The notes beneath the pieces were generated by a model that was not told where the DNA came from, ran no database searches, and worked only from the letters and a program-made list of their open reading frames with translations. The translations under genes and the position numbers were made by a program. DNA of 64,000 nucleotides from an uncultured Pseudomonadota bacterium (GTDB lineage Bacteria; Pseudomonadota; Alphaproteobacteria; JACZXZ01): the NCBI GenBank assembly GCA_963749075.1, contig CAVVLJ010000020.1, forward strand, positions 224,001 through 288,000. Direction: 5' to 3'. Numbering within the stretch: the first letter of the stretch is position 1; each line of letters starts with the position of its first letter. This document shows, one piece after another, positions 1-64,000 of the stretch.

Positions 1-96
1 GAGGATGAAGGTGAAGACGAGGATGGTGAGCGCCACCTCGTTGTGCAGCACGAGAGGCAATGCCAGGAGCGGCAGCCACGCAAGCGCCGCCTTCAT
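1..96 (-). CDS. Branched-chain amino acid ABC permease (LivM-like), 5' part only; runs off window
   Basis: ATG at 96 overlaps the livH-like stop (ATGA); hydrophobic N-terminus MKAALAWLPLLALPLVLHNEVALTILVFTFIL. Confidence 0.7.
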   Translation of the reverse strand, partial: MKAALAWLPLLALPLVLHNEVALTILVFTFIL

Positions 97-953
97 CGGT
101 TGGCCCCGAAGAGGCCCGCGGGCCGGAAGAGCAGGATGAGGACGAGGAACACGAGGCCGTAGGCGTCGCGGTAGGCCTGGGGGAAGAAGATCGAGCCGAC
201 CGCCTCGGTGACGCCGAGCACGATGCCGCCCACGAGCGAGCCCATGACGCTGCCGATGCCGGCGAGGATCGCCGCCTCCACGCCCTTCAGGATGTAGCTC
301 GAGCCCATCGAGACCTCGAGCGAGTAGAGGCTCGCGTAAAGGGCACCGCCCAGGCCGGCGAGTGCGGTCGAATAGACCACGACGCCGGTCTCCAAGAGGC
401 GCGTGCGCACGCCCATGAGGAGGGCGGCCTCGGGCGCCTGGGCATAGGCGTAGGCGGCACGCCCGGCCCAGGTGCGGGTGAGTGCCGCATAGGTGGCGAG
501 GATCACCGCGAGGAGGACGAGGAAGACCACGCCCTTCATCTTGGGCACGATGAAGAAGCCGAAATTGACGATGCCCGGCAGTACGTAGTGCATGTTCTTG
601 GGCGTCGTGGTCCACACCATGAGGAGCACGCTCTCGATCACCGAGATGAGCCCGATCGAGACGATGAGCCCGTTGATCAGGTTGTTGCGCGTGAAGCGGA
701 AGAGCGCCTGGTCCGCGACCAGGCCGCAGAAGGCGGTCGCCAGCACGGCGAGCGGGATCGCCGCGGGATAGGCGATGCCGAGGCCGTCGGTCAGGTACCA
801 GCCGACGTAGGCGCCGACCGCCATGAAGGCGCCGAGCGCGAAGTTGACGATGCCGGTGATGCCGAAGGTCAGCGTGACGCCGAGTGCGATGATCCCGTAG
901 AGCGTGCCGATGATGACGCCGTTGAGGAGCTGTCCCAAGACGAGTTGCAGCAC
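93..953 (-). CDS. Branched-chain amino acid ABC permease (LivH-like)
   Basis: GTLYGIIALGVTLTFGITGIVNFALG motif; GTG start at 953 just after the SBP stop. Confidence 0.9.
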   Translation of the reverse strand: MLQLVLGQLLNGVIIGTLYGIIALGVTLTFGITGIVNFALGAFMAVGAYVGWYLTDGLGIAYPAAIPLAVLATAFCGLVADQALFRFTRNNLINGLIVSIGLISVIESVLLMVWTTTPKNMHYVLPGIVNFGFFIVPKMKGVVFLVLLAVILATYAALTRTWAGRAAYAYAQAPEAALLMGVRTRLLETGVVVYSTALAGLGGALYASLYSLEVSMGSSYILKGVEAAILAGIGSVMGSLVGGIVLGVTEAVGSIFFPQAYRDAYGLVFLVLILLFRPAGLFGANR

Positions 954-958
954 GAGGC

Positions 959-2161
959 TCACTTCGGCGCGAAGTGCGTGACTTCGATCTTGCCGCCCTT
1001 CTTGATGTCGACCACGTCGAAGTTGAAGACCTCCTCGCCGCTCGCGTCGAAGCGCATGTTCCACAGCCCTCGTAGGTGAAGGAGAGCAGGGCCGCCTTCA
1101 CCTTCGCCACGTCGTCGACGCGTCCCCGCCTTCTGCATCGCCTCGACCAGCATGAAGACGTGGTCGTAGCAGGAGGAGGAGCAGAGCGGCGCCTGGTCGT
1201 AGGGGAAATCGGCCGTCTTGTAGAAGGCCTTGTAGTCGGCGATGAACTTCTTGACCTTGGGCTCGCTCTTCTCCGCCTCCTCGAAGTATTTGGGGATGTA
1301 GATGATGTAGTCGTCGAGCGCCTCCTTGTTCTTGAGCCCGGGGCCGAGCGAGCCGCGCACCAGCCAGAAACGCGTCAGGCCCGACCTCGGTCGCCTGGCG
1401 CACGATGTCGTAGAGCACGGCGTCGGTGTAGCCGGGGAAGAGATAGTCGGGCTTGGAGGCCGCGATCTTGGCGAGCACGCTCGAGAAGTCGGTGGTGCCG
1501 GGCTCGAACCACTCCTCCTCGAGGGCGATGCCCTCCTTTTGGAAGAGCGGCGCGTAGATGTCGCGCGCGACGTGGCCGAAGGCGTCGTTCTGCATGAGCA
1601 TCGCCACTTTCTTGGCGCCGCGCTCCTTGAGGTTCTGCCACCATGAGCGAGCCGAAGCCGGCGGCTCCCGCGTCCCAGTTCCAGCGAGCGGATGAGATAG
1701 CCGTGCTGCGGCTTGCCGAGATCGAAGTGGATCGCCGTGGCGCCGCCGATCAGGAGGAACTTGCCGCCGAAGCCGGTGGCGTAGGGCTCGATGCCCTTGT
1801 AGATGTTGGTGAGGAAGGGCCCGAAGACGAAGCGCACCTGCTCCTCTTCCAGCATCTTCTTGAGCTCGATGAGCGCCTGCTGGGGATTGCCCTGGGTGTC
1901 GGGGTTGAGGAGCTCGAGCGTGTAGGTCTTGCCGGCGACCGCGAAGCCGCCCGCCTTGTTGATCTCGTCGACCGCCATGCGCATGCCTTGGGCCGACATC
2001 CAGCCGTAGGTGTTGAGGGGGCCGGTCTGCGCCTCGATCTCGCCGATCTTGACGGTGTTCTGTGCCTCGGCCGACGCCAGTCCCAAGCCGATGACGGCGG
2101 CAAGGCCCGCGAGCGCCGTCGCGATCCTTGCCGGCCAGTGCCGCTCTTGGAAGCACCCCAT
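959..2161 (-). pseudogene. LivK/LivJ-type ABC substrate-binding protein with about five single-base indels (pseudogene or sequencing errors)
   Basis: Collinear with the intact paralog at 2724-3920; frame switches near 1072, 1122, 1380, 1638 and 1686. Confidence 0.8.
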
Positions 2162-2333
2162 GTCGTCCTCCCCCGGCTGTTCGCCGTCTATTATGTCAGT
2201 GATATTTCAAGCCGGCGGCCACGCTACCATCCCGGCCCTCACCATGCAAGCGAGGGAGAAGGCGGAGGCCGTCGAGACCGGCTATGGTGGCGCGGGGCAT
2301 CGCTCGCACAAGCATCGGCAGAGGAACGGCACC

Positions 2334-2516
2334 ATGAAAGTGAAAATCTTCCGCGTCTTCGGGACACTCGAGGCGAACAATCTTGAAAGCGAGATCAACG
2401 CCTGGCTCGGCAAGCTGCCGGCCACGTCGCGCATCGTCTGGACGAATACGACATCCTGCGCCGTGGGCCAGCAAAGCCAGGCTTCCGTGATCGTTGCGAT
2501 CTGGTACGAGGGGTAA
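2334..2516 (+). CDS. Small 60-aa protein resembling the Cse60/DUF2758 family
   Basis: AGAGGA RBS; MKVKIF...LESEINAWL...VIVAIWYE pattern. Confidence 0.55.
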   Translation: MKVKIFRVFGTLEANNLESEINAWLGKLPATSRIVWTNTTSCAVGQQSQASVIVAIWYEG

Positions 2517-2579
2517 GCCGCCTCAGTGGCCGACCCGGAAAGGAATGCGTTATTTTCGATGAATTGTTGGCCACCCGCC

Positions 2580-2658
2580 GTCATTCCCGCGAAGGCGGGA
2601 ATCCACGGTTGGTCCGATACCTGGCGTCAAAGATGGACCCCGCTTTCGCGGGGGTGAC
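2580..2658. repeat. REP/RPE-type palindromic element
   Basis: GTCATTCCCGCGAAGGCGGGAATCCA...TGGACCCCGCTTTCGCGGGGGTGAC inverted arms. Confidence 0.85.
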
Positions 2659-2723
2659 GAATGGCTCGTTGAAAATCAACGATCGGCTTCGAGCGAGGCT
2701 CTCGGATCGGGACGGCGCTCCCC

Positions 2724-3920
2724 TCACTTCGGCGTCACGTGGTCGACCGTGATCTTGCCGCCCTTCTTGAGATCGACGATGTCGAAGTTGAAGACCTCCT
2801 CGCCCGTCTTGTCGAAGTGGAGGGTCCAGAGGCCCGAATAGCTGAGCGAGAGGAGGGCTGCCTTCACCTTCGCCACGTCGTCGACGCTGCCGGCCTCTTT
2901 CATCGCCTCCACCAGCATGAAGACGTGGTCGTAGCAGGAGGAGGAGCAGAGCGGCGCCTGGTCGTAGGGAAACTCGGTCTTGTAGTAGGCCTTGTAGGCA
3001 GCGATGAATTGCTTGACCTTGGGCTCGCTCTTCTCGGCCTCCTCGAAATATTTCGGCACATAGACCACGTAGTCGTCGAGCGAATCCTTGTTCTTGAGGC
3101 CGGGCCCGAGCGAGCCGCGGATGAGCCAGAAGCGCGTGATGCCGAGCTCGCTCGCCTGGCGCACGATGTCGTAGAGGGCTGCGTCGGTATAGCCGGGGAA
3201 GAGGTAGTCGGGCTTGGCGGCCGCGATCTTGGCGAGCGTCGCCGAGAAGTCGGTGGTGCCCGGCTCGAACCACTCCTCGGAAAGGGCGATGCCGCTCTCC
3301 TTGAAGATCGGCGCGTAGATGTCGCGCGCCACGTGGCCGGCCGCATCGTTCTGCATCAGCATGGCGACCGTCTTGACGCCGTGCTGCTTCAAATAGTCGA
3401 CCATGAGCGAGCCGAAGCCCGAGGCGCCCGCGTCCCAGTTCCAGCTCCGCATCAGATAGCCGTGCTGAGGCTTGCCGAGGTCGAAGTGGATGCCGGTGGC
3501 GCCGCCGAGCATGAGGAACTGGCCGTCATGGGCGTTGGCATAGGCCTCGATGCCCTTGTAGACGTTGGTGAGGAACGGCCCGAAGACGAACTTGACGTGC
3601 TCCTCGTCGATCAGCTTCTTGAACTCGATGAGGCCCTGCTGCGGATTGCCCTGGGTGTCGGGATTGAGGAGCTGGAGCTTGTACGTCTTGCCGGCGACCG
3701 CGAAGCCGCCCGCCTTGTTGATCTCGTCGACCGCCATGCGCGTGCCCTGGGTGGACATCCAGCCGTAGGTGGTGAGCGCTCCGGTCTGCGCCTCGATCTC
3801 GCCGAGCTTGACGACTTCCTGCGCCGCGGCCGGCGCGGGCGCCAAGAGTGCCGCAAGCGCCGCGGCGGCAAGCGTGCCCGCGACGAAATCTCTCCACTGC
3901 CGGTGACGGCTCGACCGCAT
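2724..3920 (-). CDS. Branched-chain amino acid-type ABC substrate-binding protein
   Basis: Signal peptide; KLGEIEAQTG, EINKAGG, DFSATLAKI motifs; GGAGG RBS. Confidence 0.9.
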   Translation of the reverse strand: MRSSRHRQWRDFVAGTLAAAALAALLAPAPAAAQEVVKLGEIEAQTGALTTYGWMSTQGTRMAVDEINKAGGFAVAGKTYKLQLLNPDTQGNPQQGLIEFKKLIDEEHVKFVFGPFLTNVYKGIEAYANAHDGQFLMLGGATGIHFDLGKPQHGYLMRSWNWDAGASGFGSLMVDYLKQHGVKTVAMLMQNDAAGHVARDIYAPIFKESGIALSEEWFEPGTTDFSATLAKIAAAKPDYLFPGYTDAALYDIVRQASELGITRFWLIRGSLGPGLKNKDSLDDYVVYVPKYFEEAEKSEPKVKQFIAAYKAYYKTEFPYDQAPLCSSSCYDHVFMLVEAMKEAGSVDDVAKVKAALLSLSYSGLWTLHFDKTGEEVFNFDIVDLKKGGKITVDHVTPK

Positions 3921-4060
3921 GGCGTCCTCCCTCAAGCGATTTTCTGTTCGCAGCGTGCTATCTTAGTGGTATCTTAGCGCGATGACAACGCTAGCACCGC
4001 CGCCTCCTCCTGGCAAGCGGCGGCGGAGTGCAACGGCGGACTGCGAGGGAGCGAGGAGCC

Positions 4061-4927
4061 ATGCCGAAGCGTCTCAGCGGGCGAGAGATCGAGCAATTCC
4101 ACGAGGAAGGCTGCATCTTCCCCATTCGCGTCATGTCGGAAGCGGAAGCGGGCGAGCTGCGCGCGCGGCTCGAGGAGTTCGAGCGGCAGACCGGCGGCCC
4201 GCTCAAGGGCGATCTGCGCCACAAGTCGCATCTCCTCTTCGCCTGGCTCGACGAGCTCGTGCACAAAAGCGACATCCTCGATGCGGTCGAGGACCTCTAC
4301 GGCCCGGACCTGCTCTGCTGGACCAGCAATTTCTTCATCAAGGAGGCGCGCAACCCGGCCTTCGTCTCCTGGCACCAGGATTCGACCTATTGGGGATTGA
4401 GCCGGCCGGACGTGGTGACCGCCTGGGTGGCCTTCACCGAGGCCACGCCCGCCAACGGCGCCATGGAATACATCCCCGGCAGCCACCAGCTCGAGCAGAT
4501 CCCGCACCGCGACACCTTCGCCAAGAACAATCTCTTAACGCGCGGCCAGGAGATCGCGGTCGAGGTCGACCGCTCGCAGCGCCGCGTCATCACGCTCCGG
4601 CCGGGCGAGATGTCGCTCCACCACGTGCGCCTGGTGCACGGCTCGCCGCCCAACCCCTCGGACGACCGCCGCATCGGCTTCGCCGTCCGCTACATCCCGA
4701 CCTCGGTCGCGCAACTAGCCGGCGAGGACAGCGCCGTCCTCGTGCGCGGCTCCGACCGCTACCGCCATTTCGAGCCCGAGCCGCGGCCGAGCCGCGATCT
4801 CGAACCCGATTTCGTGGCGCTCCACCGCCGCATCACCGAGCGCAACGCCAAGATCCTCTACCGCGGCACCGAGGTGGCGAGCTACAACGACCCCAAGGCG
4901 CTGGCCGAGCGCGGCTCCGCCGCCTGA
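4061..4927 (+). CDS. Phytanoyl-CoA dioxygenase (PhyH) family Fe(II)/2OG dioxygenase
   Basis: WHQD and HGS iron-binding motifs; NGAMEYIPGSH. Confidence 0.9.
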   Translation: MPKRLSGREIEQFHEEGCIFPIRVMSEAEAGELRARLEEFERQTGGPLKGDLRHKSHLLFAWLDELVHKSDILDAVEDLYGPDLLCWTSNFFIKEARNPAFVSWHQDSTYWGLSRPDVVTAWVAFTEATPANGAMEYIPGSHQLEQIPHRDTFAKNNLLTRGQEIAVEVDRSQRRVITLRPGEMSLHHVRLVHGSPPNPSDDRRIGFAVRYIPTSVAQLAGEDSAVLVRGSDRYRHFEPEPRPSRDLEPDFVALHRRITERNAKILYRGTEVASYNDPKALAERGSAA

Positions 4928-4962
4928 GCCTGCGCGCTTCATAGCACGCTGAGGAGAGGACG

Positions 4963-5817
4963 ATGAGCGAGCGTCAGCGCTTGACCATTCCCGATTTGAG
5001 GAAGCGCAAGGCGGCCGGCGAGCGCGTCGTCATGGCCTCGATCACCGACTACATGATGGCGCAATGGGCCGAGCGCGGCGGCGTCGACATCGTGGCCATC
5101 GGCGACAGCCTGGCGATGATCACTTACGGCCATCCGAACACCCTCGCCATGACCGTCGACCAGATGATCGAGCATACCAAGGCGGTGATCCGAGGTGCGC
5201 CCAGCACCATGTCGCTGGTCGCCATGCCCTACGGCTCCTATGCCACGCCCGAGATCGCCGTCACCAACGCGCTCCGCCTCATGAAGGAGAGCGGCGTGGA
5301 CGCGGTCAAGCTGCAGGGCGGGCGCGAGAAGTTCGCCGTCATCAGGGCGGTCGCCCAAGCGGGCGTGCCCGTCATGAGCCACGTCGGCATGTGCCCCCAT
5401 TTCGTCCACACCTACGGCGGCTTCAAGCTCCAGGGGCGCACCGCCGAGGAGGCCATGCGCATCGTCGGCGACGCGCGCGCCATCGAGGAAGCCGGCGCCG
5501 TCGGCCTCGAGATCGAGGCAGTACCCCCCGAGGTGGGCGCCGCCGTCGAGGCCGCGGTCGGCATCTTCACCTTCTCGATCGGCGCCGGCGGTGCCGGCTC
5601 AGGCCAGCTCCTCCTCGGCGCCGACCTCATCGGCGCCTTCGACAACTTCAAGCCGAAGTTCGCCAAGCGCTACGGCAACCTGGCCGAGGTGGCGACGAGC
5701 GCCTTCGCCGCCTACGTCGCGGACGTGCGCGCCAAGAGCTTCCCCGGCGACGAGCATTGCTACCGCATGAAGCCCGAGGAGGCGGCGCGCTTGAGGGAGA
5801 TGCTGGCGCGCGGGTGA
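4963..5817 (+). CDS. panB: 3-methyl-2-oxobutanoate hydroxymethyltransferase (PanB family)
   Basis: GDSLAM, VMSHVG..P, FKLQGR, PKFAKRY motifs; some residues diverge from canonical PanB. Confidence 0.8.
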   Translation: MSERQRLTIPDLRKRKAAGERVVMASITDYMMAQWAERGGVDIVAIGDSLAMITYGHPNTLAMTVDQMIEHTKAVIRGAPSTMSLVAMPYGSYATPEIAVTNALRLMKESGVDAVKLQGGREKFAVIRAVAQAGVPVMSHVGMCPHFVHTYGGFKLQGRTAEEAMRIVGDARAIEEAGAVGLEIEAVPPEVGAAVEAAVGIFTFSIGAGGAGSGQLLLGADLIGAFDNFKPKFAKRYGNLAEVATSAFAAYVADVRAKSFPGDEHCYRMKPEEAARLREMLARG

Positions 5818-5831
5818 GCCTCGCCGTTCTG

Positions 5832-6662
5832 TCAGACCCGGCCGTCCGGCCCCCAGGGCTGTGGCCGCGCCGAGAAGAAGCCGCCGAGGATGCGCGCTAC
5901 CTGCTCGGGCGCCTCGATGAGGATGGCGTGGCGCAGCTTGGGCAGGATGTGGAGCGTCGAATTGGCGATGCGCTCGTGCATGAGCCGCGCCATGCGCGGG
6001 CTGGAGCCGATGTCGTCCTCGCCGGTCATGACGAGCGTGGGTGCGGCGATCTCGGAGAGGCGCTCGGCGAAGTCCGTCGTCGCCAGCACGCGGTAGGCGG
6101 CGGCGTAGCATGCGGCATCGTTCGCCTTGTTGCGCTCGGCATAGTCCGCGAGCAGCGCCGGGTTGCGCGCGCGGAACTCGTCGGTGAACCAGCGCTCGAG
6201 CGAGCGGCCGAAGTGCTCGCCCGGGATGCCGCCCTCGACGATCTTGAGGCGCGCGAGCACGGCCGCCTTCTCCGCCTCACTGCGCCCGGCGGTCGTGCTC
6301 AGGAGGGCGAGCTTCTCGAGCCGCTCGGGATGCGAGAGGGCGAAGCCCTGGGCCACGAGGCCGCCGAGCGAGAAGCCGGCGAGGTGGCAGCGCCGGAAGC
6401 CGGCCGCGGCGAGGAGGGCGCTCAGATCCTCGACGAAATCGCCGATCGCGTAAGGGCCCGGCACCTTCTCCGACTCGCCGTGGCCGCGCAGGTCGTAGCG
6501 CAGGATGCGGTAGCGCCGCGCGAGCCGCGCCGCCACGCCGTCCCAAGCCTCGAGCCGGTTGCCCACGCCGTGGACGAGGACGAGCGCCCCGCCCGCCCCC
6601 TCGAGCCGGCAGCGCAAAGCGACGCCGTTGGCGCGGATCACCGTCGTGCCGTCGCTCGTCAT
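5832..6662 (-). CDS. Alpha/beta hydrolase (PcaD-like)
   Basis: HGVG, YDLRGHG, GFSLGG nucleophile elbow, GEDD, C-terminal His. Confidence 0.85.
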   Translation of the reverse strand: MTSDGTTVIRANGVALRCRLEGAGGALVLVHGVGNRLEAWDGVAARLARRYRILRYDLRGHGESEKVPGPYAIGDFVEDLSALLAAAGFRRCHLAGFSLGGLVAQGFALSHPERLEKLALLSTTAGRSEAEKAAVLARLKIVEGGIPGEHFGRSLERWFTDEFRARNPALLADYAERNKANDAACYAAAYRVLATTDFAERLSEIAAPTLVMTGEDDIGSSPRMARLMHERIANSTLHILPKLRHAILIEAPEQVARILGGFFSARPQPWGPDGRV

Positions 6663-6697
6663 GCCGCATCCCTCGCTACCGCCAGCACGCGTTGCTC

Positions 6698-6800
6698 ACC
6701 CCCCTCCCTGCCCTCCCCCTCAAGGGGGGAGGGGAAGGAGACGAATTGGTCCGCTAATTTAACCCCCTCCCCCCTCGAGGGGGAGGGATGGGGAGGGGGG
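6698..6800. repeat. C/G-rich REP doublet (CCCCTCCC...GGGAGGGG family)
   Basis: Two inverted CCCTCCCCCTCAAGGGGGGAGGG-type units; same family at 33045, 37139 and 60664. Confidence 0.85.
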
Positions 6801-6813
6801 ATCACGGAGCGCG

Positions 6814-7896
6814 TCACGGCGCTGCGCCCCCGGCACTTGCCGTCAGGCGCGCCGGCACCTCGCGGAAATGGGGCATGACCTCGGCGATGAAGAGCTCGAG
6901 CGAGCGGCGCGTCCTCTCATAGGGCAGGCCGAAGTTGGCACCGTAGCAGAACTGCTCGACGCCCGCCGCCTCGTATTGCCTGAGCTTGGCCACCACCTCT
7001 TGGGGCGTGCCGAAGACCATGCTGTCGCGCACGGCGTCCGGCCGGTAGTTGCCGCCGTCGCCGAGCCCGCCGAGATCGGCCGCGGCGGGAAAGCCGTTCT
7101 CAACGCCGCCGATGTTGCGGAAGAGCGTCTCGAAGCGGCGGCTGTGGGCGATCGAGGCCGCGACCGGGAGCCGCCAGTCCTCCGGCCGCTGGTAGACGTA
7201 AGTGCGGCGCAGCATGAGGAAGCGCGGCCGTGCCCGGCCCGGATGGCGCGCGAGCGTCTCGGCGAAGCGGCGGCCGAGAATGGCGACCTCGGCGTGCGGT
7301 CGCGCGAGCGGCGTCGCCATGATGTGGGCGCCTTGTGCCACCGCCCAATCGAAGGTGCCCTCGTCGCGCGCCGCCACCCAGATCGGCGGGTGCGGCTTCT
7401 GCAGCGGCTTCGGCACCGCGGTAGCGCTGGGAAAGGACCAGAACTCGCCGCGGTGCTCCGTGTCGCCCTGCCACAGCGCCTTCACCACCGGCAGCATCTC
7501 CTTGAGGCAGGCGACGCCCGTCTCTGGCTTCATACCGCGGGCCATGCGGTCGAACTCGTATTGGAAGGCGCCGCGCGCGATGCCGAACTCGAGGCGGCCG
7601 CCGGAGAGCACGTCGAAAAGTGCGGCTTCGCCGGCAAGCCTGATGGGATGCCAATAGGGGGCGACCACCACGGCGGTGCCGAGGCGGATGCGCTCCGTGT
7701 GCGCGGCCCAGTGGCCGAGGATGAGGAACGGGTTGGGCGCCACCGTGAGCTCGATCCCGTGATGCTCGGCCGCCCAGGCGATCTCGAAGCCGCCCGCGTC
7801 GGCGAGCCGGACGAGGGCGAGCGCCTCGGCGGCGACCTCCCGCATGTCGCGGCCGGGTGCTAAGCGCTCCATGTTGACGGAGATCGAAAACCTCAC
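6814..7896 (-). CDS. Luciferase-like (LLM) flavin-dependent monooxygenase
   Basis: WAAEHHG, RIRLGTAV, SGGRLEFGIARG, PKPLQKPHPPIWVA. Confidence 0.9.
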   Translation of the reverse strand: MRFSISVNMERLAPGRDMREVAAEALALVRLADAGGFEIAWAAEHHGIELTVAPNPFLILGHWAAHTERIRLGTAVVVAPYWHPIRLAGEAALFDVLSGGRLEFGIARGAFQYEFDRMARGMKPETGVACLKEMLPVVKALWQGDTEHRGEFWSFPSATAVPKPLQKPHPPIWVAARDEGTFDWAVAQGAHIMATPLARPHAEVAILGRRFAETLARHPGRARPRFLMLRRTYVYQRPEDWRLPVAASIAHSRRFETLFRNIGGVENGFPAAADLGGLGDGGNYRPDAVRDSMVFGTPQEVVAKLRQYEAAGVEQFCYGANFGLPYERTRRSLELFIAEVMPHFREVPARLTASAGGAAP

Positions 7897-8167
7897 CGCG
7901 GCCCCCGCTCCAGCCTCGCCCGTCACGGCACGCCTGCGCATTTCCCGCTTGAGGGAGATGGCATGCGGCCCGCCGGCGCAAGACGGCCAGCGTCAGATTG
8001 CCGGCGCCAGATTAAAGGCCAGGCGGCGGCGCTGTCGACCGGCGAAACGGCGGTGCCGCGCGTTCGCCCCCCGTTCGCCTTCCCCGTTCGTCCTTGGCCG
8101 GCGCCGCACGGTTGCGCTAGGATGCGCCTGCCGTACCGGCCGTCCGGCGCACTACAGGAAGAGCCGC

Positions 8168-8365
8168 ATGCGATGCCTGCCGTATCTCGCTCTCCTTTCC
8201 CTGGTCCTCGCCGCCTGCAGCCCGACCATGATCGTGCTGCGCCAACCGGAGAGCGGCCAGATCGCCGAATGCTCGACGCAGATCCTCGTCGCGAGCGTGG
8301 TGGACCACATCGATGACTGTGCCGAGGCCTATAAGCAGAAGGGCTACGAGCAACAGATTCCGTGA
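8168..8365 (+). CDS. Small lipoprotein
   Basis: Lipobox LAAC; two further Cys (C...DCAEAYKQKGY); RBS present. Confidence 0.6.
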   Translation: MRCLPYLALLSLVLAACSPTMIVLRQPESGQIAECSTQILVASVVDHIDDCAEAYKQKGYEQQIP

Positions 8366-8549
8366 GCGCGGCCCGACGGCCTCGTTCTCCGCTCGAGCGC
8401 CGCAGAAGGCCATTCCGCCGCACCCCGTCTTCATGCTAGAGTGAGCTTGTTCTACTAACGAGTCACGCCTGCGAGCCGGCGATTGCTCAAGCGCGCGATG
8501 GCCTGGCGGCGCAAAGCAAGACAAGAAAAGCGCGCTTGGGAGGTCGGCC

Positions 8550-10175
8550 ATGTTCACGCAAATCCTGAATCCCACGGGGAATCTGTTCCTCACCTGGCTG
8601 GTGGCGCTCGTCCCCGTGGCGCTCCTTCTCATCCTCCTGGCCGTATTCCGCATGACGGCCTGGCTTGCCGTGCTGATCGGCTCGCTCGTCACCTTCGCGC
8701 TCGCCGCGGTGGTGTGGGGGATGCCGTTCGGCGACGGCGTGCATGCCTATGTCTACGGCTCGCTCACCGGCATCTGGGCGGTCGACTGGATCACCGTCTG
8801 GGGCGTCATGCTGTTCAACACGCTGATGGTGACGGGCGTGTTCGAGAAGTTCCGCCGCTGGCTCATCGCGCAAGGGACGGCCGACGTGCGCGTGCAGACC
8901 ATGCTCTTCGCCTGGGCCTTCGGCGCGCTGCTCGAGGGCCTGGTCGGCTTCGGCTATCCCTGGGCCTTCGTGGCGCCCATTCTCATCACGCTCGGGATTC
9001 CCGACCTCGATGCCATCCGGGTTGCCGCCATCGCCAACAACGCGCCGGTCTCCTATGGCGCGCTCGGCGCGCCGATCATCGCCCTTGCCGCGGTGACCGG
9101 CCTGCCGCTCCTCACCCTCTCGAGCTCGGTCGGCCACGTCGTGGCCGTGCTGGCGCTGCTGCCGCCCTGGGTGCTGCTCTATCTCGTGAGCGGCAGGAAG
9201 GGCATGCTGGAGGCTTGGCCGCTCGCCGTGGTGGGCTCGCTCGGCTACATCGCCGGCCAGCTGCCGGTAGCCGCCTACCTCGGCCCCTACCTGCCCGACG
9301 TGGCGGGCGCCATCGTCTGCTTCGCGGTCCTGCTCCTTCTCCTCAAGGTGTGGCGTCCGGCGACCGTGCTCGGCTACGGCGGCAAGCCGGTCTCCGCGGC
9401 CGACCAGGCCAAGCTCGCCGGCGGCGAGCACGGGCTCAGCGCCGGCGAGGTCTTCCAGGCCTGGCTGCCCTTCATCGTGCTGATCATCATCGTGGTCCTA
9501 TGGACCGGCCCGTGGTCGCCCATCCCGGGCTACGTCCCCCTCAAGCTCGCGGTGACGGCGGGCTCCTCCATTAATCCCGGCGCCAAGGTCGCCGCCGCCT
9601 TCAACTGGGCGCCAGGCATCGGCGGCAGTGCGATCATGGCCTCCTGGATCGTGGTGGCGCTCATGTTGAGGCTCAGCGGCGCGCAGCTCCGGGAGGTGTT
9701 CAAGCGCACCTGGGGCCAGATGTGGGGCGCCTGCCTGGTCGGCGTCTTCATCTTCGGGCTGGCCTTCGTCTTCAACTTCTCGGGCATGGCCGGCTCGCTC
9801 GCCTACGGCTTCTCGAAGATCGGCGTCTGGTTCATCATCGTGGCGCCCATCCTCGGCTGGATCGGCGTGGCGCTCTCGGGCAGCAACACCTCGACGAACG
9901 CCATGTTCGGCGCCTTCCAGATGACGGTCGGCAAGCTGCTCGGCTTCCCGGTGACGCTGCTGCCGACGCTCAACTCGGTCGGTGCCGAGATCGGCAAGCC
10001 CATCGCACCCCAGACGGCGAGCGTGGGCGTCTCCACGAGCCGCTTCGTGCGCAACGAGGGCGAGGTGATCCGCCACAACATGGGCTGGACCTTCATCCTG
10101 CTCATCTACCTCATCGTCATCGGCGTCGCGTTCTATTTCTTCTTTCCGCAGATCATCTGGCTCGGCCACAGCTGA
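8550..10175 (+). CDS. L-lactate permease (LctP family)
   Basis: ALLEGLVGFG, ANNAPVSYGALGAP, LSGSNTSTNAMFG, GKPIAPQ. Confidence 0.9.
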   Translation: MFTQILNPTGNLFLTWLVALVPVALLLILLAVFRMTAWLAVLIGSLVTFALAAVVWGMPFGDGVHAYVYGSLTGIWAVDWITVWGVMLFNTLMVTGVFEKFRRWLIAQGTADVRVQTMLFAWAFGALLEGLVGFGYPWAFVAPILITLGIPDLDAIRVAAIANNAPVSYGALGAPIIALAAVTGLPLLTLSSSVGHVVAVLALLPPWVLLYLVSGRKGMLEAWPLAVVGSLGYIAGQLPVAAYLGPYLPDVAGAIVCFAVLLLLLKVWRPATVLGYGGKPVSAADQAKLAGGEHGLSAGEVFQAWLPFIVLIIIVVLWTGPWSPIPGYVPLKLAVTAGSSINPGAKVAAAFNWAPGIGGSAIMASWIVVALMLRLSGAQLREVFKRTWGQMWGACLVGVFIFGLAFVFNFSGMAGSLAYGFSKIGVWFIIVAPILGWIGVALSGSNTSTNAMFGAFQMTVGKLLGFPVTLLPTLNSVGAEIGKPIAPQTASVGVSTSRFVRNEGEVIRHNMGWTFILLIYLIVIGVAFYFFFPQIIWLGHS

Positions 10176-10376
10176 TCTGAGCGCCGCGTATCGTTCGCGC
10201 CGTAGCGAAGCGTAAGCGCGCCGGGCTCCCGCCCCCGAGCTTGGCGCGCGCGCCGCGTCATCCTCCCGTTCGCGGAGGGGGAGCGCGGCCGAACGCGTCG
10301 ATGCCGAATAGGACTTGTCTCGCGCGGCCGCGCCCGCTTAAGTCTCGTGACAAAGCAAGCGAGCGAGGTGCCGCAC

Positions 10377-11282
10377 ATGAAGACGACCGGATGGATGCTT
10401 GTTCTCGCCGCCCTGTGGGCGGCGCCGTGGGCGCCGCCGAGCGCGCCTGCCGCCGCGGCCGAAGCGCTGGCCGCGGCGCCGCCTCAGCTTGCCGCCCCCT
10501 TGCCGGCGGACATCAAGAGCCGTGGCAAGCTGGTGATGGGAGTGAAGTGCGACTACCCGCCCTTCGGCTATGTGGACGCCGCGGGCAAGAACGCCGGCTT
10601 CGAAATCGACGTGGTGCGCCAGTTCGCCGCTGACGCGTTCGGCTCGCCCGGCGCCGTCGAGCTCGTGTGCGTGAGCGGGCCGAACCGCATCCCCTACCTC
10701 ACGAGCGGCAGGGTCGACGGCATCGTCTCGGTGCTCTCCTGGACGCCCGACCGTGCCAAGGTCATCGGCTTCTCGATCCCCTATTTCGATTCCGGCATCC
10801 GGCTGCTCGTGCCCCAGGGATCGCCGATCAAGGATTGGGGCGACCTCAAGGGCAAGACGATCACCACGACCAGCGGCGGCACGCAGAGCATCTGGCTCAC
10901 CAAATGCATGCCTGACGTGAAGCAGCTGCTTTTCGACAACACGGCCGACTCGCTCTCGGCGCTCAAGCAAGGCCGTGCCGTGGCCTTTCCCCAGGACCTC
11001 ACGCTCCTCGTCGGCATCGTGACCAAGGACCCGACGCTCAAGATCGCCGGCCACAGCGTGGCGCGCGGGCCCTTCGGCGTCGGCGTCAAGCTCGACAACA
11101 AGGCGCTGGCCGCCTGGTTCGACGCCGCCATCGCCGAGATGACGAAGGAGGACTTCTTCTGGCAGGCGCTCGCCAGGCACGTGCCCAAGGAGGCTCTCGA
11201 CCAGTTCAAGGCGGCGGTGCCGCGCCCCGGCCAGCCGGCCATCTCCTACAAGGAGGCCGAGGACATCTACGCTTGCGACTGA
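10377..11282 (+). CDS. Polar amino acid ABC substrate-binding protein
   Basis: SBP_bac_3 motifs DYPPFGY, NRIPYL, FSIPYF. Confidence 0.9.
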   Translation: MKTTGWMLVLAALWAAPWAPPSAPAAAAEALAAAPPQLAAPLPADIKSRGKLVMGVKCDYPPFGYVDAAGKNAGFEIDVVRQFAADAFGSPGAVELVCVSGPNRIPYLTSGRVDGIVSVLSWTPDRAKVIGFSIPYFDSGIRLLVPQGSPIKDWGDLKGKTITTTSGGTQSIWLTKCMPDVKQLLFDNTADSLSALKQGRAVAFPQDLTLLVGIVTKDPTLKIAGHSVARGPFGVGVKLDNKALAAWFDAAIAEMTKEDFFWQALARHVPKEALDQFKAAVPRPGQPAISYKEAEDIYACD

Positions 11283-11298
11283 GCGGAGAGCGTCGCCC

Positions 11299-11967
11299 GT
11301 GAATTTCGGCTACGCCCTCGACCCCGGCTACATCGTAGCGCACCTCGCGGATCTTGCCGCGGGTCTCTTGTGGACGCTGGCGCTGACCGCCATCGGACTT
11401 GCCGGCGGCTCGGCGCTTGGCCTTATCGGCGGTGCCGTGCGCGCCTATCGCGTCCCGCTCCTCTCGCCCCTCGTCGGCGGCTGCGTCGAGCTCATCCGCA
11501 CCACGCCGCTCTTCGTGCAGATCTTTTTCCTCTACTTCGGGCTTCCGGACTTAGGCGTCAGGGTCTCCGGCTTCGCGGTGGCCAGTGCGGCGCTGGTGAT
11601 CTGGGGGGCTGCCTACAACGTGGAGAATTTCCGCGCCGCGCTCGAGGCGGTGCCGCGGCCCTATCGCGAGGCGGCTCGCGCCCTCGGGCTGCGGCCGCTC
11701 CAGGCCTTCCTCGCCGTGGCCTTGCCGGTCGCCTGCCGCATCGCCATGCCGTCCGTCACCAACACCAGCGTGGAGACGCTGAAGAATTCGGCACTCATGC
11801 TCGCCATCAGCTTTCCCGAGCTCACCGACACCGCGGTCAACCTGGTCGCGGTGAGCTTCCGCGTCTTCGAGGTCTTCATCACGATCGGCGCCGTCTATCT
11901 CCTGCTCGCGGCCGGGCTCACGCGGGCCATGCGCGGCCTCGAGCGCCGCCTCGCCTGGCCGGTCTGA
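11299..11967 (+). CDS. Amino acid ABC permease
   Basis: RTTPLFVQIFFLYFGLP; EAA loop. Confidence 0.9.
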   Translation: MNFGYALDPGYIVAHLADLAAGLLWTLALTAIGLAGGSALGLIGGAVRAYRVPLLSPLVGGCVELIRTTPLFVQIFFLYFGLPDLGVRVSGFAVASAALVIWGAAYNVENFRAALEAVPRPYREAARALGLRPLQAFLAVALPVACRIAMPSVTNTSVETLKNSALMLAISFPELTDTAVNLVAVSFRVFEVFITIGAVYLLLAAGLTRAMRGLERRLAWPV

Positions 11968-11970
11968 GCC

Positions 11971-12630
11971 GTGCCCGATTGGGTCCCGCCGGTCGCCGCC
12001 TACATGGCCCAGGGTCTGGCCACGACGCTGCTGCTCGCGCTCGTCTGCTCGCTCGCCTCGGTGGCGCTCGGCACGCTCCTCGGCGTGGCCATGATCGCCG
12101 AGCTCCCCCTCTTGCGGCGCGCCCTCCGCCTCTACATCGAGCTGTGGCGCGGGCTACCGCTCATCGTCATCCTCTTCTTCGTGTTCTTTGCCCTGCCGGC
12201 CGCGGGCCTGCGCCTGAGCGCCGTCGCGGCGGCCGGGGTCGGCCTCAGCCTCTGGGGCAGCGCCGTCGTCGCCGACAACGTGCGCGGCGCCATCGCATCG
12301 CTCCCGCGCGGCCAATTCGAGGCCAGCCGCGCGCTTGGCCTCCACTGGATCGCCACCATGCGCTGGGTCATCCTGCCGCAGGCGGTGCGGAGACTCTTGG
12401 CGCCGACGCTCAATCTCCTGACCTCGCTCATCCACGGCACCTCGCTGGCGGCGCAATTGGGGGCGCTCGAGCTCCTCGAGGCGGCGCGGCGCTCGATCCA
12501 GCGCCTCGTGCTCGATGCCGGCCAGCCGCACAGCTTCGCGATCTTCGGCGCAGTGCTCGTCGTCTTCTTCCTGGTCTGCTATCCCCTCATCAGCCTCTCG
12601 CGCCGGCTCGAGCGGCGCCTGCAGCTCTGA
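11971..12630 (+). CDS. Amino acid ABC permease
   Basis: RGLPLIVILF; GQFEASRALG; VILPQA. Confidence 0.9.
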   Translation: MPDWVPPVAAYMAQGLATTLLLALVCSLASVALGTLLGVAMIAELPLLRRALRLYIELWRGLPLIVILFFVFFALPAAGLRLSAVAAAGVGLSLWGSAVVADNVRGAIASLPRGQFEASRALGLHWIATMRWVILPQAVRRLLAPTLNLLTSLIHGTSLAAQLGALELLEAARRSIQRLVLDAGQPHSFAIFGAVLVVFFLVCYPLISLSRRLERRLQL

Positions 12631-12640
12631 GCGGCGGGCG

Positions 12641-13786
12641 ATGGCCAGGACCACGGTGCGCGCAATGGAGAGCTTTCGCGGCTATCTCCGTCCGGACGGC
12701 CTCGTCGGCACGCGGAATCTGCTGCTCATCGTGGCGCTCTCCGATCTGGCTAACGGAATCGCCGCGCGCCTTGCGGAGAATACGGCGGGTGCCGTGGCCC
12801 TTCTGACGCCCGCGGGCGGGCTCTCCTTCGGCGAGGAGGCCCGGCTGATCGCCCGCTTGCGCGTGCGCATGTGGGCCAACGCGAATGTCGGGGCCGTGCT
12901 CGCCCTTGGAACGGACGAGGCCGAGTTGAGGGCAGTCTCCGACGCCGTGGCGCGCGCGCGGAAGCCCGTCGAGACGCTCTCGCTCCTGGACACGCTCGAC
13001 AGTCCGGGCACCATGCGTGCCGGCCGAAGCATCGCAGAGCGCCTCCTCGCCGGTCTCGCGCGGGAGCGGCGCCGCGAGGTGGCGCTCTCCGGCCTCTCCA
13101 TCGGGCTCAAATCGAGCGCCAGCAGCGCCAGATCGGCGCGGCTCGTCAATCCGGCCGTGGGCCGGCTTGTGGACGCCCTCGCGCGCGCGGGCGGTACCGT
13201 GGTCGCGACGGAGCTGGCCGATCTCGCGGCTGCCGCGGATGCCCTCGCCGCACGCGCGACAGGGCGCGAAGTCGCCGCCGCGGTCAGGGCGGCCCTCGAG
13301 CGGCCGCGGCACCTCCTCGCCTCGCTCGGTGCCGCGGCACCCGACCCCACGCCGATGAACCGCCTCGGCGGCCTCGCCACCATCGCGGAGAAGGGCGCTA
13401 CGGCGCTGAAGCGCCTCGGCCGCGCGCCGATCTGCTCGCTCATTCCCTATGGCGAGCCGCCGCAAGGCTCGGGCCTCCATCTCATGGCGGGGCCGGGATC
13501 GGCCGCGGTCTCGCTCGTCGGCCTCGCCGCCGCGGGTGCGACTCTCGTCGTCCACACGGTCGGCCTCACCAGCGCGACGCCGCCCTCGCCGCTCGTCCCC
13601 GTCGTCAAGATCGGCGGTCCCCTGCTCGCCGCAAGCCGGGAGCTCGATCTCGCCGTCACGGGCGGCGCCGGACATGGGCCGGCGCTCATCGCGGCCGTGC
13701 TGCGCGCGGCGTCGGGGAGGCGCACTGCGAGCGAGCGCGCCGATGGCAGTACCGTCATGCTGCCAAGCCAGCTGCCACCGCTCTGA
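12641..13786 (+). CDS. UxaA/GarD-family dehydratase large subunit, divergent
   Basis: FRGYLRPDGLVGTRN, N..GGLATIAEKG, AAGATLVVHTVG...PVVKI. Confidence 0.7.
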   Translation: MARTTVRAMESFRGYLRPDGLVGTRNLLLIVALSDLANGIAARLAENTAGAVALLTPAGGLSFGEEARLIARLRVRMWANANVGAVLALGTDEAELRAVSDAVARARKPVETLSLLDTLDSPGTMRAGRSIAERLLAGLARERRREVALSGLSIGLKSSASSARSARLVNPAVGRLVDALARAGGTVVATELADLAAAADALAARATGREVAAAVRAALERPRHLLASLGAAAPDPTPMNRLGGLATIAEKGATALKRLGRAPICSLIPYGEPPQGSGLHLMAGPGSAAVSLVGLAAAGATLVVHTVGLTSATPPSPLVPVVKIGGPLLAASRELDLAVTGGAGHGPALIAAVLRAASGRRTASERADGSTVMLPSQLPPL

Positions 13787-13876
13787 TGGTGCAGCCGCGA
13801 GCGGAGCGCTGGCGACCGATTGCGTTGGCCTATCCCATTGCGCCGAAGGCGGGCAATCGGAGGCGATTTCACGGAC

Positions 13877-14860
13877 TCAGGCTGTCGACGGCACGGACGA
13901 GCTGGGCCTGGGCGGCGTCCCGGGCGGCGTTTGCGAGCTTCGCTTCACGATTTGCAGAGCGGTTGCCACCAGCGCGCCGACATTGCCGAGTTCGGCCGGG
14001 ATGATCATGGTCGTGCTCTGCTTGGCGAGATTGCCCCATTTGTCGATGAAATCCTTGGCGAGCTGCATCTGCAGCGCTTCGATGCCGCCTTCGACGACCG
14101 CCGCCGTGGCGATGGCGCGGATGGCATCGGCGGTCGCCGAGGCGACCAGCTCAATGGCCTTGGCTTCGCCTTCGGCGCGCAGTATCTCGGCTTGCCGGCG
14201 CCCGTCGGCGAGGTTGATCTCCTGCTGACGCTGGCCCTCGGAGGTGTTGATCTGCTGCTGGCGCTGGCCTTCCGATTTGAAGATCATCGCGCGCTTTTCC
14301 CGTTCCGCCGTGATCTGCAGCTCCATGGCGTGCAGGATTTCCGCCGGCGGAGTGATGTCCTTGATCTCGTAGCGCAGCACCTTGATCCCCCAGTTGACGG
14401 CGGCCTCCTCCACCGCCGCGGCGACCGCGGCATTCAGCATCTGCCGCGAGGACAGGGCCTGGTCGAGATGCAGCTTGCCGATCTCCGAGCGCATGCTGGT
14501 CTGCGCCAATTGCATTGCGGCGTTCATCGGATTGCTCGAGCCATAGGCCGCCTTCACCGCATCGGTGATCTGCAGATAGAGGAAGCCGTCGACGGTGAGG
14601 GTGGTGTTGTCGAGCGAGATGCAGACCTGCGCCGGCACTTCCGAGGGCACTTCGCGCAGGTCGAAGCGGTACGCGACGCGGTCCGCGAAGGGCACGAGGA
14701 CGTTCAACCCCGGCGTCAGGGCGCGGTGGAAGCGGCCGAGCCGCTCGACGATCCACGACTGCTGCTGCGGCACGATGCGCAGCGCCGAGCGGAGCACCGC
14801 GATCCCGAGGACCAGAAGAAGAATGAAGGGGATGAACGACGCGAGAAACTCGTCCCGCAT
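13877..14860 (-). CDS. SPFH/band 7 protein (QmcA-like)
   Basis: IVERLGRF, WGIKVLRYEIKDITPP, AEREKRA. Confidence 0.92.
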   Translation of the reverse strand: MRDEFLASFIPFILLLVLGIAVLRSALRIVPQQQSWIVERLGRFHRALTPGLNVLVPFADRVAYRFDLREVPSEVPAQVCISLDNTTLTVDGFLYLQITDAVKAAYGSSNPMNAAMQLAQTSMRSEIGKLHLDQALSSRQMLNAAVAAAVEEAAVNWGIKVLRYEIKDITPPAEILHAMELQITAEREKRAMIFKSEGQRQQQINTSEGQRQQEINLADGRRQAEILRAEGEAKAIELVASATADAIRAIATAAVVEGGIEALQMQLAKDFIDKWGNLAKQSTTMIIPAELGNVGALVATALQIVKRSSQTPPGTPPRPSSSVPSTA

Positions 14861-14879
14861 GATGCGTCTCCTCGAATGC

Positions 14880-15320
14880 CTATGACTGCGCCGCCTCGGG
14901 CGACGGGGAAAGATGCAGGAGCTTGTCGGTCTTGCGCGTGATGAAGGCCGTAGTGCCGGGAGCGGGGGCGGCGGTGCCTTCCATGACGGCCTCCCAATTC
15001 GTGCCGCGATAGCTCACCAAAACGTGGTTTTCCTGCGGCAATACGCTGACGACCGTCACGCGCTGGCCGATGTCGAAATCGACGAGCTGCTTGCTGCGCG
15101 CGAGACGCCGCCGGTAGAGCATGACCGCGGCCGTGACGATCGCACAAAGCAGCACGAACGCCAAGATCAGCAGGTCGCCCGAAACCCAGAAGCCGATCGC
15201 GACCGCGAGGAGTGCAGCGCCGGCGACGCCGGCAAGATAGAAGGTGCCGGTGTGCAGCTCGGCCAGTGCGGCGGAGAGGGCGACGACGAGGAAAAGCCAT
15301 TGCATGGGCGAAATGCTCAT
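14880..15320 (-). CDS. NfeD-like membrane protein (YbbJ-like)
   Basis: ELHTGTFYL, YRGTNWEA; adjacent to SPFH gene. Confidence 0.85.
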   Translation of the reverse strand: MSISPMQWLFLVVALSAALAELHTGTFYLAGVAGAALLAVAIGFWVSGDLLILAFVLLCAIVTAAVMLYRRRLARSKQLVDFDIGQRVTVVSVLPQENHVLVSYRGTNWEAVMEGTAAPAPGTTAFITRKTDKLLHLSPSPEAAQS

Positions 15321-15570
15321 TCGGACGGGCTCTTCAGTCCCGGGCAGATTGCCAGCGCGCTGCGCCCGATCGCGAGATCTCCAGCAGTTTCTTCGCGGCG
15401 CAGATCTCCATCGGGCGCCGGCGTCATCACGGCAGGCACCGCCCGCCGCCGGTAGCATGCTCTCTCGCGGCACAGAGAGCAATCCCGCGCGTCGGTAATG
15501 GTACAGTTTGAATTTCTGGGTCTCTCGCGCCCCGCTCCCCTCGTGACCGGAGCCGTGCCATACTTAGAGT

Positions 15571-15795
15571 ATGGCCATCAAGCGACTCAAACGTCCGCGC
15601 GACCCGCTCCAGCTCGCCAAGCTCATTGGTGATATTGCGACTGGGCAAGTTGCTGATAGGGCAGAAGATACCCGAAGCGCCGCCGCCGTCGAATTAGGCC
15701 AAAAAGGCGGCAAAGCGCGTGCAGCAAAATTGTCAAAAGAAAGACGAAAAGAGATCGCAAGTGCCGCAGCTCGGCGTAGATGGGGACATAAGTAA
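15571..15795 (+). CDS. Small basic protein at the IS end
   Basis: KRPRDPLQLAKLIGDIATG...LGQKGGKARAAKLS..RRKEIA..AA..RW; recalled as a frequent neighbour of such transposases. Confidence 0.75.
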   Translation: MAIKRLKRPRDPLQLAKLIGDIATGQVADRAEDTRSAAAVELGQKGGKARAAKLSKERRKEIASAAARRRWGHK

Positions 15796-15801
15796 TCTTG
15801 G

Positions 15802-16383
15802 TTAACTGCGCTTTGGGAGGAGCGGATTATCAGGTAAATTTGGAAGTGGCAGCGTCGGTATTACAAGTGCTGTGCCGGCCCCAAGACCGGGAAATGGGAA
15901 TAGCGGATTAGCAGCTCCCGCTGATTGTGGTTCCACCCGCAATGTTCCAAGTCTAATGATCTTATCGCCATAATCGGCGCGGACTTTAATTCGTCCCGCC
16001 TGAATCAAAATCATTGGTGACATAACAAACAGCGTGTTTATAGTGAAAAGCTCTGGCAAGTCTGGGTCAGGAGGCAGCGTAGTGGTCTTAAAAGTTTCGT
16101 CCACTGTCGCTTTATTAGCAGGAATTTCTCCGCCTACATTTGGTTTATCGGGGGCGTTACCGGGCAAGAAAATTTTGATTGTGATGCTCCAATCCCGATT
16201 TTCTGCCATTTTACGCGGTTCATTAAAGGTCGTCGCAATTCCGAACTTTGGCACCACCATTGGAAAAGCCGGCACGTAAATAACGGCGTTGTAAACGCCG
16301 ATGTAACTTGCCTTGTTACCAACCTCCGAACGAATGTCGTCACAAAAGATGGACGAGCCAAACGGTTCATCAAATTTGGACAT
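15802..16383 (-). CDS. Hypothetical protein, DUF6941-like
   Basis: IFCDDIRSEVGNKASYIGVY N-terminal motif; starts 4 nt after upstream stop. Confidence 0.65.
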   Translation of the reverse strand: MSKFDEPFGSSIFCDDIRSEVGNKASYIGVYNAVIYVPAFPMVVPKFGIATTFNEPRKMAENRDWSITIKIFLPGNAPDKPNVGGEIPANKATVDETFKTTTLPPDPDLPELFTINTLFVMSPMILIQAGRIKVRADYGDKIIRLGTLRVEPQSAGAANPLFPFPGLGAGTALVIPTLPLPNLPDNPLLPKRS

Positions 16384-16387
16384 TTGT

Positions 16388-16840
16388 TCAGCCTGACGTA
16401 GGTGTCCCCAGCAGATCACTGTATGCAATGCCGGTGGCGCCCCTAGTGGTTAGCATTGCCGCGTTAGGACCCGTGATATAGATCACGGCTCCTGCTGATG
16501 ACGAGGATAACCAATCAGGGTGCCGATAATTGCGCGGAGGCTCCTCAAGGGGGTGGACGATACTGTATCCTGCTTCCGCATGCGAAATGGCAAAAAGCAG
16601 ATCGCTCAAGGTATCAAGGCCCCAATTGCCCGGCGCACCGATTAAACGACACACAACGTCTGGTCGCTTATTCATCCGACGCGCCAGTTCAGCCTGAGTA
16701 AGGCCGCTCTTCTTGAATTCATTCAGCACAAGATCATGCACGCGGCTCCTGTTCCTAGCCTGAAAATAGGCGAACTCCCAAGCCGGGATCGCCCCTGTTC
16801 CCGTGGGGCTAAACGGGCTCAAAGTTGGAGAGGTAGTCAT
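16388..16840 (-). CDS. XRE-type HTH protein, putative antitoxin with C-terminal tail
   Basis: SGLTQAELARRMNKRPDVVCRLIGAPGNWGLDTLSDLLFAI. Confidence 0.75.
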   Translation of the reverse strand: MTTSPTLSPFSPTGTGAIPAWEFAYFQARNRSRVHDLVLNEFKKSGLTQAELARRMNKRPDVVCRLIGAPGNWGLDTLSDLLFAISHAEAGYSIVHPLEEPPRNYRHPDWLSSSSAGAVIYITGPNAAMLTTRGATGIAYSDLLGTPTSG

Positions 16841-17345
16841 TGAGGCTGGCTCCGTGGAACGGTTGATGTGGATGAAAGAGATTCCTCCATCTGGCCTTAC
16901 ATCGTTCGATCTCATCGCGCCAATCTTTGTCTTCAGCCAAATTCTCCCGAAAGTTAACGGTCAGCGCCACGAATAGATCTTTATCTGCAAAGCCACCAAG
17001 CACTCTGATCCCCGGTTTCGGATCAACGCATCGAATATCAAAAATGTCGTCCCTGGGCGGGTCTGTCCGTGCGACCCGGGTGGCCTTTGGCTTCTTATAG
17101 GGATCGTCGGCGACGGTTATGCGATCCCCCTGGGTCCAGGCATCCAAATAGGCTCGCATCTGCGTTAGCCGCCGTCCCTCTGTTGTCACCGGCCATGGCG
17201 GGTGTGCGACCTTATTGACCTCCTCGGAAACAAACAGCTCCCGTATCACCTTAGCGCTCGGAATGAGCGGCGGCAGGAAGAACAGCCGAGGAGGCACCTC
17301 GCTGACACGGTTATTGATTCCATCGCGTATTGACATATAAGTCAA
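16809..17345 (-). CDS. Hypothetical protein, putative RelE/HigB-like toxin
   Basis: DIFDIR....PGIRVLGGF...DLFVAL...R beta-strand pattern; overlaps downstream HTH gene. Confidence 0.5.
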   Translation of the reverse strand: MTYMSIRDGINNRVSEVPPRLFFLPPLIPSAKVIRELFVSEEVNKVAHPPWPVTTEGRRLTQMRAYLDAWTQGDRITVADDPYKKPKATRVARTDPPRDDIFDIRCVDPKPGIRVLGGFADKDLFVALTVNFRENLAEDKDWRDEIERCKARWRNLFHPHQPFHGASLNDYLSNFEPV

Positions 17346-17430
17346 TGAGAGAAATATTAAAGGACCTTACGCGCGATGGTAGCGCAATGCAGCTAGTAGA
17401 GTCCCGCATACATTCGTCAAAAGAAATTGC

Positions 17431-17459
17431 TTGACGCTAAGCATAAAATGACAGATACT
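17431..17459 (+). promoter_or_regulatory. Putative sigma70 promoter for the transposase
   Basis: TTGACG-17 bp-GATACT, ATG 6 nt downstream. Confidence 0.5.
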
Positions 17460-17465
17460 AGGGGC

Positions 17466-18416
17466 ATGAACAAATTGTCCCCTGAGAAGCGCGCCCAAAT
17501 CCTCGGCATGATGGCCGAAGGGGTTTCGTTGCGGTCGATCACACGCCTAACTGGCGTGAGCCGGACAACCTCCCTCAAGCTGCTGGTCGATGTCGGCAAC
17601 GCCTTCTCGGACTATCAGGATCGCGCGCTTCGCAACTTTCCGTGCAAGCGCGTGAAGGTTGACGAAATTTGGGCGTTCGTCGGGATGAAGGCGAAGAACG
17701 TTCCCGAGGAAAGGAAGGGCGAATACGGCATCGGGGACGTTTGGACATGGACGGCAATTGATGCGGATACGAAGCTCGTGCCGTCCTGGTTCGTCGGGAA
17801 CCGCGATGCCGAGCACGCGCGGACCCTCCTAAGCGATCTTGCAGGCCGCATGGCCGGTCGCATCCAACTAACGTCAGACGCCATGCGCGCCTATCGGGAC
17901 GCGGTACATGACGCGTTCCTAGACGAGATCGACTATGCCCAGCTCGTCAAGATTTACGGCGAAGACCCGGAAAGTATGAAGGGGCGCTATAGTCCCGCCG
18001 AGCGCATCGGCTGCGAGCGCCAGAAGATCAGCGGGAACGCTGATCCAAAGCATATCAGCACTTCTCACGTCGAGCGGCAGAACCTCAATATCAGAATGGG
18101 GCTGCGCCGCTTCACGCGCTTGACCAATGCATTTTCAAAGAAGCTCGAAAACCATGTGCACGGCCTCGCCATCTACTTTATGTACTACAACTTCGTTCGC
18201 ATCCATCAAACATTGCGCGTCACCCCCGCGATGGCAGCCGGCGTAACCGACAAGCTTTGGGAGCTAAGCGATTTGGTTCGGATCGTGGAAGAATACGAGC
18301 GTGAGCCCGTCTCGGACGCCGACGCACCATCCGATATAGATCGCCTTTTGAGCGACGCCGACGGCTATATGCGACGCCCAGGACACCCCGACCAGCACGG
18401 CCCGCAGCGAACCTAA
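17466..18416 (+). CDS. IS1-family DDE transposase (single ORF)
   Basis: N-terminal HTH (GVSLRSITRLTGVSRTT); VDEIWAFV, TSD, VERQNLNIR; FSKKLENH. Confidence 0.9.
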   Translation: MNKLSPEKRAQILGMMAEGVSLRSITRLTGVSRTTSLKLLVDVGNAFSDYQDRALRNFPCKRVKVDEIWAFVGMKAKNVPEERKGEYGIGDVWTWTAIDADTKLVPSWFVGNRDAEHARTLLSDLAGRMAGRIQLTSDAMRAYRDAVHDAFLDEIDYAQLVKIYGEDPESMKGRYSPAERIGCERQKISGNADPKHISTSHVERQNLNIRMGLRRFTRLTNAFSKKLENHVHGLAIYFMYYNFVRIHQTLRVTPAMAAGVTDKLWELSDLVRIVEEYEREPVSDADAPSDIDRLLSDADGYMRRPGHPDQHGPQRT

Positions 18417-18465
18417 TCATCGGAGATCGCGAGGACCCGGATTTTTTCGGCGAATCGATCACAGA

Positions 18466-19332
18466 ATGCTGAAGCGGCTGTTAAAAGCTTTTTGGGTTGC
18501 CTTGTTCGCGTGTCTGGTGCTCGGATACGTCTCTCTGGTTTGGTATGCATCACAAGCGCCCGGGTCATCGCAATACGAACGCCGCACCTACCATACCAAT
18601 GAAAAAGCCGGCCAGCGCAACCCACCCCAAACCCTTTGGGAATGGGTGACGCATGACGCAATAGCTGTCTTCACTTTCTTCCTGGCCGCCTTTACCGGCG
18701 CGCTCTTCTGGGTTTCCATCATTGAAATGCGATACCTGAGACGCGCCGATAAGACGGCACGGAAACTCGCGAAAATCACCAAACAACAGACTGCTATTTT
18801 GGCCGCTCAAGCCGATATCGCATTGAAGCAGCATGAACTCGAGCGCTTGCAGTTTATCGCCGACAAGAGGCCGAGATTGCGCATCCGGAACGTTGTTGTG
18901 AGGCCGGCAAGCGTCACGGGCTATGAGCCGACCCTTTTCCATCCCGGACAATATGTCGGTGGTCAATGCTATATCGCCAACTCTGGAGGCATCGACGCTG
19001 TTGTTGTGGAGGCTCACTGTGAGGTCTTTGTGACTAACGTTCAGCTGCCAATGGAAAGGCCCTACGAAGGGAAAAACGGCAATTCGGCGATCCGCCCAAC
19101 GATTCCTCCCGGCGGTTCTGTGCCATTCCCATTTCAGAGCGATACCATTATCAGCGAACACCAGTCGCAGGCGGTCAGGAACGGCATTGGTTATCGGCTT
19201 TACTTGCTTGGATGGGTTGAATACGAAGACATCAAGGGAGTGCGAAGACGTACTGCGTTCTGCAGGAAATATGATGCCGCCACCGGTCGCTTCGCCGCAG
19301 TAGATGACCCCGATTACGAACACGAAGAATAG
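18466..19332 (+). CDS. Hypothetical membrane-anchored passenger protein
   Basis: Two hydrophobic segments, coiled stretch, beta-rich C-terminus (GWVEYEDIKG..RRTAFC); inside IS ends. Confidence 0.65.
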   Translation: MLKRLLKAFWVALFACLVLGYVSLVWYASQAPGSSQYERRTYHTNEKAGQRNPPQTLWEWVTHDAIAVFTFFLAAFTGALFWVSIIEMRYLRRADKTARKLAKITKQQTAILAAQADIALKQHELERLQFIADKRPRLRIRNVVVRPASVTGYEPTLFHPGQYVGGQCYIANSGGIDAVVVEAHCEVFVTNVQLPMERPYEGKNGNSAIRPTIPPGGSVPFPFQSDTIISEHQSQAVRNGIGYRLYLLGWVEYEDIKGVRRRTAFCRKYDAATGRFAAVDDPDYEHEE

Positions 19333-19388
19333 GATGGCGCCGCGCGACGTTCGGGGAATTCGGCATAATTGTCGAAACTGACCCACTA

Positions 19389-21294
19389 GTGCGCCAGGAA
19401 GCTGGCGTGATCCAGCCGGTGAAAGTCCGGCCCAGGTAAGGGGTAGCGCCCGCCTGGTAGCGAGTGTTGCGCTGTGGAAGGCAACGACCACGGCGAAGCG
19501 TACACAGCGATTGTGCGGGGTGGGCTATTGAGCCGCGTAAGCAGTAATGTCGGAGGGGCCGAGGCTTTTAGTGTAGCCGAAGGCAACATGTGCGGCGCCG
19601 CTATGCGAGGCGCCGTCGCCCTACCGAGGTCGAAGACCCCATCACGCACAAAGGGAGCCCGCCGGAACCTGGGAGATCCCACGTCCGGCCAGCGGCGACA
19701 AGCCGCCCTGGTCCGCATCGGGAAGGCGAGGAGCCGTAGCCGATGACGCACGGGCGCGGGAAGTCAGACTCCGCCATAGTAGCTGGGAAGCCGACGAACA
19801 AGGCCGGGCAATCGGTTGCGGAGCCGGTGGAGCGAAGGGCGGAGGCCAAGGGGAATGCGGGCCAGCACAGCACGCGCCGGGCACAGGACCGGGAAAGCGT
19901 GTCCCATGCGCTGGATCGCATACGACAAGCGGCAAGGCAAAGGAAGAAGGAACGGTTCACCTCGCTCTTCCACCATATCACCATCAGCCTGCTCCGGCTG
20001 GCGTTCTTCGCGCTCAAGCGAGACGCCATGCCCGGCGTAGACGGGTTGACATGGCAGGACTACGAGGCAGACCTCGAGTGCAAGCTCGAGGACCTGCACG
20101 CACGGGTCCGCCGGGGAGCGTATCGGGCACTGCCGTCCCGGCGACGGTACATACCGAAACCGGACGGCCGGCAGCGCCCGCTCGCGGTCGCCGCCCTCGA
20201 GGACAAGATCGTCCAACGGGCGACCATCGCGGTGCTGAACGCGATCTACGAGGAGGACTTCCTCGGGTTCTCGTATGGCTTCCGGCCACGGCGCGGCCAG
20301 CACGATGCGCTGGACGCACTGGCGGTCGGGCTCACCAGCAAGAAGGTGAACTACGTTCTCGATGCGGACATCCGGTCCTTTTTCGACGCGGTCGATCAAA
20401 CATGGCTCGTCCGCTTCTTGGAGAACCGGATCAGTGACCCGCGTATCATCCGCCTGATCCAGAAATGGCTCAAGGCGGGCATCCTGGAAGACGGGGTCGT
20501 GACGGTGAGTGAGAGGGGGACGGGACAGGGCTCGGTGGCATCACCGCTCCTTGCCAACGTCTACCTGCACTACGTCTTCGACCTCTGGGCCGAGCGCTGG
20601 CGACGGCGCGAGGCACAGGGCGATATGATCATCGTGCGCTATGCGGACGACATCGTTGTCGGCTTCGAGCGTGAGGCCGACGCCCGACGCTTCTGGGAGG
20701 CGATGCGGGAGCGGTTGCAGGAGTTCTCGCTGACGCTGCATCCGGAAAAGACCCGCCTGATCGAGTTTGGCCGCCATGCCGCGGCCGAGCGCAAGCAGCG
20801 CGGGCTCGGTAAACCGGAAACCTTCAACTTCCTAGGCTTCACCTTCCTCTGCGGTAAATCGCGCCGCGGGAACTTCCTCCTCAAGCGGAAGACCCGGCGT
20901 GACCGCATGGTGGCCAAGCTCAAGGAGGTAAAGGGCGAACTGCGGCGGCGGATGCATCAGCCCATCCCGGTGCAAGGGACGTGGCTGCGGCAGGTCGTCA
21001 CCGGCTTCTTTGGCTATCACGCAGTGCCGACAAACTTCCCGGCACTTGCGGCCTTCCGGCGCCATGTCACCGGCCTCTGGCGGCGCACGCTCCGGCGGCG
21101 CAGCCAGAAGGACGGCTCGACCTGGGGACGGATCGAGAAGCTGGCCGACGACTTTCTCCCAAAACCCCGCATCCTTCACCCCTGGCCGAGCAAGCGCTTC
21201 GCCGTCAAACACCCGAGGTGGGAGCCGTATGCGGGAAATCCGCCCGTACGGATCTGTGCGGGGGGCGCCCAGTAATGGGCGTCCCTACCGCGAT
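19389..21294 (+). mobile_element. Group II intron
   Basis: 5' GTGCG; domain V GAGCCGTATGCGGGAAATCCGCCCGTACGGATC; domain VI ending CCCTACCGCGAT; internal RT ORF. Confidence 0.95.
19743..21275 (+). CDS. ltrA: Group II intron reverse transcriptase/maturase, no endonuclease domain
   Basis: YIPKPDGRQRPL, SYGFRP, QGSVASPLLANVYLH, RYADD, FNFLGF; no HNH motif. Confidence 0.95.
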   Translation: MTHGRGKSDSAIVAGKPTNKAGQSVAEPVERRAEAKGNAGQHSTRRAQDRESVSHALDRIRQAARQRKKERFTSLFHHITISLLRLAFFALKRDAMPGVDGLTWQDYEADLECKLEDLHARVRRGAYRALPSRRRYIPKPDGRQRPLAVAALEDKIVQRATIAVLNAIYEEDFLGFSYGFRPRRGQHDALDALAVGLTSKKVNYVLDADIRSFFDAVDQTWLVRFLENRISDPRIIRLIQKWLKAGILEDGVVTVSERGTGQGSVASPLLANVYLHYVFDLWAERWRRREAQGDMIIVRYADDIVVGFEREADARRFWEAMRERLQEFSLTLHPEKTRLIEFGRHAAAERKQRGLGKPETFNFLGFTFLCGKSRRGNFLLKRKTRRDRMVAKLKEVKGELRRRMHQPIPVQGTWLRQVVTGFFGYHAVPTNFPALAAFRRHVTGLWRRTLRRRSQKDGSTWGRIEKLADDFLPKPRILHPWPSKRFAVKHPRWEPYAGNPPVRICAGGAQ

Positions 21295-21438
21295 CCCGCG
21301 CGTCCGCCTTGGGATGGCGGCGGCTTCCGGCGATTGTCCGAAAAGCGTCATGGGCGGCCCTGCCGGAAAGCGGCCTCATGTCCGCAAACCAGCCATCGCA
21401 GGCATGGCGGCCGAAACCCCGCCCTGCCATGCGAGTTT

Positions 21439-21612
21439 TTGACAAGCGCGCCGCAATCGCATAGCTTGCTGCCATGCGCGGGAAGAACCTCATGGTGGCC
21501 ATTAACCAGTCGCTCGGCGGCGCCGATGCGGGCGGGGGTCCCATGCGCTGATCGCGGCAAGAGCGACGAGTTCCCCGAGCCCCGCCAGCGCCTCTGACGG
21601 GGCTTTCGTTTT
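21439..21612 (+). promoter_or_regulatory. Promoter, leader ORF and terminator (putative attenuator)
   Basis: TTGACA-17-TAGCTT; 25-aa ORF 21474-21551; hairpin GAGCCCCGCCAG/CTGACGGGGCTT followed by TCGTTTT. Confidence 0.65.
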
Positions 21613-21633
21613 GCGGCAAAGGGACGTGGAGCC

Positions 21634-22638
21634 ATGAGCGCCATTACCGTCGAGCGCCTGAGCAAGAGCTTCCGCGTGCGCCCGCCGCGGCGGCGCGGTG
21701 CCTGGGCGGCGCTCTTTCGGCCGCGGCCGGCGGAGGACGTGCCCGCGGTCAGCGACATCTCCTTTGCCATCGGGCGCGGCGAGCGCGTCGCCTTCATCGG
21801 CCCCAATGGCGCCGGCAAATCGACGACGCTCAAGATGCTGACCGGCATTCTCAGGCCGAGCGGCGGCCACGCCGAGGTCGCGGGCTTCGTGCCCTGGCGC
21901 GAGCGCCGCCGCCTCGCCGGCCGCATCGGCATCGTCTTCGGCCAACGCTCGCAGCTCTGGTACCATCTGCCGGTCCAGCACAGCCTCGAGCTCTTGCGCC
22001 ACGTCTACGGCATCGAGCGCGCGGCCTATGACGCGCGCTTGGCCGCCCTCGTGCGCGGCTTCGAGATCGCGGACCTCCTGGCACGGCCGGTCTCCGAGCT
22101 CTCGCTCGGCCAGCGCGTCCGCTGCGAGATCGCGGCAAGCCTCCTCCATGCGCCTGCCGTGCTGCTCCTCGACGAGCCCACCATCGGGCTCGACGTGACG
22201 GCCAAGGCGGCGCTGCGCGACCATCTGAACGCCCTCGCGCGGGAGGAGGGCACCACGGTGCTCCTCACCTCGCACGACACCGGCGACATCGAGCGCATCT
22301 GCGAGCGCGTCATCGTCATCGACCAGGGCCGGCTCCTCCTCGACGAGCCGCTCGAGCGGCTGCGCCGGGATTTCTTCCAGCACCGTTCCGTCGTCGTCGT
22401 CACGGCGGAGGAGCATCCGAGCCTGGCGCTGCCCGGCGTCGCCGTGACCGCGGCCGAGCCCTACCGGCTCTCGCTCAGCGTCGATACGTCGATCGCGGCG
22501 ATCGAGACCGTGGTGGCCGCGGCACTTCGGCGCTTCGCCGTGCGCGACCTCGTCATCGAGAACCCGCCTTTGGAGGACATCGTCAAGGCGATCTACCGCG
22601 GCGTGGGAAAAGGAGCGCCGGGCCATGAGCCGCACTGA
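21634..22638 (+). CDS. ABC-2 exporter ATP-binding protein
   Basis: GPNGAGKST, LSLGQRVRCE, LLLDEPTIGLD. Confidence 0.92.
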   Translation: MSAITVERLSKSFRVRPPRRRGAWAALFRPRPAEDVPAVSDISFAIGRGERVAFIGPNGAGKSTTLKMLTGILRPSGGHAEVAGFVPWRERRRLAGRIGIVFGQRSQLWYHLPVQHSLELLRHVYGIERAAYDARLAALVRGFEIADLLARPVSELSLGQRVRCEIAASLLHAPAVLLLDEPTIGLDVTAKAALRDHLNALAREEGTTVLLTSHDTGDIERICERVIVIDQGRLLLDEPLERLRRDFFQHRSVVVVTAEEHPSLALPGVAVTAAEPYRLSLSVDTSIAAIETVVAAALRRFAVRDLVIENPPLEDIVKAIYRGVGKGAPGHEPH

Positions 22639-23422
22639 GCTCGGCGCCCTCGCCGCCTTCGCGGCACTCGGCTGGAGACGCGCCGCGGCCGAGCGCGCGG
22701 CGACGCTCGGCCGCCTGCTGCTCTACGGGTTGATCCTCGTCATCTTCTGGGAACTCTGGCAGGCGACGCCCTTGGCCGAGCTCGCGGAGCCGGGAACGGA
22801 TGCCCGGCATCTCTTCTGGTATATGGCCGTGACCGAGTGCGTCGCCATCGCCACGGGCTATCCCTACCGCGCCCTCGAGATCGCCATCCAGAGCGGCGAG
22901 ATCGCGAGCGCCTTGACCCGGCCGCTCCCCTATGCGCTGGCGACCCTCGCCGAATGGGCCGGTGCGACGGGCCATCGCCTGCTCGTCCTCCTCGCCGCGG
23001 GGGTGGCACTGGGCGTTGCCGTCACCGGCACGTTCCCCGTCCCGCTCGCGGATGCTCCGGCGCTCCTCCTCTCGATAGCGCTCGCCTCTCTGATCGTGCT
23101 GCTCTGCCAGCTCCAGCTCGGCTATGCCGCGGCCTGGACGGGCTCCGCGGCGCCGCTCTTCTGGATCTGGCAGAAGCTCATGTTCGTCTGCGGCGGCCTG
23201 ATCATCCCCTTGACGCTCTATCCGGCACCTCTCGGGACGCTCGCCAAGGCAACGCCCTTTGCCGCAATGCTGTTCGCACCCGGCTCGCTCGTGCTCGAGG
23301 CAACTCCGGCCGCAGCGGCGGCGGCGCTCGCTTGGCAGCTCGCCTGGCTCGTGCCGGTGGCTGCCGCGGCGTTCCTCGTCGACCGCGCGGCAGCCCGGCG
23401 CTTCGCCGTGCGCGGCATCTGA
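22625..23422 (+). CDS. ABC-2 family permease (DUF990-like)
   Basis: IQSGEIASALTRP, GGLIIPLTLYP; six TM. Confidence 0.85.
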   Translation: MSRTELGALAAFAALGWRRAAAERAATLGRLLLYGLILVIFWELWQATPLAELAEPGTDARHLFWYMAVTECVAIATGYPYRALEIAIQSGEIASALTRPLPYALATLAEWAGATGHRLLVLLAAGVALGVAVTGTFPVPLADAPALLLSIALASLIVLLCQLQLGYAAAWTGSAAPLFWIWQKLMFVCGGLIIPLTLYPAPLGTLAKATPFAAMLFAPGSLVLEATPAAAAAALAWQLAWLVPVAAAAFLVDRAAARRFAVRGI

Positions 23423-23434
23423 GGGGGGAAGCCC

Positions 23435-24226
23435 ATGCGGCCCAAGAGCTCGCTCGCCTACCTTCTGGCGCTCGCCCGCATCAACATCGCGGCGGGTTTC
23501 GCGCGGCCGTACCTGGCACTCGTCTCGGCCGCCATGATGCTCGGCAACAACCTCATCTTCTTCCTCATCTGGGTGATCTACTTTGCCAGGTTCTCAAGCT
23601 TGCGCGGCTGGGTGCTCGAGGACTTGGCGCTCCTCATCGGCGTCGTCGCCTGGGCTTTCGGGCTCGCCGTCTTTCTCGCGGGCGGCGTGCGCGATCTCGC
23701 GCACATCATCGTCGACGGCAGGCTCGACATCCATCTCGGCCGCCCGCGCCATCCGCTTCCCGCACTCCTCATGAGCCGCTCGCTTCCCTCGGGTCTCGGC
23801 GACATGGCGAGCGCGCTCGTCTTCTGGCTCTGGCTCGGCCACGAAGGCTTGGGCGAGCTGCCGCTCCTCCTCGCCGTGTCGACGGCGGCGGCGGTGGTTT
23901 TCGCGGCGACGCTCACGCTCAGCCAATGCATCGTGTTCTGGTTTCCCGGCGCGCTCTCGCTCTGCGAGGAGCTTTACAACATGCTGCTCATGGTTTCCTA
24001 CTACCCGCAGCACCCTTACGGGTTCGCGGTGCGGCTCGTGCTCTTCACGGTCTTCCCCACCGCCTTCATCGGATTCCTTCCGGCCGAGGCGATGCGCGCG
24101 CACGACCCGCTCGAGGCCCTGGCCGTGCTCGCTGCCGCCTTCGTCTATGCCGGCCTTGCCGTGGCGGTCTTCGAGCGCGGGCTCAGGCGCTACGCCTCGG
24201 GCAACCGCGTGCTCGAGCTGCGCTGA
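23435..24226 (+). CDS. ABC-2 family permease (DUF990-like)
   Basis: DGRLDIHLGRP, GLRRYASG. Confidence 0.85.
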   Translation: MRPKSSLAYLLALARINIAAGFARPYLALVSAAMMLGNNLIFFLIWVIYFARFSSLRGWVLEDLALLIGVVAWAFGLAVFLAGGVRDLAHIIVDGRLDIHLGRPRHPLPALLMSRSLPSGLGDMASALVFWLWLGHEGLGELPLLLAVSTAAAVVFAATLTLSQCIVFWFPGALSLCEELYNMLLMVSYYPQHPYGFAVRLVLFTVFPTAFIGFLPAEAMRAHDPLEALAVLAAAFVYAGLAVAVFERGLRRYASGNRVLELR

Positions 24227-24231
24227 GCGGC

Positions 24232-25866
24232 TCAGCCGCCTCGCCCGCGCAGACGCGCGCGGTAGATGAGGCCCCAGGGATCGGGCATCTCGCCGACCGG
24301 CACCTCGATGAGGGTCGGGCCGCCGCGCTTGAGCGCGGCATGGAGCTCGTTCCGCAGGCTGGCCGGGCTCGTGGCGCGCACGCCGGCGACGCCGAAGGTC
24401 TCCGCCATCCTGTCGAAGCGCGGATTGTGCAGCTCGACCGCGATGAGGCGGTTGCCGTAATCCTCTTTCTGGATGCGCCGCACGTTGCCGAAAGCGCCGT
24501 CCACGAAAACGATCGTAACGATGTCGATGCCGTGCAGCACGGCACTCGCCAGCTCCTGGGCATTGTAGAGGAAGCCGCCGTCGCCCGAGATCGACACCAC
24601 GGGCAATTCCGGCTTCGCCACCTTGGCGCCGAGCGCCGTCGGGAAGCCGTAGCCGAGGGTGCCCTGGTAGCCGCTGTTGATGAAGGTGCGCGGCCGATAG
24701 GCCGGATAGGCGAGGCGCGCGACGTAACCCACCTGGGTGAGCTCGTCGACGAAGATGCCGTCCTCGGGCAGCTCGGCGCGGATGGCGGCGAGATACTCGA
24801 CCTGGGGGCTCAAGCGCGCGCACTCGGCCGCCATCGCGGCCTTGAGCGCCGCGAGCTCGTCGTGCCGCGAGGCGCGCTTGCGGTTCTGCTTGAGGAGGGC
24901 GTCGTGAAGGGCGGCGAGCGCCGGCTTGGCGTCGGCGACGATGCCGACCGCGGGCCTGGCGAAGCGCGCCATCTCCGCGGGATCGATGTCGATGCGCACG
25001 ATCTTGAGCGCATCGTCGAGGCCCCAGAGCTGCTGCGGATGCTGGAGCCGCGTGCCGACCGCGAGCACCGCGTCCGCCTCGCGCCACAGCGCATAGCCGG
25101 AGAGCGTCGTGTGGGCGAGCCAGTGGCGGTCGTCCACGATGCCGCGGCCCGCGCAATTGGCGACGACCGGCGCTTGCAGCGCCTCGGCCACGGCGAGGAG
25201 CGCCTCGCCCGCGTCCGTGGCCCCGCCGCCCACGAAGATGAGCGGCCGTTGCGCCTCGCCCAAGAGGGCCGCCGCCTTCTCGACGAGCGCGGGGTCCGGC
25301 TCGGGCGCCGTCCAGGCGCTGGCGGCGTCGGGCAGGGCGAGCTCGCACTCGAGCGCCAGCACGTCGAGCGGCGCCTCGATGCCGACCGGACGCTGCCGGC
25401 CGCCCATGAGCTCGCCGAAGGCCTCGTTCATGAGGCGGCCGGCCGCGGTCGGATGCTCGATGCGCGCCGCCCATTTGGTCAGGCCCCTCAAGATGGCGAG
25501 CTGGTCGGGAACCTCGTGCAGCATGCCGTAGCCGCGCCCGATCATGTGCGAGGGGATCTGGCCGGAGAGGCAGAGCACCGGCGTCCCCGTCGCATAGGCC
25601 GTGGCGAGCGCCGCCGTGGCGTTGAGGAGACCGGGGCCGGGCACGACGGCAAAGGCCCCGACCCGGCCGCTCGCGCGCGCGAAGCCATAGGCCATGTAGG
25701 CCGCCGCCTGCTCGTGGCGCGGGTGAATGACCCGGACGGCGCCGCCCGCATCGTAGAGTGCGGCGAAGAGCGCGTCGTTCTGCACGCCCGGCAGGGCGAA
25801 AAGCGTATCGACGCCATGCCGGCGCAGCATCTCGACCAATGCGGCGCCGCCCGTCATGCGTGCCAT
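24232..25866 (-). CDS. Thiamine diphosphate-dependent enzyme (acetolactate synthase-like)
   Basis: RHEQAAAYMA, PGPGLLN, GDGGFLY ThDP motif. Confidence 0.9.
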   Translation of the reverse strand: MARMTGGAALVEMLRRHGVDTLFALPGVQNDALFAALYDAGGAVRVIHPRHEQAAAYMAYGFARASGRVGAFAVVPGPGLLNATAALATAYATGTPVLCLSGQIPSHMIGRGYGMLHEVPDQLAILRGLTKWAARIEHPTAAGRLMNEAFGELMGGRQRPVGIEAPLDVLALECELALPDAASAWTAPEPDPALVEKAAALLGEAQRPLIFVGGGATDAGEALLAVAEALQAPVVANCAGRGIVDDRHWLAHTTLSGYALWREADAVLAVGTRLQHPQQLWGLDDALKIVRIDIDPAEMARFARPAVGIVADAKPALAALHDALLKQNRKRASRHDELAALKAAMAAECARLSPQVEYLAAIRAELPEDGIFVDELTQVGYVARLAYPAYRPRTFINSGYQGTLGYGFPTALGAKVAKPELPVVSISGDGGFLYNAQELASAVLHGIDIVTIVFVDGAFGNVRRIQKEDYGNRLIAVELHNPRFDRMAETFGVAGVRATSPASLRNELHAALKRGGPTLIEVPVGEMPDPWGLIYRARLRGRGG

Positions 25867-25946
25867 CGCGTGCTCCACGGCTGCGGCGATAAGGGCGCAC
25901 ACTAGCAGGACGGCCGTCCCTGTCGAGAGGCGAGGCGGGCGCGGCG

Positions 25947-26072
25947 ATTGACCTGGGGCCATTGACCCGGGGCCATTGATCTGGGGCCATTGACCTGGGG
26001 CCATTGACCTGGGGCCATTGACCTGGGGCCATTGACCTGGGGCCATTGACCTGGGGCCATTGACCCTTGGCC
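25947..26072. repeat. Tandem repeat, 9 x 14 bp ATTGACCTGGGGCC
   Basis: Six exact copies and three variants (units 2, 3 and 9), no spacers. Confidence 0.95.
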
Positions 26073-26129
26073 GTCCGTTCCTTATCCATGGGCGCTGCCG
26101 CGGCGCGGCTTTTCTCGAGGGGGGACGGC

Positions 26130-26687
26130 ATGAGCGAAGAGGGCGTCCATGTGCCGCACGCCGGCCATGGCCATGAGGCGGAAGGCTCGCTCGGGCGCTG
26201 GATCGCGATCTTCACGGCGGTCGTCGCCACGCTTGGAGCGCTGATCGGCCATGAGGCCGAGGACACCGCGAAGAACGCCATCCTGCTCAAGAACGAGGCG
26301 GTGCTCAAGAAGACCGACGCCGCCGACCAATGGTCCTATTACCAGGCGGTCAGCACCAAGTCGCACTTGACCGAGCTGGCGCTGGCGCTGGTTCCTGCCG
26401 ACAAGCAGGCCGGCCTCGCCGACAGGATCGCCAAGTACGAGAAGCAGAAGGAGGAGATCAAGGCCAAGGCCGACACGCTCGAGGACGCCTCGGCCAGGGC
26501 GAACGACGCGAGCGCTGCCCTGGGCGGCCCGCGCGAGAAATACATGTACGGGCTGGCGCTCCTCCAGATCGCGATCAGCGTCGGCTCGGTCACCGTGCTC
26601 ACCGGCCAGCGCTGGCTCTTCGCCGTGGCACTCGCCGGCAGCGTCTTCGGCCTGATCTCCGCGGGCCTCGCCTATTTCTCCCTCTGA
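26130..26687 (+). CDS. DUF4337-like membrane protein
   Basis: IAIFTAVVATLGA, DQWSYYQA.STK, LLQIAISVGS. Confidence 0.75.
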   Translation: MSEEGVHVPHAGHGHEAEGSLGRWIAIFTAVVATLGALIGHEAEDTAKNAILLKNEAVLKKTDAADQWSYYQAVSTKSHLTELALALVPADKQAGLADRIAKYEKQKEEIKAKADTLEDASARANDASAALGGPREKYMYGLALLQIAISVGSVTVLTGQRWLFAVALAGSVFGLISAGLAYFSL

Positions 26688-26701
26688 GGGGGCAGCACCC
26701 C

Positions 26702-27286
26702 GTGTCCGAGCTCGGCCATATCCTCTACGACTGGTTCGGCCTCAACCGCGCACTCTTCCGGCTCGTCAACGGCATGCACGGTGCCCTCTGGGACCACGCG
26801 ATGCTGGCCGTGAGCACCGCCGCGGAGAGCGGCCATTTCGCGCTCTACATGGCGGCGATCCTGCTCCTCGCGCGCATCACGCCGCGTCTGGTTTCGCTGC
26901 AGAACGCCTTCGTTTTCGGCATCGGTTTCCCGGTTATGGAGCTCGCCGTGACGGCGATCAAGGCGGCGACAGCCATGCCGCGTCCGTCCTTGGCCCTCGG
27001 CGAGGCGTCGGTCACGCTGCTCGACCGCGGCGCCGAGGGGGCGGCCTTCCCCTCCGGCCACGTGGCCTTCGCGGCATTGCTTGCGGCTTCGCTCGGCAGA
27101 GGGGCGCCGCGGCCGCTCTCGTGGGCGCTCTGGGCTTTCGTCGCCGCGGTGGCGCTCTCGCGCGTCTCGCTCGGCGCCCATTTTCCTGCCGACGCCGTGG
27201 GCGGAGTCCTGGCCGGAGGCGGGGTCGCGCTTGTTATCCGCGCCTTTCTCATGTATTGGGGAGGCGGGGCGCGGCGGTCCGGCTAG
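26702..27286 (+). CDS. PAP2-family phosphatase
   Basis: K.....PRP, FPSGH, SRVSLGAHFPAD. Confidence 0.85.
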   Translation: MSELGHILYDWFGLNRALFRLVNGMHGALWDHAMLAVSTAAESGHFALYMAAILLLARITPRLVSLQNAFVFGIGFPVMELAVTAIKAATAMPRPSLALGEASVTLLDRGAEGAAFPSGHVAFAALLAASLGRGAPRPLSWALWAFVAAVALSRVSLGAHFPADAVGGVLAGGGVALVIRAFLMYWGGGARRSG

Positions 27287-27469
27287 ACCGAGAGAGCGGT
27301 GCTGCGCGCGGCGCCAGCCCCGCGCCGGATCTGCCAACCAGCGCAGGACGTTAAGGTACGGTCAAGCGATCGTGATCGGGACGCCGGAAGGTTCCCGATG
27401 CCGCGCGCGTATCGCTTGGCATATGGTTTGCGTCCCATTGCGGGGCGGAGGCATTGTAGGCAGCGTCGG

Positions 27470-28603
27470 ATGCGGGTTCGCCGGAGTCATGTTTTTGCCG
27501 CGATGGCGGTCCTCTTGGCCGCCGGCGGCTATTATTACTTCAGCGTCTATCTGCCCCGGGCGAAGCACGCTCAGGCGGCAAGCGCCGCGACGCTCGTAGC
27601 CCCGGTCACGGTGGCGCCGGTGACCGAACAGGCGGTGCCGGTGCAGTACAACACCATCGGCACCGTCCAGCAGTTCACCACCGTCTCGGTCAAGTCGCTC
27701 GTCGACGGGCAGATCTTCAAAGCCGGGTTCCTGGAGGGGCAGTACGTCCACCGCGGCGACCTCCTGTTCCAGATCGATCCGCGCCCCTTCCAGGCGGCCC
27801 TGCAGCAGGCGCAGGCCAACCTCGAGCGCGACAAGGCCCAGTCCGTGCGCGCCGATCTCGACCTCAAGCGCTACGACGAGCTCGCCAAGAAGGACTGGGC
27901 GTCGCGCCAGCAGTACGAGCAGGCGCGGGCCACCGCCGACAGCGCGCACGCCAGCGTGCTCGCCGATCAGGCCGCCATCGACCAGGCCAAGCTCAACATC
28001 GAGTACAGCCAGATCCGCTCGCCCATCGACGGCCGCACCGGCAACATGCTGATCAACGTGGGCAATCTGGTAAAGGCCAACGACACCGTGGCGCTGGTCA
28101 TGATCAACCAGACGCGGCCGATCTACGTCTCCTTCGCGATCTCGCAGCAGAACCTGCCCGAAGTGAGGGCGCGGATGGCAAGCGAGGCGCTCTACGTGAC
28201 GGTCGTCATTCCCGGCGATTCCGGCGGGCCCGAGCGCGGCAAGGTCACCTTCATCAACAACCAGGTCGATACCTCGACCGGCACCATTCAGCTCAAGGCG
28301 ACCTTCCCGAACGAGAACGACCGCCTCGTGCCGGGACAATTCGTCAACGTGGCGATGACGCTGGCGACCCTGACCAACGCGCTCGTGGTGCCTTCCCAGG
28401 CGGTGCAGACCGGGCAGAAGGGGACCTACGTCTACGTGCTCAAGCCCGACAAGACGGTCGAAGAGCGTGCCGTCGAGCTCGGCCCGCAGCTCGAGGCGAC
28501 CGCGGTCGTCACCAAGGGGCTGCAGGCGGGCGAGGAGGTCGTGACCGACGGCCAGCTCCGGCTCTTCCCCGGCGCCAAGGTCGAGGTGAGGAAAGCGGGC
28601 TGA
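27470..28603 (+). CDS. RND efflux periplasmic adaptor (MdtA-like)
   Basis: IDPRPFQA, IRSPIDGR, NQVDTSTGTI.LKA. Confidence 0.92.
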   Translation: MRVRRSHVFAAMAVLLAAGGYYYFSVYLPRAKHAQAASAATLVAPVTVAPVTEQAVPVQYNTIGTVQQFTTVSVKSLVDGQIFKAGFLEGQYVHRGDLLFQIDPRPFQAALQQAQANLERDKAQSVRADLDLKRYDELAKKDWASRQQYEQARATADSAHASVLADQAAIDQAKLNIEYSQIRSPIDGRTGNMLINVGNLVKANDTVALVMINQTRPIYVSFAISQQNLPEVRARMASEALYVTVVIPGDSGGPERGKVTFINNQVDTSTGTIQLKATFPNENDRLVPGQFVNVAMTLATLTNALVVPSQAVQTGQKGTYVYVLKPDKTVEERAVELGPQLEATAVVTKGLQAGEEVVTDGQLRLFPGAKVEVRKAG

Positions 28604-28619
28604 TGCGGCGAACGTTGCC

Positions 28620-31600
28620 ATGAACCTCCCGGAAACCTGCATCCGAAAGCCCATCGCCACCACGCTCCTCATGGCGGGAGCCGTGGTCTTCGGCCTGGTC
28701 GCCTATCGCGCGCTGCCGGTCAACGAGCTGCCGACCGTCGACTTTCCCACCATCGCCGTGCTGGCCCAGCTGCCCGGCGGCAGCGCCGAAACGATGGCCT
28801 CCTCGGTGGCGACGCCCCTCGAGAGTCAATTCGCCACCATCGCCGGCCTCGATTCGATGAGCTCGACGAGCGCCCTCGGCCAGACCAAGGTCACGCTGCA
28901 GTTCTCGCTCGAGCGCAACATCGACGCCGCCGCCCAGGACGTGCAGGCCGCCATTACCGCGGCGGCGAAGCTGCTGCCGACCGACATGCCGAGCCCGCCC
29001 ACCTTCCGCAAGGTGAACCCGGCGGACTTCGCCATCCTCTACCTTGCCATGAGCTCGACCACGCTGCCGCTCTCGGAGGTCGACAAATACGCCGAGACCA
29101 TCCTCGCCCAGCGCCTCTCCCAGGTCAGCGGCGTGGCTCAGGTCAACGTCTTCGGCTCGCAGAAATACGCCGTGCGCGTCCAGGTCGACCCCGACGCGCT
29201 GGCCAGCCGCAACATCGGCCTCGACGAGGTGCTCAAGGCGGTCGAGAGCGCCAACGTCGACGAGCCCGTCGGCACCATCGACGGCAAGCACCAGTCGCTC
29301 ACCATCCAGGCCAACGGCCAGCTCGTGAACGCCGCGGCCTTCATGGATCAGATCGCGATCTACCGCAACGGCGCGCCGATCCGCTACAAGGATCTGGGGC
29401 GCGTGATCGACAGCGTCGTGAACGACAAGATCGCGAGCTGGTACAACGGCAACCGCGCCATGGTCCTCGCCATCTACCGCCAGCCGGGCACCAATACGAT
29501 CGCCGTCGTGAACTCCATCATGGCGGTGCTGCCGTCCTTCGAGGCGCATCTGCCGGCCTCCGTCCACCTCAACGTCCTCTACGACCGCTCGCAGTCGATC
29601 CGCGCCTCGGTGGACGACGTGCAGTTCACGCTCTTGCTGGCGGCGGCACTGGTCGTGCTGGTGATCTTCCTCTTCCTGCGCAACGTCTCGGCCACCATCA
29701 TCCCGTCGCTGGCGCTGCCGATCTCGGTGATCGGCACCTTCGCGGTGATGTATCTGATGGGCTATACGCTCGACAACCTCTCGCTCATGGCGCTCACACT
29801 CTCGGTCGGCTTCGTCGTCGACGACGCCATCGTCATGCTCGAGAACATCGTGCGCCACATGGAGCGCGGCCTGAAGCCGCTCGAGGCGGCGCTGGTGGGC
29901 TCGAAGGAGATCGGCTTCACCATCCTCTCGATGACGGTCTCGCTCGGCGCGGTGTTCATTCCCGTGCTCTTCATGGGCGGCATCGTGGGACGGCTCCTGC
30001 ATGAATTCGCGGTCACCATCTGCGCCGCGATCGGCGTCTCGGGCATCGTCTCCCTCACCCTCACGCCGATGATGTGCAGCCGCTTCATCCGGCCGCAAGG
30101 GCACGCCCAGCACAACCGGCTCTATCGGCTGACGGAGCGCGGCTTCGAGGCGGTGATCGGCGGCTACGGCCGCACGCTCAAATGGTGCCTCGCCCACAAG
30201 CCGCTCATGCTCCTGGTCTTCATCTGCACCCTCGCCGGCACGGTCTATCTCTTCCTCAGCATACCGAAGGACTTCCTGCCGAGCGTGGATACCGATCAGC
30301 TCATCGTCTTCACCGAGGGGCCCGACGACGCGTCGTTCGATTTCATGGTGCGCAATCAGCAGAAGGCGGCCGCGATCGTCCAGGCGGATCCGAACGTCGC
30401 CCAGCTCATGTCGTCGGTCGGCGCCGGCGGTCCGCGCCCCACCGTCAACTCGGGCACCATCTTCATCAGGCTCAAGCCGCGCGCCCGGCGCGAGCTGAGC
30501 GCCGACGAGGTGGCACTGGAGCTGCGCGGCAAGCTCGCCGGGATACCCGGCCTCAAGCTCTACATACAAAATCCCCCGAGCCTCAGGGTCGGCGGACAGC
30601 TCACCAAGGCGCAGTATCAGTATACGCTGCAGGACATCGATCTTGCCGAGCTCTATTCGAGCGCCGCCAGGTTCATGGACGCGCTCAAGCGCCAGCCCGG
30701 CTTCCTCGACGTCAACAGCGACATGCAGAACAACGGCCCGCAGCTGGTGGTCAATATCGACCGCAACAAGGCGGCGATGCTCGGCGTCACCGCCCAGCAG
30801 GTCGAGGACGCGCTGGGTGCTGCCTTCAGCTCCGAGCAGGTCTCGACCATCTATACCTCGCTCGACCAGTACGAGGTGATCCTCGAGGTGCTGGACAAGT
30901 ACCAGAGCGATCCGAGCTCGCTGTCGCGGCTCTATATCCGCTCCTCGAACGGATCGCTGGTGCCGCTCGATTCCGTGGCGACGATCGGCCGCGGCGTCGG
31001 CCCGCTCACCATCAACCATCTCGGCCAGCTGCCCTCGGTGACGGTGTCCTTCAACCTCGCACCCGACACCTCGCTCGGCACCGCCGTGCAGGCGATCCAG
31101 CGCCTCGAGCGGCAGATCAACATGCCGGCCGCGATGGTGACCAGCTTCCAGGGCACCGCGCAGGCGTTCCAGGCCTCGCTCCAGGGTCTCGGCATCCTGC
31201 TGCTGATGGCCATCGTCGTGGTCTACATCGTGCTCGGCGTGCTCTACGAGAGCTTCATTCACCCCTTCACGATCCTCTCCGGCCTGCCGTCGGCGGCGGT
31301 GGGCGCGCTCTTGAGCCTGATGTTCTTCAACGTGACCCTCAGCCTCTATGCCTTCGTCGGCATCATCATGCTGGTCGGCATCGTGAAGAAGAACGCCATC
31401 ATGATGATCGACTTCGCGCTCGAGCGGCAACGCGGCGAGGGCATGAGCCCGCCCGAGGCGATCTACCAGGCCTGCCTCATCCGTTTCCGCCCGATCATGA
31501 TGACGACCATGGCGGCTCTCATGGGCACGCTGCCCATAGCCCTCGGCGTCGGCAGCGGCTCCGAGGCGCGCCGGCCCTTGGGCATTGCCGTGGTGGGCGG

Positions 31601-31805
31601 CCTCATGCTCTCGCAGCTCCTCACCCTCTATCTGACGCCGGTCATCTACATCTATCTCGACCAGCTGCAGCACATGCGCATTTTCGGCCGCCGCCGCCGT
31701 CCGGCGGCGCGTGCAGCGCCCGAGACGGGCGAGCCCAGTGCCGAGCCTTTGCCCTTCCCCGCGCTCGACGAAGCGGCCGACGGGCCGCGCAAGGCCGCGG
31801 GCTGA
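28620..31805 (+). CDS. RND efflux permease (MdtB/C-like)
   Basis: GFVVDDAIVMLENI, GIVKKNAIMMIDFAL, RFRPIMMTT. Confidence 0.95.
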   Translation: MNLPETCIRKPIATTLLMAGAVVFGLVAYRALPVNELPTVDFPTIAVLAQLPGGSAETMASSVATPLESQFATIAGLDSMSSTSALGQTKVTLQFSLERNIDAAAQDVQAAITAAAKLLPTDMPSPPTFRKVNPADFAILYLAMSSTTLPLSEVDKYAETILAQRLSQVSGVAQVNVFGSQKYAVRVQVDPDALASRNIGLDEVLKAVESANVDEPVGTIDGKHQSLTIQANGQLVNAAAFMDQIAIYRNGAPIRYKDLGRVIDSVVNDKIASWYNGNRAMVLAIYRQPGTNTIAVVNSIMAVLPSFEAHLPASVHLNVLYDRSQSIRASVDDVQFTLLLAAALVVLVIFLFLRNVSATIIPSLALPISVIGTFAVMYLMGYTLDNLSLMALTLSVGFVVDDAIVMLENIVRHMERGLKPLEAALVGSKEIGFTILSMTVSLGAVFIPVLFMGGIVGRLLHEFAVTICAAIGVSGIVSLTLTPMMCSRFIRPQGHAQHNRLYRLTERGFEAVIGGYGRTLKWCLAHKPLMLLVFICTLAGTVYLFLSIPKDFLPSVDTDQLIVFTEGPDDASFDFMVRNQQKAAAIVQADPNVAQLMSSVGAGGPRPTVNSGTIFIRLKPRARRELSADEVALELRGKLAGIPGLKLYIQNPPSLRVGGQLTKAQYQYTLQDIDLAELYSSAARFMDALKRQPGFLDVNSDMQNNGPQLVVNIDRNKAAMLGVTAQQVEDALGAAFSSEQVSTIYTSLDQYEVILEVLDKYQSDPSSLSRLYIRSSNGSLVPLDSVATIGRGVGPLTINHLGQLPSVTVSFNLAPDTSLGTAVQAIQRLERQINMPAAMVTSFQGTAQAFQASLQGLGILLLMAIVVVYIVLGVLYESFIHPFTILSGLPSAAVGALLSLMFFNVTLSLYAFVGIIMLVGIVKKNAIMMIDFALERQRGEGMSPPEAIYQACLIRFRPIMMTTMAALMGTLPIALGVGSGSEARRPLGIAVVGGLMLSQLLTLYLTPVIYIYLDQLQHMRIFGRRRRPAARAAPETGEPSAEPLPFPALDEAADGPRKAAG

Positions 31806-32080
31806 GCCTGTTCCCTGCTTGGCGAGTTGCGCGCCGCGCGGTCGGGTGCCGCTTGGACGGTCGCGGCCGCGACAAAATACGCGCAGGCGTTTAGCAATTG
31901 CCAAGTCGCTCGGCTGCGGAACGGCGATCTTGCGGCCGGCCGCAACAATCCCCTTTATCTCGTGCCCGCATTTCCCTATATGGGCGGGTACCGGCGCTCG
32001 GGGCTCCGCGGCGGCGCTGCCGTGCGCGTGCCGGCCGCCTCCGCAAGCCTCCGCGATCCTGCACCCATGGATGTATCGGG

Positions 32081-33019
32081 ATGATCGAAGTTCAATCGCT
32101 CACCAAGCATTTCGGCCCCATCGTCGCCGTGGAGAACGTGAGCTTCGCGGTCGGCCGCGGCGAGGTGCTCGGCTTCCTGGGTCCCAATGGTGCCGGCAAG
32201 TCGACGACGATGAAGATGATCGCGGGCTTTCTGACGCCCACGAGCGGCGTCGCCAAGGTGTGCGGCTTCGACGTGCTCGAGCAGCCGATCGAGGTCAAGA
32301 CGCGCATCGGCTACCTGCCGGAGGGCGCACCGCTCTATGCCGACATGACGCCGAGGAGCTTCCTCGCCTTCATCGCCGCGGCGCGCGGCTTCCGCGGCGC
32401 CGAGGCGCGCCGGCGCATCGACGCCGCCGCCGAGGAGACCGAGATACTCGCGGTGTTCGACCGCCCGATCGACACCCTCTCCAAGGGCTACAAGCGTCGC
32501 GTGGGCCTGGCCCAGGCGCTCCTCCACGACCCCGAGGTGCTCATCCTCGACGAGCCGACCGACGGCCTCGACCCCAATCAGAAGCACGAGGTGCGCACGC
32601 TCATCCGCGAGATGGCGCCGCGCAAGACCATCGTCATCTCGACCCACCTGCTCGACGAGGTGAGCGCCGTCTGCACGCGCGCCATCGTCATCGCCGGCGG
32701 CAGGCTGGTGGTCGATTCGACGCCGGCCGAGCTCGAGGGCCGCTCGCGGCTCCACAATGCGGTGTCCTTGCGCCTCGCCGGCCTGGGGCTCGCCGAGGCG
32801 AGCTCCCATCTCGCAAGCGTGCCCGGCGTCGCCGGCCTCGATGCGCGCGAGACCGTGGGCGACGTCATCGGGCTTACGCTCTATGCCGAGGACGGCCGGA
32901 CGATCGTCGCCGAGGTGAGCCGCCTCATCCACGAGCGCGGCTGGACGGTCGAGGAGATCCGCGTCGAGCAAGGCCAGCTCGACGAGGTGTTCCGCGAGAT
33001 CACCGCTGGCCGCAGCTAA
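32081..33019 (+). CDS. ABC ATP-binding protein (GldA-like)
   Basis: GPNGAGKST, LSKGYKRRVGLAQA, DEPTDGLDP. Confidence 0.9.
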   Translation: MIEVQSLTKHFGPIVAVENVSFAVGRGEVLGFLGPNGAGKSTTMKMIAGFLTPTSGVAKVCGFDVLEQPIEVKTRIGYLPEGAPLYADMTPRSFLAFIAAARGFRGAEARRRIDAAAEETEILAVFDRPIDTLSKGYKRRVGLAQALLHDPEVLILDEPTDGLDPNQKHEVRTLIREMAPRKTIVISTHLLDEVSAVCTRAIVIAGGRLVVDSTPAELEGRSRLHNAVSLRLAGLGLAEASSHLASVPGVAGLDARETVGDVIGLTLYAEDGRTIVAEVSRLIHERGWTVEEIRVEQGQLDEVFREITAGRS

Positions 33020-33044
33020 TACCGGGAATCATTGATGTGCGTTC

Positions 33045-33146
33045 CACCCCCCTCCCTAACCCTCCCCCTCAAGGGTGGAGGGGACATGCATGGCATGGCA
33101 ACAAGCTTCTCCCTCCCCCTCGAAGGGGGAGGGTGGGGAGGGGGTG
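33045..33146. repeat. REP doublet
   Basis: Inverted C/G-rich arms around the core GCATGGCAACAAGCTTC. Confidence 0.85.
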
Positions 33147-33213
33147 TCTCATGCTTCAACGATGGTAGTCTAGGGAGCAGTGCGGTCGATCGGGCAGGCG
33201 AGAGGGTGTCGAG

Positions 33214-33957
33214 ATGAGAGGCCTCTGCAATATCTATGCGGTGTTCCGCCGCGAATTCGCCGCCTATTTCACGACGCCGCTGGCCTACGTCTTCCTCGTC
33301 GTCTTCCTCGCCCTCGCGGGTGCCCTCACCTTCTATATCGGCAACTTTTTCACGCGCGAGCAGGCCGACCTCGAGCCCTTCTTCACCTTCCACCCGTGGC
33401 TCTATCTCTTCCTCATCCCGGCGATCTCGATGCGCCTCTGGGCCGAGGAGCGCAAGACGGGCACCGCCGAGCTTCTGCTGACGCTGCCGCTCACCATCCC
33501 CGAGGCGGTGATCGGCAAGTTCCTCGCTGCCTGGGCCTTCACCGCCGTGGCGCTGGCCCTCACCTTCCCCATCTGGATCTCGGTCAATGTCCTCGGGCGG
33601 CCCGACAACGGCGTCATCGTGGCGGGCTATCTCGGCAGCTTCGTCATGGCGGGCGCCTTTCTCGCGGTCGGCTCCTGCATGTCCGCCCTCACCAAGAACC
33701 AGGTCGTCGCCTTCGTGCTCGCCTGCGTCGCCTGCTTTCTCTTCATCCTCTCCGGCACGCCGATGGTGCTCGGCTTCGCCGGGAGCTGGCTGCCGCAGGT
33801 GCTGGTCGACACCATCGCCTCCTTCAGCTTCCTCACCCACTTCAATGCGATCAAGAAAGGCGTCATCGATTTGCGCGACGTGATCTTCCTCGCCTCGCTC
33901 ATCGTGCTCTTTCTCTATGCGAACGTGATTCTGGTCGACCTCAAGAAGGCGGCATAG
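33214..33957 (+). CDS. ABC permease (GldF-like)
   Basis: YFTTPLAY, MRLWAEERKTGT.ELLLT. Confidence 0.9.
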   Translation: MRGLCNIYAVFRREFAAYFTTPLAYVFLVVFLALAGALTFYIGNFFTREQADLEPFFTFHPWLYLFLIPAISMRLWAEERKTGTAELLLTLPLTIPEAVIGKFLAAWAFTAVALALTFPIWISVNVLGRPDNGVIVAGYLGSFVMAGAFLAVGSCMSALTKNQVVAFVLACVACFLFILSGTPMVLGFAGSWLPQVLVDTIASFSFLTHFNAIKKGVIDLRDVIFLASLIVLFLYANVILVDLKKAA

Positions 33958-33975
33958 TCGAATGGGCCTCCGCGC

Positions 33976-35967
33976 ATGATGACCCCGCACCGGCTCGACC
34001 GCACGGCGCTCTCGCTCCTCGGCTTGGCGCTTGCGGTCACCCTCTTCTTCGCGATCAACATCTTCGCCAACGCCGCGTTCAAGGGCTGGACCCTCGATCT
34101 CACAGAGGGTGGGCTCTACACGCTCTCGGGAGGCACGCGGCAGCTCTTAGCCAATCTCAAGGAGCCGCTCACGCTGCGCTTCTACTTCTCGCAGCGCCTC
34201 GCCGACGCGGTGCCGAGCTACGGCAACTACGCCTCGCGCGTGCGCGAGCTGCTCGAGCGCTACGCCAGCCTCTCCGACGGCAAGATCCGCCTCGAGTTCT
34301 ACAATCCCGAGCCGTTCTCCGATGCCGAGGACCGCGCGGTCTCCTTCGGGCTGCAGGGCGTGCCGGTGGGCAGCTCCGGCGACCAGGTCTATTTCGGCCT
34401 CGCGGCCACCAACAGCACGGACGACGAGGAGATCATCCCCTTCTTCCAGCCGGACCGCGAGCGCTTCCTCGAGTACGACGTGAGCAAGCTGATCGCCAAC
34501 TTGGCCAACCCGAAGAAGAAGGCGATCGGCCTCATAAGCTCGCTCCCCATGGGCGGCTCCTTCGGCAACCCCATGATGGGCCAGGCGACGGTGCAGCCGT
34601 GGATCGTGATGAGCGAGATGCGCCAGCAGTTCACCGTGCGCGAGCTCGGCGAGAATCCAGACGCCATCGACAAGGACATCGACGTCCTCATGATCGTCCA
34701 TCCCAAGGCGCTCACCGAGAAGGCGCAGTTCGCCATCGACCAGTACGTGCTCGGCGGCGGCCGCGCCCTCGTCTTCGTCGACCCCAACGCCGAGTCCGAC
34801 ACCGGCCCCAGCCCCATGATGATGACCGGCGCCTCGAGCTCGGACTTGAAGCGCCTCTTCGCGGCCTGGGGCATCGAGCTGGTGCCCGACAAGGTGGCCG
34901 GCGACCGCGAGCTCGCGACGCGCGTGCAGGCGCCCATCAACGGGCGCAGCCAGGCGATCGACTACATAGCCTGGCTCTCCCTCGAGCAGGCCAATCTCAA
35001 CCGCGACGACGTGGTGACGGCCGACCTCTCGAGCCTCCTGATGGCGACCCCGGGCATCCTCGAGAAGAAGAAGGGCGCCGCCGTCACCTTCACGCCGCTC
35101 GTCCAGACGGACGACGACGCGACCGAGATACCGGCGGACAAGCTGCGCCTCTTCCCCGATTTCTTGAGCCTGCTTGCCAATTACAAAGCCGTCGGCCATC
35201 CCTTGACCTTGGCGGCGCGCGTGCAGGGCATGGTCAAGACCGCCTTTCCCGACGGCCCTCCCGGTGCCGCCAAGGAGACGGCGAAGACGGCGGCGCCAGG
35301 CGAAAAGCCGGCCGATAAACCGGCCGAGAAGCCGGGCGAGACGAAGGCGGCGGACAAGCCGGAGCCGGCCAAGCCGGCAAGCTGGCTCAAGGAGTCGGCG
35401 AAACCGATCAACGTGATCGTGGTCGCCGACACCGACATGCTGAGCGACCGCTTCTGGGTGCGCACCCAGGACTTCTTCGGCCAGCAGGTCGTGCAGCCGA
35501 CCGCCGGCAACGGCGACTTCGTGATCAACGCGCTCGACAATCTCGCGGGCTCCGAGGCGCTCATCGGCCTGCGCGGCCGCGGGCTCTCGGCGCGGCCCTT
35601 CGAGCTCGTGCAGCGCCTGCGCGCCAAGGCCGATGCGCGCTATCTCGCCAAGGCGCAGGAGCTGCAGGACCGGCTCAAGGACGCCGAGAAGAAGCTCGCC
35701 TCCCTCCAGAAGGAGGGCGATGCCGGCTCCCACCAGATCCTGACGGCGGCCCAGCAGGGGGAGATCGACAAGTTCCGCGGCGAGATGCTGACGACGCGCA
35801 AGTCCTTGCGCGAGGTGCAGCGGGCACTCCGCGTCAATATCGAGCGGCTCGACGAGCTCCTCAAGTTCATCAACATCGCACTCGTGCCGATCCTCGTCGG
35901 CATCGCCGCGATCGCGGTGGCCGTCGTGCGCGCGGCGCGCCGGCGCCGGCGCTACGGCACCGCCTGA
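33976..35967 (+). CDS. GldG-family ABC auxiliary protein
   Basis: DLTEGGLYTLS, LEYDVS, IDQYVLGGG, VVADTDML, N.DFVINALD. Confidence 0.88.
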   Translation: MMTPHRLDRTALSLLGLALAVTLFFAINIFANAAFKGWTLDLTEGGLYTLSGGTRQLLANLKEPLTLRFYFSQRLADAVPSYGNYASRVRELLERYASLSDGKIRLEFYNPEPFSDAEDRAVSFGLQGVPVGSSGDQVYFGLAATNSTDDEEIIPFFQPDRERFLEYDVSKLIANLANPKKKAIGLISSLPMGGSFGNPMMGQATVQPWIVMSEMRQQFTVRELGENPDAIDKDIDVLMIVHPKALTEKAQFAIDQYVLGGGRALVFVDPNAESDTGPSPMMMTGASSSDLKRLFAAWGIELVPDKVAGDRELATRVQAPINGRSQAIDYIAWLSLEQANLNRDDVVTADLSSLLMATPGILEKKKGAAVTFTPLVQTDDDATEIPADKLRLFPDFLSLLANYKAVGHPLTLAARVQGMVKTAFPDGPPGAAKETAKTAAPGEKPADKPAEKPGETKAADKPEPAKPASWLKESAKPINVIVVADTDMLSDRFWVRTQDFFGQQVVQPTAGNGDFVINALDNLAGSEALIGLRGRGLSARPFELVQRLRAKADARYLAKAQELQDRLKDAEKKLASLQKEGDAGSHQILTAAQQGEIDKFRGEMLTTRKSLREVQRALRVNIERLDELLKFINIALVPILVGIAAIAVAVVRAARRRRRYGTA

Positions 35968-35985
35968 AGGGGGAGGCAGCCCAAG

Positions 35986-37098
35986 ATGAAGCCGAGAACG
36001 CTTGCCATCCTCGCGATCGTCACGCTCATCTTCGCGACAGCCGCCATCGTGGTCTCGAGCCGCACGCCGGCCTATAGGAGCGGCACGGGCGGGCAGCTCG
36101 TCTTCCCCGACTTGGCCGCCCACGTCAACGATGCGGCCAAGATCACCGTGCAGACCGCGGAGCAGAAGTTCAGCATCGTGCGCACCGGCAAGGGCTGGGC
36201 GGTTGCCGACAAATACGGCTATCCCGCCAAGTTCGACCTGGTGCGGCAGACGCTCGTCGGTCTCGCCCAGCTCAAGACGGTCGAGGCCAAGACCGCCGAG
36301 CCAGCACTCTATCCCCGCCTCGAGGTCGAGGACATCAGCCAGAAGGACGCCAAGGGCGAGCTCTTGACGCTCGAGGATGCCAAGGGCGAGAAGCTCGCCA
36401 GCGTCATCCTCGGCAAGCGCCACTACGGCCGCGGCGCCGATCAGGCGGTCGAGCTCTATGTGCGCAAGGCGGGCGAGGCGCAATCATGGCTCTCGACCGG
36501 CACGCTCGAGCGCAACGACGATCTCAAGCCCTGGCTCGTGCGCGACGTGGCGGCGCTCGAGCGCGACCGGGTGCGCGAGGTGACGGTGACGCCGGCCGGC
36601 GACAAGGCCTATACGCTCAGCAAGGCGAAGCCGGGCGAGGGCGACTTCACCCTCTCCGACGTGCCGCCCGACGACAAGGCGAAGTCGGCCTACGAGCTCA
36701 ACTCCGTGGCGGGCGCCTTGGGCCTCCTCCTCCTCGACGACGTGCTGCCGGCCAAGGACCTCAAGCCCGACGCCAAGCTCCTCACCACGCTCGACTACAA
36801 GAGCTTCGACGGCCTCACCGTCGAGCTGGCGCTCTACGAGCAGGACGGCAAGAAGTGGGCCAAGCTCAAGGCGTCCTACAGCGCCGAGCCGCCGCCCGCC
36901 GCCCCCGCCGAAGCGGCCAAGAGCGCCGCGGCGCCGCCCACGCTCAAGAGCGCCGAGGAGGTCAAGAAGGAGGCGGACGCGATTGACGCGCGCGGCAAGG
37001 ATTGGCTGTTCGGCCTGGCCGCGAGCGACGTCGTCAACCTCGAGAAGAAGCTCTCCGACCTCGTCGAGCCCAAGGACAAGACCAAGCCGAAGTCGTGA
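35986..37098 (+). CDS. DUF4340-like protein
   Basis: N-terminal TM; YPA, YVRKAGE; conserved position after gldG-like gene. Confidence 0.75.
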   Translation: MKPRTLAILAIVTLIFATAAIVVSSRTPAYRSGTGGQLVFPDLAAHVNDAAKITVQTAEQKFSIVRTGKGWAVADKYGYPAKFDLVRQTLVGLAQLKTVEAKTAEPALYPRLEVEDISQKDAKGELLTLEDAKGEKLASVILGKRHYGRGADQAVELYVRKAGEAQSWLSTGTLERNDDLKPWLVRDVAALERDRVREVTVTPAGDKAYTLSKAKPGEGDFTLSDVPPDDKAKSAYELNSVAGALGLLLLDDVLPAKDLKPDAKLLTTLDYKSFDGLTVELALYEQDGKKWAKLKASYSAEPPPAAPAEAAKSAAAPPTLKSAEEVKKEADAIDARGKDWLFGLAASDVVNLEKKLSDLVEPKDKTKPKS

Positions 37099-37138
37099 GG
37101 GCCGGGGCGCATTGCCCGGACTCATCGGCGCGAAGCAT

Positions 37139-37240
37139 ACCCCCCTCCCCAACCCTCCCCCTCGAGGGGCGAGGGGGAAGCTTGTTGCCATGCGATACAC
37201 ATCCCCTCCCCCCTTGAGGGGGAGGGTTAGGGTGGGGGGT
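37139..37240. repeat. REP doublet, inverted copy of the 33045 element
   Basis: Core GAAGCTTGTTGCCATGC is the reverse complement of the 33045 core. Confidence 0.85.
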
Positions 37241-37256
37241 GACGGGCATCAATGAT

Positions 37257-38384
37257 ATGAGGCGTCCACGCCGACGGCTCAAGACCGCGGGCGTCGCTGC
37301 GGCGGCGCTCATCGCACTGGGGCTCGCCGCCTTTTGGCTGGCACTCGCTCCGCCGCGCGCGCTCGAGGCCGCCGCCCTCCTCTTCGAGCTTGCGAGCGGC
37401 CGCGTGCCGGCATTGGTACCCGCTGCCGCGAGCTGGCAGAGCCAGGGCGGCAGCTATCAGGGCGACCTCTACCGTCCGCCTGGGGGCGCCCGTGCCGCAC
37501 TCCTCCTCGTTCCCGGTGCCGCCGAGACGGGCAAGGACGATCCCCGTCTCGTGGCCTTCGCGCGCGGCCTGGCCGACCACGGCTTCCTCGTGCTCGTGCC
37601 CGACCTGCCGGGACCCAAGGCGCTCCGCGTCGGCCATGAGGACATTCCCGAGATCAGAGACGCCGCCGCCTATCTCGCGGGCCTGCCCCACGGCCAAGGG
37701 CCGCTCGGCATCGCCGCCATCTCCTATGGCGTGGGGCCCGCGATCCTCGCGGCACTCGAGCCGGGCATGGGCAAGGTCGTGGGCTTCCTCGTCTGCATCG
37801 GGGGCTATTACGACTCCACCAGCGTCATTACCTTCTTCACCACCGGCTATTGGCGCGCCGCACCGGGGGCGCCCTGGCAGCTCGGCAAGCCCAACGCCTA
37901 CGGCAAATGGGTCTTCGTGCTGGCCAATGCCGTCCGCCTCGACTCCGCCGCCGACCGCGAGCGTCTCGCCCGCCTGGCCTGGACGAAGCTCCATGACCTC
38001 AATGCGGACACGTCGGCGCTCGAGCCAACCCTCGGCCCCCAGGGACGTGCTGTGATGGCGCTCCTCGACAACCGCGACCCCGCCAAGGTGCCAGCGCTCA
38101 TCGCGACGCTGCCCGAGCGCATCTCGGCCGAGATCGCCGCCCTCGACCTCGCGGACAAGGACCTCTCCCGCCTCCACGCCCAGGTGCTGCTCATCCACGG
38201 CCGCGACGACGCCATCGTGCCCTATAGCGAGAGCGTCGACCTTGCCGCGGCTCTCGGGCCCCGCGCGCATCTCTATATCCTCGCACACCTCGCCCATGCC
38301 AGCCTCTCGCCGGGCGATCTCGCCGACGCCCTGGTGCTGCGGCGCGCAGCCGAGCGACTTCTTGGCTTGCGGGACGGCGGCTGA
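37257..38384 (+). CDS. Membrane-anchored alpha/beta hydrolase
   Basis: ISYG nucleophile elbow, IHGRDDAIVP, C-terminal His. Confidence 0.75.
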   Translation: MRRPRRRLKTAGVAAAALIALGLAAFWLALAPPRALEAAALLFELASGRVPALVPAAASWQSQGGSYQGDLYRPPGGARAALLLVPGAAETGKDDPRLVAFARGLADHGFLVLVPDLPGPKALRVGHEDIPEIRDAAAYLAGLPHGQGPLGIAAISYGVGPAILAALEPGMGKVVGFLVCIGGYYDSTSVITFFTTGYWRAAPGAPWQLGKPNAYGKWVFVLANAVRLDSAADRERLARLAWTKLHDLNADTSALEPTLGPQGRAVMALLDNRDPAKVPALIATLPERISAEIAALDLADKDLSRLHAQVLLIHGRDDAIVPYSESVDLAAALGPRAHLYILAHLAHASLSPGDLADALVLRRAAERLLGLRDGG

Positions 38385-38533
38385 GCGGCCCGCCGCCTGT
38401 GCGCGCCGTCACAGCCGCGCGCCGCAACGGCTGGGACAATCGCCCGCGCGAAATATTCCCCCGCTCGATGCCGGCCGCTTTGATCCTGGCGCGTACCAAG
38501 CTAATAATGGGCGGTCCCGACCGGAGAGTGGCG

Positions 38534-39565
38534 ATGGTCTTCTCCAGCTTGAGCGCGGTGCGGCGCTTCCTGGCTGGCGCGCTCGTGGCGCTGCCGCTCG
38601 TTGCCGCCGCCGCACCGGCCGTGGCCCAGAGCGGCGATCAGGGCCGCTTCTTCCGCATCGGCACCGGCGCCTCGGGAGGCACCTATTTCCCCATCGGCGG
38701 CGTGATCGCCAGCGCCATCAGCAATCCGCCGGGTGCCCGCCCTTGCGACAAGGGCGGCAGCTGCGGCGTGCCGGGCCTCATCGCGGTCGCGCAATCGACC
38801 CAGGGCTCGGTCGAGAACGTGACGCGGATCGAACACGGCGAGCTCGAATCGGGCCTCTGCCAGGCCGACCTCGCCTATGCCGCCTATTACGGCCTCGGCC
38901 CCTTCGCCAAAAGGCCGCTCGGCAAGCTGCGCGCCATCGCCAACCTCTACCGCGAGGCCGTGCATATCGTGGTGCGCGCCGATTCGGATATCCGCAGCGT
39001 GGCCCAGCTCAAGGGCAGGCGCGTCTCGGTCGGCGAGGAAGGCTCGGGCACGCTGATCGACGCCGACGCGATCCTGGCCGCCTACAAGCTGCGGCGCAAG
39101 GACGTGCAGCTCCAGTTCCTCAAGCCCGGCCAGGCGAGCGACGCGCTGCGCGAGGGCCGCATAGACGCCTTTTTCATGGTTGCCGGCTGGCCGGTCTCGA
39201 CGGTGGCGGCCCTGGCCGAGGCCATGCCGGTCCGCCTCGTGCCCGTCGACGCCGACGCGCTGCCCAGGCTGCGCCAGACCCACCCCTTCTTCGGCATCAC
39301 CGAGATACCGGCCGGCACCTACGCGGGCGTCCCCGCCACGGACGCGGTCAGCATGGCGGCGATCTGGGTGGCCTCGGCCGATCTCGACGAGGAGCTCGTC
39401 TACGGCGTCACCAAGGCGCTGTGGGAGAAGAGCACGCGGCGTCTCCTCGACGTGGGCCATCCCGAGGGCAAGGAGATCCGCCTGGAGACGGCGCTCGACG
39501 GCCTGGCGCTCCCGCTCCACCCGGGAGCCGAGCGCTACTACCGCGAGGCCGGCATGCTCAAGTGA
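38534..39565 (+). CDS. TAXI-family TRAP substrate-binding protein
   Basis: GTGASGGTYFPIG, GSVEN, PLHPGAERYY. Confidence 0.92.
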   Translation: MVFSSLSAVRRFLAGALVALPLVAAAAPAVAQSGDQGRFFRIGTGASGGTYFPIGGVIASAISNPPGARPCDKGGSCGVPGLIAVAQSTQGSVENVTRIEHGELESGLCQADLAYAAYYGLGPFAKRPLGKLRAIANLYREAVHIVVRADSDIRSVAQLKGRRVSVGEEGSGTLIDADAILAAYKLRRKDVQLQFLKPGQASDALREGRIDAFFMVAGWPVSTVAALAEAMPVRLVPVDADALPRLRQTHPFFGITEIPAGTYAGVPATDAVSMAAIWVASADLDEELVYGVTKALWEKSTRRLLDVGHPEGKEIRLETALDGLALPLHPGAERYYREAGMLK

Positions 39566-39577
39566 GGCGGCACTCCG

Positions 39578-40225
39578 TCAGCCGTAGCTGAGGGTCTCGC
39601 GCTCCGCCGCCCTGTACCACTCTTGCAGCGACTTCATGCTCCAGACTGCGTCGCGATAGGCCTCGGAGACCGGGTCGAGCGCCGGCGCATAGGTCGCGAA
39701 ACGGCTCACCACGGGTGCGAACATGGCATCCGCCGCGGTGAAATGGCCGAAGAGATAGGGCCCGCCATTGCCGTAGTGCTGGCGGCAGTTCTGCCAGATG
39801 GCCGCGATGCGGTCGATGTTCTCCTGAACCCCCGGGGCGAGGCCCTGGCCCGGCTTCCGCGCCCGCATGTCCATCGGCATGTTGGCGCGCAAGGGGGCGA
39901 AGCCCGCGTGCATCTCGGCGGAGACGGCGCGCGCCAGCGCCCGGGCGCCGGCATCGGCCGGCCACAGCCGGGCAGCGGGATAGCTCTCGGCGAGGAACTC
40001 GCAGATTGCCAGGGTCTCCCACACGGTCGTCCCTTTGTGCTTGAGGATCGGCACCGTGCCGCCGCCGCCGGGCGCGTGATGCAGGATCTCGGCCTTGGTC
40101 TCGGGCCGGCGCAAGGGCACCAGGATCTCCTCGAAGGCGGCCCCGGTGGCCTTGAGCGCCATCCAGCCGCGGAGCGACCAGGACGAGGTGTTCTTGTTGC
40201 CGATGACGATCGCGATGTCGGCCAA
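39578..40225 (-). CDS. Glutathione S-transferase family protein
   Basis: IGNKNTSSWSLRGW, WETLAICEFL, ADAMFAPV; TTG start with GGAG RBS. Confidence 0.9.
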   Translation of the reverse strand: MADIAIVIGNKNTSSWSLRGWMALKATGAAFEEILVPLRRPETKAEILHHAPGGGGTVPILKHKGTTVWETLAICEFLAESYPAARLWPADAGARALARAVSAEMHAGFAPLRANMPMDMRARKPGQGLAPGVQENIDRIAAIWQNCRQHYGNGGPYLFGHFTAADAMFAPVVSRFATYAPALDPVSEAYRDAVWSMKSLQEWYRAAERETLSYG

Positions 40226-40398
40226 GGCGCTGCTCCATTGCGGCTTGCGGCAGGACGGTCTAAGCGAAGGTGCGGCCGCGCGCAAGGGCGGCGTCGAAGG
40301 CGGCGGCCGGCGGCTTCCCAATTACCCAAAAGCGCGCCATTCTAGACGTGTCCGCGGCCCTGCGGCTGCAACCTGAAGTCGGTATGAGCGAGGACCCT

Positions 40399-41793
40399 AT
40401 GACGAGCTCCCTAATCGCGGCAGCCCCACGGGAGGCTGTTCCCATCACCCCCTTGCGCGAGGCAGCGCTGGCGCGCTGGCTCGCGGGCGCCGGCCTGGCC
40501 TGGCGCGGCTGGGTCGAATCGACCGGCTTCACTGCCAAGCCCGGCGAGCTCTCGCTCGCCCCGGGAGAGAACGGCCGGCTCGCCCGCGTCCTCGTCGGCG
40601 TCGAGGAGCACCAATCGCTGTGGACGCTGGCCGGCCTGCCGCAAAGCCTGCCGGCGGGAAGCTACCGCCTCGATGCGCCGCTCGGCGCCGCCGTGGCGGG
40701 CAAGGCAGCACTCGGCTGGGCGCTCGGCAGCTACCGCTTCGAGCGCTACCGCAAGGAGGCTAAGCCGGCGGCCGTGCTCGTCTGGCCCAAGGGCGCTGAC
40801 CGCGCTGCGGTCGAGGCGGCGCGGGACGGGCTCTTCCTCGCCCGCGACCTCATCAATACGCCTGCCTCCGACATGGGCCCGGCCGAGCTCGCCGCTGCGG
40901 CACGGCAGCTCGCCGAGAAGCACGGCGCCGAGATCGCGGTGATCGAGGGCGAGGCGCTCCTCAAGCACAACTATCCCCTCATCCACGCGGTCGGCCGCGC
41001 CTCCGCGCGCGCACCTCGCCTCATCGACCTCACCTGGGGCGGCGCCGGCGATCCCAAAGTGACGCTCGTCGGCAAGGGCGTGTGCTTCGATTCGGGCGGG
41101 CTCGACCTCAAGCCCGCGGGCGGCATGCTCATGATGAAGAAGGACATGGGCGGCGCCGCGACCATGCTGGGGCTCGCCTCGATGGTCATGGCGGCCCGCC
41201 TTCCCGTGCGGCTGCGCCTCCTCGTGCCCGCGGTCGAGAACAGCGTCTCGGGCAACGCCATGCGCCCGCTCGACATCGTGAAGAGCCGCAAGGGCACGAC
41301 CGTCGAGATCGGCAACACGGACGCCGAGGGCCGCCTCGTCCTCGCCGACGCGCTCGCCGAGGCCGCGTCCGAGCGGCCGGCGCTCATCGTCGATTGCGCC
41401 ACCTTGACCGGTGCCGCGCGCGTGGCCCTCGGCCCCGAGCTGCCGGCGCTCTTCTCGAACGACGACGAGCTTGCCACGGCCCTCTTGCGCCACGGCACGG
41501 CGGAGGAGGACCCGCTCTGGCGCCTCCCACTCTGGCGCCCCTACCGGCGTCTCCTCGAGAGCAAGACCGCCGACATCAACAACGTCTCCGACGGCAGCTT
41601 CGCCGGCGCCGTCATCGCCGCCCTCTTCCTCGAGGAGTTCGTCGAGGCTTCCACCCCGTGGATGCACATCGACAGCTACGGCTGGAACGCCAAGAGCCGG
41701 CCCGGCCGGCCCGAGGGCGGCGAGGGCCTCGCCATGCGCGCCCTCTTCGCCATGCTGCGCGAGCGCTTCGGAGGGCGCGGCACGAAACGCTAA
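40399..41793 (+). CDS. Leucyl aminopeptidase (M17)
   Basis: GKGVCFDSGG, MKKDMGG, NTDAEGRL, ATLTGA. Confidence 0.95.
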   Translation: MTSSLIAAAPREAVPITPLREAALARWLAGAGLAWRGWVESTGFTAKPGELSLAPGENGRLARVLVGVEEHQSLWTLAGLPQSLPAGSYRLDAPLGAAVAGKAALGWALGSYRFERYRKEAKPAAVLVWPKGADRAAVEAARDGLFLARDLINTPASDMGPAELAAAARQLAEKHGAEIAVIEGEALLKHNYPLIHAVGRASARAPRLIDLTWGGAGDPKVTLVGKGVCFDSGGLDLKPAGGMLMMKKDMGGAATMLGLASMVMAARLPVRLRLLVPAVENSVSGNAMRPLDIVKSRKGTTVEIGNTDAEGRLVLADALAEAASERPALIVDCATLTGAARVALGPELPALFSNDDELATALLRHGTAEEDPLWRLPLWRPYRRLLESKTADINNVSDGSFAGAVIAALFLEEFVEASTPWMHIDSYGWNAKSRPGRPEGGEGLAMRALFAMLRERFGGRGTKR

Positions 41794-42719
41794 TACCCCA
41801 GCGCCGTATCCACCATGTGGAGGAAGGGCTCGCCCGCGCGGTAGCGCCGCACGTTCTCGGCGACGAGCTCGGTCGTGCTGCGCGGGTCGGTGATGCTGGC
41901 GATGTGCGGGCTTAGGGCGATGCGCGGGTGGCTCCAGAAGGGATGGCCGGCCGGCAGCGGCTCGGGCTGGAAGACGTTGAGGGCGGCGTAGGAGATTTGC
42001 CCCGCGTCCAGTGCCGCGAGCAGGTCCGCGTCCACGAGGTGCCTGCCGCGCGCGGCGTTGACGACGGCCGCCCCTTTGGGGAGGCCTGCGAAAAGCTTGC
42101 CGTCGAGGATGCCGGCGGTCTCGGCCGTGAGCGGCAGGAGGCAGACGAGGATCTCGCTCTTGGCGAGGAAGGGCGCGAGGCCGGCGCCACCGTGGAAGCT
42201 CTCGACGTGCTCGAGCTCCTTCGCCGTGCGGCTCCAGCCCGCCACCTTGAAGCCCATGGCGACGAGCGCCCTTGCCGCGTCGGCGCCGAGCTCGCCAAGC
42301 CCCATGATGCCGACCGCTCGCTCCGCCGCGGTCGGCGAATAGAGCTCCTTCCAATCGCCCGCGCGCTGCTGAGCCTCGAGCTCGGGCTGGCGGCGGTGAA
42401 AGCGCAACACGTGGAGCACGACGTACTCGGTCATGCGCTGGGTCAGATATCTGTCGACGATGCGGCAGATCGGCACGTGGCGCGGCAGCTCCGGGTCGGC
42501 GAAGAGATGATCGACGCCGGCGCCGAGCGAGAAGATGGCGCGCAAGTTGGGGAAGGTCTTGAGGGCACCCTTGGGCATGTTCCACACGAGCGCGAACTCG
42601 ATGTCCCTGGGATCGCCCACCTCGGGCCAGTGGCGGAACTCGACGTTGGGCAGGCGGGCAGTGAGCTCCTGCTTCCACCACGCGACGCGGTCGCTGTCGG
42701 ATTTGAAGAGAAGTGCCAT
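41790..42719 (-). CDS. ghrA: Glyoxylate/hydroxypyruvate reductase A
   Basis: LGAGVDH, GLGELG, NAARG, PHIAS. Confidence 0.85.
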   Translation of the reverse strand: MALLFKSDSDRVAWWKQELTARLPNVEFRHWPEVGDPRDIEFALVWNMPKGALKTFPNLRAIFSLGAGVDHLFADPELPRHVPICRIVDRYLTQRMTEYVVLHVLRFHRRQPELEAQQRAGDWKELYSPTAAERAVGIMGLGELGADAARALVAMGFKVAGWSRTAKELEHVESFHGGAGLAPFLAKSEILVCLLPLTAETAGILDGKLFAGLPKGAAVVNAARGRHLVDADLLAALDAGQISYAALNVFQPEPLPAGHPFWSHPRIALSPHIASITDPRSTTELVAENVRRYRAGEPFLHMVDTALGY

Positions 42720-42744
42720 GCGCTCCTGCCACGCAATTCCGGTC

Positions 42745-43156
42745 AATCCCCCTAAACGCTTACCACGCCGCTCTCGACCGCTTCCAGATGAAAGGCGGCG
42801 GCCATGAGGGCCTTGGTGTAGGGGTGCTGGGGGGCTGCGAAGATGCGCTCGGACGGGCCCTGCTCGACCACCTCGCCTCCGCGCATGACGATGACCTCGT
42901 CGGCCGTGGCGCGGATGACGCGCAGGTCGTGGCTGATGAAGAGATAGCTGAGCCCGTGCCTTCGCTGCAGCTCGCGCAGGAGATCGACGATCTGCGCCTG
43001 CACCGACATGTCGAGCGCCGAGGTCGGCTCGTCGAGCACCACGAAGCGCGGCTTGAGCACGATCGCGCGCGCGATCGCGATGCGCTGGCGCTGGCCGCCG
43101 GAGAACTCGTGGGGGTAGCGGTGCCGCGTCTCCGGGTCGAGGCCGACCTCCTGCAG
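42745..43156 (-). repeat. Duplicated 3' end of yejF (412-bp direct repeat, copy A; orphan gene fragment)
   Basis: Matches 45831-46242 with 4 mismatches. Confidence 0.95.
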
Positions 43157-43293
43157 TGCTGCGATGATCATCGCCTCGCTCTGCCGGCAGATGCGCTCGG
43201 CGATTTCGCAGGCGAGCGGTTCGATATTGCTAAATGTCACTCCTCATTACCATAGTGTTGCTTCGGATAACAACATATACCCACCGACGACTC

Positions 43294-43923
43294 TCACACT
43301 GTCACGCTAAGACCACGCCGATAAACGTCATTATCGCGAATCATCCGATGCGCCAGCGAGAAATCGCGCTCGCTGGACATCACAAATCGCGTGGCATGAG
43401 ATACCTGAAGGGAATTTAAGCGCGTTACGACTTCCGACGAATAGGGTACCGGTGAGCCGTTCTGCAAATCATTCTTATATTTTTCCACCCGCTGAATCTC
43501 GGCTTCGCTGGCCGCCAAGATCTCGTCGATCTCGGCATAGTTCGCCCCAGCAGCCGCGGCCTTTTGTGTCAGCAATTGGGCGCGCAATCGTTTGAGTTTT
43601 TCAGAAGCCTGTGCAGCTGGCGCAAAAATTATCGGATCAACCATGCCCAAGCTCAAGGTGCAACTGATAGGTGGATAGATTTCGATGCCCGCCGAGGCGA
43701 AACCAAGATTGCCATACGGCCCGTGATCCTGCTCATTTTGCTGCGCCACCGGATTATCGCCGATATAGAACGGATCATCGTGAATAGCTGGAACCAGAAA
43801 CCAAAGTTTCGCCAGCAAAAGACGCGAAAACACGTCAGTCGAGGCAGTTATTTCATCGCACTTTGCCGAAAATGCGAGAAAGCTCTTCCGGCTCCTTGGC
43901 CTGCGTGGGCTGGCGCGCCCCAT
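43294..43923 (-). pseudogene. C-terminal fragment of a DUF4238-like protein
   Basis: FYIGDNPV...GNLG....IEIYPPIS; lower GC; no convincing N-terminus. Confidence 0.5.
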
Positions 43924-44014
43924 ATGGAAACCAGGCTTTTCGATAGATCATTTCTGAAAGTCCGCTCTTCGAGCGGATTTACGAGAATGGTATACCCGAA
44001 ATCAATACATTACG

Positions 44015-44043
44015 TTGATAATTCCGCTCAAATAGCGGATAAT
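44015..44043 (+). promoter_or_regulatory. abiE promoter with overlapping inverted repeat
   Basis: TTGATA-17-GATAAT; TCCGCT-N5-AGCGGA in the spacer; ATG 5 nt after the -10. Confidence 0.55.
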
Positions 44044-44048
44044 TAAAC

Positions 44049-44876
44049 ATGATTCATAAGCAGTACGACAATCTCGCCTCCTACGTCACGGGGCTAATCG
44101 CCTCGGGGCGGCTGGTCTTCTTGCGGGAGGAAGCCCAAAAGGCCAACAACATAAGCCAAGGGGCGTTCCTCGACGCCGCCGAAAGGCTGCAAAAGCGGCG
44201 GCAGCTCTTCAGCCCGCGGCGTGGCTTTTACGTTGTGGTGCCGCCGCAATATCTGAACCTGGGAAGCCCGCCGCCCGCCTCTTTCATCGACGATCTCATG
44301 CGCCATGAGGGCTGTCCCTATTATGTGGGGTTGTTGAAGGCGGCTGAGCTGCATGGGGCCGCGCATCAGGCCGTAATGCAATTCCAGGTCGTCACGAGCA
44401 AGCGGCTGCCGGCGATCCGGGCGGGCCGCATGAAAATCGTCTTCTACTATCGAAAAGAGCTGACGCAGCTTGCCGTCGGCATCGAAGAGCGCAAGACGGA
44501 CACGGGAAAAATGAAGGTGGCCGCGCCGGAACTGACGATCCTTGACCTCGTTCGCTACCCGCAGGCGAGCGGTGGCTTCGACAACATTGTCACCATCTTC
44601 GAGGAGCTCGGCCAAAAGCTCGATGCCATAAAGCTGGCCTCTCTCTCTCGGGCATTCGAGCGGACCGTCGTCCAGCGTGTAGGTTATCTCTTGAACCAGA
44701 TGGGTCTCCGGGACCAGGCGGATAAGTTGCACAAGTCGCTGGAACAAGGGCCAGCGACGCAATGGATCGAACTCGATCCCTCGTTGACTGCTGACCCGGA
44801 CGCTGCGCCACAGGCGGTCGCGCGCGACAAGCGCTGGCGGGTCATCGTCAGGCGCATTCCGGAGCGCGACGCATGA
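44049..44876 (+). CDS. abiEi: Type IV TA antitoxin, AbiEi family
   Basis: RRGFYVVVPP, YYVGLLKAAELHGAAHQ, PELTILDL. Confidence 0.88.
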   Translation: MIHKQYDNLASYVTGLIASGRLVFLREEAQKANNISQGAFLDAAERLQKRRQLFSPRRGFYVVVPPQYLNLGSPPPASFIDDLMRHEGCPYYVGLLKAAELHGAAHQAVMQFQVVTSKRLPAIRAGRMKIVFYYRKELTQLAVGIEERKTDTGKMKVAAPELTILDLVRYPQASGGFDNIVTIFEELGQKLDAIKLASLSRAFERTVVQRVGYLLNQMGLRDQADKLHKSLEQGPATQWIELDPSLTADPDAAPQAVARDKRWRVIVRRIPERDA

Positions 44877-45832
44877 TCCCGATGATGAATATCGTCGCGT
44901 GGAGCGCCCAAGCCCCCTGGCCCGAAATGCGGCAGGTCGAGCAGGACCTCGTCATCAGCCGTGCGCTCGTCGATTTGTTCGCCGACCCGATGTTGCAAGC
45001 CGAACTACGTTTCCGGGGCGGCGCCGCACTCAATAAGCTGTTCTTCCCCAAGCCATTGCGCTACTCGGAAGATATAGACCTCGTCCGCACCACGGCGGGA
45101 CCGATCGGCCCAATCCTGAATCGCATTCGTGCGGCGCTGGAACCCTGGCTCGGCCGGGCGTCCTTCGACCAAAGCGAGATCGCGCCGAAGCTGCGGTTTC
45201 GCGTCCCGGCCGAGGACGGATCGGGGGAGATTCGGCTCAAGATCGAGATCAACACGCGGGAGATCGAAGCGTTCGACAAGCCGCAGGCCATCGGGCTTGC
45301 CGTTGAGAATCCCTGGTTCACGGGAACGGCAGGCATTGCCACCTTCTCACGCGAAGAGCTGCTGGCGACAAAGCTGCGAGCGCTTCTCCAGCGCGACAAA
45401 GGCCGGGATCTGCTCGATCTGGCACACGCGCTTGCGGTCTTTCCGGATTTGAACACGAATCGCATCGTCGAATTTCTCGGTCTTTATCTGGCAAAGACCG
45501 CGCTATCGATCAGCCGCGCCGAAGCCGAGAAGCGGATGTTCGCCAAGCTCGTTGCCCCGCGCTTCGCCACCGATATTCGTCCGCTCCTCTCTCCGGATGC
45601 GGCGGGGGAATGGACGGACGAGGCGGTGCGCAGTGCATTCGCCGAAATCTTCCGCAAGCTCATAACCGCGATGCCCGGCGCACCATGGGCTAAGACGCCG
45701 GAAAAGCTGGAACGGTTTCGGCTCGAACTCGATGATCATCGGCAAGTGACCGGAGTAGGGGAGCGAGTTCAGACCAAGGCACGTGGCGCGATGTTGAGAC
45801 GGGTGGGGGGTAATCCACGCTATTCCGAATAA
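44873..45832 (+). CDS. abiEii: Type IV TA toxin, AbiEii nucleotidyltransferase
   Basis: QVEQDL, FRGGAALNK, RYSEDIDL, KLRALLQR.KGRDL.D; ATGA overlap. Confidence 0.9.
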   Translation: MIPMMNIVAWSAQAPWPEMRQVEQDLVISRALVDLFADPMLQAELRFRGGAALNKLFFPKPLRYSEDIDLVRTTAGPIGPILNRIRAALEPWLGRASFDQSEIAPKLRFRVPAEDGSGEIRLKIEINTREIEAFDKPQAIGLAVENPWFTGTAGIATFSREELLATKLRALLQRDKGRDLLDLAHALAVFPDLNTNRIVEFLGLYLAKTALSISRAEAEKRMFAKLVAPRFATDIRPLLSPDAAGEWTDEAVRSAFAEIFRKLITAMPGAPWAKTPEKLERFRLELDDHRQVTGVGERVQTKARGAMLRRVGGNPRYSE

Positions 45833-45837
45833 TCCCC

Positions 45838-48613
<2,776 letters not shown>

Positions 48614-48614
48614 C

Positions 48615-49721
48615 TCAGCTCTCCCGCGCCTCGAAATCGATGCGCGGGTCGACCAGGACGTAGGTGAGGTCGCCGATCAGGTTGGTCAAGAGCCCGAGCA
48701 GCGTGAAGAAATAGAGCGTGCCGAAGATCACCGGATAGTCGCGGTTGATGGTCGCCTGGAAGCCGAGGAGGCCCAGGCCGTCGAGGGAGAAGATGACCTC
48801 GATCAAGAGGGCGCCCGTGAAGAGGATGCCGATGAAGGCGCCGGGGAAGCCGGCGATGACGATCAGCATGCCGTTGCGGAAGACGTGGCGATAGAGGACG
48901 CGGCGCTCGGAAAGCCCCTTGGCGCGCGCGGTGAGCACGTACTGCTTGCCGAGCTCGGCCAGGAAGGAGTTCTTGGTCAGCATGGTGAGCGAGGCGAAGC
49001 CGCCGATCACGAGTGCCAGGATGGGCAGCGTGATGTGCCAGAAATAGTCGGTGACCTTGTGGAAGAGGTCGAGCTGGTGCCAGTTCTCGGAGACCAGGCC
49101 GCGCAGCGGGAACCACTGGACGTAGCTGCCGCCCGCGAAGAGCACGATGAGGAGGATGGCGAAGAGGAAGCTCGGGATCGAGTAGCTCACCACGATCACC
49201 GCACTCGTCCACATGTCGAAGCGCGCGCCGTCGCGCACCGCCTTGGCGATGCCGAGCGGAATCGAGATGAGATAGACGAGGAGCGTCGTCCACAGGCCGA
49301 TCGAGATCGACACCGGCATCTTCTCGAGCACCAGGCTCACCACGCTCCGGTCGCGGAAGAAGCTCTGGCCGAAGTCGAAGCGCACATAGTCGCCCATCAT
49401 GAGGAGGAAGCGCTTCCACATCGGCTGGTCGAAGCCGAACTGATGCTCGAGGCGCTTGACGAGCGCGGGGTCGAGGCCGCGGGCGCCGCGGTACCTGCTG
49501 ACGCCCGCCGCCGGCGCCGGCGCCGGCGCCTGCGCCGCCGCCGTCTCGCCGCCCGAACCCGAGATGCGCGCCGTGGCGCTCACCGCCATGCCCTGGATCT
49601 GGGCGAGCGCCTGCTCGACCGGCCCGCCGGGGGCCGCCTGGATGATCGCGAAATTGACCACCATGATGCCGATGAGCGTCGGGATGATGAGGAGCAGGCG
49701 GCGGATGATATAGGCGAGCAT
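48615..49721 (-). CDS. yejB: Peptide/microcin C ABC permease YejB
   Basis: [40 protein letters not shown]. Confidence 0.9.
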
Positions 49722-49803
49722 CGCCCGCTCAAGACCGGCTGACGATAGCCTGTGCGCGCAAGCGCGGCCGTGCCGGAGCGCGGCGTCCCGGGCCGGCAGC
49801 GGT

Positions 49804-49920
49804 GCGTCCTTCGAGACGCTCGCTGCGCTCGCTCCTCAGGCTGAGGTCAAATTCGTTTTGCCACACGCAATTTTCCTCGTCCTGAGGAGCGCCCCGAAAA
49901 GGGGCGCGTCTCGAAGGACC
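49804..49920. repeat. REP-type palindromic element (TCCTTCGAGACG...CGTCTCGAAGGA family)
   Basis: Arms TCCTTCGAGACGC..GCTCCTCAGG / CCTGAGGAGCG..GCGTCTCGAAGGA. Confidence 0.85.
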
Positions 49921-49942
49921 CGCGATGGTCCCGCAAGCCCCC

Positions 49943-51782
49943 TCACTGTCCGGCCTTGAGCGCCGCCGCCTTCGCCGCGTCGATCCACCAGGTGTCGGCG
50001 AAGGGGAGCGCGTATTTGGGTGCGATCGCCGGCCACCCGAACTTGTTCCAGAAGGCCGCCCGGAAATAGGTGATGTGCCACTGCGGGATGACGTAGTAGT
50101 GCCAGAGCAGCACGCGGTCGAGCGCGCGCGTGCGCTCGACGAGCGAGTCGCGGTCCGGTGCCGAGATGATGAGGCCGACGAGCGCGTCGATCGCCTTGTC
50201 CTTGATGCCGATGATGTTGCGGCCGCCGGGCGTGTCGGCGCTCGCCGAGCCCCAGTAGTCGCGCTGCTCGTTCCCCGGGGAGAGCGATTCGGGGAAGCTG
50301 CCGACGATCATGTCGAAGTCGAAGTTGTCGAGGCGGTTCTTGTATTGCGCGGTATCGACGGTGCGGATGTGGGCGTCGACGCCGAGCCGCGTGAGGTTCT
50401 GCACGAAGGGCTCGGTGATGCGCTCGAAGGCGGGCTCGTCGAGCAGTATCTCGAAGGCGAGCGGCTGGCCCTGGGCATCGACCATCTTGCCGCCCTTGAC
50501 CGTCCAGCCCGCCGCCGCGAGGAGCTTGAACGCCTCGCCGAGATTGGCGCGGATGTTGCCTGAGCCGTCGCTCTTCGGCGCCACATACTGCTTGGCGAAG
50601 ACCTCGTCGGGAATCCCGCCTTTGAGCGGCTCGAGGATCTTGAGCTCCTCGGCGCTCGGCAGCCCGTGCGAGGCGAGCTCGGAGTTCGAGAAATAGCTCT
50701 CCGTGCGCGTGTATTGGCCGTAGAAGAGCGTCTTGTTGCTCCACTCGAAATCGAAGGCATAGCCGAGGGCCGCGCGCACGCGCGGGTCCTGGAAGACGGG
50801 GTGGCGGATGTTGTAGACGTAGCCCTGCATGCCCTGCGGCTGCTCGTTGGGGATCTCCTCCTTCTTGATGCGGCCGTCGTGCACCGCCGGCGAATCATAG
50901 CCGGTCGCCCAGAACTTCGACGAGCTCTCCTCGCGGAAGTCGTAGTCGCCGGCCTTGAAGGCCTCGAGGGAGACGTTCTCGTCGCGGTAGTAGTCGATGC
51001 GGATGCGGTCGAAGTTGTAGCGGCCCTTGTTGACCGGCAGGTCCTTGGCCCAATAGTCCTTGATCCGCTCGATGGTGATGGAGCGGCCCGGATCGACGGC
51101 CGACACCTTGTAAGGGCCGCTGCCGAGCGGCGCCTCGAGCGTCGTCTTGTCGAAGTCGTGGCTCGCGTAATATTTCTCCGAGAGCACCGGGAGCTGGCCC
51201 AGGATGAGCGGCAGCTCGCGATTGTCGCCGGGCTGGAAGGTGAACTTGACCTTGTGCTCGCCGAGCTTCTCCGCCTTGGCCACGCTGCGGTAGTAGGCGG
51301 CGTAGAAGGGGTGGCCCTTGGTGCGGAGCGTGTCGAAGGTCCAGATCACGTCGTCCGCCGTGATCGGGCTGCCGTCGGCGAAGCGCGCCTCGGGCCTCAG
51401 ATCGAAGACGACCCAGGAGCGGTCCTTGGGCACCTCGATCGACTGGGCGATGAGGCCGTACTCGCTGAAGGCCTCGTCGTCGCTCGAACGTCATGAGGGT
51501 GTCGAAGCAAAGACCGAGGCCTGCGGCGGGGACGCCCTTGAGGATGAAGGGATTGAGGCTGTCGTAGGTGCCGATCGTGGCCTCGCGCACCTGGCCGCCC
51601 TTGGGCGCCTCGGGATTGGTGTAGTCGAAATGGGTGAAGCCGGGCTTGTATTTGGGCTCGCCGTGCATGGCCATGCCGGGGCCGGTGAAGGCGGCATCCT
51701 CGGCCCGGGCGGGCAGCGCCCAGAGCAGCGCCGCCGAAAGGAACGCTAGAAGGGTTGACGCTGCGGCTCTTGCATCAGGCAT
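49943..51782 (-). CDS. yejA: Peptide ABC substrate-binding protein YejA with one frameshift near 51487
   Basis: MHGEPKY..GFTHFDY.NP.APKGG, PLGSGPY, SLSPGNEQR.YWGS. Confidence 0.85.
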
Positions 51783-52018
51783 GGCGACCCTCGGACGCGG
51801 ACGAGAGAGACGAGCGGACTGCGAGCAAGATGGCCGTTTCCGCCGCCGCCATCAAGTCCGACCATAGCACAGTCGTCGGGTTGTCCCGTTGGCGTCCACG
51901 GTCCCGGCGATCGTCGCGGGATACAGCAAGGTTTTGCGATTTTCTCAGTTCCGCGTCCCGCTCACTGCGAGCCTGACCAAGTCGCTCGCGGCGGTCGGAT
52001 GGACATTCTCCGCGTCGT

Positions 52019-52342
52019 TCACGCCGCTTCGACGGTGTGAGCCTGAATTTCCACTCCGAGCTTCCTGCGGACCACGGCGAGAATGGCCGCGAGATTGTCC
52101 ATCGTCGGGTTCCCCTTCTTCGACAGCATGCGGTGCAGGCTCTTGGCGGGCTTCGCCGTCGCGGCGGCGAGCGCCTCGAATCCCACGGTCGCATTGACGA
52201 GGTCGCGCAGGATGAGGCGGGCCGTGCGCGGCTCGCCGTTCAGGAAAAGCGTAGCCGCCTCGTCGAGCAGCGCCTTGGCGAATTCCGGATCGCGCTGCAC
52301 GCGCTCCACCACCGTCTGTTTGAAGTCCCGGGTCAGTGCCAT
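52019..52342 (-). CDS. Addiction-module antitoxin (HTH, HI1420-like)
   Basis: MALTRDFK, SLHRMLSKKGNPT. Confidence 0.85.
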   Translation of the reverse strand: MALTRDFKQTVVERVQRDPEFAKALLDEAATLFLNGEPRTARLILRDLVNATVGFEALAAATAKPAKSLHRMLSKKGNPTMDNLAAILAVVRRKLGVEIQAHTVEAA

Positions 52343-52347
52343 GTCCT

Positions 52348-52701
52348 TCACCTCTTGCCTTTCGGCTTAGCCGCGGCGGCTTTTCGTGCCTTATATTCTG
52401 CCCACAATACCCCCGCGCGCTCGATGTCGGCTTGCTGACGCTGCTTCGTGCCGCCGCCGAGCAGGATGATCAGCGCATCGCCATCCCTCGCGAGATAGAT
52501 CCGGTAGCCCGGTCCCCAATCGATGCGATACTCGCCGATGGCGCCAAGCCACTTCACCCTCGACGTATTGCCCAGCTCGAGCCGCAGCGTCGCCGTTGCG
52601 ACCTTCGCCGCCGCTTGGGCATGAAGGCTATTGAACCACGTCCGGAATGGGTTGGACGCGTCCTGCCTGACATACTCGACGACGGTCAGCACGCTGCTCA
52701 T
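52348..52701 (-). CDS. Addiction-module toxin (RelE/ParE superfamily, HI1419-like)
   Basis: EYRIDWGPGYRIY, LLGGGTK..QQADI. Confidence 0.88.
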   Translation of the reverse strand: MSSVLTVVEYVRQDASNPFRTWFNSLHAQAAAKVATATLRLELGNTSRVKWLGAIGEYRIDWGPGYRIYLARDGDALIILLGGGTKQRQQADIERAGVLWAEYKARKAAAAKPKGKR

Positions 52702-52851
52702 ATAGTCATATATAAGTTACTTTCAAAAGCAAGCCCATTTGGGGCCCCTTCGAGCGCCTCATGAGATCGAGGGACCACTGCGGTGACGGTTGAGCGTCCG
52801 GGATCATGTATTGCCGCGGGCAATTCCCGAGACATGGCTGCGGGGTGCCGC

Positions 52852-53643
52852 TCAGCCGCTTCCCTCGGCGAGGAGCGCCAGTGCCTCGGCATGACAGTGC
52901 CGGTCGCCGGCTGCACACATGCGCCCGTCCGAATGAAGGCCTAAGGTGCCGCCCTGCCAGTCGCTCACCACCCCGCCCGCCCCCTCGATGACCGGGATCA
53001 CGGCGCAATAGTCGTAGACCTTGAGGCCGCCCTCGACCACGAGGTCCGCATAGCCGCTGGCGACGAGCCCGTAGCCGTAGCAGTCGGTGCCGAAGAGCGC
53101 GAGCTTGACCGCCTGGCGCACGCGCTCGTAGGCGGCGGCGTCGCCAGCGCTCGCGAACATGTAGGGCGAGGTGGTGTAGAGCGCTGCCTTGCCGAGCTCG
53201 GCGCAGGGTCGCGTCGCGGCCGGCTTGCCGTTGAAGCGCGTGGGCCGGCCGCGCGCACCCGTCCAGCGCTCGCCGAGGGCCGGGTGGTTGATGACGCCGA
53301 GGATGGCGCGGCCCTCCTCCATGAGGGCGATCAGCGTGCCGAAAAGCGGCTTGCCGGTGATGAAGGACTTGGTGCCGTCGATGGGGTCGAGCACCCAGAC
53401 ATAAGGCGCCTCGGGGCGCTCGGCGCCGTGCTCCTCGCCGATGATGCCGTGCTCGGGAAAGCTCGCCGCGATGAGCCGGCGCATGGCGGCCTCGGCCTCG
53501 CGGTCGGCGATCGTCACCGGCGAGAGGTCGCTCTTGTCGTCGACCGCGAGGGGCTTGCGGAAATAGCGCCGGATGACGGCCTCGCTCTCGTCGGCGAGAC
53601 GGGCGGCAAGCAGGAGGAAATCGTCGATCGCGTCGGCGGCCAT
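52852..53643 (-). CDS. hisN: Histidinol-phosphate phosphatase (inositol monophosphatase family)
   Basis: SPVTIADREAE, WVLDPIDGTKSF, YDYCA. Confidence 0.85.
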   Translation of the reverse strand: MAADAIDDFLLLAARLADESEAVIRRYFRKPLAVDDKSDLSPVTIADREAEAAMRRLIAASFPEHGIIGEEHGAERPEAPYVWVLDPIDGTKSFITGKPLFGTLIALMEEGRAILGVINHPALGERWTGARGRPTRFNGKPAATRPCAELGKAALYTTSPYMFASAGDAAAYERVRQAVKLALFGTDCYGYGLVASGYADLVVEGGLKVYDYCAVIPVIEGAGGVVSDWQGGTLGLHSDGRMCAAGDRHCHAEALALLAEGSG

Positions 53644-53705
53644 GGCGGCGGAGTGTGGGCGAAGCCGGCCCCCTTGCCAAGTCCGACGGCGCGCCGCGGC
53701 GCCGC

Positions 53706-54248
53706 TTACTTCGGCAGCGGCTCCGGGTGATCGGAGAGGCTGTTGAGGTAGGCGATGACGTCGGCGCGCTTTTGCGGGTCGGGCACGCCGGCAAAGGTCA
53801 TCTTGGTGCCGGGCGCCATCTTCTGCGGCCCCTCGAGCCACTCGTTGAGCTCGTCGAAGGTCCAGGTGCCCTGGATCTTCTTGAGGGCGTCGGAGAACTC
53901 GTAGCCGGGGACTGCCGCGATCTTCTCGCCGACGATGGCGTAGAGGTTGGGCCCGATCTTCGCCGGCTCGCCCTTGCCGAAGGTGTGGCAGGTCTTGCAC
54001 GGGGCGGCGGCGCTCTGGCCGTCGGCGACGCTCGCCTTGGCGAGGAGCGGCGCCAAGGGCGGCGGCCCGGCGGGCACGCTCGCCTGCTGGCTCGGCGCCG
54101 CGGTCGCCGGCGCGCCGGCGATCTCGAAGTGGCTCTTGCCCGCCTCGGGCTCGCGCACGAGAATGTCGCCGACATGGCCGATCACCGTGGTGACGAGGAG
54201 GGTCATCAGCACGGCGCCGACGATCTTGTTGGTCTCGAACGAATCCAT
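53706..54248 (-). CDS. Membrane-anchored cytochrome c (CycM-like)
   Basis: MDSFETNK, CKTCH, GPNL, PGTKMTFAG. Confidence 0.92.
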   Translation of the reverse strand: MDSFETNKIVGAVLMTLLVTTVIGHVGDILVREPEAGKSHFEIAGAPATAAPSQQASVPAGPPPLAPLLAKASVADGQSAAAPCKTCHTFGKGEPAKIGPNLYAIVGEKIAAVPGYEFSDALKKIQGTWTFDELNEWLEGPQKMAPGTKMTFAGVPDPQKRADVIAYLNSLSDHPEPLPK

Positions 54249-54465
54249 GCCTTCCCCCGGCCGAGATTAGGGCGCTTGGAAAAGCCTCGCCGCAGCGCCA
54301 CAGCAGCGCCGCACCGGGGGTCGATAAATGCTTTCCGCTCCGAGGGCAACCGTTATATGGTCCGCCTGCAGCACGGCAGGCCCGGTGGGCCTGGCTGAAT
54401 GCCGCGGCGCGGCAAAATGTCGCAATCTCAGGCGGGCCGCTGCCCGCGCTCGACCACGCCTCTCC

Positions 54466-55221
54466 ATGACCCGGCCGGTTAACCCCATCGTCCTCATCCC
54501 CTCGCGCATGGCGTCGACGCGCTTTCCGGGGAAGCCCTTGGCCGACATCGCGGGCGAGCCCATGATCGTCCATGTATGGCGCCGCGCCGTCGCGGCGGCG
54601 ATCGGGCCCGTGGTGGTGGCGGCGGCCGAGCAGGAGATCGCGGATGCGGTCGTCCGTGCCGGCGGCGAGGCCATGCTCACCCGGCCCGACCACGCCAGCG
54701 GCTCGGACCGCATCTTCGAGGCGCTCGAGCGTCTCGACCCTCGCGGCAGGCACGACGCGGTGGTCAACGTGCAGGGCGATCTGCCGACCATCGAGCCGGA
54801 GGCCATCCGCGCCGTCCTGGCGCCGCTCGCGGACCCCCAAGTGGACATCGCCACGATCGCCACGGTGATCGCGCGCGAGGATGAGCGCCATGACCCCAAC
54901 GTCACGAAGGCGGTCGCCGGCTTCGCTCCCGGCGTGCGCGTGGCGCGCGCGCTTTACTTCAGCCGCGCCACCGTGCCGTGGGGTGCCGGCGAGCACTACT
55001 TCCATCGCGGGCTCTACGCCTATCGGCGCGCGGCGCTCGAGCGTTTCGTGCGCCTCCCGCGGGGCGTCCTCGAGGCGCGCGAGCGCCTCGAGCAGCTGCG
55101 CGCGCTCGAGGCGGGGATGCGCATCGAGGTGGCGCTCGTTGACACGGTGGCGCTCGATGTCAATACTCCCGCCGACCTCGCGCGGGCGCGGCAGATGCTG
55201 GCCGGCAAAGCGCGCGTTTGA
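54466..55221 (+). CDS. kdsB: 3-deoxy-manno-octulosonate cytidylyltransferase
   Basis: IPSRMASTRFPGKPL, SGSDR, NVQGD, LEQLRALE. Confidence 0.93.
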   Translation: MTRPVNPIVLIPSRMASTRFPGKPLADIAGEPMIVHVWRRAVAAAIGPVVVAAAEQEIADAVVRAGGEAMLTRPDHASGSDRIFEALERLDPRGRHDAVVNVQGDLPTIEPEAIRAVLAPLADPQVDIATIATVIAREDERHDPNVTKAVAGFAPGVRVARALYFSRATVPWGAGEHYFHRGLYAYRRAALERFVRLPRGVLEARERLEQLRALEAGMRIEVALVDTVALDVNTPADLARARQMLAGKARV

Positions 55222-55232
55222 GCGAGCCAGCC

Positions 55233-56111
55233 ATGCCGGATAAGCGCAATCCAGACGAGCTCATCGCCTTCCAGGGCGCCGCCGGCGCCAATTCGGACAT
55301 GGCGTGCCGCATCGTCTTCCCCGAGCTCGGCACGCTCCCTTGCGAGAGCTTCGAGGAGACCTTCGCCGCGGTGCGCGAGCGCCGCGCGCGCCTCGCCATG
55401 ATCCCGGTCGAGAACTCGGTCGCCGGCCGCGTCGCCGACATCCATCACCTGCTGCCGCAATCGGGCCTCCACATCATCGCCGAGCACTTCCAGCGGGTGA
55501 ACCACTATCTGCTTGCGCCCAAGGGGACGCGGCTCGAGGAGGTGAAGGCGGTGCACAGCCACGTGCACGCCCTCAACCAGTGCCGCAATACGCTGGCGCA
55601 GCTCAAGCTCAAGCCGGTGGTGCACATCGATACGGCGGCGGCGGCGGCGGACGTGGCCAAATGGAACGACAGGAGCCAGGCGGCGATCGCCTCGCCGCTC
55701 GCCGGCGAGCTCTACGGGCTCGAGGTCCTGCGCAGCAACATCGAGGACGCCGAGCACAACACCACGCGCTTCCTCGTCATGGCGCGCGAGGCGGTCGACC
55801 CCAACCCGGCGCGCGGTCCCGTGGTGACGACCTTCGTCTTCAACGTGCGCAACGTGCCGGCAGCGCTCTACAAGGCGCTCGGCGGCTTCGCCACCAACGG
55901 CATCAACATGACGAAGCTCGAGAGCTACATGGTCGGCGGCCGCTTCGCCGCCACCCTGTTCTATTCCGACGTGGAGGGTCACCCGAGCGAGCGCCGCCTC
56001 AAGCTCGCCCTCGAGGAGCTGGAGTTCTTCAGCACGAGCCTCATGATCCTCGGCGTCTACCCGGCGCACCCCTACCGCTACCAGGCGGAACTGAAGGCGG
56101 ACGACAGGTGA
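55233..56111 (+). CDS. pheA: Prephenate dehydratase
   Basis: PVENSVAG, NTTRF, NMTKLES ACT domain. Confidence 0.93.
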   Translation: MPDKRNPDELIAFQGAAGANSDMACRIVFPELGTLPCESFEETFAAVRERRARLAMIPVENSVAGRVADIHHLLPQSGLHIIAEHFQRVNHYLLAPKGTRLEEVKAVHSHVHALNQCRNTLAQLKLKPVVHIDTAAAAADVAKWNDRSQAAIASPLAGELYGLEVLRSNIEDAEHNTTRFLVMAREAVDPNPARGPVVTTFVFNVRNVPAALYKALGGFATNGINMTKLESYMVGGRFAATLFYSDVEGHPSERRLKLALEELEFFSTSLMILGVYPAHPYRYQAELKADDR

Positions 56112-56160
56112 CTGAAGCCAGATGACGGATGACAGGATCGGGCGGGCGGCCGCAGGCCGC

Positions 56161-56781
56161 TCACTCCTCCGTCTTCTGTCCTCTGTCCTCCGTCTTCTGT
56201 TTTCCCAGTTCGTCGAGCTGGTGCTGCAGCGCGTCGATCTTCTGCTTGAGCTCGGCAAGGTGGTCGGCCTCGGCGGCCGCTGCGGACTTGTCGCCCTTCT
56301 CGGCCGTATCGCCGGCAAAGGGGTTGAGCATCTTCATGGCGCGCTCCATCATCGCCACATTCTGCTTGCTCACCTCCTCGAGCGAGCCGAAGGGAAAGAA
56401 GCCGTCGAAGGCGCCCTTCATATATTGGCGGAATTTCTCCTGATTCTGGGCGAAGGCCTTCATGCTGCCCTCGAGGTAGCGCGGCAGCATGTTGCCGAGG
56501 TTGTCGCCGTAGAAGCCGATGAGCTGGCGCAGGAAGCTGATCGGCAGCAGGTTCTGCCCCTTGCCCTCCTCCTCGACGATGATCTGGGTGAGCACCGAGC
56601 GCGTGATGTCGTCGCCGCTCTTGGCGTCGTAGACCACGAACTCCTGGTTCTCCTTGACCATGTGGCAGAGGTCGTCGAGCGTCACATAGGAGCTCGTCGC
56701 CGTGTTGTAGAGCCGCCGGTTGGCGTATTTCTTGATCGTGATCGGCGCGCTCGGCTCGTCGGATTTCGCTTCCATTGCCAT
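56161..56781 (-). CDS. phaR: PHA synthesis repressor PhaR
   Basis: IKKYANRRLYNTATSSYVTL, DITRSVLTQII. Confidence 0.95.
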   Translation of the reverse strand: MAMEAKSDEPSAPITIKKYANRRLYNTATSSYVTLDDLCHMVKENQEFVVYDAKSGDDITRSVLTQIIVEEEGKGQNLLPISFLRQLIGFYGDNLGNMLPRYLEGSMKAFAQNQEKFRQYMKGAFDGFFPFGSLEEVSKQNVAMMERAMKMLNPFAGDTAEKGDKSAAAAEADHLAELKQKIDALQHQLDELGKQKTEDRGQKTEE

Positions 56782-56927
56782 GCCTTTAGCCTCTGAGAGG
56801 ATAAGACAGCCTGCGACAGTATAATTCCATTCACGCTGCGCTGCGTAAGATTCTTCTCCCTATCTTGGCCCGCCCCGAATTCTGCGGCTCCTGGCCACGC
56901 CCACTCCCAGCCGCTATACTCGCCGCC

Positions 56928-57371
56928 ATGCCCGAGCCGCCGGATATGGAGACGCTCGTCCACCGCTACCTCGACCTCTGGCAGGAGCAATGGGCGGCGA
57001 TGGCGTCCGATGCGGAGCTGGCGGACGCGCTCGCGCGCTGGTTCGGCACGCTCAACCAGGCCGGCGCCCAATGGCTCTCCGGCATGGCAGAGGCGGCGGC
57101 CAAGGCCGCGGACCCTGAGAAAGCCAAAGACGCCGATGCCCCATCCCGCAACCCCAGCGTCACCGCCAGGAGTGCCGCCCCTGAGGCAGGGGCCGCGGCC
57201 GCTCGCCCTCCATCTCGCGACGGCTCTCTCGACGTGGACGAGCTCGCGCGCCGCATTGCCGCACTTGATCGCCGGCTCGCTGCCCTGGAATCCGGCGTTG
57301 GTGCAGGAGGCGGCAGCGCTCCGCGAAAGCCTCGCCGACGCCGACCAGACGGCGCTGGACCAGGCGCTTGA
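56928..57371 (+). CDS. Hypothetical protein
   Basis: RYLDLWQEQW motif; coiled C-terminus; overlaps next ORF. Confidence 0.6.
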   Translation: MPEPPDMETLVHRYLDLWQEQWAAMASDAELADALARWFGTLNQAGAQWLSGMAEAAAKAADPEKAKDADAPSRNPSVTARSAAPEAGAAAARPPSRDGSLDVDELARRIAALDRRLAALESGVGAGGGSAPRKPRRRRPDGAGPGA

Positions 57372-58500
57372 CCGCGAGATCCGGCGCCGCATAGAGCGCT
57401 ATCTCTCCGGCATCGAGCGCTACCGCCACCATCCCTACCGGCGTAGCCTGGCGAGCCCGCCCGCGGTGTGGAGCGAGAATGCTGCCGCCTTGCGCGACTA
57501 CGGTGCTGTGGCGCCGGCGGCGGCCGGCGGCCCGGTCGTGCTCTTCGTGCCCTCCCTCGTCAACCGCGGCTATATCCTCGACCTGACGGAGGACCACAGC
57601 TTCCTCCGCTGGCTCGCCGGGCAGGGCTTCCGCCCGCTTCTCGTGGATTGGGGCCGGCCGGGTGCTGCCGAGCGCGGCTTCGACCTCGGCGATTACATCT
57701 CGGGGCCGCTCGAGCGCTGCCTCGATGCCGCGGTCGCCCTCGCGGGCGGCCCGGTGGTGCTCGCCGGCTATTGCATGGGGGGCAATCTGGCCCTGGCACT
57801 CGCCTGCCGGCGGGCCAAGGACGTGGCGGCATTGGCCCTCCTCGCCACGCCATGGGACTTCCACGCCGACCGGCCGGAGCTCGCCCGTGCCCTGGCCGCC
57901 GGCTCGGCGCCGCTCCTCGCTTTCGCCGACCGGCTGGGCGAGCTCCCGACCGACATGCTCCAGGCCCTCTTCTACCTGCTCGACCCTTATCTTGCGCCGC
58001 GCAAGTTCGTACGCTTTGCCGCCTCCGAGCCCGGCTCGGCACAGGAGCGCGCCTTCGTCGCCCTCGAGGACTGGCTCAACGACGGCGTGCCGCTTGCGGC
58101 ACGGGTGGCGCGCGAGTGCCTCGAGGGCTGGTACGGCGAGAACACGCCCGGCCGCGGCGCCTGGCGCGTCGCAGGCGAGCTCGTCGATCCGCGCGAGATC
58201 GGCGGGCCGACGCTGATCGTCATGCCGTCCCAGGACCGCATCGTGCCGCCGCCCTCGGCCGAGGCCCTCCTCCGCCTCATCCCCAAGGCGGAGCGCCTGA
58301 CGGCGCACGCCGGGCACATCGGCATGATGGCGGGCGGCTCGGCGGAGAGTGCGGTATGGCGGCCGCTTGCCGCGTGGCTCTCCCGCACCGCGGCAAAGCC
58401 GCCCCGGCGGCCGGGGCGCCGGAGCCATTCCTTGCCTTCGCAGGTGCAACAGACATATAACTCCCACGGCCAGGGGAGAAGCTCGGAAGAACCCACCTGA
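57136..58500 (+). CDS. PHA synthase-like alpha/beta hydrolase (PhaC-related)
   Basis: [29 protein letters not shown]; start uncertain. Confidence 0.8.
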
Positions 58501-58513
58501 GGAGGATATCCCA

Positions 58514-59689
58514 ATGACCGAAGTCGTGATCGCCGCCGCCGCCCGCACCCCGGTCGGCGCCTTCAACGGTGCGCTTTCGAGCGTTCCGGCCTCCTACCTC
58601 GGCACCGTCGCCATCAAAGAGGCGCTCAAGCGCGCCAAAGTGGAGACCGGCGAGGTGGACGAGGTCATCATGGGGCAGATCCTGTCGGCGGGAGCCGGCC
58701 AGAACCCGGCGCGCCAGGCGGCCGTCGCCGCGGGCATCCCGGTCGAGAAGACCGCCTACGGCGTCAATCAGCTCTGCGGCTCGGGCCTGCGCACGGTGGC
58801 GCTCGGCTTCCAGGCGATCCGCGTCGGCGACAGCGGGATCGTCGTGGCGGGCGGCCAGGAGAGCATGAGCCAGGCGCCGCACTGCGCCTATCTCAGGAGC
58901 GGCACCAAGATGGGCAGCCTCGAGCTCATCGACACCATGATCAAGGACGGGCTGTGGGACGCCTTCAACGGCTACCACATGGGCAACACGGCCGAGAACG
59001 TCGCGCAGAAGTGGCAGATCACCCGCGAGGAGCAGGACAAGTTCGCCCTCGCCTCCCAGGCCAAGGCCGAGGCGGCGCAGAAGTCCGGCCGCTTCAAGGA
59101 CGAGATCGTCCCCGTCACCATCAAGGGGCGCAAGGGCGACGTGGTGGTGGAGGCGGACGAGTACCCCAAGCACGGCACCACGCTCGAGATGCTGCAGAAG
59201 CTGCGTCCGGCCTTCGACAAGGCCGGCACCGTCACCGCCGGCAATGCGAGCGGCATCAACGACGGTGCCGCGGCCCTCGTGCTGATGAGCGACAAGGAGG
59301 CAGCCTCGCGCGGCATCAAGCCGCTCGCCCGTATCGTCTCCTGGGCCACGGCCGGCGTCGATCCCGCGATCATGGGCACGGGCCCCATCCCGGCGAGCCG
59401 TCTCGCGCTCAAGCGCGCCGGCTGGTCCAAGGAGGACCTCGAGCTCGTCGAGGCGAACGAGGCCTTCGCGGCCCAGGCCTGCGCCGTCAACAAGGACCTC
59501 GCCTGGGACACCAGCAAGGTCAACGTCAACGGCGGCGCCATCGCCCTCGGCCACCCGATCGGCGCCTCGGGCGCGCGCGTGCTCATCACGCTGCTCTTCG
59601 AGATGGAGAAGCGCAACGTCAAGCGCGGCCTGGCGACGCTCTGCATCGGCGGCGGCATGGGCATCGCCATGTGCGTCGAGCGCGGCTGA
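58514..59689 (+). CDS. phaA: Acetyl-CoA acetyltransferase
   Basis: [28 protein letters not shown]. Confidence 0.95.
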
Positions 59690-59715
59690 GCCGGAGCGGG
59701 CAATAGCGGCATCCG

Positions 59716-59754
59716 AGCCGGGCCGTGCCGAAGGGTGCGGCCCGGCTTTCGTTT
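59716..59754 (+). terminator. Intrinsic terminator-like hairpin after phaA
   Basis: AGCCGGGCCGTGCC-GAAG-GGTGCGGCCCGGCT then TTCGTTT. Confidence 0.65.
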
Positions 59755-59889
59755 GCGGCCGGGAAACCATCGTCCGATTGATCCAGCGCAATGCGCAGGC
59801 GGCCGGGCCGCGCCAGGGTGGCGCTGTTCGCTGCCGCGGTTTTGTGATTTGATAGGCGTAAAGCTAGAAACGTGCGGGAGGAGACAGCG

Positions 59890-60615
59890 ATGGCACGCGT
59901 TGCGCTGGTCACGGGCGGCACCAGAGGGATCGGTGCGGCCATCAGCCGGGGGCTCAAGGCGGCGGGCTACACGGTTGCCGCAACCTATGCGGGCAACGAG
60001 GAGGCGGCGCAGAAGCTCCACGCCGAGACCGGCATTCACGTCGTCAAGTGGGACGTGGCGGATTTCGCCGCCTGCACGGCGGGCGTCGGCGCGGTCGAGG
60101 CGGCACTCGGCCCGGTCGACATCCTCGTCAACAACGCCGGCATCACGCGCGACACCACGCTCCATCGCATGACGCCCGAGCAGTGGCACCAGGTGATCGA
60201 GACCAACCTCAGCTCGCTCTTCAACATGACGCGCAGCGTCATCGAGGGCATGCGCGCGCGCGGCTTCGGCCGCATCGTCAACATAAGCTCCATCAACGGC
60301 CAGAAGGGGCAGTTCGGCCAGGCCAACTACTCGGCCGCCAAGGCGGGCATGATCGGCTTCACCAAGGCGGTGGCGCAGGAGAACGCCAGCAAGGGCATCA
60401 CGGTCAACGCCATCGCCCCCGGCTATATCGGCACAGAGATGGTGCGCGCGGTGCCCGAGGACGTGCTCAAGACCAAGATCCTGCCGCAGATTCCCGTGGG
60501 CCGCCTGGGCGAGCCCGAGGAGGTCGCGCGCGCCGTCGTCTTCCTCGCCTCCGACGAAGCCGGCTTCATCACCGGCTCGACCCTCACCGTGAACGGCGGG
60601 CAATACATGGCGTGA
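59890..60615 (+). CDS. phaB: Acetoacetyl-CoA reductase
   Basis: TGGTRGIG, NNAGITRD, GQKGQFGQANYSAAK. Confidence 0.95.
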   Translation: MARVALVTGGTRGIGAAISRGLKAAGYTVAATYAGNEEAAQKLHAETGIHVVKWDVADFAACTAGVGAVEAALGPVDILVNNAGITRDTTLHRMTPEQWHQVIETNLSSLFNMTRSVIEGMRARGFGRIVNISSINGQKGQFGQANYSAAKAGMIGFTKAVAQENASKGITVNAIAPGYIGTEMVRAVPEDVLKTKILPQIPVGRLGEPEEVARAVVFLASDEAGFITGSTLTVNGGQYMA

Positions 60616-60663
60616 GGTGAGGGCGCTGGGGGCGGGTAGCTTCAGCGATCGCGCTCTCGATTC

Positions 60664-60712
60664 ACCCCCCTCCCTGCCCTCCCCCCTTGAGGGGGAGGGC
60701 AGGGAGGGGGGT
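60664..60712. repeat. Single REP hairpin (same C/G-rich family)
   Basis: Perfect 22-bp stem ACCCCCCTCCCTGCCCTCCCCC / GGGGGAGGGCAGGGAGGGGGGT. Confidence 0.85.
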
Positions 60713-60767
60713 TAAGGCCCGACCTTGCGCGGGCGCCCGCGCCTGCCATCCGTGCTACATTCCCGCC

Positions 60768-62147
60768 ATGCTCGACCGTCTCCAACGCCTCGTCGGCGCG
60801 GCACCCGGCTATGCGGAGCTCCGCCTCCACCGCAATAGGGCGCGCCGCCTCGTCATGCGCCGCGGCGCCCTCATCGAGAACAGCAGCCACGTGCTCGCGG
60901 GCTGCTCGGCGCGCGCTTACGCGCTCGGCGTCTTCGGCTTTGCCGCCGTTCCGGCAGAGGACGACGCGGCATTGAACCGCGTGCTCGGCGAGGCGCGCGC
61001 CAATGCCGACCTCATCGGGCGGCGCTCGGGGCGCTCGGACGAGCCCCTGCCGCAGACCGCACCCGGGGACGGCGTCCACGACTACCGCACGGGGAGGGCG
61101 AAGGTCGCGGCCGGCGTGCGCATCGAGCTCCTCCTCCGCCTCGACGCTTACGTCCGCCGGCGCTATCCCGACGTGATCAATGCCGATCTGGCGCTCGGCG
61201 AGCTCGCCATCGAGAAGGCGCTCGCCACCTCGGAGGGGGCGCTAAGCTACTGCTTCTGCCCGCGCGCGGTGCTCTGGGTTCCGCTCACGCTTGCGGCCGC
61301 CGACGGCCCGGTGCAGCTCTTCGACGTGCTCGGCGGCTTCGGCGAGCTCGAGGATCAGCTCGACGGGCTCGCCTCAGCGGAGGCCGCGGTCGACCGGCTC
61401 TACGAGGATCTCCGACGCAAGGCCGAGGGCGTCTTTCCCGTGGCCGGCGCGCATGACGTGGTGCTCGATTCGGAGCTCGCCGGTATCCTCGCCCACGAGG
61501 CCATCGGCCACACCTGCGAGGGCGACCTGGTGCTCACGGGCTCGGTCGCGGGCGGCTGGCTCGGGCGGCAGGTCGCCTCCGAGAAGGTGACGCTCGTCGA
61601 CCAGGGAGCGCGCGGCTTCGACGGCCAGGGCGGCGTCGCCGTCCACGTCGACGACGAGGGCACGCCCTGCCGAGACGTCGCCATCATCGAGAAGGGCGTG
61701 CTCAAGGGCTTCCTCCACAACAAGGCGACGGCGCTCGAGCTCGGCGCCGAGCCGACCGGGAACGCGCGCGCCTACACCTTCAACGACGAGCCGCTCGTGC
61801 GCATGCGCAACACCGCGATCATGCCGGGCAACGACCGCCTCGAGGACATGATCGCCGCCGTGGACGACGGCTATTACCTCAAGCGCTCGACCAACGGCCA
61901 GGCCGACCTCACCAGCGAGTTCATGTTCGGCATCGCCTGCGGCTACGAAATCAAGGGCGGCAAGCTCGGCCGCGCGCTGCGCGACACCACCATCTCGGGC
62001 GTCGCCTTCGACGTGCTGCAAGCGGTGACCCACGTGGGGGAGCGCTTCACCTGGTCGGTCGGCGGCTGGTGCGGCAAGAAGACGCTCATCCCGGTCGGCA
62101 TGGGCGGGCCGGCGATCAAGACGCGCCTCAACCTCGGCGGGCGATGA
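60768..62147 (+). CDS. tldD: TldD-family metalloprotease
   Basis: HEAIGH..EGD, DDEGTP, RMRNT, CGK. Confidence 0.88.
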   Translation: MLDRLQRLVGAAPGYAELRLHRNRARRLVMRRGALIENSSHVLAGCSARAYALGVFGFAAVPAEDDAALNRVLGEARANADLIGRRSGRSDEPLPQTAPGDGVHDYRTGRAKVAAGVRIELLLRLDAYVRRRYPDVINADLALGELAIEKALATSEGALSYCFCPRAVLWVPLTLAAADGPVQLFDVLGGFGELEDQLDGLASAEAAVDRLYEDLRRKAEGVFPVAGAHDVVLDSELAGILAHEAIGHTCEGDLVLTGSVAGGWLGRQVASEKVTLVDQGARGFDGQGGVAVHVDDEGTPCRDVAIIEKGVLKGFLHNKATALELGAEPTGNARAYTFNDEPLVRMRNTAIMPGNDRLEDMIAAVDDGYYLKRSTNGQADLTSEFMFGIACGYEIKGGKLGRALRDTTISGVAFDVLQAVTHVGERFTWSVGGWCGKKTLIPVGMGGPAIKTRLNLGGR

Positions 62148-63463
62148 CGGCGCAAGATCCTTCGGCGCAAGCCGAGCTCGCCTTCGTCGGGCGCATCGTC
62201 GCCGACGCGATGGCAGCGGGCGCCGGCGACGCGCAGGCGCGGCTCAGCGTGAACGAGCGCACCGAGGTCGACTTCGACACCCGCCGGCTCTCGCTCCTGC
62301 GCACCACCCACGAGGACGAGACGCTGCTCACCATCTTCAAGGCGGCGCGCAAGGGGAGTGCCACGCTCACCGGCCGCGGCGAGGCGGCGGCGGCGCACGC
62401 GATAGCCGAAGCGCTCGCCGCGGCGGAGGCGGCGCCCGCCGACGAGGCGAACGGCTTGGCACCGTCCGAGCCCGGGCCGGCGACGCTCTACGGCCCCGCC
62501 GAGGCCGACCGCGAGCATCTCATCGACCGCTGCCTCGAGCACATCGAGACGATGGCGCGGGAATTCCCCGCCATCGTGGCACGCGAGGCCTATCACCAGT
62601 TCAACCGCACGCGGCGCAGCTTCGCAAACTCCGCCGGCCTCGCGCGCCAGGAGACGCGCGGCCGCTACAGCTTCGCGACGCTCTTCGCCGCGCGCCGCGA
62701 CGGCCGCACCACCTCGTTCAACTTCCATGGCGTGAGCTCGTACAACCCGTTCGGCCGCCTCATCGAGGTGGGCGCCTTGCGCCAGCTCTACGGCGACCTT
62801 GAGCGCTCCTTCGAGGCGCGCCCGTTAGCGGGCAAGTTCACCGGCGACGTGATCATCACGCCCGACGCGCTCGAGGAGATGGTGATCGTCCCCCTCGTCC
62901 GCGTGCTCGGCGGCTACAGCCTCATCGCGGGCACCAGCCCCTACAAGGAGAAGCGAGGCCGGGCCATCGCCGGCCCGCTCTTCAGCCTCCTGAACCGGCC
63001 GCGCGCGGCGAGCTTCCCCGAGGGGATCGATTTCGATGCCTTCGGCATCCCGACGCGCGACCTCGACGTGGTCAAGGACGGCGTGCTCGAGGACTTCCTC
63101 GTCGACTTCTACGCGTCGCGCAAGCTCGGCATCCCGGTGAGCGCGGTCTATTCGGCCTTCGTGGTGCCGCCGGGCGAGAAACCGCTTGCCGAGATCATCG
63201 CCGGGACCGCGCGCGGCATCATCCTCACGCGCTACTCGGGCGGCGTGCCGAGCGACAATCTCGACTTCAGCGGCATCGCCAAGAACGCCTTCTACATCGA
63301 GGACGGCAAGGTGCGCCACGCCCTCGCCGAGACCATGATCTCGGGCAACCTGCGCGACCTCCTCCTCGCGGTTCACGCCGTCTCGCGCGAGACCGTGAAT
63401 TTCGGCACGTCGGAGCTCGCGAGCGTGGCGGCGGGCGGCGTCACCATCCACGGGCGAGGCTAG
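62144..63463 (+). CDS. PmbA/TldE-family protein
   Basis: FDAFG, DFSGIAKNAFYIEDG, ETMISGN; coupled to tldD. Confidence 0.85.
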   Translation: MTAQDPSAQAELAFVGRIVADAMAAGAGDAQARLSVNERTEVDFDTRRLSLLRTTHEDETLLTIFKAARKGSATLTGRGEAAAAHAIAEALAAAEAAPADEANGLAPSEPGPATLYGPAEADREHLIDRCLEHIETMAREFPAIVAREAYHQFNRTRRSFANSAGLARQETRGRYSFATLFAARRDGRTTSFNFHGVSSYNPFGRLIEVGALRQLYGDLERSFEARPLAGKFTGDVIITPDALEEMVIVPLVRVLGGYSLIAGTSPYKEKRGRAIAGPLFSLLNRPRAASFPEGIDFDAFGIPTRDLDVVKDGVLEDFLVDFYASRKLGIPVSAVYSAFVVPPGEKPLAEIIAGTARGIILTRYSGGVPSDNLDFSGIAKNAFYIEDGKVRHALAETMISGNLRDLLLAVHAVSRETVNFGTSELASVAAGGVTIHGRG

Positions 63464-63479
63464 TCTCGGGAGTCAGGCG

Positions 63480-64000
63480 ATGGCCATGAATAGCGAGTCC
63501 GGACAAGCCGGCAGTGCCGCCAATCCCATGGGGACGGACGGCTTCGAGTTCATCGAGTACGCCGCTCCCGATGCGCGCGAGCTCGCCGCCCTCTTCGAGC
63601 GGCTCGGCTTTGCGGCCGCGGCGCGCCACCGCTCCAAGGACGTGACGCTCTACCGCCAAGGCGACGTCAACTTCATCATCAACGCCGAGCCCGACAGCTT
63701 CGCCAGGAGCTTCGCGCGCCTCCATGGGCCGAGCATCTGCGCCATCGCCTTCCGCGTGCGCGACGCGGCCAAGGCGTATGGCCGCGCCCTCGAGCTCGGC
63801 GCCTGGGGCGTCGCGGGCAAGATCGGGCCGATGGAGCTCAATATCCCGGCTATCAAGGGCATCGGCGACAGCCTCATCTATCTGGTCGACCGCTACGGCG
63901 CCAAGGGCACCATCTACGACATCGATTTCGCCTGGCTCGACGGCGTCGAGCGCGATCCCAAGGGCGTCGGCTTCACCGGCGTCGACCATCTCACCCACAA
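63480..64000 (+). CDS. hppD: 4-hydroxyphenylpyruvate dioxygenase, 5' part (runs off window)
   Basis: NPMGTDGFEFIEY, HRSKDVTLYRQG, HGPSICAIAFRV, IKGIGDSLIYLVDRY, VDHLTHN. Confidence 0.92.
   Translation, partial: MAMNSESGQAGSAANPMGTDGFEFIEYAAPDARELAALFERLGFAAAARHRSKDVTLYRQGDVNFIINAEPDSFARSFARLHGPSICAIAFRVRDAAKAYGRALELGAWGVAGKIGPMELNIPAIKGIGDSLIYLVDRYGAKGTIYDIDFAWLDGVERDPKGVGFTGVDHLTH

Follow-up and report, generated by a model that had tools for sequence, protein, structure and literature searches.

The closest described relatives of the locus analysed here are the TAC systems, namely HigBAC of M. tuberculosis and E. coli, MqsRAC, HicABC and CmdTAC. In these systems a toxin gene, an antitoxin gene and a third gene follow one another in tight coupling, and the third protein is SecB-like. 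The ChAD tails of TAC antitoxins are described as lacking conserved sequence (PMC5105189). The two-gene Gp49/HigB-HigA modules combine a PF05973 toxin with an XRE antitoxin. For the Gp49-like HigB toxins the order of secondary-structure elements has been described, and the reference residues of HigB-TAC are given as E66, R68, R77 and K95 (PMC9098466). Toxin-antitoxin pairs are also described as integral passengers of Tn3-family transposons (PMC7157771), which sets a precedent for such modules on mobile elements.

The module studied here lies in a window of 64 kb, the whole stretch of DNA that was analysed, and all coordinates are positions within it. It encodes a candidate HigB-like toxin (gene 1), a helix-turn-helix (HTH) protein with a C-terminal tail (gene 2) and a DUF6941 protein (gene 3). 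The best explanation is that genes 1 and 2 are a candidate HigBA-like toxin-antitoxin pair, that gene 3 is a non-SecB component which would act via the antitoxin tail, and that an insertion sequence (IS) keeps the whole as a passenger. The probability of this reading is put at roughly 0.45. The sequence-only reading of the same DNA held up in the gene order, the candidate HigB-like fold, the non-SecB third protein and the co-occurrence of the genes, but not in the assignment to defence; of the two outcomes that it had named as refuting, neither was obtained at the computational level.

Organization of the three-gene module

Genes 1, 2 and 3 are minus-strand ORFs, all confirmed in the window, and their starts were set by conservation in relatives. 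Gene 1 occupies 16809-17336 (MSIRD...), a longer TTG start at 17345 not being favoured. Gene 2 occupies 16388-16840 (MTTS...), a longer ATG start at 16915 likewise not being favoured, and gene 3 occupies 15802-16383 (MSKFDEPFG...). The relative-conserved starts reproduce the 32-nt overlap between genes 1 and 2 and the 4-nt gap between genes 2 and 3, and so uphold the earlier description of three tightly coupled genes in the order toxin-like, HTH-with-tail and third gene. The module is held in a low-GC island, with a GC content of 0.48-0.60 versus 0.65-0.75 in the flanks. For comparison, 83 DUF6941 loci were examined; 80 genome loci among them were taken as the best of 539, which biases the set towards close relatives.

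The candidate toxin

Gene 1 encodes a protein of 175 aa with a probable HigB/Gp49-like fold of the RelE superfamily. The AF2 model (pLDDT 96.7) runs through a strand, two helices, three strands and a long C-terminal helix, the same order as described for the Gp49-like HigB toxins (PMC9098466). The best Foldseek matches of this model in the PDB are HigB toxins (6af4, 7awk (M. tuberculosis HigB1), HigB2), so that a TAC toxin stands among them; HigB chains hold ranks 1-7 and YoeB follows at a lower rank. The fold matches are weak, with E-values of 0.018-0.08, a probability of up to 0.98 and TM scores by target of 0.40-0.58 (0.54-0.58 for the best HigB hits). With these modest scores the fold comparison agrees with the RelE/HigB-like character that had been read from the strand pattern. 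The nearest named cluster in the ESM-Atlas is a RelE/ParE toxin cluster, with PF05973 (Gp49) in 28% of its members; at a score of 0.78, and with all named clusters below 0.9, this match is a lead only.

The gene 1 family comprises 58 relatives found; most relatives of genes 1 and 2 are metagenomic. The window protein matches 0 Pfam families, and searches of PDB sequences with the single sequence and with two profiles found nothing. Two of 60 relatives match Gp49, the best at an E-value of 0.0058, which is below the cut-off. When the gene 1 alignment was compared by hhalign with two Gp49-type proteins from related loci, significance was not reached (E 0.45 and 0.03); the same strand motif did align.

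Among 42 window-clade relatives, R102 and R111 are kept in all, position 100 is D or E in 40 and position 130 is R or H in 40. Mapped by motif and spacing rather than by superposition, the candidate catalytic residues D100, R102, R111 and R130 would be the counterparts of E66, R68, R77 and K95 of HigB-TAC.

The HTH protein and its tail

Gene 2 encodes an XRE-type HTH protein of 150 aa, identified through profile matches, in which residues 1-110 form a conserved domain and residues 111-150 a variable tail. It has 177 relatives at E<=1e-3 and matches the transcriptional regulator phrog_1373 at 4e-6; its family profile matches the HTH of the antitoxin HicB at 4.6e-5. The Pfam HTH_3 match of gene 2 itself is weak (E 0.27). 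An HTH domain encoded beside a candidate toxin gene is a feature of XRE/HigA-type antitoxins, and gene 2 has it. The sequence-only reading had given the protein an XRE HTH and a low-complexity tail of about 55 aa; the HTH and the tail stand, but the tail measures about 40 aa.

The tail is unalignable among 60 relatives. As regards its presence only, gene 2 therefore resembles the TAC antitoxins, the C-terminal extensions of which likewise lack conserved sequence. The predicted complex of gene 2 with residues 1-160 of gene 3 scored 0.02, a value that counts neither for nor against binding. Loss of the tail where DUF6941 is not adjacent was considered and rejected, since the HTH tail motif persists there; DUF6941 is still found within 3 kb, and the comparison of tail retention therefore cannot discriminate.

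The third protein

The 193-aa product of gene 3 has a beta-sandwich core at residues 8-152 and a 40-aa Pro-rich tail that is absent from relatives. Pfam PF22091 (DUF6941) matches it with 32.3 bits (cut-off 27) over profile positions 3-124 of 125. Word search gave 17 relatives and profile search 4679 cluster representatives. The AF2 model (pLDDT 90.9) is a beta-sandwich, for which Foldseek returned generic beta-sandwich matches only; SecB is absent from the PDB matches listed (ranks 1-50), and the sequence profile found nothing in the PDB below E 0.37. A SecB-like gene 3 was rejected on these grounds, Pfam giving DUF6941 only, and the earlier view that the third protein does not look like SecB was thus sustained. 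A full-text literature search for 'DUF6941' or 'PF22091' found no paper.

The invariant residues of DUF6941 are F13, C14, R18, E20, G29 and G130, and the family keeps an invariant polar motif, F-C-D-D-x-R-x-E, which is unusual for a holdase. DUF6941-like proteins also occur as solitary genes in phage early regions, as in a Pseudomonas phage early region that holds DUF6941 without a toxin-antitoxin-like pair, and proteins of the DUF6941 fold are found in phages (BFVD, E 1e-7). The invariant motif, the very large size of the family and the phage occurrence without a pair speak for a different arrangement of roles. Genes 1 and 2 would then be an ordinary two-part HigBA-like pair, and DUF6941 with the neighbouring 74-aa ORF an independent passenger without action on the antitoxin, for example a small enzyme or ligand-binding protein using the C-D-D-R-E patch. 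This is judged distinctly unlikely, and the spacing and the recurrence of the genes, discussed below, bear on it as well.

The insertion sequence

The three genes are enclosed in an IS1-family element that spans 15494-19388 and a further 2 nt on the far side of a group II intron, and contains the 74-aa ORF, genes 3-2-1, the transposase gene and one further ORF. An 8-bp target-site duplication, CGCGCGTC, is read directly at 15486-15493 (left copy), and the same 8-mer recurs at 21297-21304 (right copy). The left terminal inverted repeat, IR-L, lies at 15494-15511 (plus strand). No other site in the 64-kb window matches the IR motif of related elements, which was derived from loci L016 and L082; IR-L does so with 2 mismatches, at a chance expectation of 0.07. 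The right repeat, IR-R (minus strand), is split by the intron into 19372-19388 and a final CC at 21295-21296; once joined across the intron, it agrees without mismatch with the first 16 nt of the family IR.

The group II intron (19389-21294, plus strand) sits 2 nt inside IR-R and begins with GTGCG at 19389. Rfam matches were obtained for group-II-D1D4-6 at 19422-19639 (164 bits) and for Intron_gpII at 21220-21294 (50 bits), and the RT ORF at 19743-21275 matches Pfam RVT_1 at 4e-37. The 3' end of the intron is placed by the end of the Rfam match, the restored IR end and the duplication. A generic inverted-repeat scan missed the IS ends, which were recovered only through relatives; L007, L076 and L082 carry relatives of the same IS with perfect IRs, 8-bp duplications and the same layout. 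In DNA-level comparisons with plasmids and the 83 examined loci, matches were confined to the transposase gene and the intron. The terminal repeats, the duplication and the IS1-type transposase bear out the proposal that the trio is IS cargo.

The transposase (17427-18416, plus strand, 329 aa) matches Pfam DDE_Tnp_IS1 with 33.8 bits (cut-off 24.1) and NCBIfam transpos_IS1 with 71 bits, which is below the cut-off of 100. It is separated from gene 1 by a divergent region of 90 bp (17337-17426), which presumably contains promoter and operator; the operator role is inferred, and one sigma-70-like site, a consensus match only, is directed towards the transposase at 17330-17358. The 74-aa ORF (15571-15795, plus strand) is convergent with gene 3 and is a constant passenger of this IS group. 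It matches no Pfam family; its relatives occur in 8 of the 83 examined loci and have 45-67% identity to the window copy, and in every case the ORF lies immediately downstream of DUF6941 and points towards it. An ORF of 288 aa with an N-terminal hydrophobic segment (18466-19332, plus strand), inside the IRs, is an extra passenger of the window copy only, having no relative in the 83 examined loci and no family match.

Recurrence and modularity

The trio arrangement recurs in many soil bacteria. The sequence-only reading had made its case depend on the three genes being found together elsewhere, and they are. A contiguous gene 1-like, HTH and DUF6941 trio on the same strand is present in 47 of the 83 examined loci and all three genes lie within one locus in 67, the genome loci being the best 80 of 539. 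Of the 76 ORFs immediately upstream of DUF6941, 56 match an HTH-type Pfam family at E<=0.01.

Within one IS family, the pair of genes in front of DUF6941 is of three unrelated kinds, while DUF6941 and the 74-aa ORF remain constant. The pair of gene 1 family and XRE type is found in the window, L076, L080 and L082, a pair of DUF4160 and an HTH protein of about 200 aa in L005, L007 and L016, and a Gp49 and HTH pair in L006 and L015. A third gene joined to different families of toxin-antitoxin type is a feature of TAC systems that DUF6941 shares. The IS flanks are also better conserved than the cassette. Identity to the counterparts in L076, L080 and L082 is 59-68% for the transposase, and values of 61-67% were obtained for the 74-aa ORF; in the cassette they fall to 31-32% for gene 1, 34-46% for gene 2 and 30-31% for gene 3.

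In 20 of the 83 examined loci DUF6941 is not coupled to the gene 1/HTH pair, and in 19 of these 20 it lies directly upstream of a curlin-repeat gene, which argues for a partner or role of DUF6941 beyond the antitoxin tail. This transcriptional separation, together with the constancy of DUF6941 and the 74-aa ORF behind a variable pair, fits the independent passenger considered above. What weakens that explanation is the close spacing of the HTH gene and DUF6941, which in most trios, the window included, lie no more than a few nt apart or overlap by as little. It has also to account for a C-terminal extension on every HTH protein that precedes DUF6941 and for an HTH-DUF6941 adjacency that survives across unrelated first genes.

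The curli connection

Clusters of alphaproteobacterial curli genes (csgA/B-csgH-csgG) hold 45 of the 83 examined loci, the genome loci again being the best 80 of 539. The link was unexpected and had not been foreseen from the window. Across Bradyrhizobium, Methylobacterium, Bosea, Rhizobium and Beijerinckia the curli-linked trio shows at least three rearranged layouts. The tails of the curli-clade HTH proteins have no significant similarity to curlin repeats (best E 0.13).

The frequency of this neighbourhood keeps a purely regulatory role open. The trio could be non-toxic and consist of an XRE transcription factor, a catalytically dead RelE-fold co-regulator and DUF6941 as a signal-sensing or partner-binding accessory, controlling curli genes in chromosomes and the divergent transposase gene on the IS. 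This is a serious rival to the toxin-antitoxin reading, if a somewhat unlikely one. Besides the curlin-repeat, CsgH or CsgG genes that stand beside the trio in the 45 loci, it draws on the description of Alphaproteobacteria as lacking csgD, with the regulators of their curli genes given as unknown (PMC3521004). Position 130, mapped to the catalytic lysine of HigB, is A or T in all 42 curli-linked gene 1 relatives, and the 90-bp divergent region is common to gene 1 and the transposase gene. The window itself fits this role less well: curlin-repeat, csgH and csgG genes are absent from its 64 kb, and its clade retains the candidate catalytic residues R102, R111 and, in 40 of 42 relatives, R/H130. 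The exchange of DUF4160- and Gp49-type pairs in one IS family is typical of toxin-antitoxin cassettes and not of a dedicated regulator, and the cassette evolves much faster than the IS flanks.

Defence context

The trio had at first been taken as a defence module. In PADLOC-DB 2.0.0 neither gene 1 nor gene 3 matches a model, and gene 2 matches only the HTH of PDC-M64C (2.8e-4). No defence-island context was seen in 106 flanking ORFs of 38 non-curli loci, the flanks of which contain housekeeping and transposase genes, one Uma2, one RecD-like helicase and one weak GT4-conflict match. The defence claim is therefore not sustained. A dedicated TAC-type anti-phage abortive-infection system, in which a phage protein would displace DUF6941 from the antitoxin tail and release the toxin, is suggested by analogy with HigBAC and CmdTAC as described (PMC11980606; 10.1101/2024.02.24.581848; PMC11618068). 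It could also draw on the fast divergence of the cassette and on the DUF6941-fold proteins of phages, but against the PADLOC and flank results it is considered very improbable.

Proposed mechanism and implications

In the preferred reading, a HigBA-like pair with a third component acting via the antitoxin tail, gene 1 would be a ribosome-dependent mRNA endonuclease. Gene 2 would bind and neutralise the gene 1 product and would repress the operon from the 90-bp region that it has in common with the transposase gene. Gene 3, whose translation is coupled to that of gene 2, would bind the 40-aa tail of gene 2 and set the folding or half-life of gene 2, so that loss or titration of gene 3 is proposed to free the toxin. 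Carried by the IS, the module would serve for addiction or stable invasion and is not put forward as a proven anti-phage system.

If gene 3 does control the antitoxin via the tail, the TAC logic of "chaperone addiction" arose twice, with unrelated third proteins, and DUF6941, with its 4679 representatives, gains a first testable role. With a complete three-gene cassette beside the transposase gene, the IS1-family elements take the idea of toxin-antitoxin genes as part of a transposition lifestyle beyond Tn3 transposons, to small insertion sequences. The link between the trio and curli offers concrete candidates for the regulators of alphaproteobacterial amyloid systems. A wider proposal, unlikely as it stands, is that DUF6941 would constitute a second, SecB-independent class of antitoxin-tail partner, either chaperone or sensor, in a new tripartite toxin-antitoxin family carried as cassettes on IS1/IS1595-type elements. 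Chromosomal descendants without the catalytic base would have come to serve as the missing regulators of the csgD-less curli loci in Alphaproteobacteria.

Comparison with known systems

The curli chaperones CsgC and CsgH are small periplasmic beta-sandwich proteins of curli loci that restrain amyloid-prone sequences. A likeness of DUF6941 to them is an idea and not a result. DUF6941 differs in having no signal peptide, and no sequence or fold match to them was found. In the Caulobacter HigBAC (10.1101/2020.07.22.216945), likewise alphaproteobacterial, a third gene is co-transcribed with higBA, but it encodes a LytTR transcription factor unrelated to DUF6941.

The Tn3-family toxin-antitoxin pairs resemble the module in lying beside a transposase gene and inside the element ends, and several types, including Gp49, are described in the same slot (PMC7157771). 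In contrast, the element here is an IS1-family IS of 2.9-3.9 kb, and its cargo is a three-gene cassette with a constant 74-aa ORF. The two-gene Gp49/HigB-HigA modules likewise have the toxin gene first, followed by an XRE-type HTH antitoxin, and gene 1 resembles their toxins in its predicted fold, its long C-terminal helix and a candidate E/D-x-R ... R ... basic pattern. No sequence match of gene 1 reaches the Pfam threshold, however, and gene 1 is about 55 aa longer and always has a third gene attached in its clade.

The TAC systems differ from the present module in their SecB-like third protein, which is replaced here by a DUF6941 beta-sandwich, and the module is an IS passenger. The order of the three genes and their tight coupling are those of the TAC systems. 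So are a predicted toxin fold nearest the Gp49-type HigB, an antitoxin extension of about 40 aa without conserved sequence and a third gene common to unrelated toxin-antitoxin pairs.

Insertion sequence carrying the three genes

The region has three minus-strand ORFs, with starts fixed by their relatives. Gene 1, the candidate toxin (16809-17336), starts at the ATG at 17336 (MSIRD, kept in 42 aligned relatives), gene 2, a helix-turn-helix (HTH) protein (16388-16840), at 16840 (conserved MTTS) and gene 3, a DUF6941 protein (15802-16383), at 16383 (MSKFDEPFG). These starts reproduce exactly the 32-nt overlap and the 4-nt gap noted in the sequence-only reading. The trio forms a low-GC island (0.48-0.60, against 0.65-0.75 in the flanks).

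The same reading had taken the trio for insertion sequence (IS) cargo. A generic repeat scan of the window gave no convincing IS ends, which were found via relatives. The same IS1-type transposase occurs in 9 of 83 loci with DUF6941 relatives, and a relative of a 74-aa ORF in 8. In three loci (L007, L076 and L082), perfect inverted repeats of 18 bp (GGTAGTG..TCAGTTTGA), together with target duplications of 8 bp, bracket the transposase gene, DUF6941, the 74-aa ORF and two variable genes; the repeat pair of this IS is also present in L005 and L016. The sole match in the window to this motif (chance expectation 0.07) is the left repeat at 15494-15511. The right repeat (19372-19388) reads ...TCGAAACTGACCCACTA and is interrupted there by a group II intron (19389-21294), with GTGCG at 19389, an RT ORF at 19743-21275 and Rfam matches at 19422-19639 and 21220-21294. 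With the intron end placed at 21294, the end of the Rfam match, the next bases, CC, restore a perfect repeat end, and the following 8 bp (CGCGCGTC) are identical to those left of the left repeat. The ends and the duplication enclose genes 3, 2 and 1, and the description as IS cargo is therefore right. The intron, inserted 2 nt inside the right repeat, cuts off its last CC, and this IS copy may thereby have lost its mobility as DNA.

Without the intron, the IS measures 3897 bp and contains the 74-aa ORF (15571-15795), genes 3, 2 and 1, the transposase gene (17427-18416, plus strand) and a 288-aa ORF (18466-19332). The 74-aa ORF, convergent with gene 3 and without a family match, is better conserved than the three-gene cassette (45-67% identity among IS relatives); it also adjoins IS1595-type transposases (L064). 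The 288-aa ORF, between the transposase gene and the right repeat, has an N-terminal hydrophobic segment, no relative in the 83 loci and family matches at chance level only. Passenger genes can occur in ISMhu11-type members of the IS1 family; a literature search found no paper naming ISMhu11. Locus L076 (176-3923) holds two IS copies head to tail, the second left repeat beginning 8 bp past the right repeat of the first, with the duplicated 8-mer CAAGCAGG common to both. An SPFH/Band 7 gene and an NfeD-like gene (13877-15482) directly adjoin the left end of the IS, and the insertion just upstream could affect the expression of this pair.

Recurrence and divergence of the cassette

The 83 loci comprise the best 80 of 539 relatives that the DUF6941 alignment retrieved from genomes, almost all from Alphaproteobacteria, and three plasmid loci. 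The proposed three-gene module recurs: a gene 1 relative lies two genes upstream of DUF6941 on the same strand in 47/83 loci (including a 60-aa fragment in L053) and no more than 3 kb away on the other strand in 20/83. This total of 67 comes from a gene 1 profile after one round of iteration over the ORFs at the loci (42 before iteration), and the distant members match the gene 1 alignment only at E 1e-4 to 9e-4, across the strand motif. The ORF directly upstream of DUF6941, present in 76 loci, has an HTH-type Pfam match (E<=0.01) in 56, none in 19 and is a dehydrogenase in one. The sole plasmid match to gene 1 or gene 2, R. tropici pRtrCIAT899b, has all three genes.

Several of the 16 loci without a gene 1 relative place another pair before DUF6941: DUF4160 with an HTH protein of ~200 aa (L005, L007 and L016) or Gp49 with HTH_3/HTH_37 (L006 and L015), both variants being carried by the same IS family. 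When the window is compared with L076, L080 and L082, identity is 59-68% for the transposase and 61-67% for the 74-aa ORF, against 31-32% for gene 1, 34-46% for gene 2 (genes 1 and 2 of L082 missed the BLASTP cut-off, and only the profile detected them) and 30-31% for gene 3. The third gene is constant, the first two are exchangeable, the tails are unalignable and the cassette is fast-evolving.

The three proteins

The gene 1 family counts 58 relatives of ~175 aa, almost all unnamed metagenomic proteins. The RelE/HigB-like character proposed for gene 1 finds modest support in fold and none in sequence searches, which gave no match in Pfam, NCBIfam, PADLOC or PDB. AlphaFold2, run on 42 sequences, gave a very confident model (pLDDT 96.7, pTM 0.91), whose best PDB fold matches are the HigB toxins of S. 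pneumoniae, M. tuberculosis (HigB1, the TAC, or toxin-antitoxin-chaperone, toxin) and V. cholerae (HigB2), followed by YoeB, with modest scores (E 0.018-0.08, probability <=0.98, TM by target <=0.58). Its elements run from a strand through two helices and three long strands to a long C-terminal helix, in agreement with the description of Gp49-like HigB toxins in the available part of PMC9098466. By motif and spacing rather than superposition, D100-x-R102, R111 and R130 could match E66, R68, R77 and K95 of HigB-TAC. In the window clade of relatives (42 sequences), R102 and R111 do not vary, and position 130 (16947-16949), mapped in this way to the catalytic lysine of HigB, is R/H in 40/42.

Gene 2 (177 relatives) encodes an XRE-type HTH protein, matching phrog_1373 at 4e-6; its family profile hits the HicB antitoxin HTH at 4.6e-5, and the single sequence reaches Pfam HTH_3 at only E 0.27. 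The HTH and the tail read from the sequence both stand, at a different length: the conserved domain stops near residue 110, and the tail is therefore ~40 aa rather than ~55. These final 40 residues differ among relatives in length and sequence.

Gene 3 matches DUF6941 (32.3 bits, cut-off 27); a word search found 17 relatives, and a profile search 4679 cluster representatives, of which 2085 reach E<=1e-10. The invariant strand of the family reads F-C-D-D-x-R-x-E. In the model (pLDDT 90.9), residues 8-152 form an all-beta sandwich, followed by a disordered, proline-rich tail of 40 aa (residues 153-193; 15802-15924) absent from the 16 closest relatives. A sequence profile found nothing in PDB, and fold matches there are generic beta-sandwich domains (TM ~0.3). 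A SecB-like protein was rejected on this model and on the absence of SecB among the best fold matches listed, as the initial impression of a third protein unlike SecB had it. The fold is common to uncharacterised phage proteins (BFVD E 1e-7, TM by target 0.6). In the temperate Pseudomonas phage MR15, an isolated DUF6941-like gene (gp50c; L084 2495-2914) sits with small early-region genes close to the Cro/CI regulators. A full-text literature search found no paper on 'DUF6941' or 'PF22091'.

Curli-linked copies and the proposed role

Curlin-repeat, CsgH-like or CsgG genes occur in 45/83 loci, within the 6.4 kb examined per locus, and none in the window; names follow the RefSeq annotation of L001 and L002 and one Pfam Curlin_rpt match. 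In the first of three layouts the trio is divergent from curlin-csgH, in the second DUF6941 immediately precedes the curlin gene and the gene 1/HTH pair is convergent, and in the third HTH-DUF6941-curlin adjoins csgG. Examples of gene 1-like, XRE and DUF6941 genes in curli-type clusters are L025 2992-6297 and L050 24-3444. The available part of PMC3521004 describes alphaproteobacterial curli loci without csgC, csgD and csgE and with unknown regulation; the available part of the 2012 survey of curli operons makes no mention of the trio.

The curli link backs the main alternative, a non-toxic regulatory module, which is considered rather unlikely for the trio. The favoured reading, with a probability of about 0.45, is a HigBA-like toxin-antitoxin pair in which the tail of gene 2 would be handled by DUF6941, a TAC-like arrangement with an unrelated third protein that the IS would keep as an addiction or stable-invasion device. 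We infer toxicity from the fold, binding from the tail and addiction from the passenger state on the IS. Both may be true, the copies on mobile elements being active and those linked to curli domesticated, as hinted by gene 1 position 130: the curli-linked relatives have A/T there and K at position 102 in 42/42, and this chromosomal clade may have lost nuclease activity.

The anti-phage role first suggested finds no support beyond analogy with TAC systems: PADLOC did not match gene 1, and the 106 ORFs scanned, out of 114 selected around the 38 non-curli loci, included housekeeping genes along with numerous transposase or recombinase genes, with no defence-island pattern.

Comparison with known systems

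A parallel for toxin-antitoxin genes kept on a mobile element is the Tn3 family, according to the available part of PMC7157771. The literature search for tripartite systems gave Caulobacter HigBAC only, whose third gene, in the portion of the source at hand, is a LytTR regulator, in contrast to DUF6941. The TAC family is defined by SecB, and the trio, having no SecB, lies outside it, sharing at most a similar way of working. The accessible text of PMC5105189 describes in SecB-type TAC systems the same pattern of a constant third gene, swapped pairs, unalignable tails and fast evolution.

Follow-up and report, generated by a model that had tools for sequence, protein, structure and literature searches.

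Class C group II introns target terminators and attC sites, using a hairpin and a short IBS1 and no EBS2. Two other introns are associated with insertion sequences (ISs). Insertion of RmInt1 is reported to block the spread of its host IS (PMC5894124), and RmInt2, found in Sinorhizobium meliloti GR4, resides in the left as well as the right inverted repeat of ISRm17 (Martinez-Rodriguez et al. 2014; PMC4615759). Homing into IS inverted repeats has therefore been published already, and the case described here is not novel in kind. The initial annotation of this DNA cited RmInt1, which sits in an IS coding region, as a precedent, and it overlooked RmInt2 and the two ISRm17 repeats (PMC4615759).

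The present case is an intact group II intron of 1906 nt at 19389–21294 (+ strand) in a 64,000-nt stretch of DNA from an uncultured Pseudomonadota bacterium (hereafter, the window), recognized by Rfam matches, protein profiles, and conserved ends. The 5′ end is GTGCG (19389–19393) and the 3′ end is ..GCGAT, with GAT at 21292–21294, which fits the GUGYG/AY rule. Domain I matches RF02005 at 19422–19639 (164 bits, against a gathering score of 49), and RF00029 covers domains V and VI at 21220–21294 (50.3 bits, against a gathering score of 40). A 510-aa ORF in domain IV, at 19743–21275 (+ strand), encodes a reverse transcriptase/maturase with a YADD motif; it matches RVT_1 (128 bits) and, over residues 84–453, TIGR04416 (334 bits; cut-off 300). 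No endonuclease domain was detected in a profile search of this protein, and each of the three full copies of the intron in the genome has kept the reading frame open. At the level of sequence, these features confirm that 19389–21294 is an ORF-containing group II intron. Contigs from RNA libraries are 92–99% identical to parts of the intron, and could originate from DNA or from relatives. Separately, the joint of 19388 to 21295, expected of a spliced RNA or an empty site, was sought in four runs; none was found, which speaks neither way.

To which class does the intron belong? The C terminus of its protein reads LADDFLPKPRILHPW and departs from the class D signature LX3AX3PXLF[V/A]HW (PMC4615759); the corresponding RmInt1 sequence, on pRmeGR4b, is LRKLARENPGLFVHW. 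The two proteins are 35% identical, and the ribozymes match different Rfam models: RF02005 for the window intron and RF01999 for RmInt1 on pRmeGR4b. By these comparisons, the window intron falls outside class D. Passages of PMC3552965, PMC3753933, PMC3522654, and PMC11701678 contain no link between a named class and either RF02005 or the intron protein. RF02005 had no matches among 14 control genomes.

The intron interrupts a 3.9-kb IS1-family element that occupies 15494–19388 and 21295–21296. The element's transposase is encoded by a single 316-aa ORF at 17466–18416 (+ strand). It scores 33.8 bits against PF03400 (cut-off 24.1), its top NCBIfam match is NF033558 (70 bits, under the cut-off of 100), and its plasmid homologues, at 52–59% identity, are annotated “IS1 family transposase.” By the IS1 DDE model and these annotated homologues, the transposase can be assigned to the IS1 family. 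The termini agree with what is expected of that family, which has terminal repeats and 8–9 bp duplications. The left terminal inverted repeat, which contains no intron, is GGTAATGGTACAGTTTGAA (15494–15512, + strand), and 13 of its first 16 positions are identical to the rebuilt right repeat. An exact 8-bp target-site duplication, CGCGCGTC, is present at 15486–15493, immediately before the start of the left repeat (GGTAATGGTACAGTTT, 15494–15509), and again at 21297–21304 (neither copy is assigned a strand), such that the duplication brackets the whole element, intron included. In relatives, the repeats are perfect over 19 bp and the duplications are 8 bp long. The element departs from the classical IS1 layout of about 0.8 kb with insA and insB in two frames, having one transposase ORF, a length of 3.9 kb, and passenger genes. 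IS1 subgroups with a single transposase ORF or with passenger genes are described; a literature search for a name for the single-ORF subgroup found none.

A 74-aa ORF beside the left repeat (15571–15795, + strand) has no Pfam, NCBIfam, or PADLOC match; its product is 51% identical (E 8e-17) to that of an ORF in an 810-bp intron-bearing element at metagenome locus L109. Three overlapping or adjacent ORFs follow on the − strand between 15802 and 17345 (15802–16428, 16388–16915, and 16809–17345). None matched a Pfam or NCBIfam family, with one Pfam search covering just the latter two, and the sole PADLOC match among the passenger ORFs is a weak one of 16388–16915 to PDC-M64C (E 2.8e-4). The G+C content of this stretch is 0.50–0.57, compared with 0.65–0.72 in its surroundings. 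The transposase gene is followed, ahead of the right repeat, by a 288-aa ORF (18466–19332, + strand) with no Pfam, NCBIfam, or PADLOC match.

The intron is inserted 2 bp inside the tip of the right inverted repeat. The inner 17 nt of the right repeat (feature 19370–19388, + strand) serve as the 5′ exon, which ends in AAACTGACCCACTA (19375–19388) and includes IBS2 and IBS1. The terminal CC of the repeat (21295–21296, + strand) is severed from the rest by the intron. The initial annotation had described a group II intron in an IS1-family element, 2 bp from the repeat tip, and each part of that description holds: RF02005, RF00029, and TIGR04416 identify the intron; PF03400, the terminal repeats, and the exact 8-bp duplication identify the host; and every coordinate it gave, including those of the intron ends, the hairpin, CAGT, ACTG, and CACTA, is correct.

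How might the intron recognize this site? EBS1 (UAGUGU, 19569–19574, + strand) is placed in a hairpin at 19563–19578 of the form GGCT-TTTAGTGT-AGCC, in which TTTAGTGT is the hairpin loop in the Rfam alignment. Its partner, IBS1, is CACTA at 19384–19388 (+ strand); 5 of 6 positions pair, with the C at −6 lying opposite U. When the window intron was compared with 58 siblings having at least 12 nt of exon, EBS1 pairing was 6/6 in 41 of the 59 introns, 5/6 in 15, 4/6 in 2, and 3/6 in 1, even though there are 33 different EBS1 sequences in the set; mismatched intron/exon combinations gave a mean of 2.6 pairs. EBS2 (CAGU, 19542–19545, + strand) lies in an internal loop (19536–19549) of the Rfam structure line, and its partner, IBS2, is ACTG at −12 to −9 (19377–19380, + strand). 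Across the siblings, pairing of the EBS2 loop with the exon at −16 to −7 gives a longest helix of 5.1 bp on average, versus 3.6 in controls. The helix in the window is just 4 bp, which alone would not stand out, and even this pairing is broken at one other site in the genome (C17). EBS3 (G19632, + strand) pairs with C21295, the first base of the 3′ exon and hence IBS3; in 61 of 64 introns the base in this column is the Watson-Crick complement of +1, and the runner-up column reaches 55%. Covariation over 59–64 sibling introns thus supports the assignments of EBS1, EBS2, and EBS3.

The left repeat offers a similar sequence. Read on the opposite strand, it is AAACTGTACCATTA/CC (the slash marks the insertion point), with ACTG at the same spacing as in the right repeat and a single C-to-T change that could be accommodated as a G-U pair in IBS1. 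The left repeat is therefore a possible near-cognate second target. The initial annotation had placed EBS1 in the hairpin loop and EBS2 at CAGT, and had raised the left repeat as a second target; the first two proposals are now backed by alignment and covariation, with 56 of 59 introns pairing at 5 or more of 6 EBS1 positions, and the third agrees with the single wobble and the equally distant ACTG.

The other copies of the intron bear on how it reached this site. There are three near-identical full copies in the genome, differing by 0, 1, and 3 of 1906 nt, and all three occupy the same position of different IS1-like ends, with a 3′ exon that begins CC. The hosts, on contigs C20, C4, and C17, are not alike. 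The C20 host is a full element. The C4 host is a derivative whose transposase is 63% identical over residues 1–126, and here the intron is at the other kind of end. The C17 host is a decayed remnant beside rml genes; it retains a trace of 25 transposase residues, and a search within 8 kb turned up no partner repeat. Over the 300 nt upstream of each copy, agreement is only 179–183 positions. Because near-identical introns occupy differing hosts and upstream sequences, the insertions are taken to be independent. In addition, a 57-nt 5′ intron fragment follows a similar repeat (C16), and a sister genome (G006) has an identical intron 5′ end after ..TTCAAACTGAGACACTA. Either end of the element can be used: the copy in the window lies at the end downstream of the transposase gene, and those of C4 and L109 at the opposite one. 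The genome contains 168 empty CACTA/CC 7-mers, and the occupied sites are all in a repeat-like context; repeat-like CACTA/CC sites are occupied in 3 of 10 cases versus 0 of 161 others, a context rule that was set post hoc and hence provides no independent test. The sense strand is on the G-rich strand in 3/3 full copies, an orientation that fits lagging-template insertion, with a very weak skew of only 0.002–0.01 and the opposite orientation for the C16 fragment.

An identical stretch of 17 nt precedes the intron every time, as would be expected had it not homed independently at all but been carried as part of the IS, or had a repeat-like 5′ exon been copied along with the retroelement. This is very improbable. 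The hosts diverge strongly and the introns are nearly identical; IS1-family transposase genes are found bounded by the 19-mer as a pair of inverted, intron-free termini with 8-bp duplications; and the right repeat of the window element has its match in a left repeat that holds no intron, with the duplication bracketing the whole element.

A wider survey supports the same preference for IS ends. A soil metagenome scan using the 25-nt EBS1 hairpin as the query yielded 92 stretches, and 80 loci were returned. The 5′ exon spans 20 nt or more at 70 of these loci, which provide 54 distinct exons of 34 nt. These 54 sites have the consensus TTCAAACTGAGaCACTA/CC, and the information content is below 0.45 bit from +3 on; the 3′ exon begins CC in 20 of 23 metagenome copies. 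Since the loci were picked by identity to the EBS1 hairpin, a match to IBS1 (−6 to −1) is expected by construction, and the independent evidence consists only of the remaining repeat and the stop in conservation at +2. For most of these hosts, IS1 identity is putative: an IS1-like transposase remnant is present at only 8 loci, PF03400 was absent from 105 upstream ORFs of 35 loci searched with Pfam, and a partner repeat was located for just 5 of 54 sites, on short contigs with a median upstream length of 645 nt. The metagenome introns are 78–97% identical to the window intron (median 84%), so the site preference is old and not the product of a single recent burst. The 19-mer consensus is identical to the terminal inverted repeats, flanked by 8-bp duplications, of two plasmid elements annotated “IS1 family transposase,” from Hoeflea (4.2 kb) and Acidiphilium (2.6 kb). 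In a sample of 401 genomes from the class, 29 have the empty 19-mer, with 45 occurrences in total, many of them in convergent pairs spaced 0.8–3.5 kb apart, and a reversed control pattern occurs 0 times. The intron-occupied form is present in 2 of the 401, both from the window's own genus.

Might the window copy instead be a one-off, ectopic insertion that chanced on a repeat, with no site preference? Group II introns do retrotranspose ectopically, and EBS2 pairing in the window spans just 4 bp. Nevertheless, recurrence at the same position in 3/3 full copies, the fragment, the sister genome, and 54 distinct metagenome sites contradicts this reading, which is very improbable. Ectopic insertion may describe a group of five metagenome loci with the site AAACTGCGTCCCTA/CC, 43 nt past a beta-lactamase-family ORF, where only 4 of 6 EBS1 positions pair. 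Copies with the window EBS set at the IS-end site include some in which the ORF is partly or wholly deleted. At locus L145, the 3′ exon opens with another intron, in a head-to-tail arrangement.

The preference does not extend to all relatives. Distant siblings (72–81% protein identity) have different EBS1 sequences and different targets. A tblastn search beside 80 sibling genome loci found 0 IS1-like transposases, and a Pfam search of 150 flank ORFs from 42 sibling loci (with 48 further ORFs from 18 loci outside the scan) found no IS1 transposase; transposases of other families are present at 13 of the 42 scanned loci. A further sibling, on Klebsiella plasmids, is presumably a Kl.pn.I5-like intron. 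Its protein belongs to the same broad clade as that of the window intron (61% identity), but it is inserted after TACTGGTTATACATACAGT, upstream of umuD. An IS1X3 copy near the Klebsiella intron was considered as a second IS1 case and rejected, being 43 bp downstream and unrelated to the intron target. Because the wider clade occupies unrelated sites, specialization belongs to one EBS lineage and not to the entire reverse transcriptase clade. The initial annotation had proposed that the intron lineage specializes on IS1-type ends. This is supported by the sequences for the sub-lineage carrying the window EBS1 (three of three copies, the fragment, the sister genome, and the 54 sites), and does not hold for the clade at 72–81% identity.

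Could insertion be coupled to transposition of the IS itself? Endonuclease-carrying group II introns make their own primer by cutting the opposite strand near +11, about 10–11 nt downstream. In a coupled mechanism, reverse splicing of the intron would take place on a newly formed IS1 strand-transfer intermediate, into its transferred strand, and the target 3′-OH across the 8-nt repair gap would act as the primer in place of an endonuclease. The argument for it is purely geometric. The strand that carries the insertion site is the one with its 3′ end at the IS terminus, and 2 nt of IS plus the 8-nt gap would leave a free 3′-OH opposite +11, about 10–11 nt downstream; target conservation stops exactly at the IS tip. 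There is also a report that relaxase nicking stimulates group II intron retrotransposition (PMC7306698). With coupling, new IS copies could be captured and silenced as they land. A weaker idea is that CACTG/CC tip variants on unoccupied small elements of the genome represent escapes from the intron. Coupling is nonetheless unlikely. The C17 copy, 1 nt different from the window copy, sits in a decayed remnant with its 25-residue trace and no partner repeat within 8 kb, so recent transposition is impossible for that host. Many metagenome hosts likewise resemble remnants or tiny elements. Moreover, RmInt2 homes into its repeat on plasmid targets without transposition (PMC4615759).

The best account, which we consider very probable, is thus retrohoming of a mobile group II intron into the right IS1-family repeat, once the element had itself inserted here. 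A compact, RF02005-type ribozyme would act with a protein that has reverse transcriptase and maturase regions and lacks an endonuclease. The target would be recognized chiefly by RNA-DNA pairing: EBS1 with the final 5–6 nt ahead of the insertion site, the short EBS2 with ACUG at −12 to −9, and EBS3 with the C at +1. The recognized site, about −17 to +2, would lie entirely within the IS end, meaning that every copy of such an element would be a target, regardless of flanking DNA. Each element would present two targets, on opposite strands, and the sub-lineage with the window EBS set has remained faithful to the IS1-end site across many bacteria. Since the protein has no endonuclease, cDNA synthesis probably takes as its primer a nascent DNA strand of a replication fork, as is established for RmInt1 and RmInt2. 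The 1.9-kb insert would part the cleaved tip from the transposase-binding portion of the repeat, and transposition from that end should therefore stop. It is reasonable to expect, as the initial annotation did, that the IS would be immobilized and its cargo locked in place.

There are several implications. First, if the insert truly disables the IS end, these introns would be natural brakes on IS1-type elements, with passenger genes becoming fixed. Second, the 54 sites, with introns that are 78–97% identical, are natural replicates that could separate the contribution of the RNA (EBS1–3) from those of the protein and the IS. Third, the compact ribozyme and simple target may be of interest for intron retargeting.

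How does the locus compare with the known systems? Judged against PMC4615759, the window intron and RmInt2 are alike in several respects. Both encode a protein without an endonuclease, and all copies of both are in IS inverted repeats. In both cases, the left and right repeats provide two targets on opposite strands, a 4-bp EBS2 pairing is tolerated, and head-to-tail copies occur, L145 being the example from the window lineage. RmInt2 differs in belonging to class D and in having a host from another IS family. A minimal target of −16 to +7 is reported for it (PMC4615759), whereas conservation in the window lineage stops at +2, where the IS itself physically ends. RmInt1 is likewise a bacterial, endonuclease-less intron whose host is a multicopy IS (ISRm2011-2, IS630 family), but it is located in the transposase coding region rather than a repeat, and it belongs to a different class from the window intron. 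Class C introns share the use of harmless, repeated, structured sites outside genes; in contrast, the target of the window intron is a transposon end that would be read through EBS1, EBS2, and EBS3. With the window lineage, the habit of inserting in IS terminal repeats extends beyond class D to a second class of intron. It is set apart by its IS1 host and by a site at the extreme tip of the element, such that the recognized site is wholly IS-derived.

A complete group II intron occupies positions 19389-21294 of the window, beginning GTGCG and ending in GAT. As proposed in the initial annotation, its identity is borne out by these termini, by matches to the Rfam models for domain I (RF02005; 19422-19639, 164 bits) and domain V/VI (RF00029; 21220-21294, 50.3 bits), and by an open 510-aa ORF (19743-21275) that matches TIGR04416 (334 bits, cut-off 300) and RVT_1 (128 bits). 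Domain-model searches of this protein found no endonuclease domain. An IS1-family element surrounds the intron. That element's left repeat, GGTAATGGTACAGTTT, starts at 15494, and its right repeat breaks off at 19388 after AAACTGACCCACTA and resumes beyond the intron with its final CC (21295-21296); 13 of the first 16 positions are identical between the two. An exact 8-bp duplication, CGCGCGTC, brackets the whole element. The initial annotation had rebuilt the right repeat with the adjoining duplication at 21297-21304, and this reconstruction holds, the left-side copy being at 15486-15493. The 316-aa transposase (17466-18416) matches the Pfam IS1 family (PF03400) at 33.8 bits, above the cut-off of 24.1; its best NCBIfam match is an IS1 model at 70 bits, under the cut-off of 100, and its plasmid homologues, 52-59% identical, bear the label "IS1 family transposase". 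With the intron removed, the element measures 3.9 kb; it is low in G+C and includes five ORFs without an assigned function. An ORF of 74 aa adjoins the left repeat and has a counterpart (51% identity, E 8e-17) in the 810-bp element of metagenome locus L109.

How does the intron recognize this site? Pairing comparisons show that the target is chosen by the three exon-binding sites, EBS1, EBS2 and EBS3. The EBS1 and EBS2 proposed from the window, TTTAGTGT and CAGT, fall in a hairpin loop and an internal loop, respectively, of the Rfam alignment. Pairing was assessed in sibling introns, the best 80 of 552 confirmed relatives, whose proteins are 72-81% identical to that of the window. Intron ends set by local alignment were clean in 64 of the 80; the other 16 were truncated, rearranged or ambiguous and were dropped. 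EBS1 (19569-19574) pairs with exon positions -6 to -1. Where 12 nt or more of exon were available (59 introns, the window's among them), all six pairs form in 41, five in 15, four in two and three in one, despite 33 different EBS1 sequences; mismatched intron/exon combinations form a mean of 2.6 pairs. For the EBS2 loop against exon positions -16 to -7, the mean longest helix is 5.1 in the siblings versus 3.6 in controls, and the window helix is just 4 bp (CAGU with ACUG). In 61 of 64 introns the EBS3 column (G19632 in the window) forms a Watson-Crick pair with the 3' exon's first base; the runner-up column reaches 55%. These statistics show that the proposed EBS1 and EBS2 assignments were right. 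EBS3 is G19632 and its partner is C21295; thus, the terminal C of the IS belongs to the target read by the RNA.

Several lines of evidence show independent, repeated insertion at one position in IS1-type ends, with either end of the element used. First, the window's own genome holds three full intron copies, differing by 0, 1 and 3 nt of 1906, with ORFs open in all, and their upstream 300 nt agree at just 179-183 positions. In all three an IS1-like repeat precedes the intron, and CC followed by unrelated DNA comes after it; the exons, with a slash marking the insertion point, are GAAACTGACCCACTA/CC, CAAACGGTGCCACTA/CC and CAAACTGACCCACTA/CC. The host on contig C4 is a derivative element; its transposase remnant has 63% identity across residues 1-126, the intron occupies the end that lies upstream of the transposase gene, and the opposite end is empty. 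On contig C17 the host is a decayed remnant adjoining rml genes. Contig C16 carries a 57-nt 5' intron fragment after a similar repeat, and a sister genome of the same genus has, at a contig edge, an identical intron 5' end preceded by TTCAAACTGAGACACTA. The window's genome also contains small non-autonomous elements with IS1-like ends, about 150-250 bp long (C14:42173-42415, C20:455409-455563, C21:386429-386583, C17:650597-650751, C16:244917, C17:1123598 and C22:5047). Several end in CACTG/CC rather than CACTA/CC, and these are unoccupied; the CACTA form is occupied in the sister genome. A second, different group II intron family (RF02005 at just 49-56 bits) is present in five copies (C2:107686-107942, C4:504826-505082, C22:40-295, C17:863162-863417 on the minus strand, and C21:567841-568096), all beginning GTGCGCCGTGAC after exons ending in GGGT, one of them directly after a GC-rich hairpin.

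Second, metagenome contigs were scanned with the 25-nt EBS1 hairpin; 92 stretches matched, and 80 loci among them were taken. Seventy loci with at least 20 nt of 5' exon gave 54 distinct 34-nt exons, with the consensus TTCAAACTGAGaCACTA/CC. Of 23 loci, 20 have a 3' exon beginning with CC; from +3 onward, information content is below 0.45 bit. Because selection by the EBS1 hairpin presets IBS1, its exon partner, the only independent evidence is the repeat outside IBS1 and the fact that conservation does not extend past +2. Identity of these introns to that of the window is 78-97% (median 84%; 68 loci with at least 600 aligned nt). Copies with deletions in the ORF occupy the identical site: L142 is ORF-less (647 nt, repeat-tip target), and L109 and L152 are partly deleted. 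A joint skipping 19941-21199 was also seen in contigs from a soil DNA run (summed depth 255, against ~40-50 for the ORF region) and in one RNA library. Support for the IS1 nature of these metagenome hosts is thinner than for the annotated elements described next. An IS1-like transposase remnant lies directly upstream, on the same strand, in eight loci, and one element of 96 bp shows both a partner repeat and a duplication of 8 bp. A partner repeat was found for just 5 of the 54 sites, however, and none of the 105 upstream ORFs taken from 35 loci matched an IS1 transposase in Pfam, so that many of the hosts are probably solo remnants or small, non-autonomous elements.

Third, the consensus is an IS1 end in annotated elements. 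Elements on a Hoeflea plasmid (4.2 kb) and an Acidiphilium plasmid (2.6 kb), each with "IS1 family transposase" and passenger genes, have termini of exactly GGTAGTGTCTCAGTTTGAA ... TTCAAACTGAGACA(C/T)TACC and 8-bp duplications; the intron is absent from both. This IS1 subgroup, the window element (15494-19388) included, holds passenger genes between its repeats; those of the Hoeflea element are an XRE-family regulator and hypothetical genes. The empty 19-mer was counted 45 times across 29 of 401 sampled genomes of the class, often as convergent pairs 0.8-3.5 kb apart, against 0 for a reversed control pattern. The occupied 19-mer is in just two of the 401, the window's genome and its sister.

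The suggestion that the lineage specializes on IS1-type ends stands for the sub-lineage with the window's EBS1, in these two genomes and at the metagenome sites, but not for the siblings at 72-81% identity, which have other EBS1 sequences and sit elsewhere. Among those 80 (the best of 552), none has an IS1-like transposase beside it, and L073 alone has an exon resembling an IS1-type repeat. Of 42 sibling loci scanned, 13 have a transposase of another family within 1.8 kb (IS66, ISL3, IS481-like, IS256, IS5-like, ISAzo13, IS91, IS630 or IS110); the others are surrounded by ordinary genes, in many cases within short repeated sequences. In many metagenome-assembled genomes, siblings whose EBS1 differs are found repeatedly at further short repeats (L032, L039, L041, L047, L055, L056, L066, L067, L075-L077, L082, L083; L031, L034-L036). 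One recurrent site, GGGGTAGACCGGA/AGT, is conserved on both sides; another is GTAGGGTGGGC/AAATCGC. A 76%-identical sibling on Aminobacter plasmid pSR4 is flanked on one side by the resolvase gene of a Tn3-family transposon and on the other by a second transposase gene of the Tn3 family. On a K. pneumoniae plasmid (NZ_CP089007.1; positions 2138-4046 of locus L095), an intron with a 61%-identical protein lies directly upstream of umuD, following TACTGGTTATACATACAGT, which looks like an SOS box. It was rejected as a second IS1 case, the IS1 copy 43 bp downstream being a coincidence. Of the 5000 best-scoring plasmid records, 3716 are from Klebsiella.

Published work on RmInt1 and RmInt2, class D introns of Sinorhizobium meliloti, suggests how insertion may proceed: with a protein that has no endonuclease, priming would be by the nascent strand of DNA at a replication fork. 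The intron sense strand is on the G-rich strand in all three full copies, which fits this model, although the skew is just 0.002-0.01 and the C16 fragment runs the opposite way. The 1.9-kb insert splits the cleaved tip from the rest of the repeat; judging from DDE transposase action, that end of the element should be disabled.

RmInt2 of S. meliloti GR4 offers the closest precedent. According to its authors, it lies in the inverted repeats of ISRm17, two repeats doubling the number of targets; an EBS2 pairing of 4 bp is enough, and the minimal target spans -16 to +7 (PMC4615759; PMC5894124). Metagenome contig L145, in which the 3' exon of the intron opens at once with the 5' end of a further group II intron, in tandem, resembles reported RmInt2 head-to-tail products. 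The window intron is, by sequence, not class D, because it matches RF02005 rather than RF01999, lacks the class D C-terminal motif, and encodes a protein 35% identical to that of RmInt1; RmInt1 on pRmeGR4b, in contrast, matches RF01999 and has the motif. Besides this intact RmInt1, pRmeGR4b carries a broken RF02005-type intron (within record positions 63810-67973, 145 bits); its protein shares 50% identity with that of the window intron and contains three in-frame TGA stops. In the literature searched for group II introns located within IS1 elements or terminal inverted repeats, the RmInt2 papers and general surveys came up, with no report of an IS1-tip target; that introns hide in mobile elements is a general idea in PMC7306698. 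It is well supported that the IS1-tip intron is real and broader in occurrence than the initial annotation could see. The strategy itself was already known from RmInt2, and the window intron represents a second intron class that uses the terminal repeats of an IS, in this case the tip of IS1-family ends.
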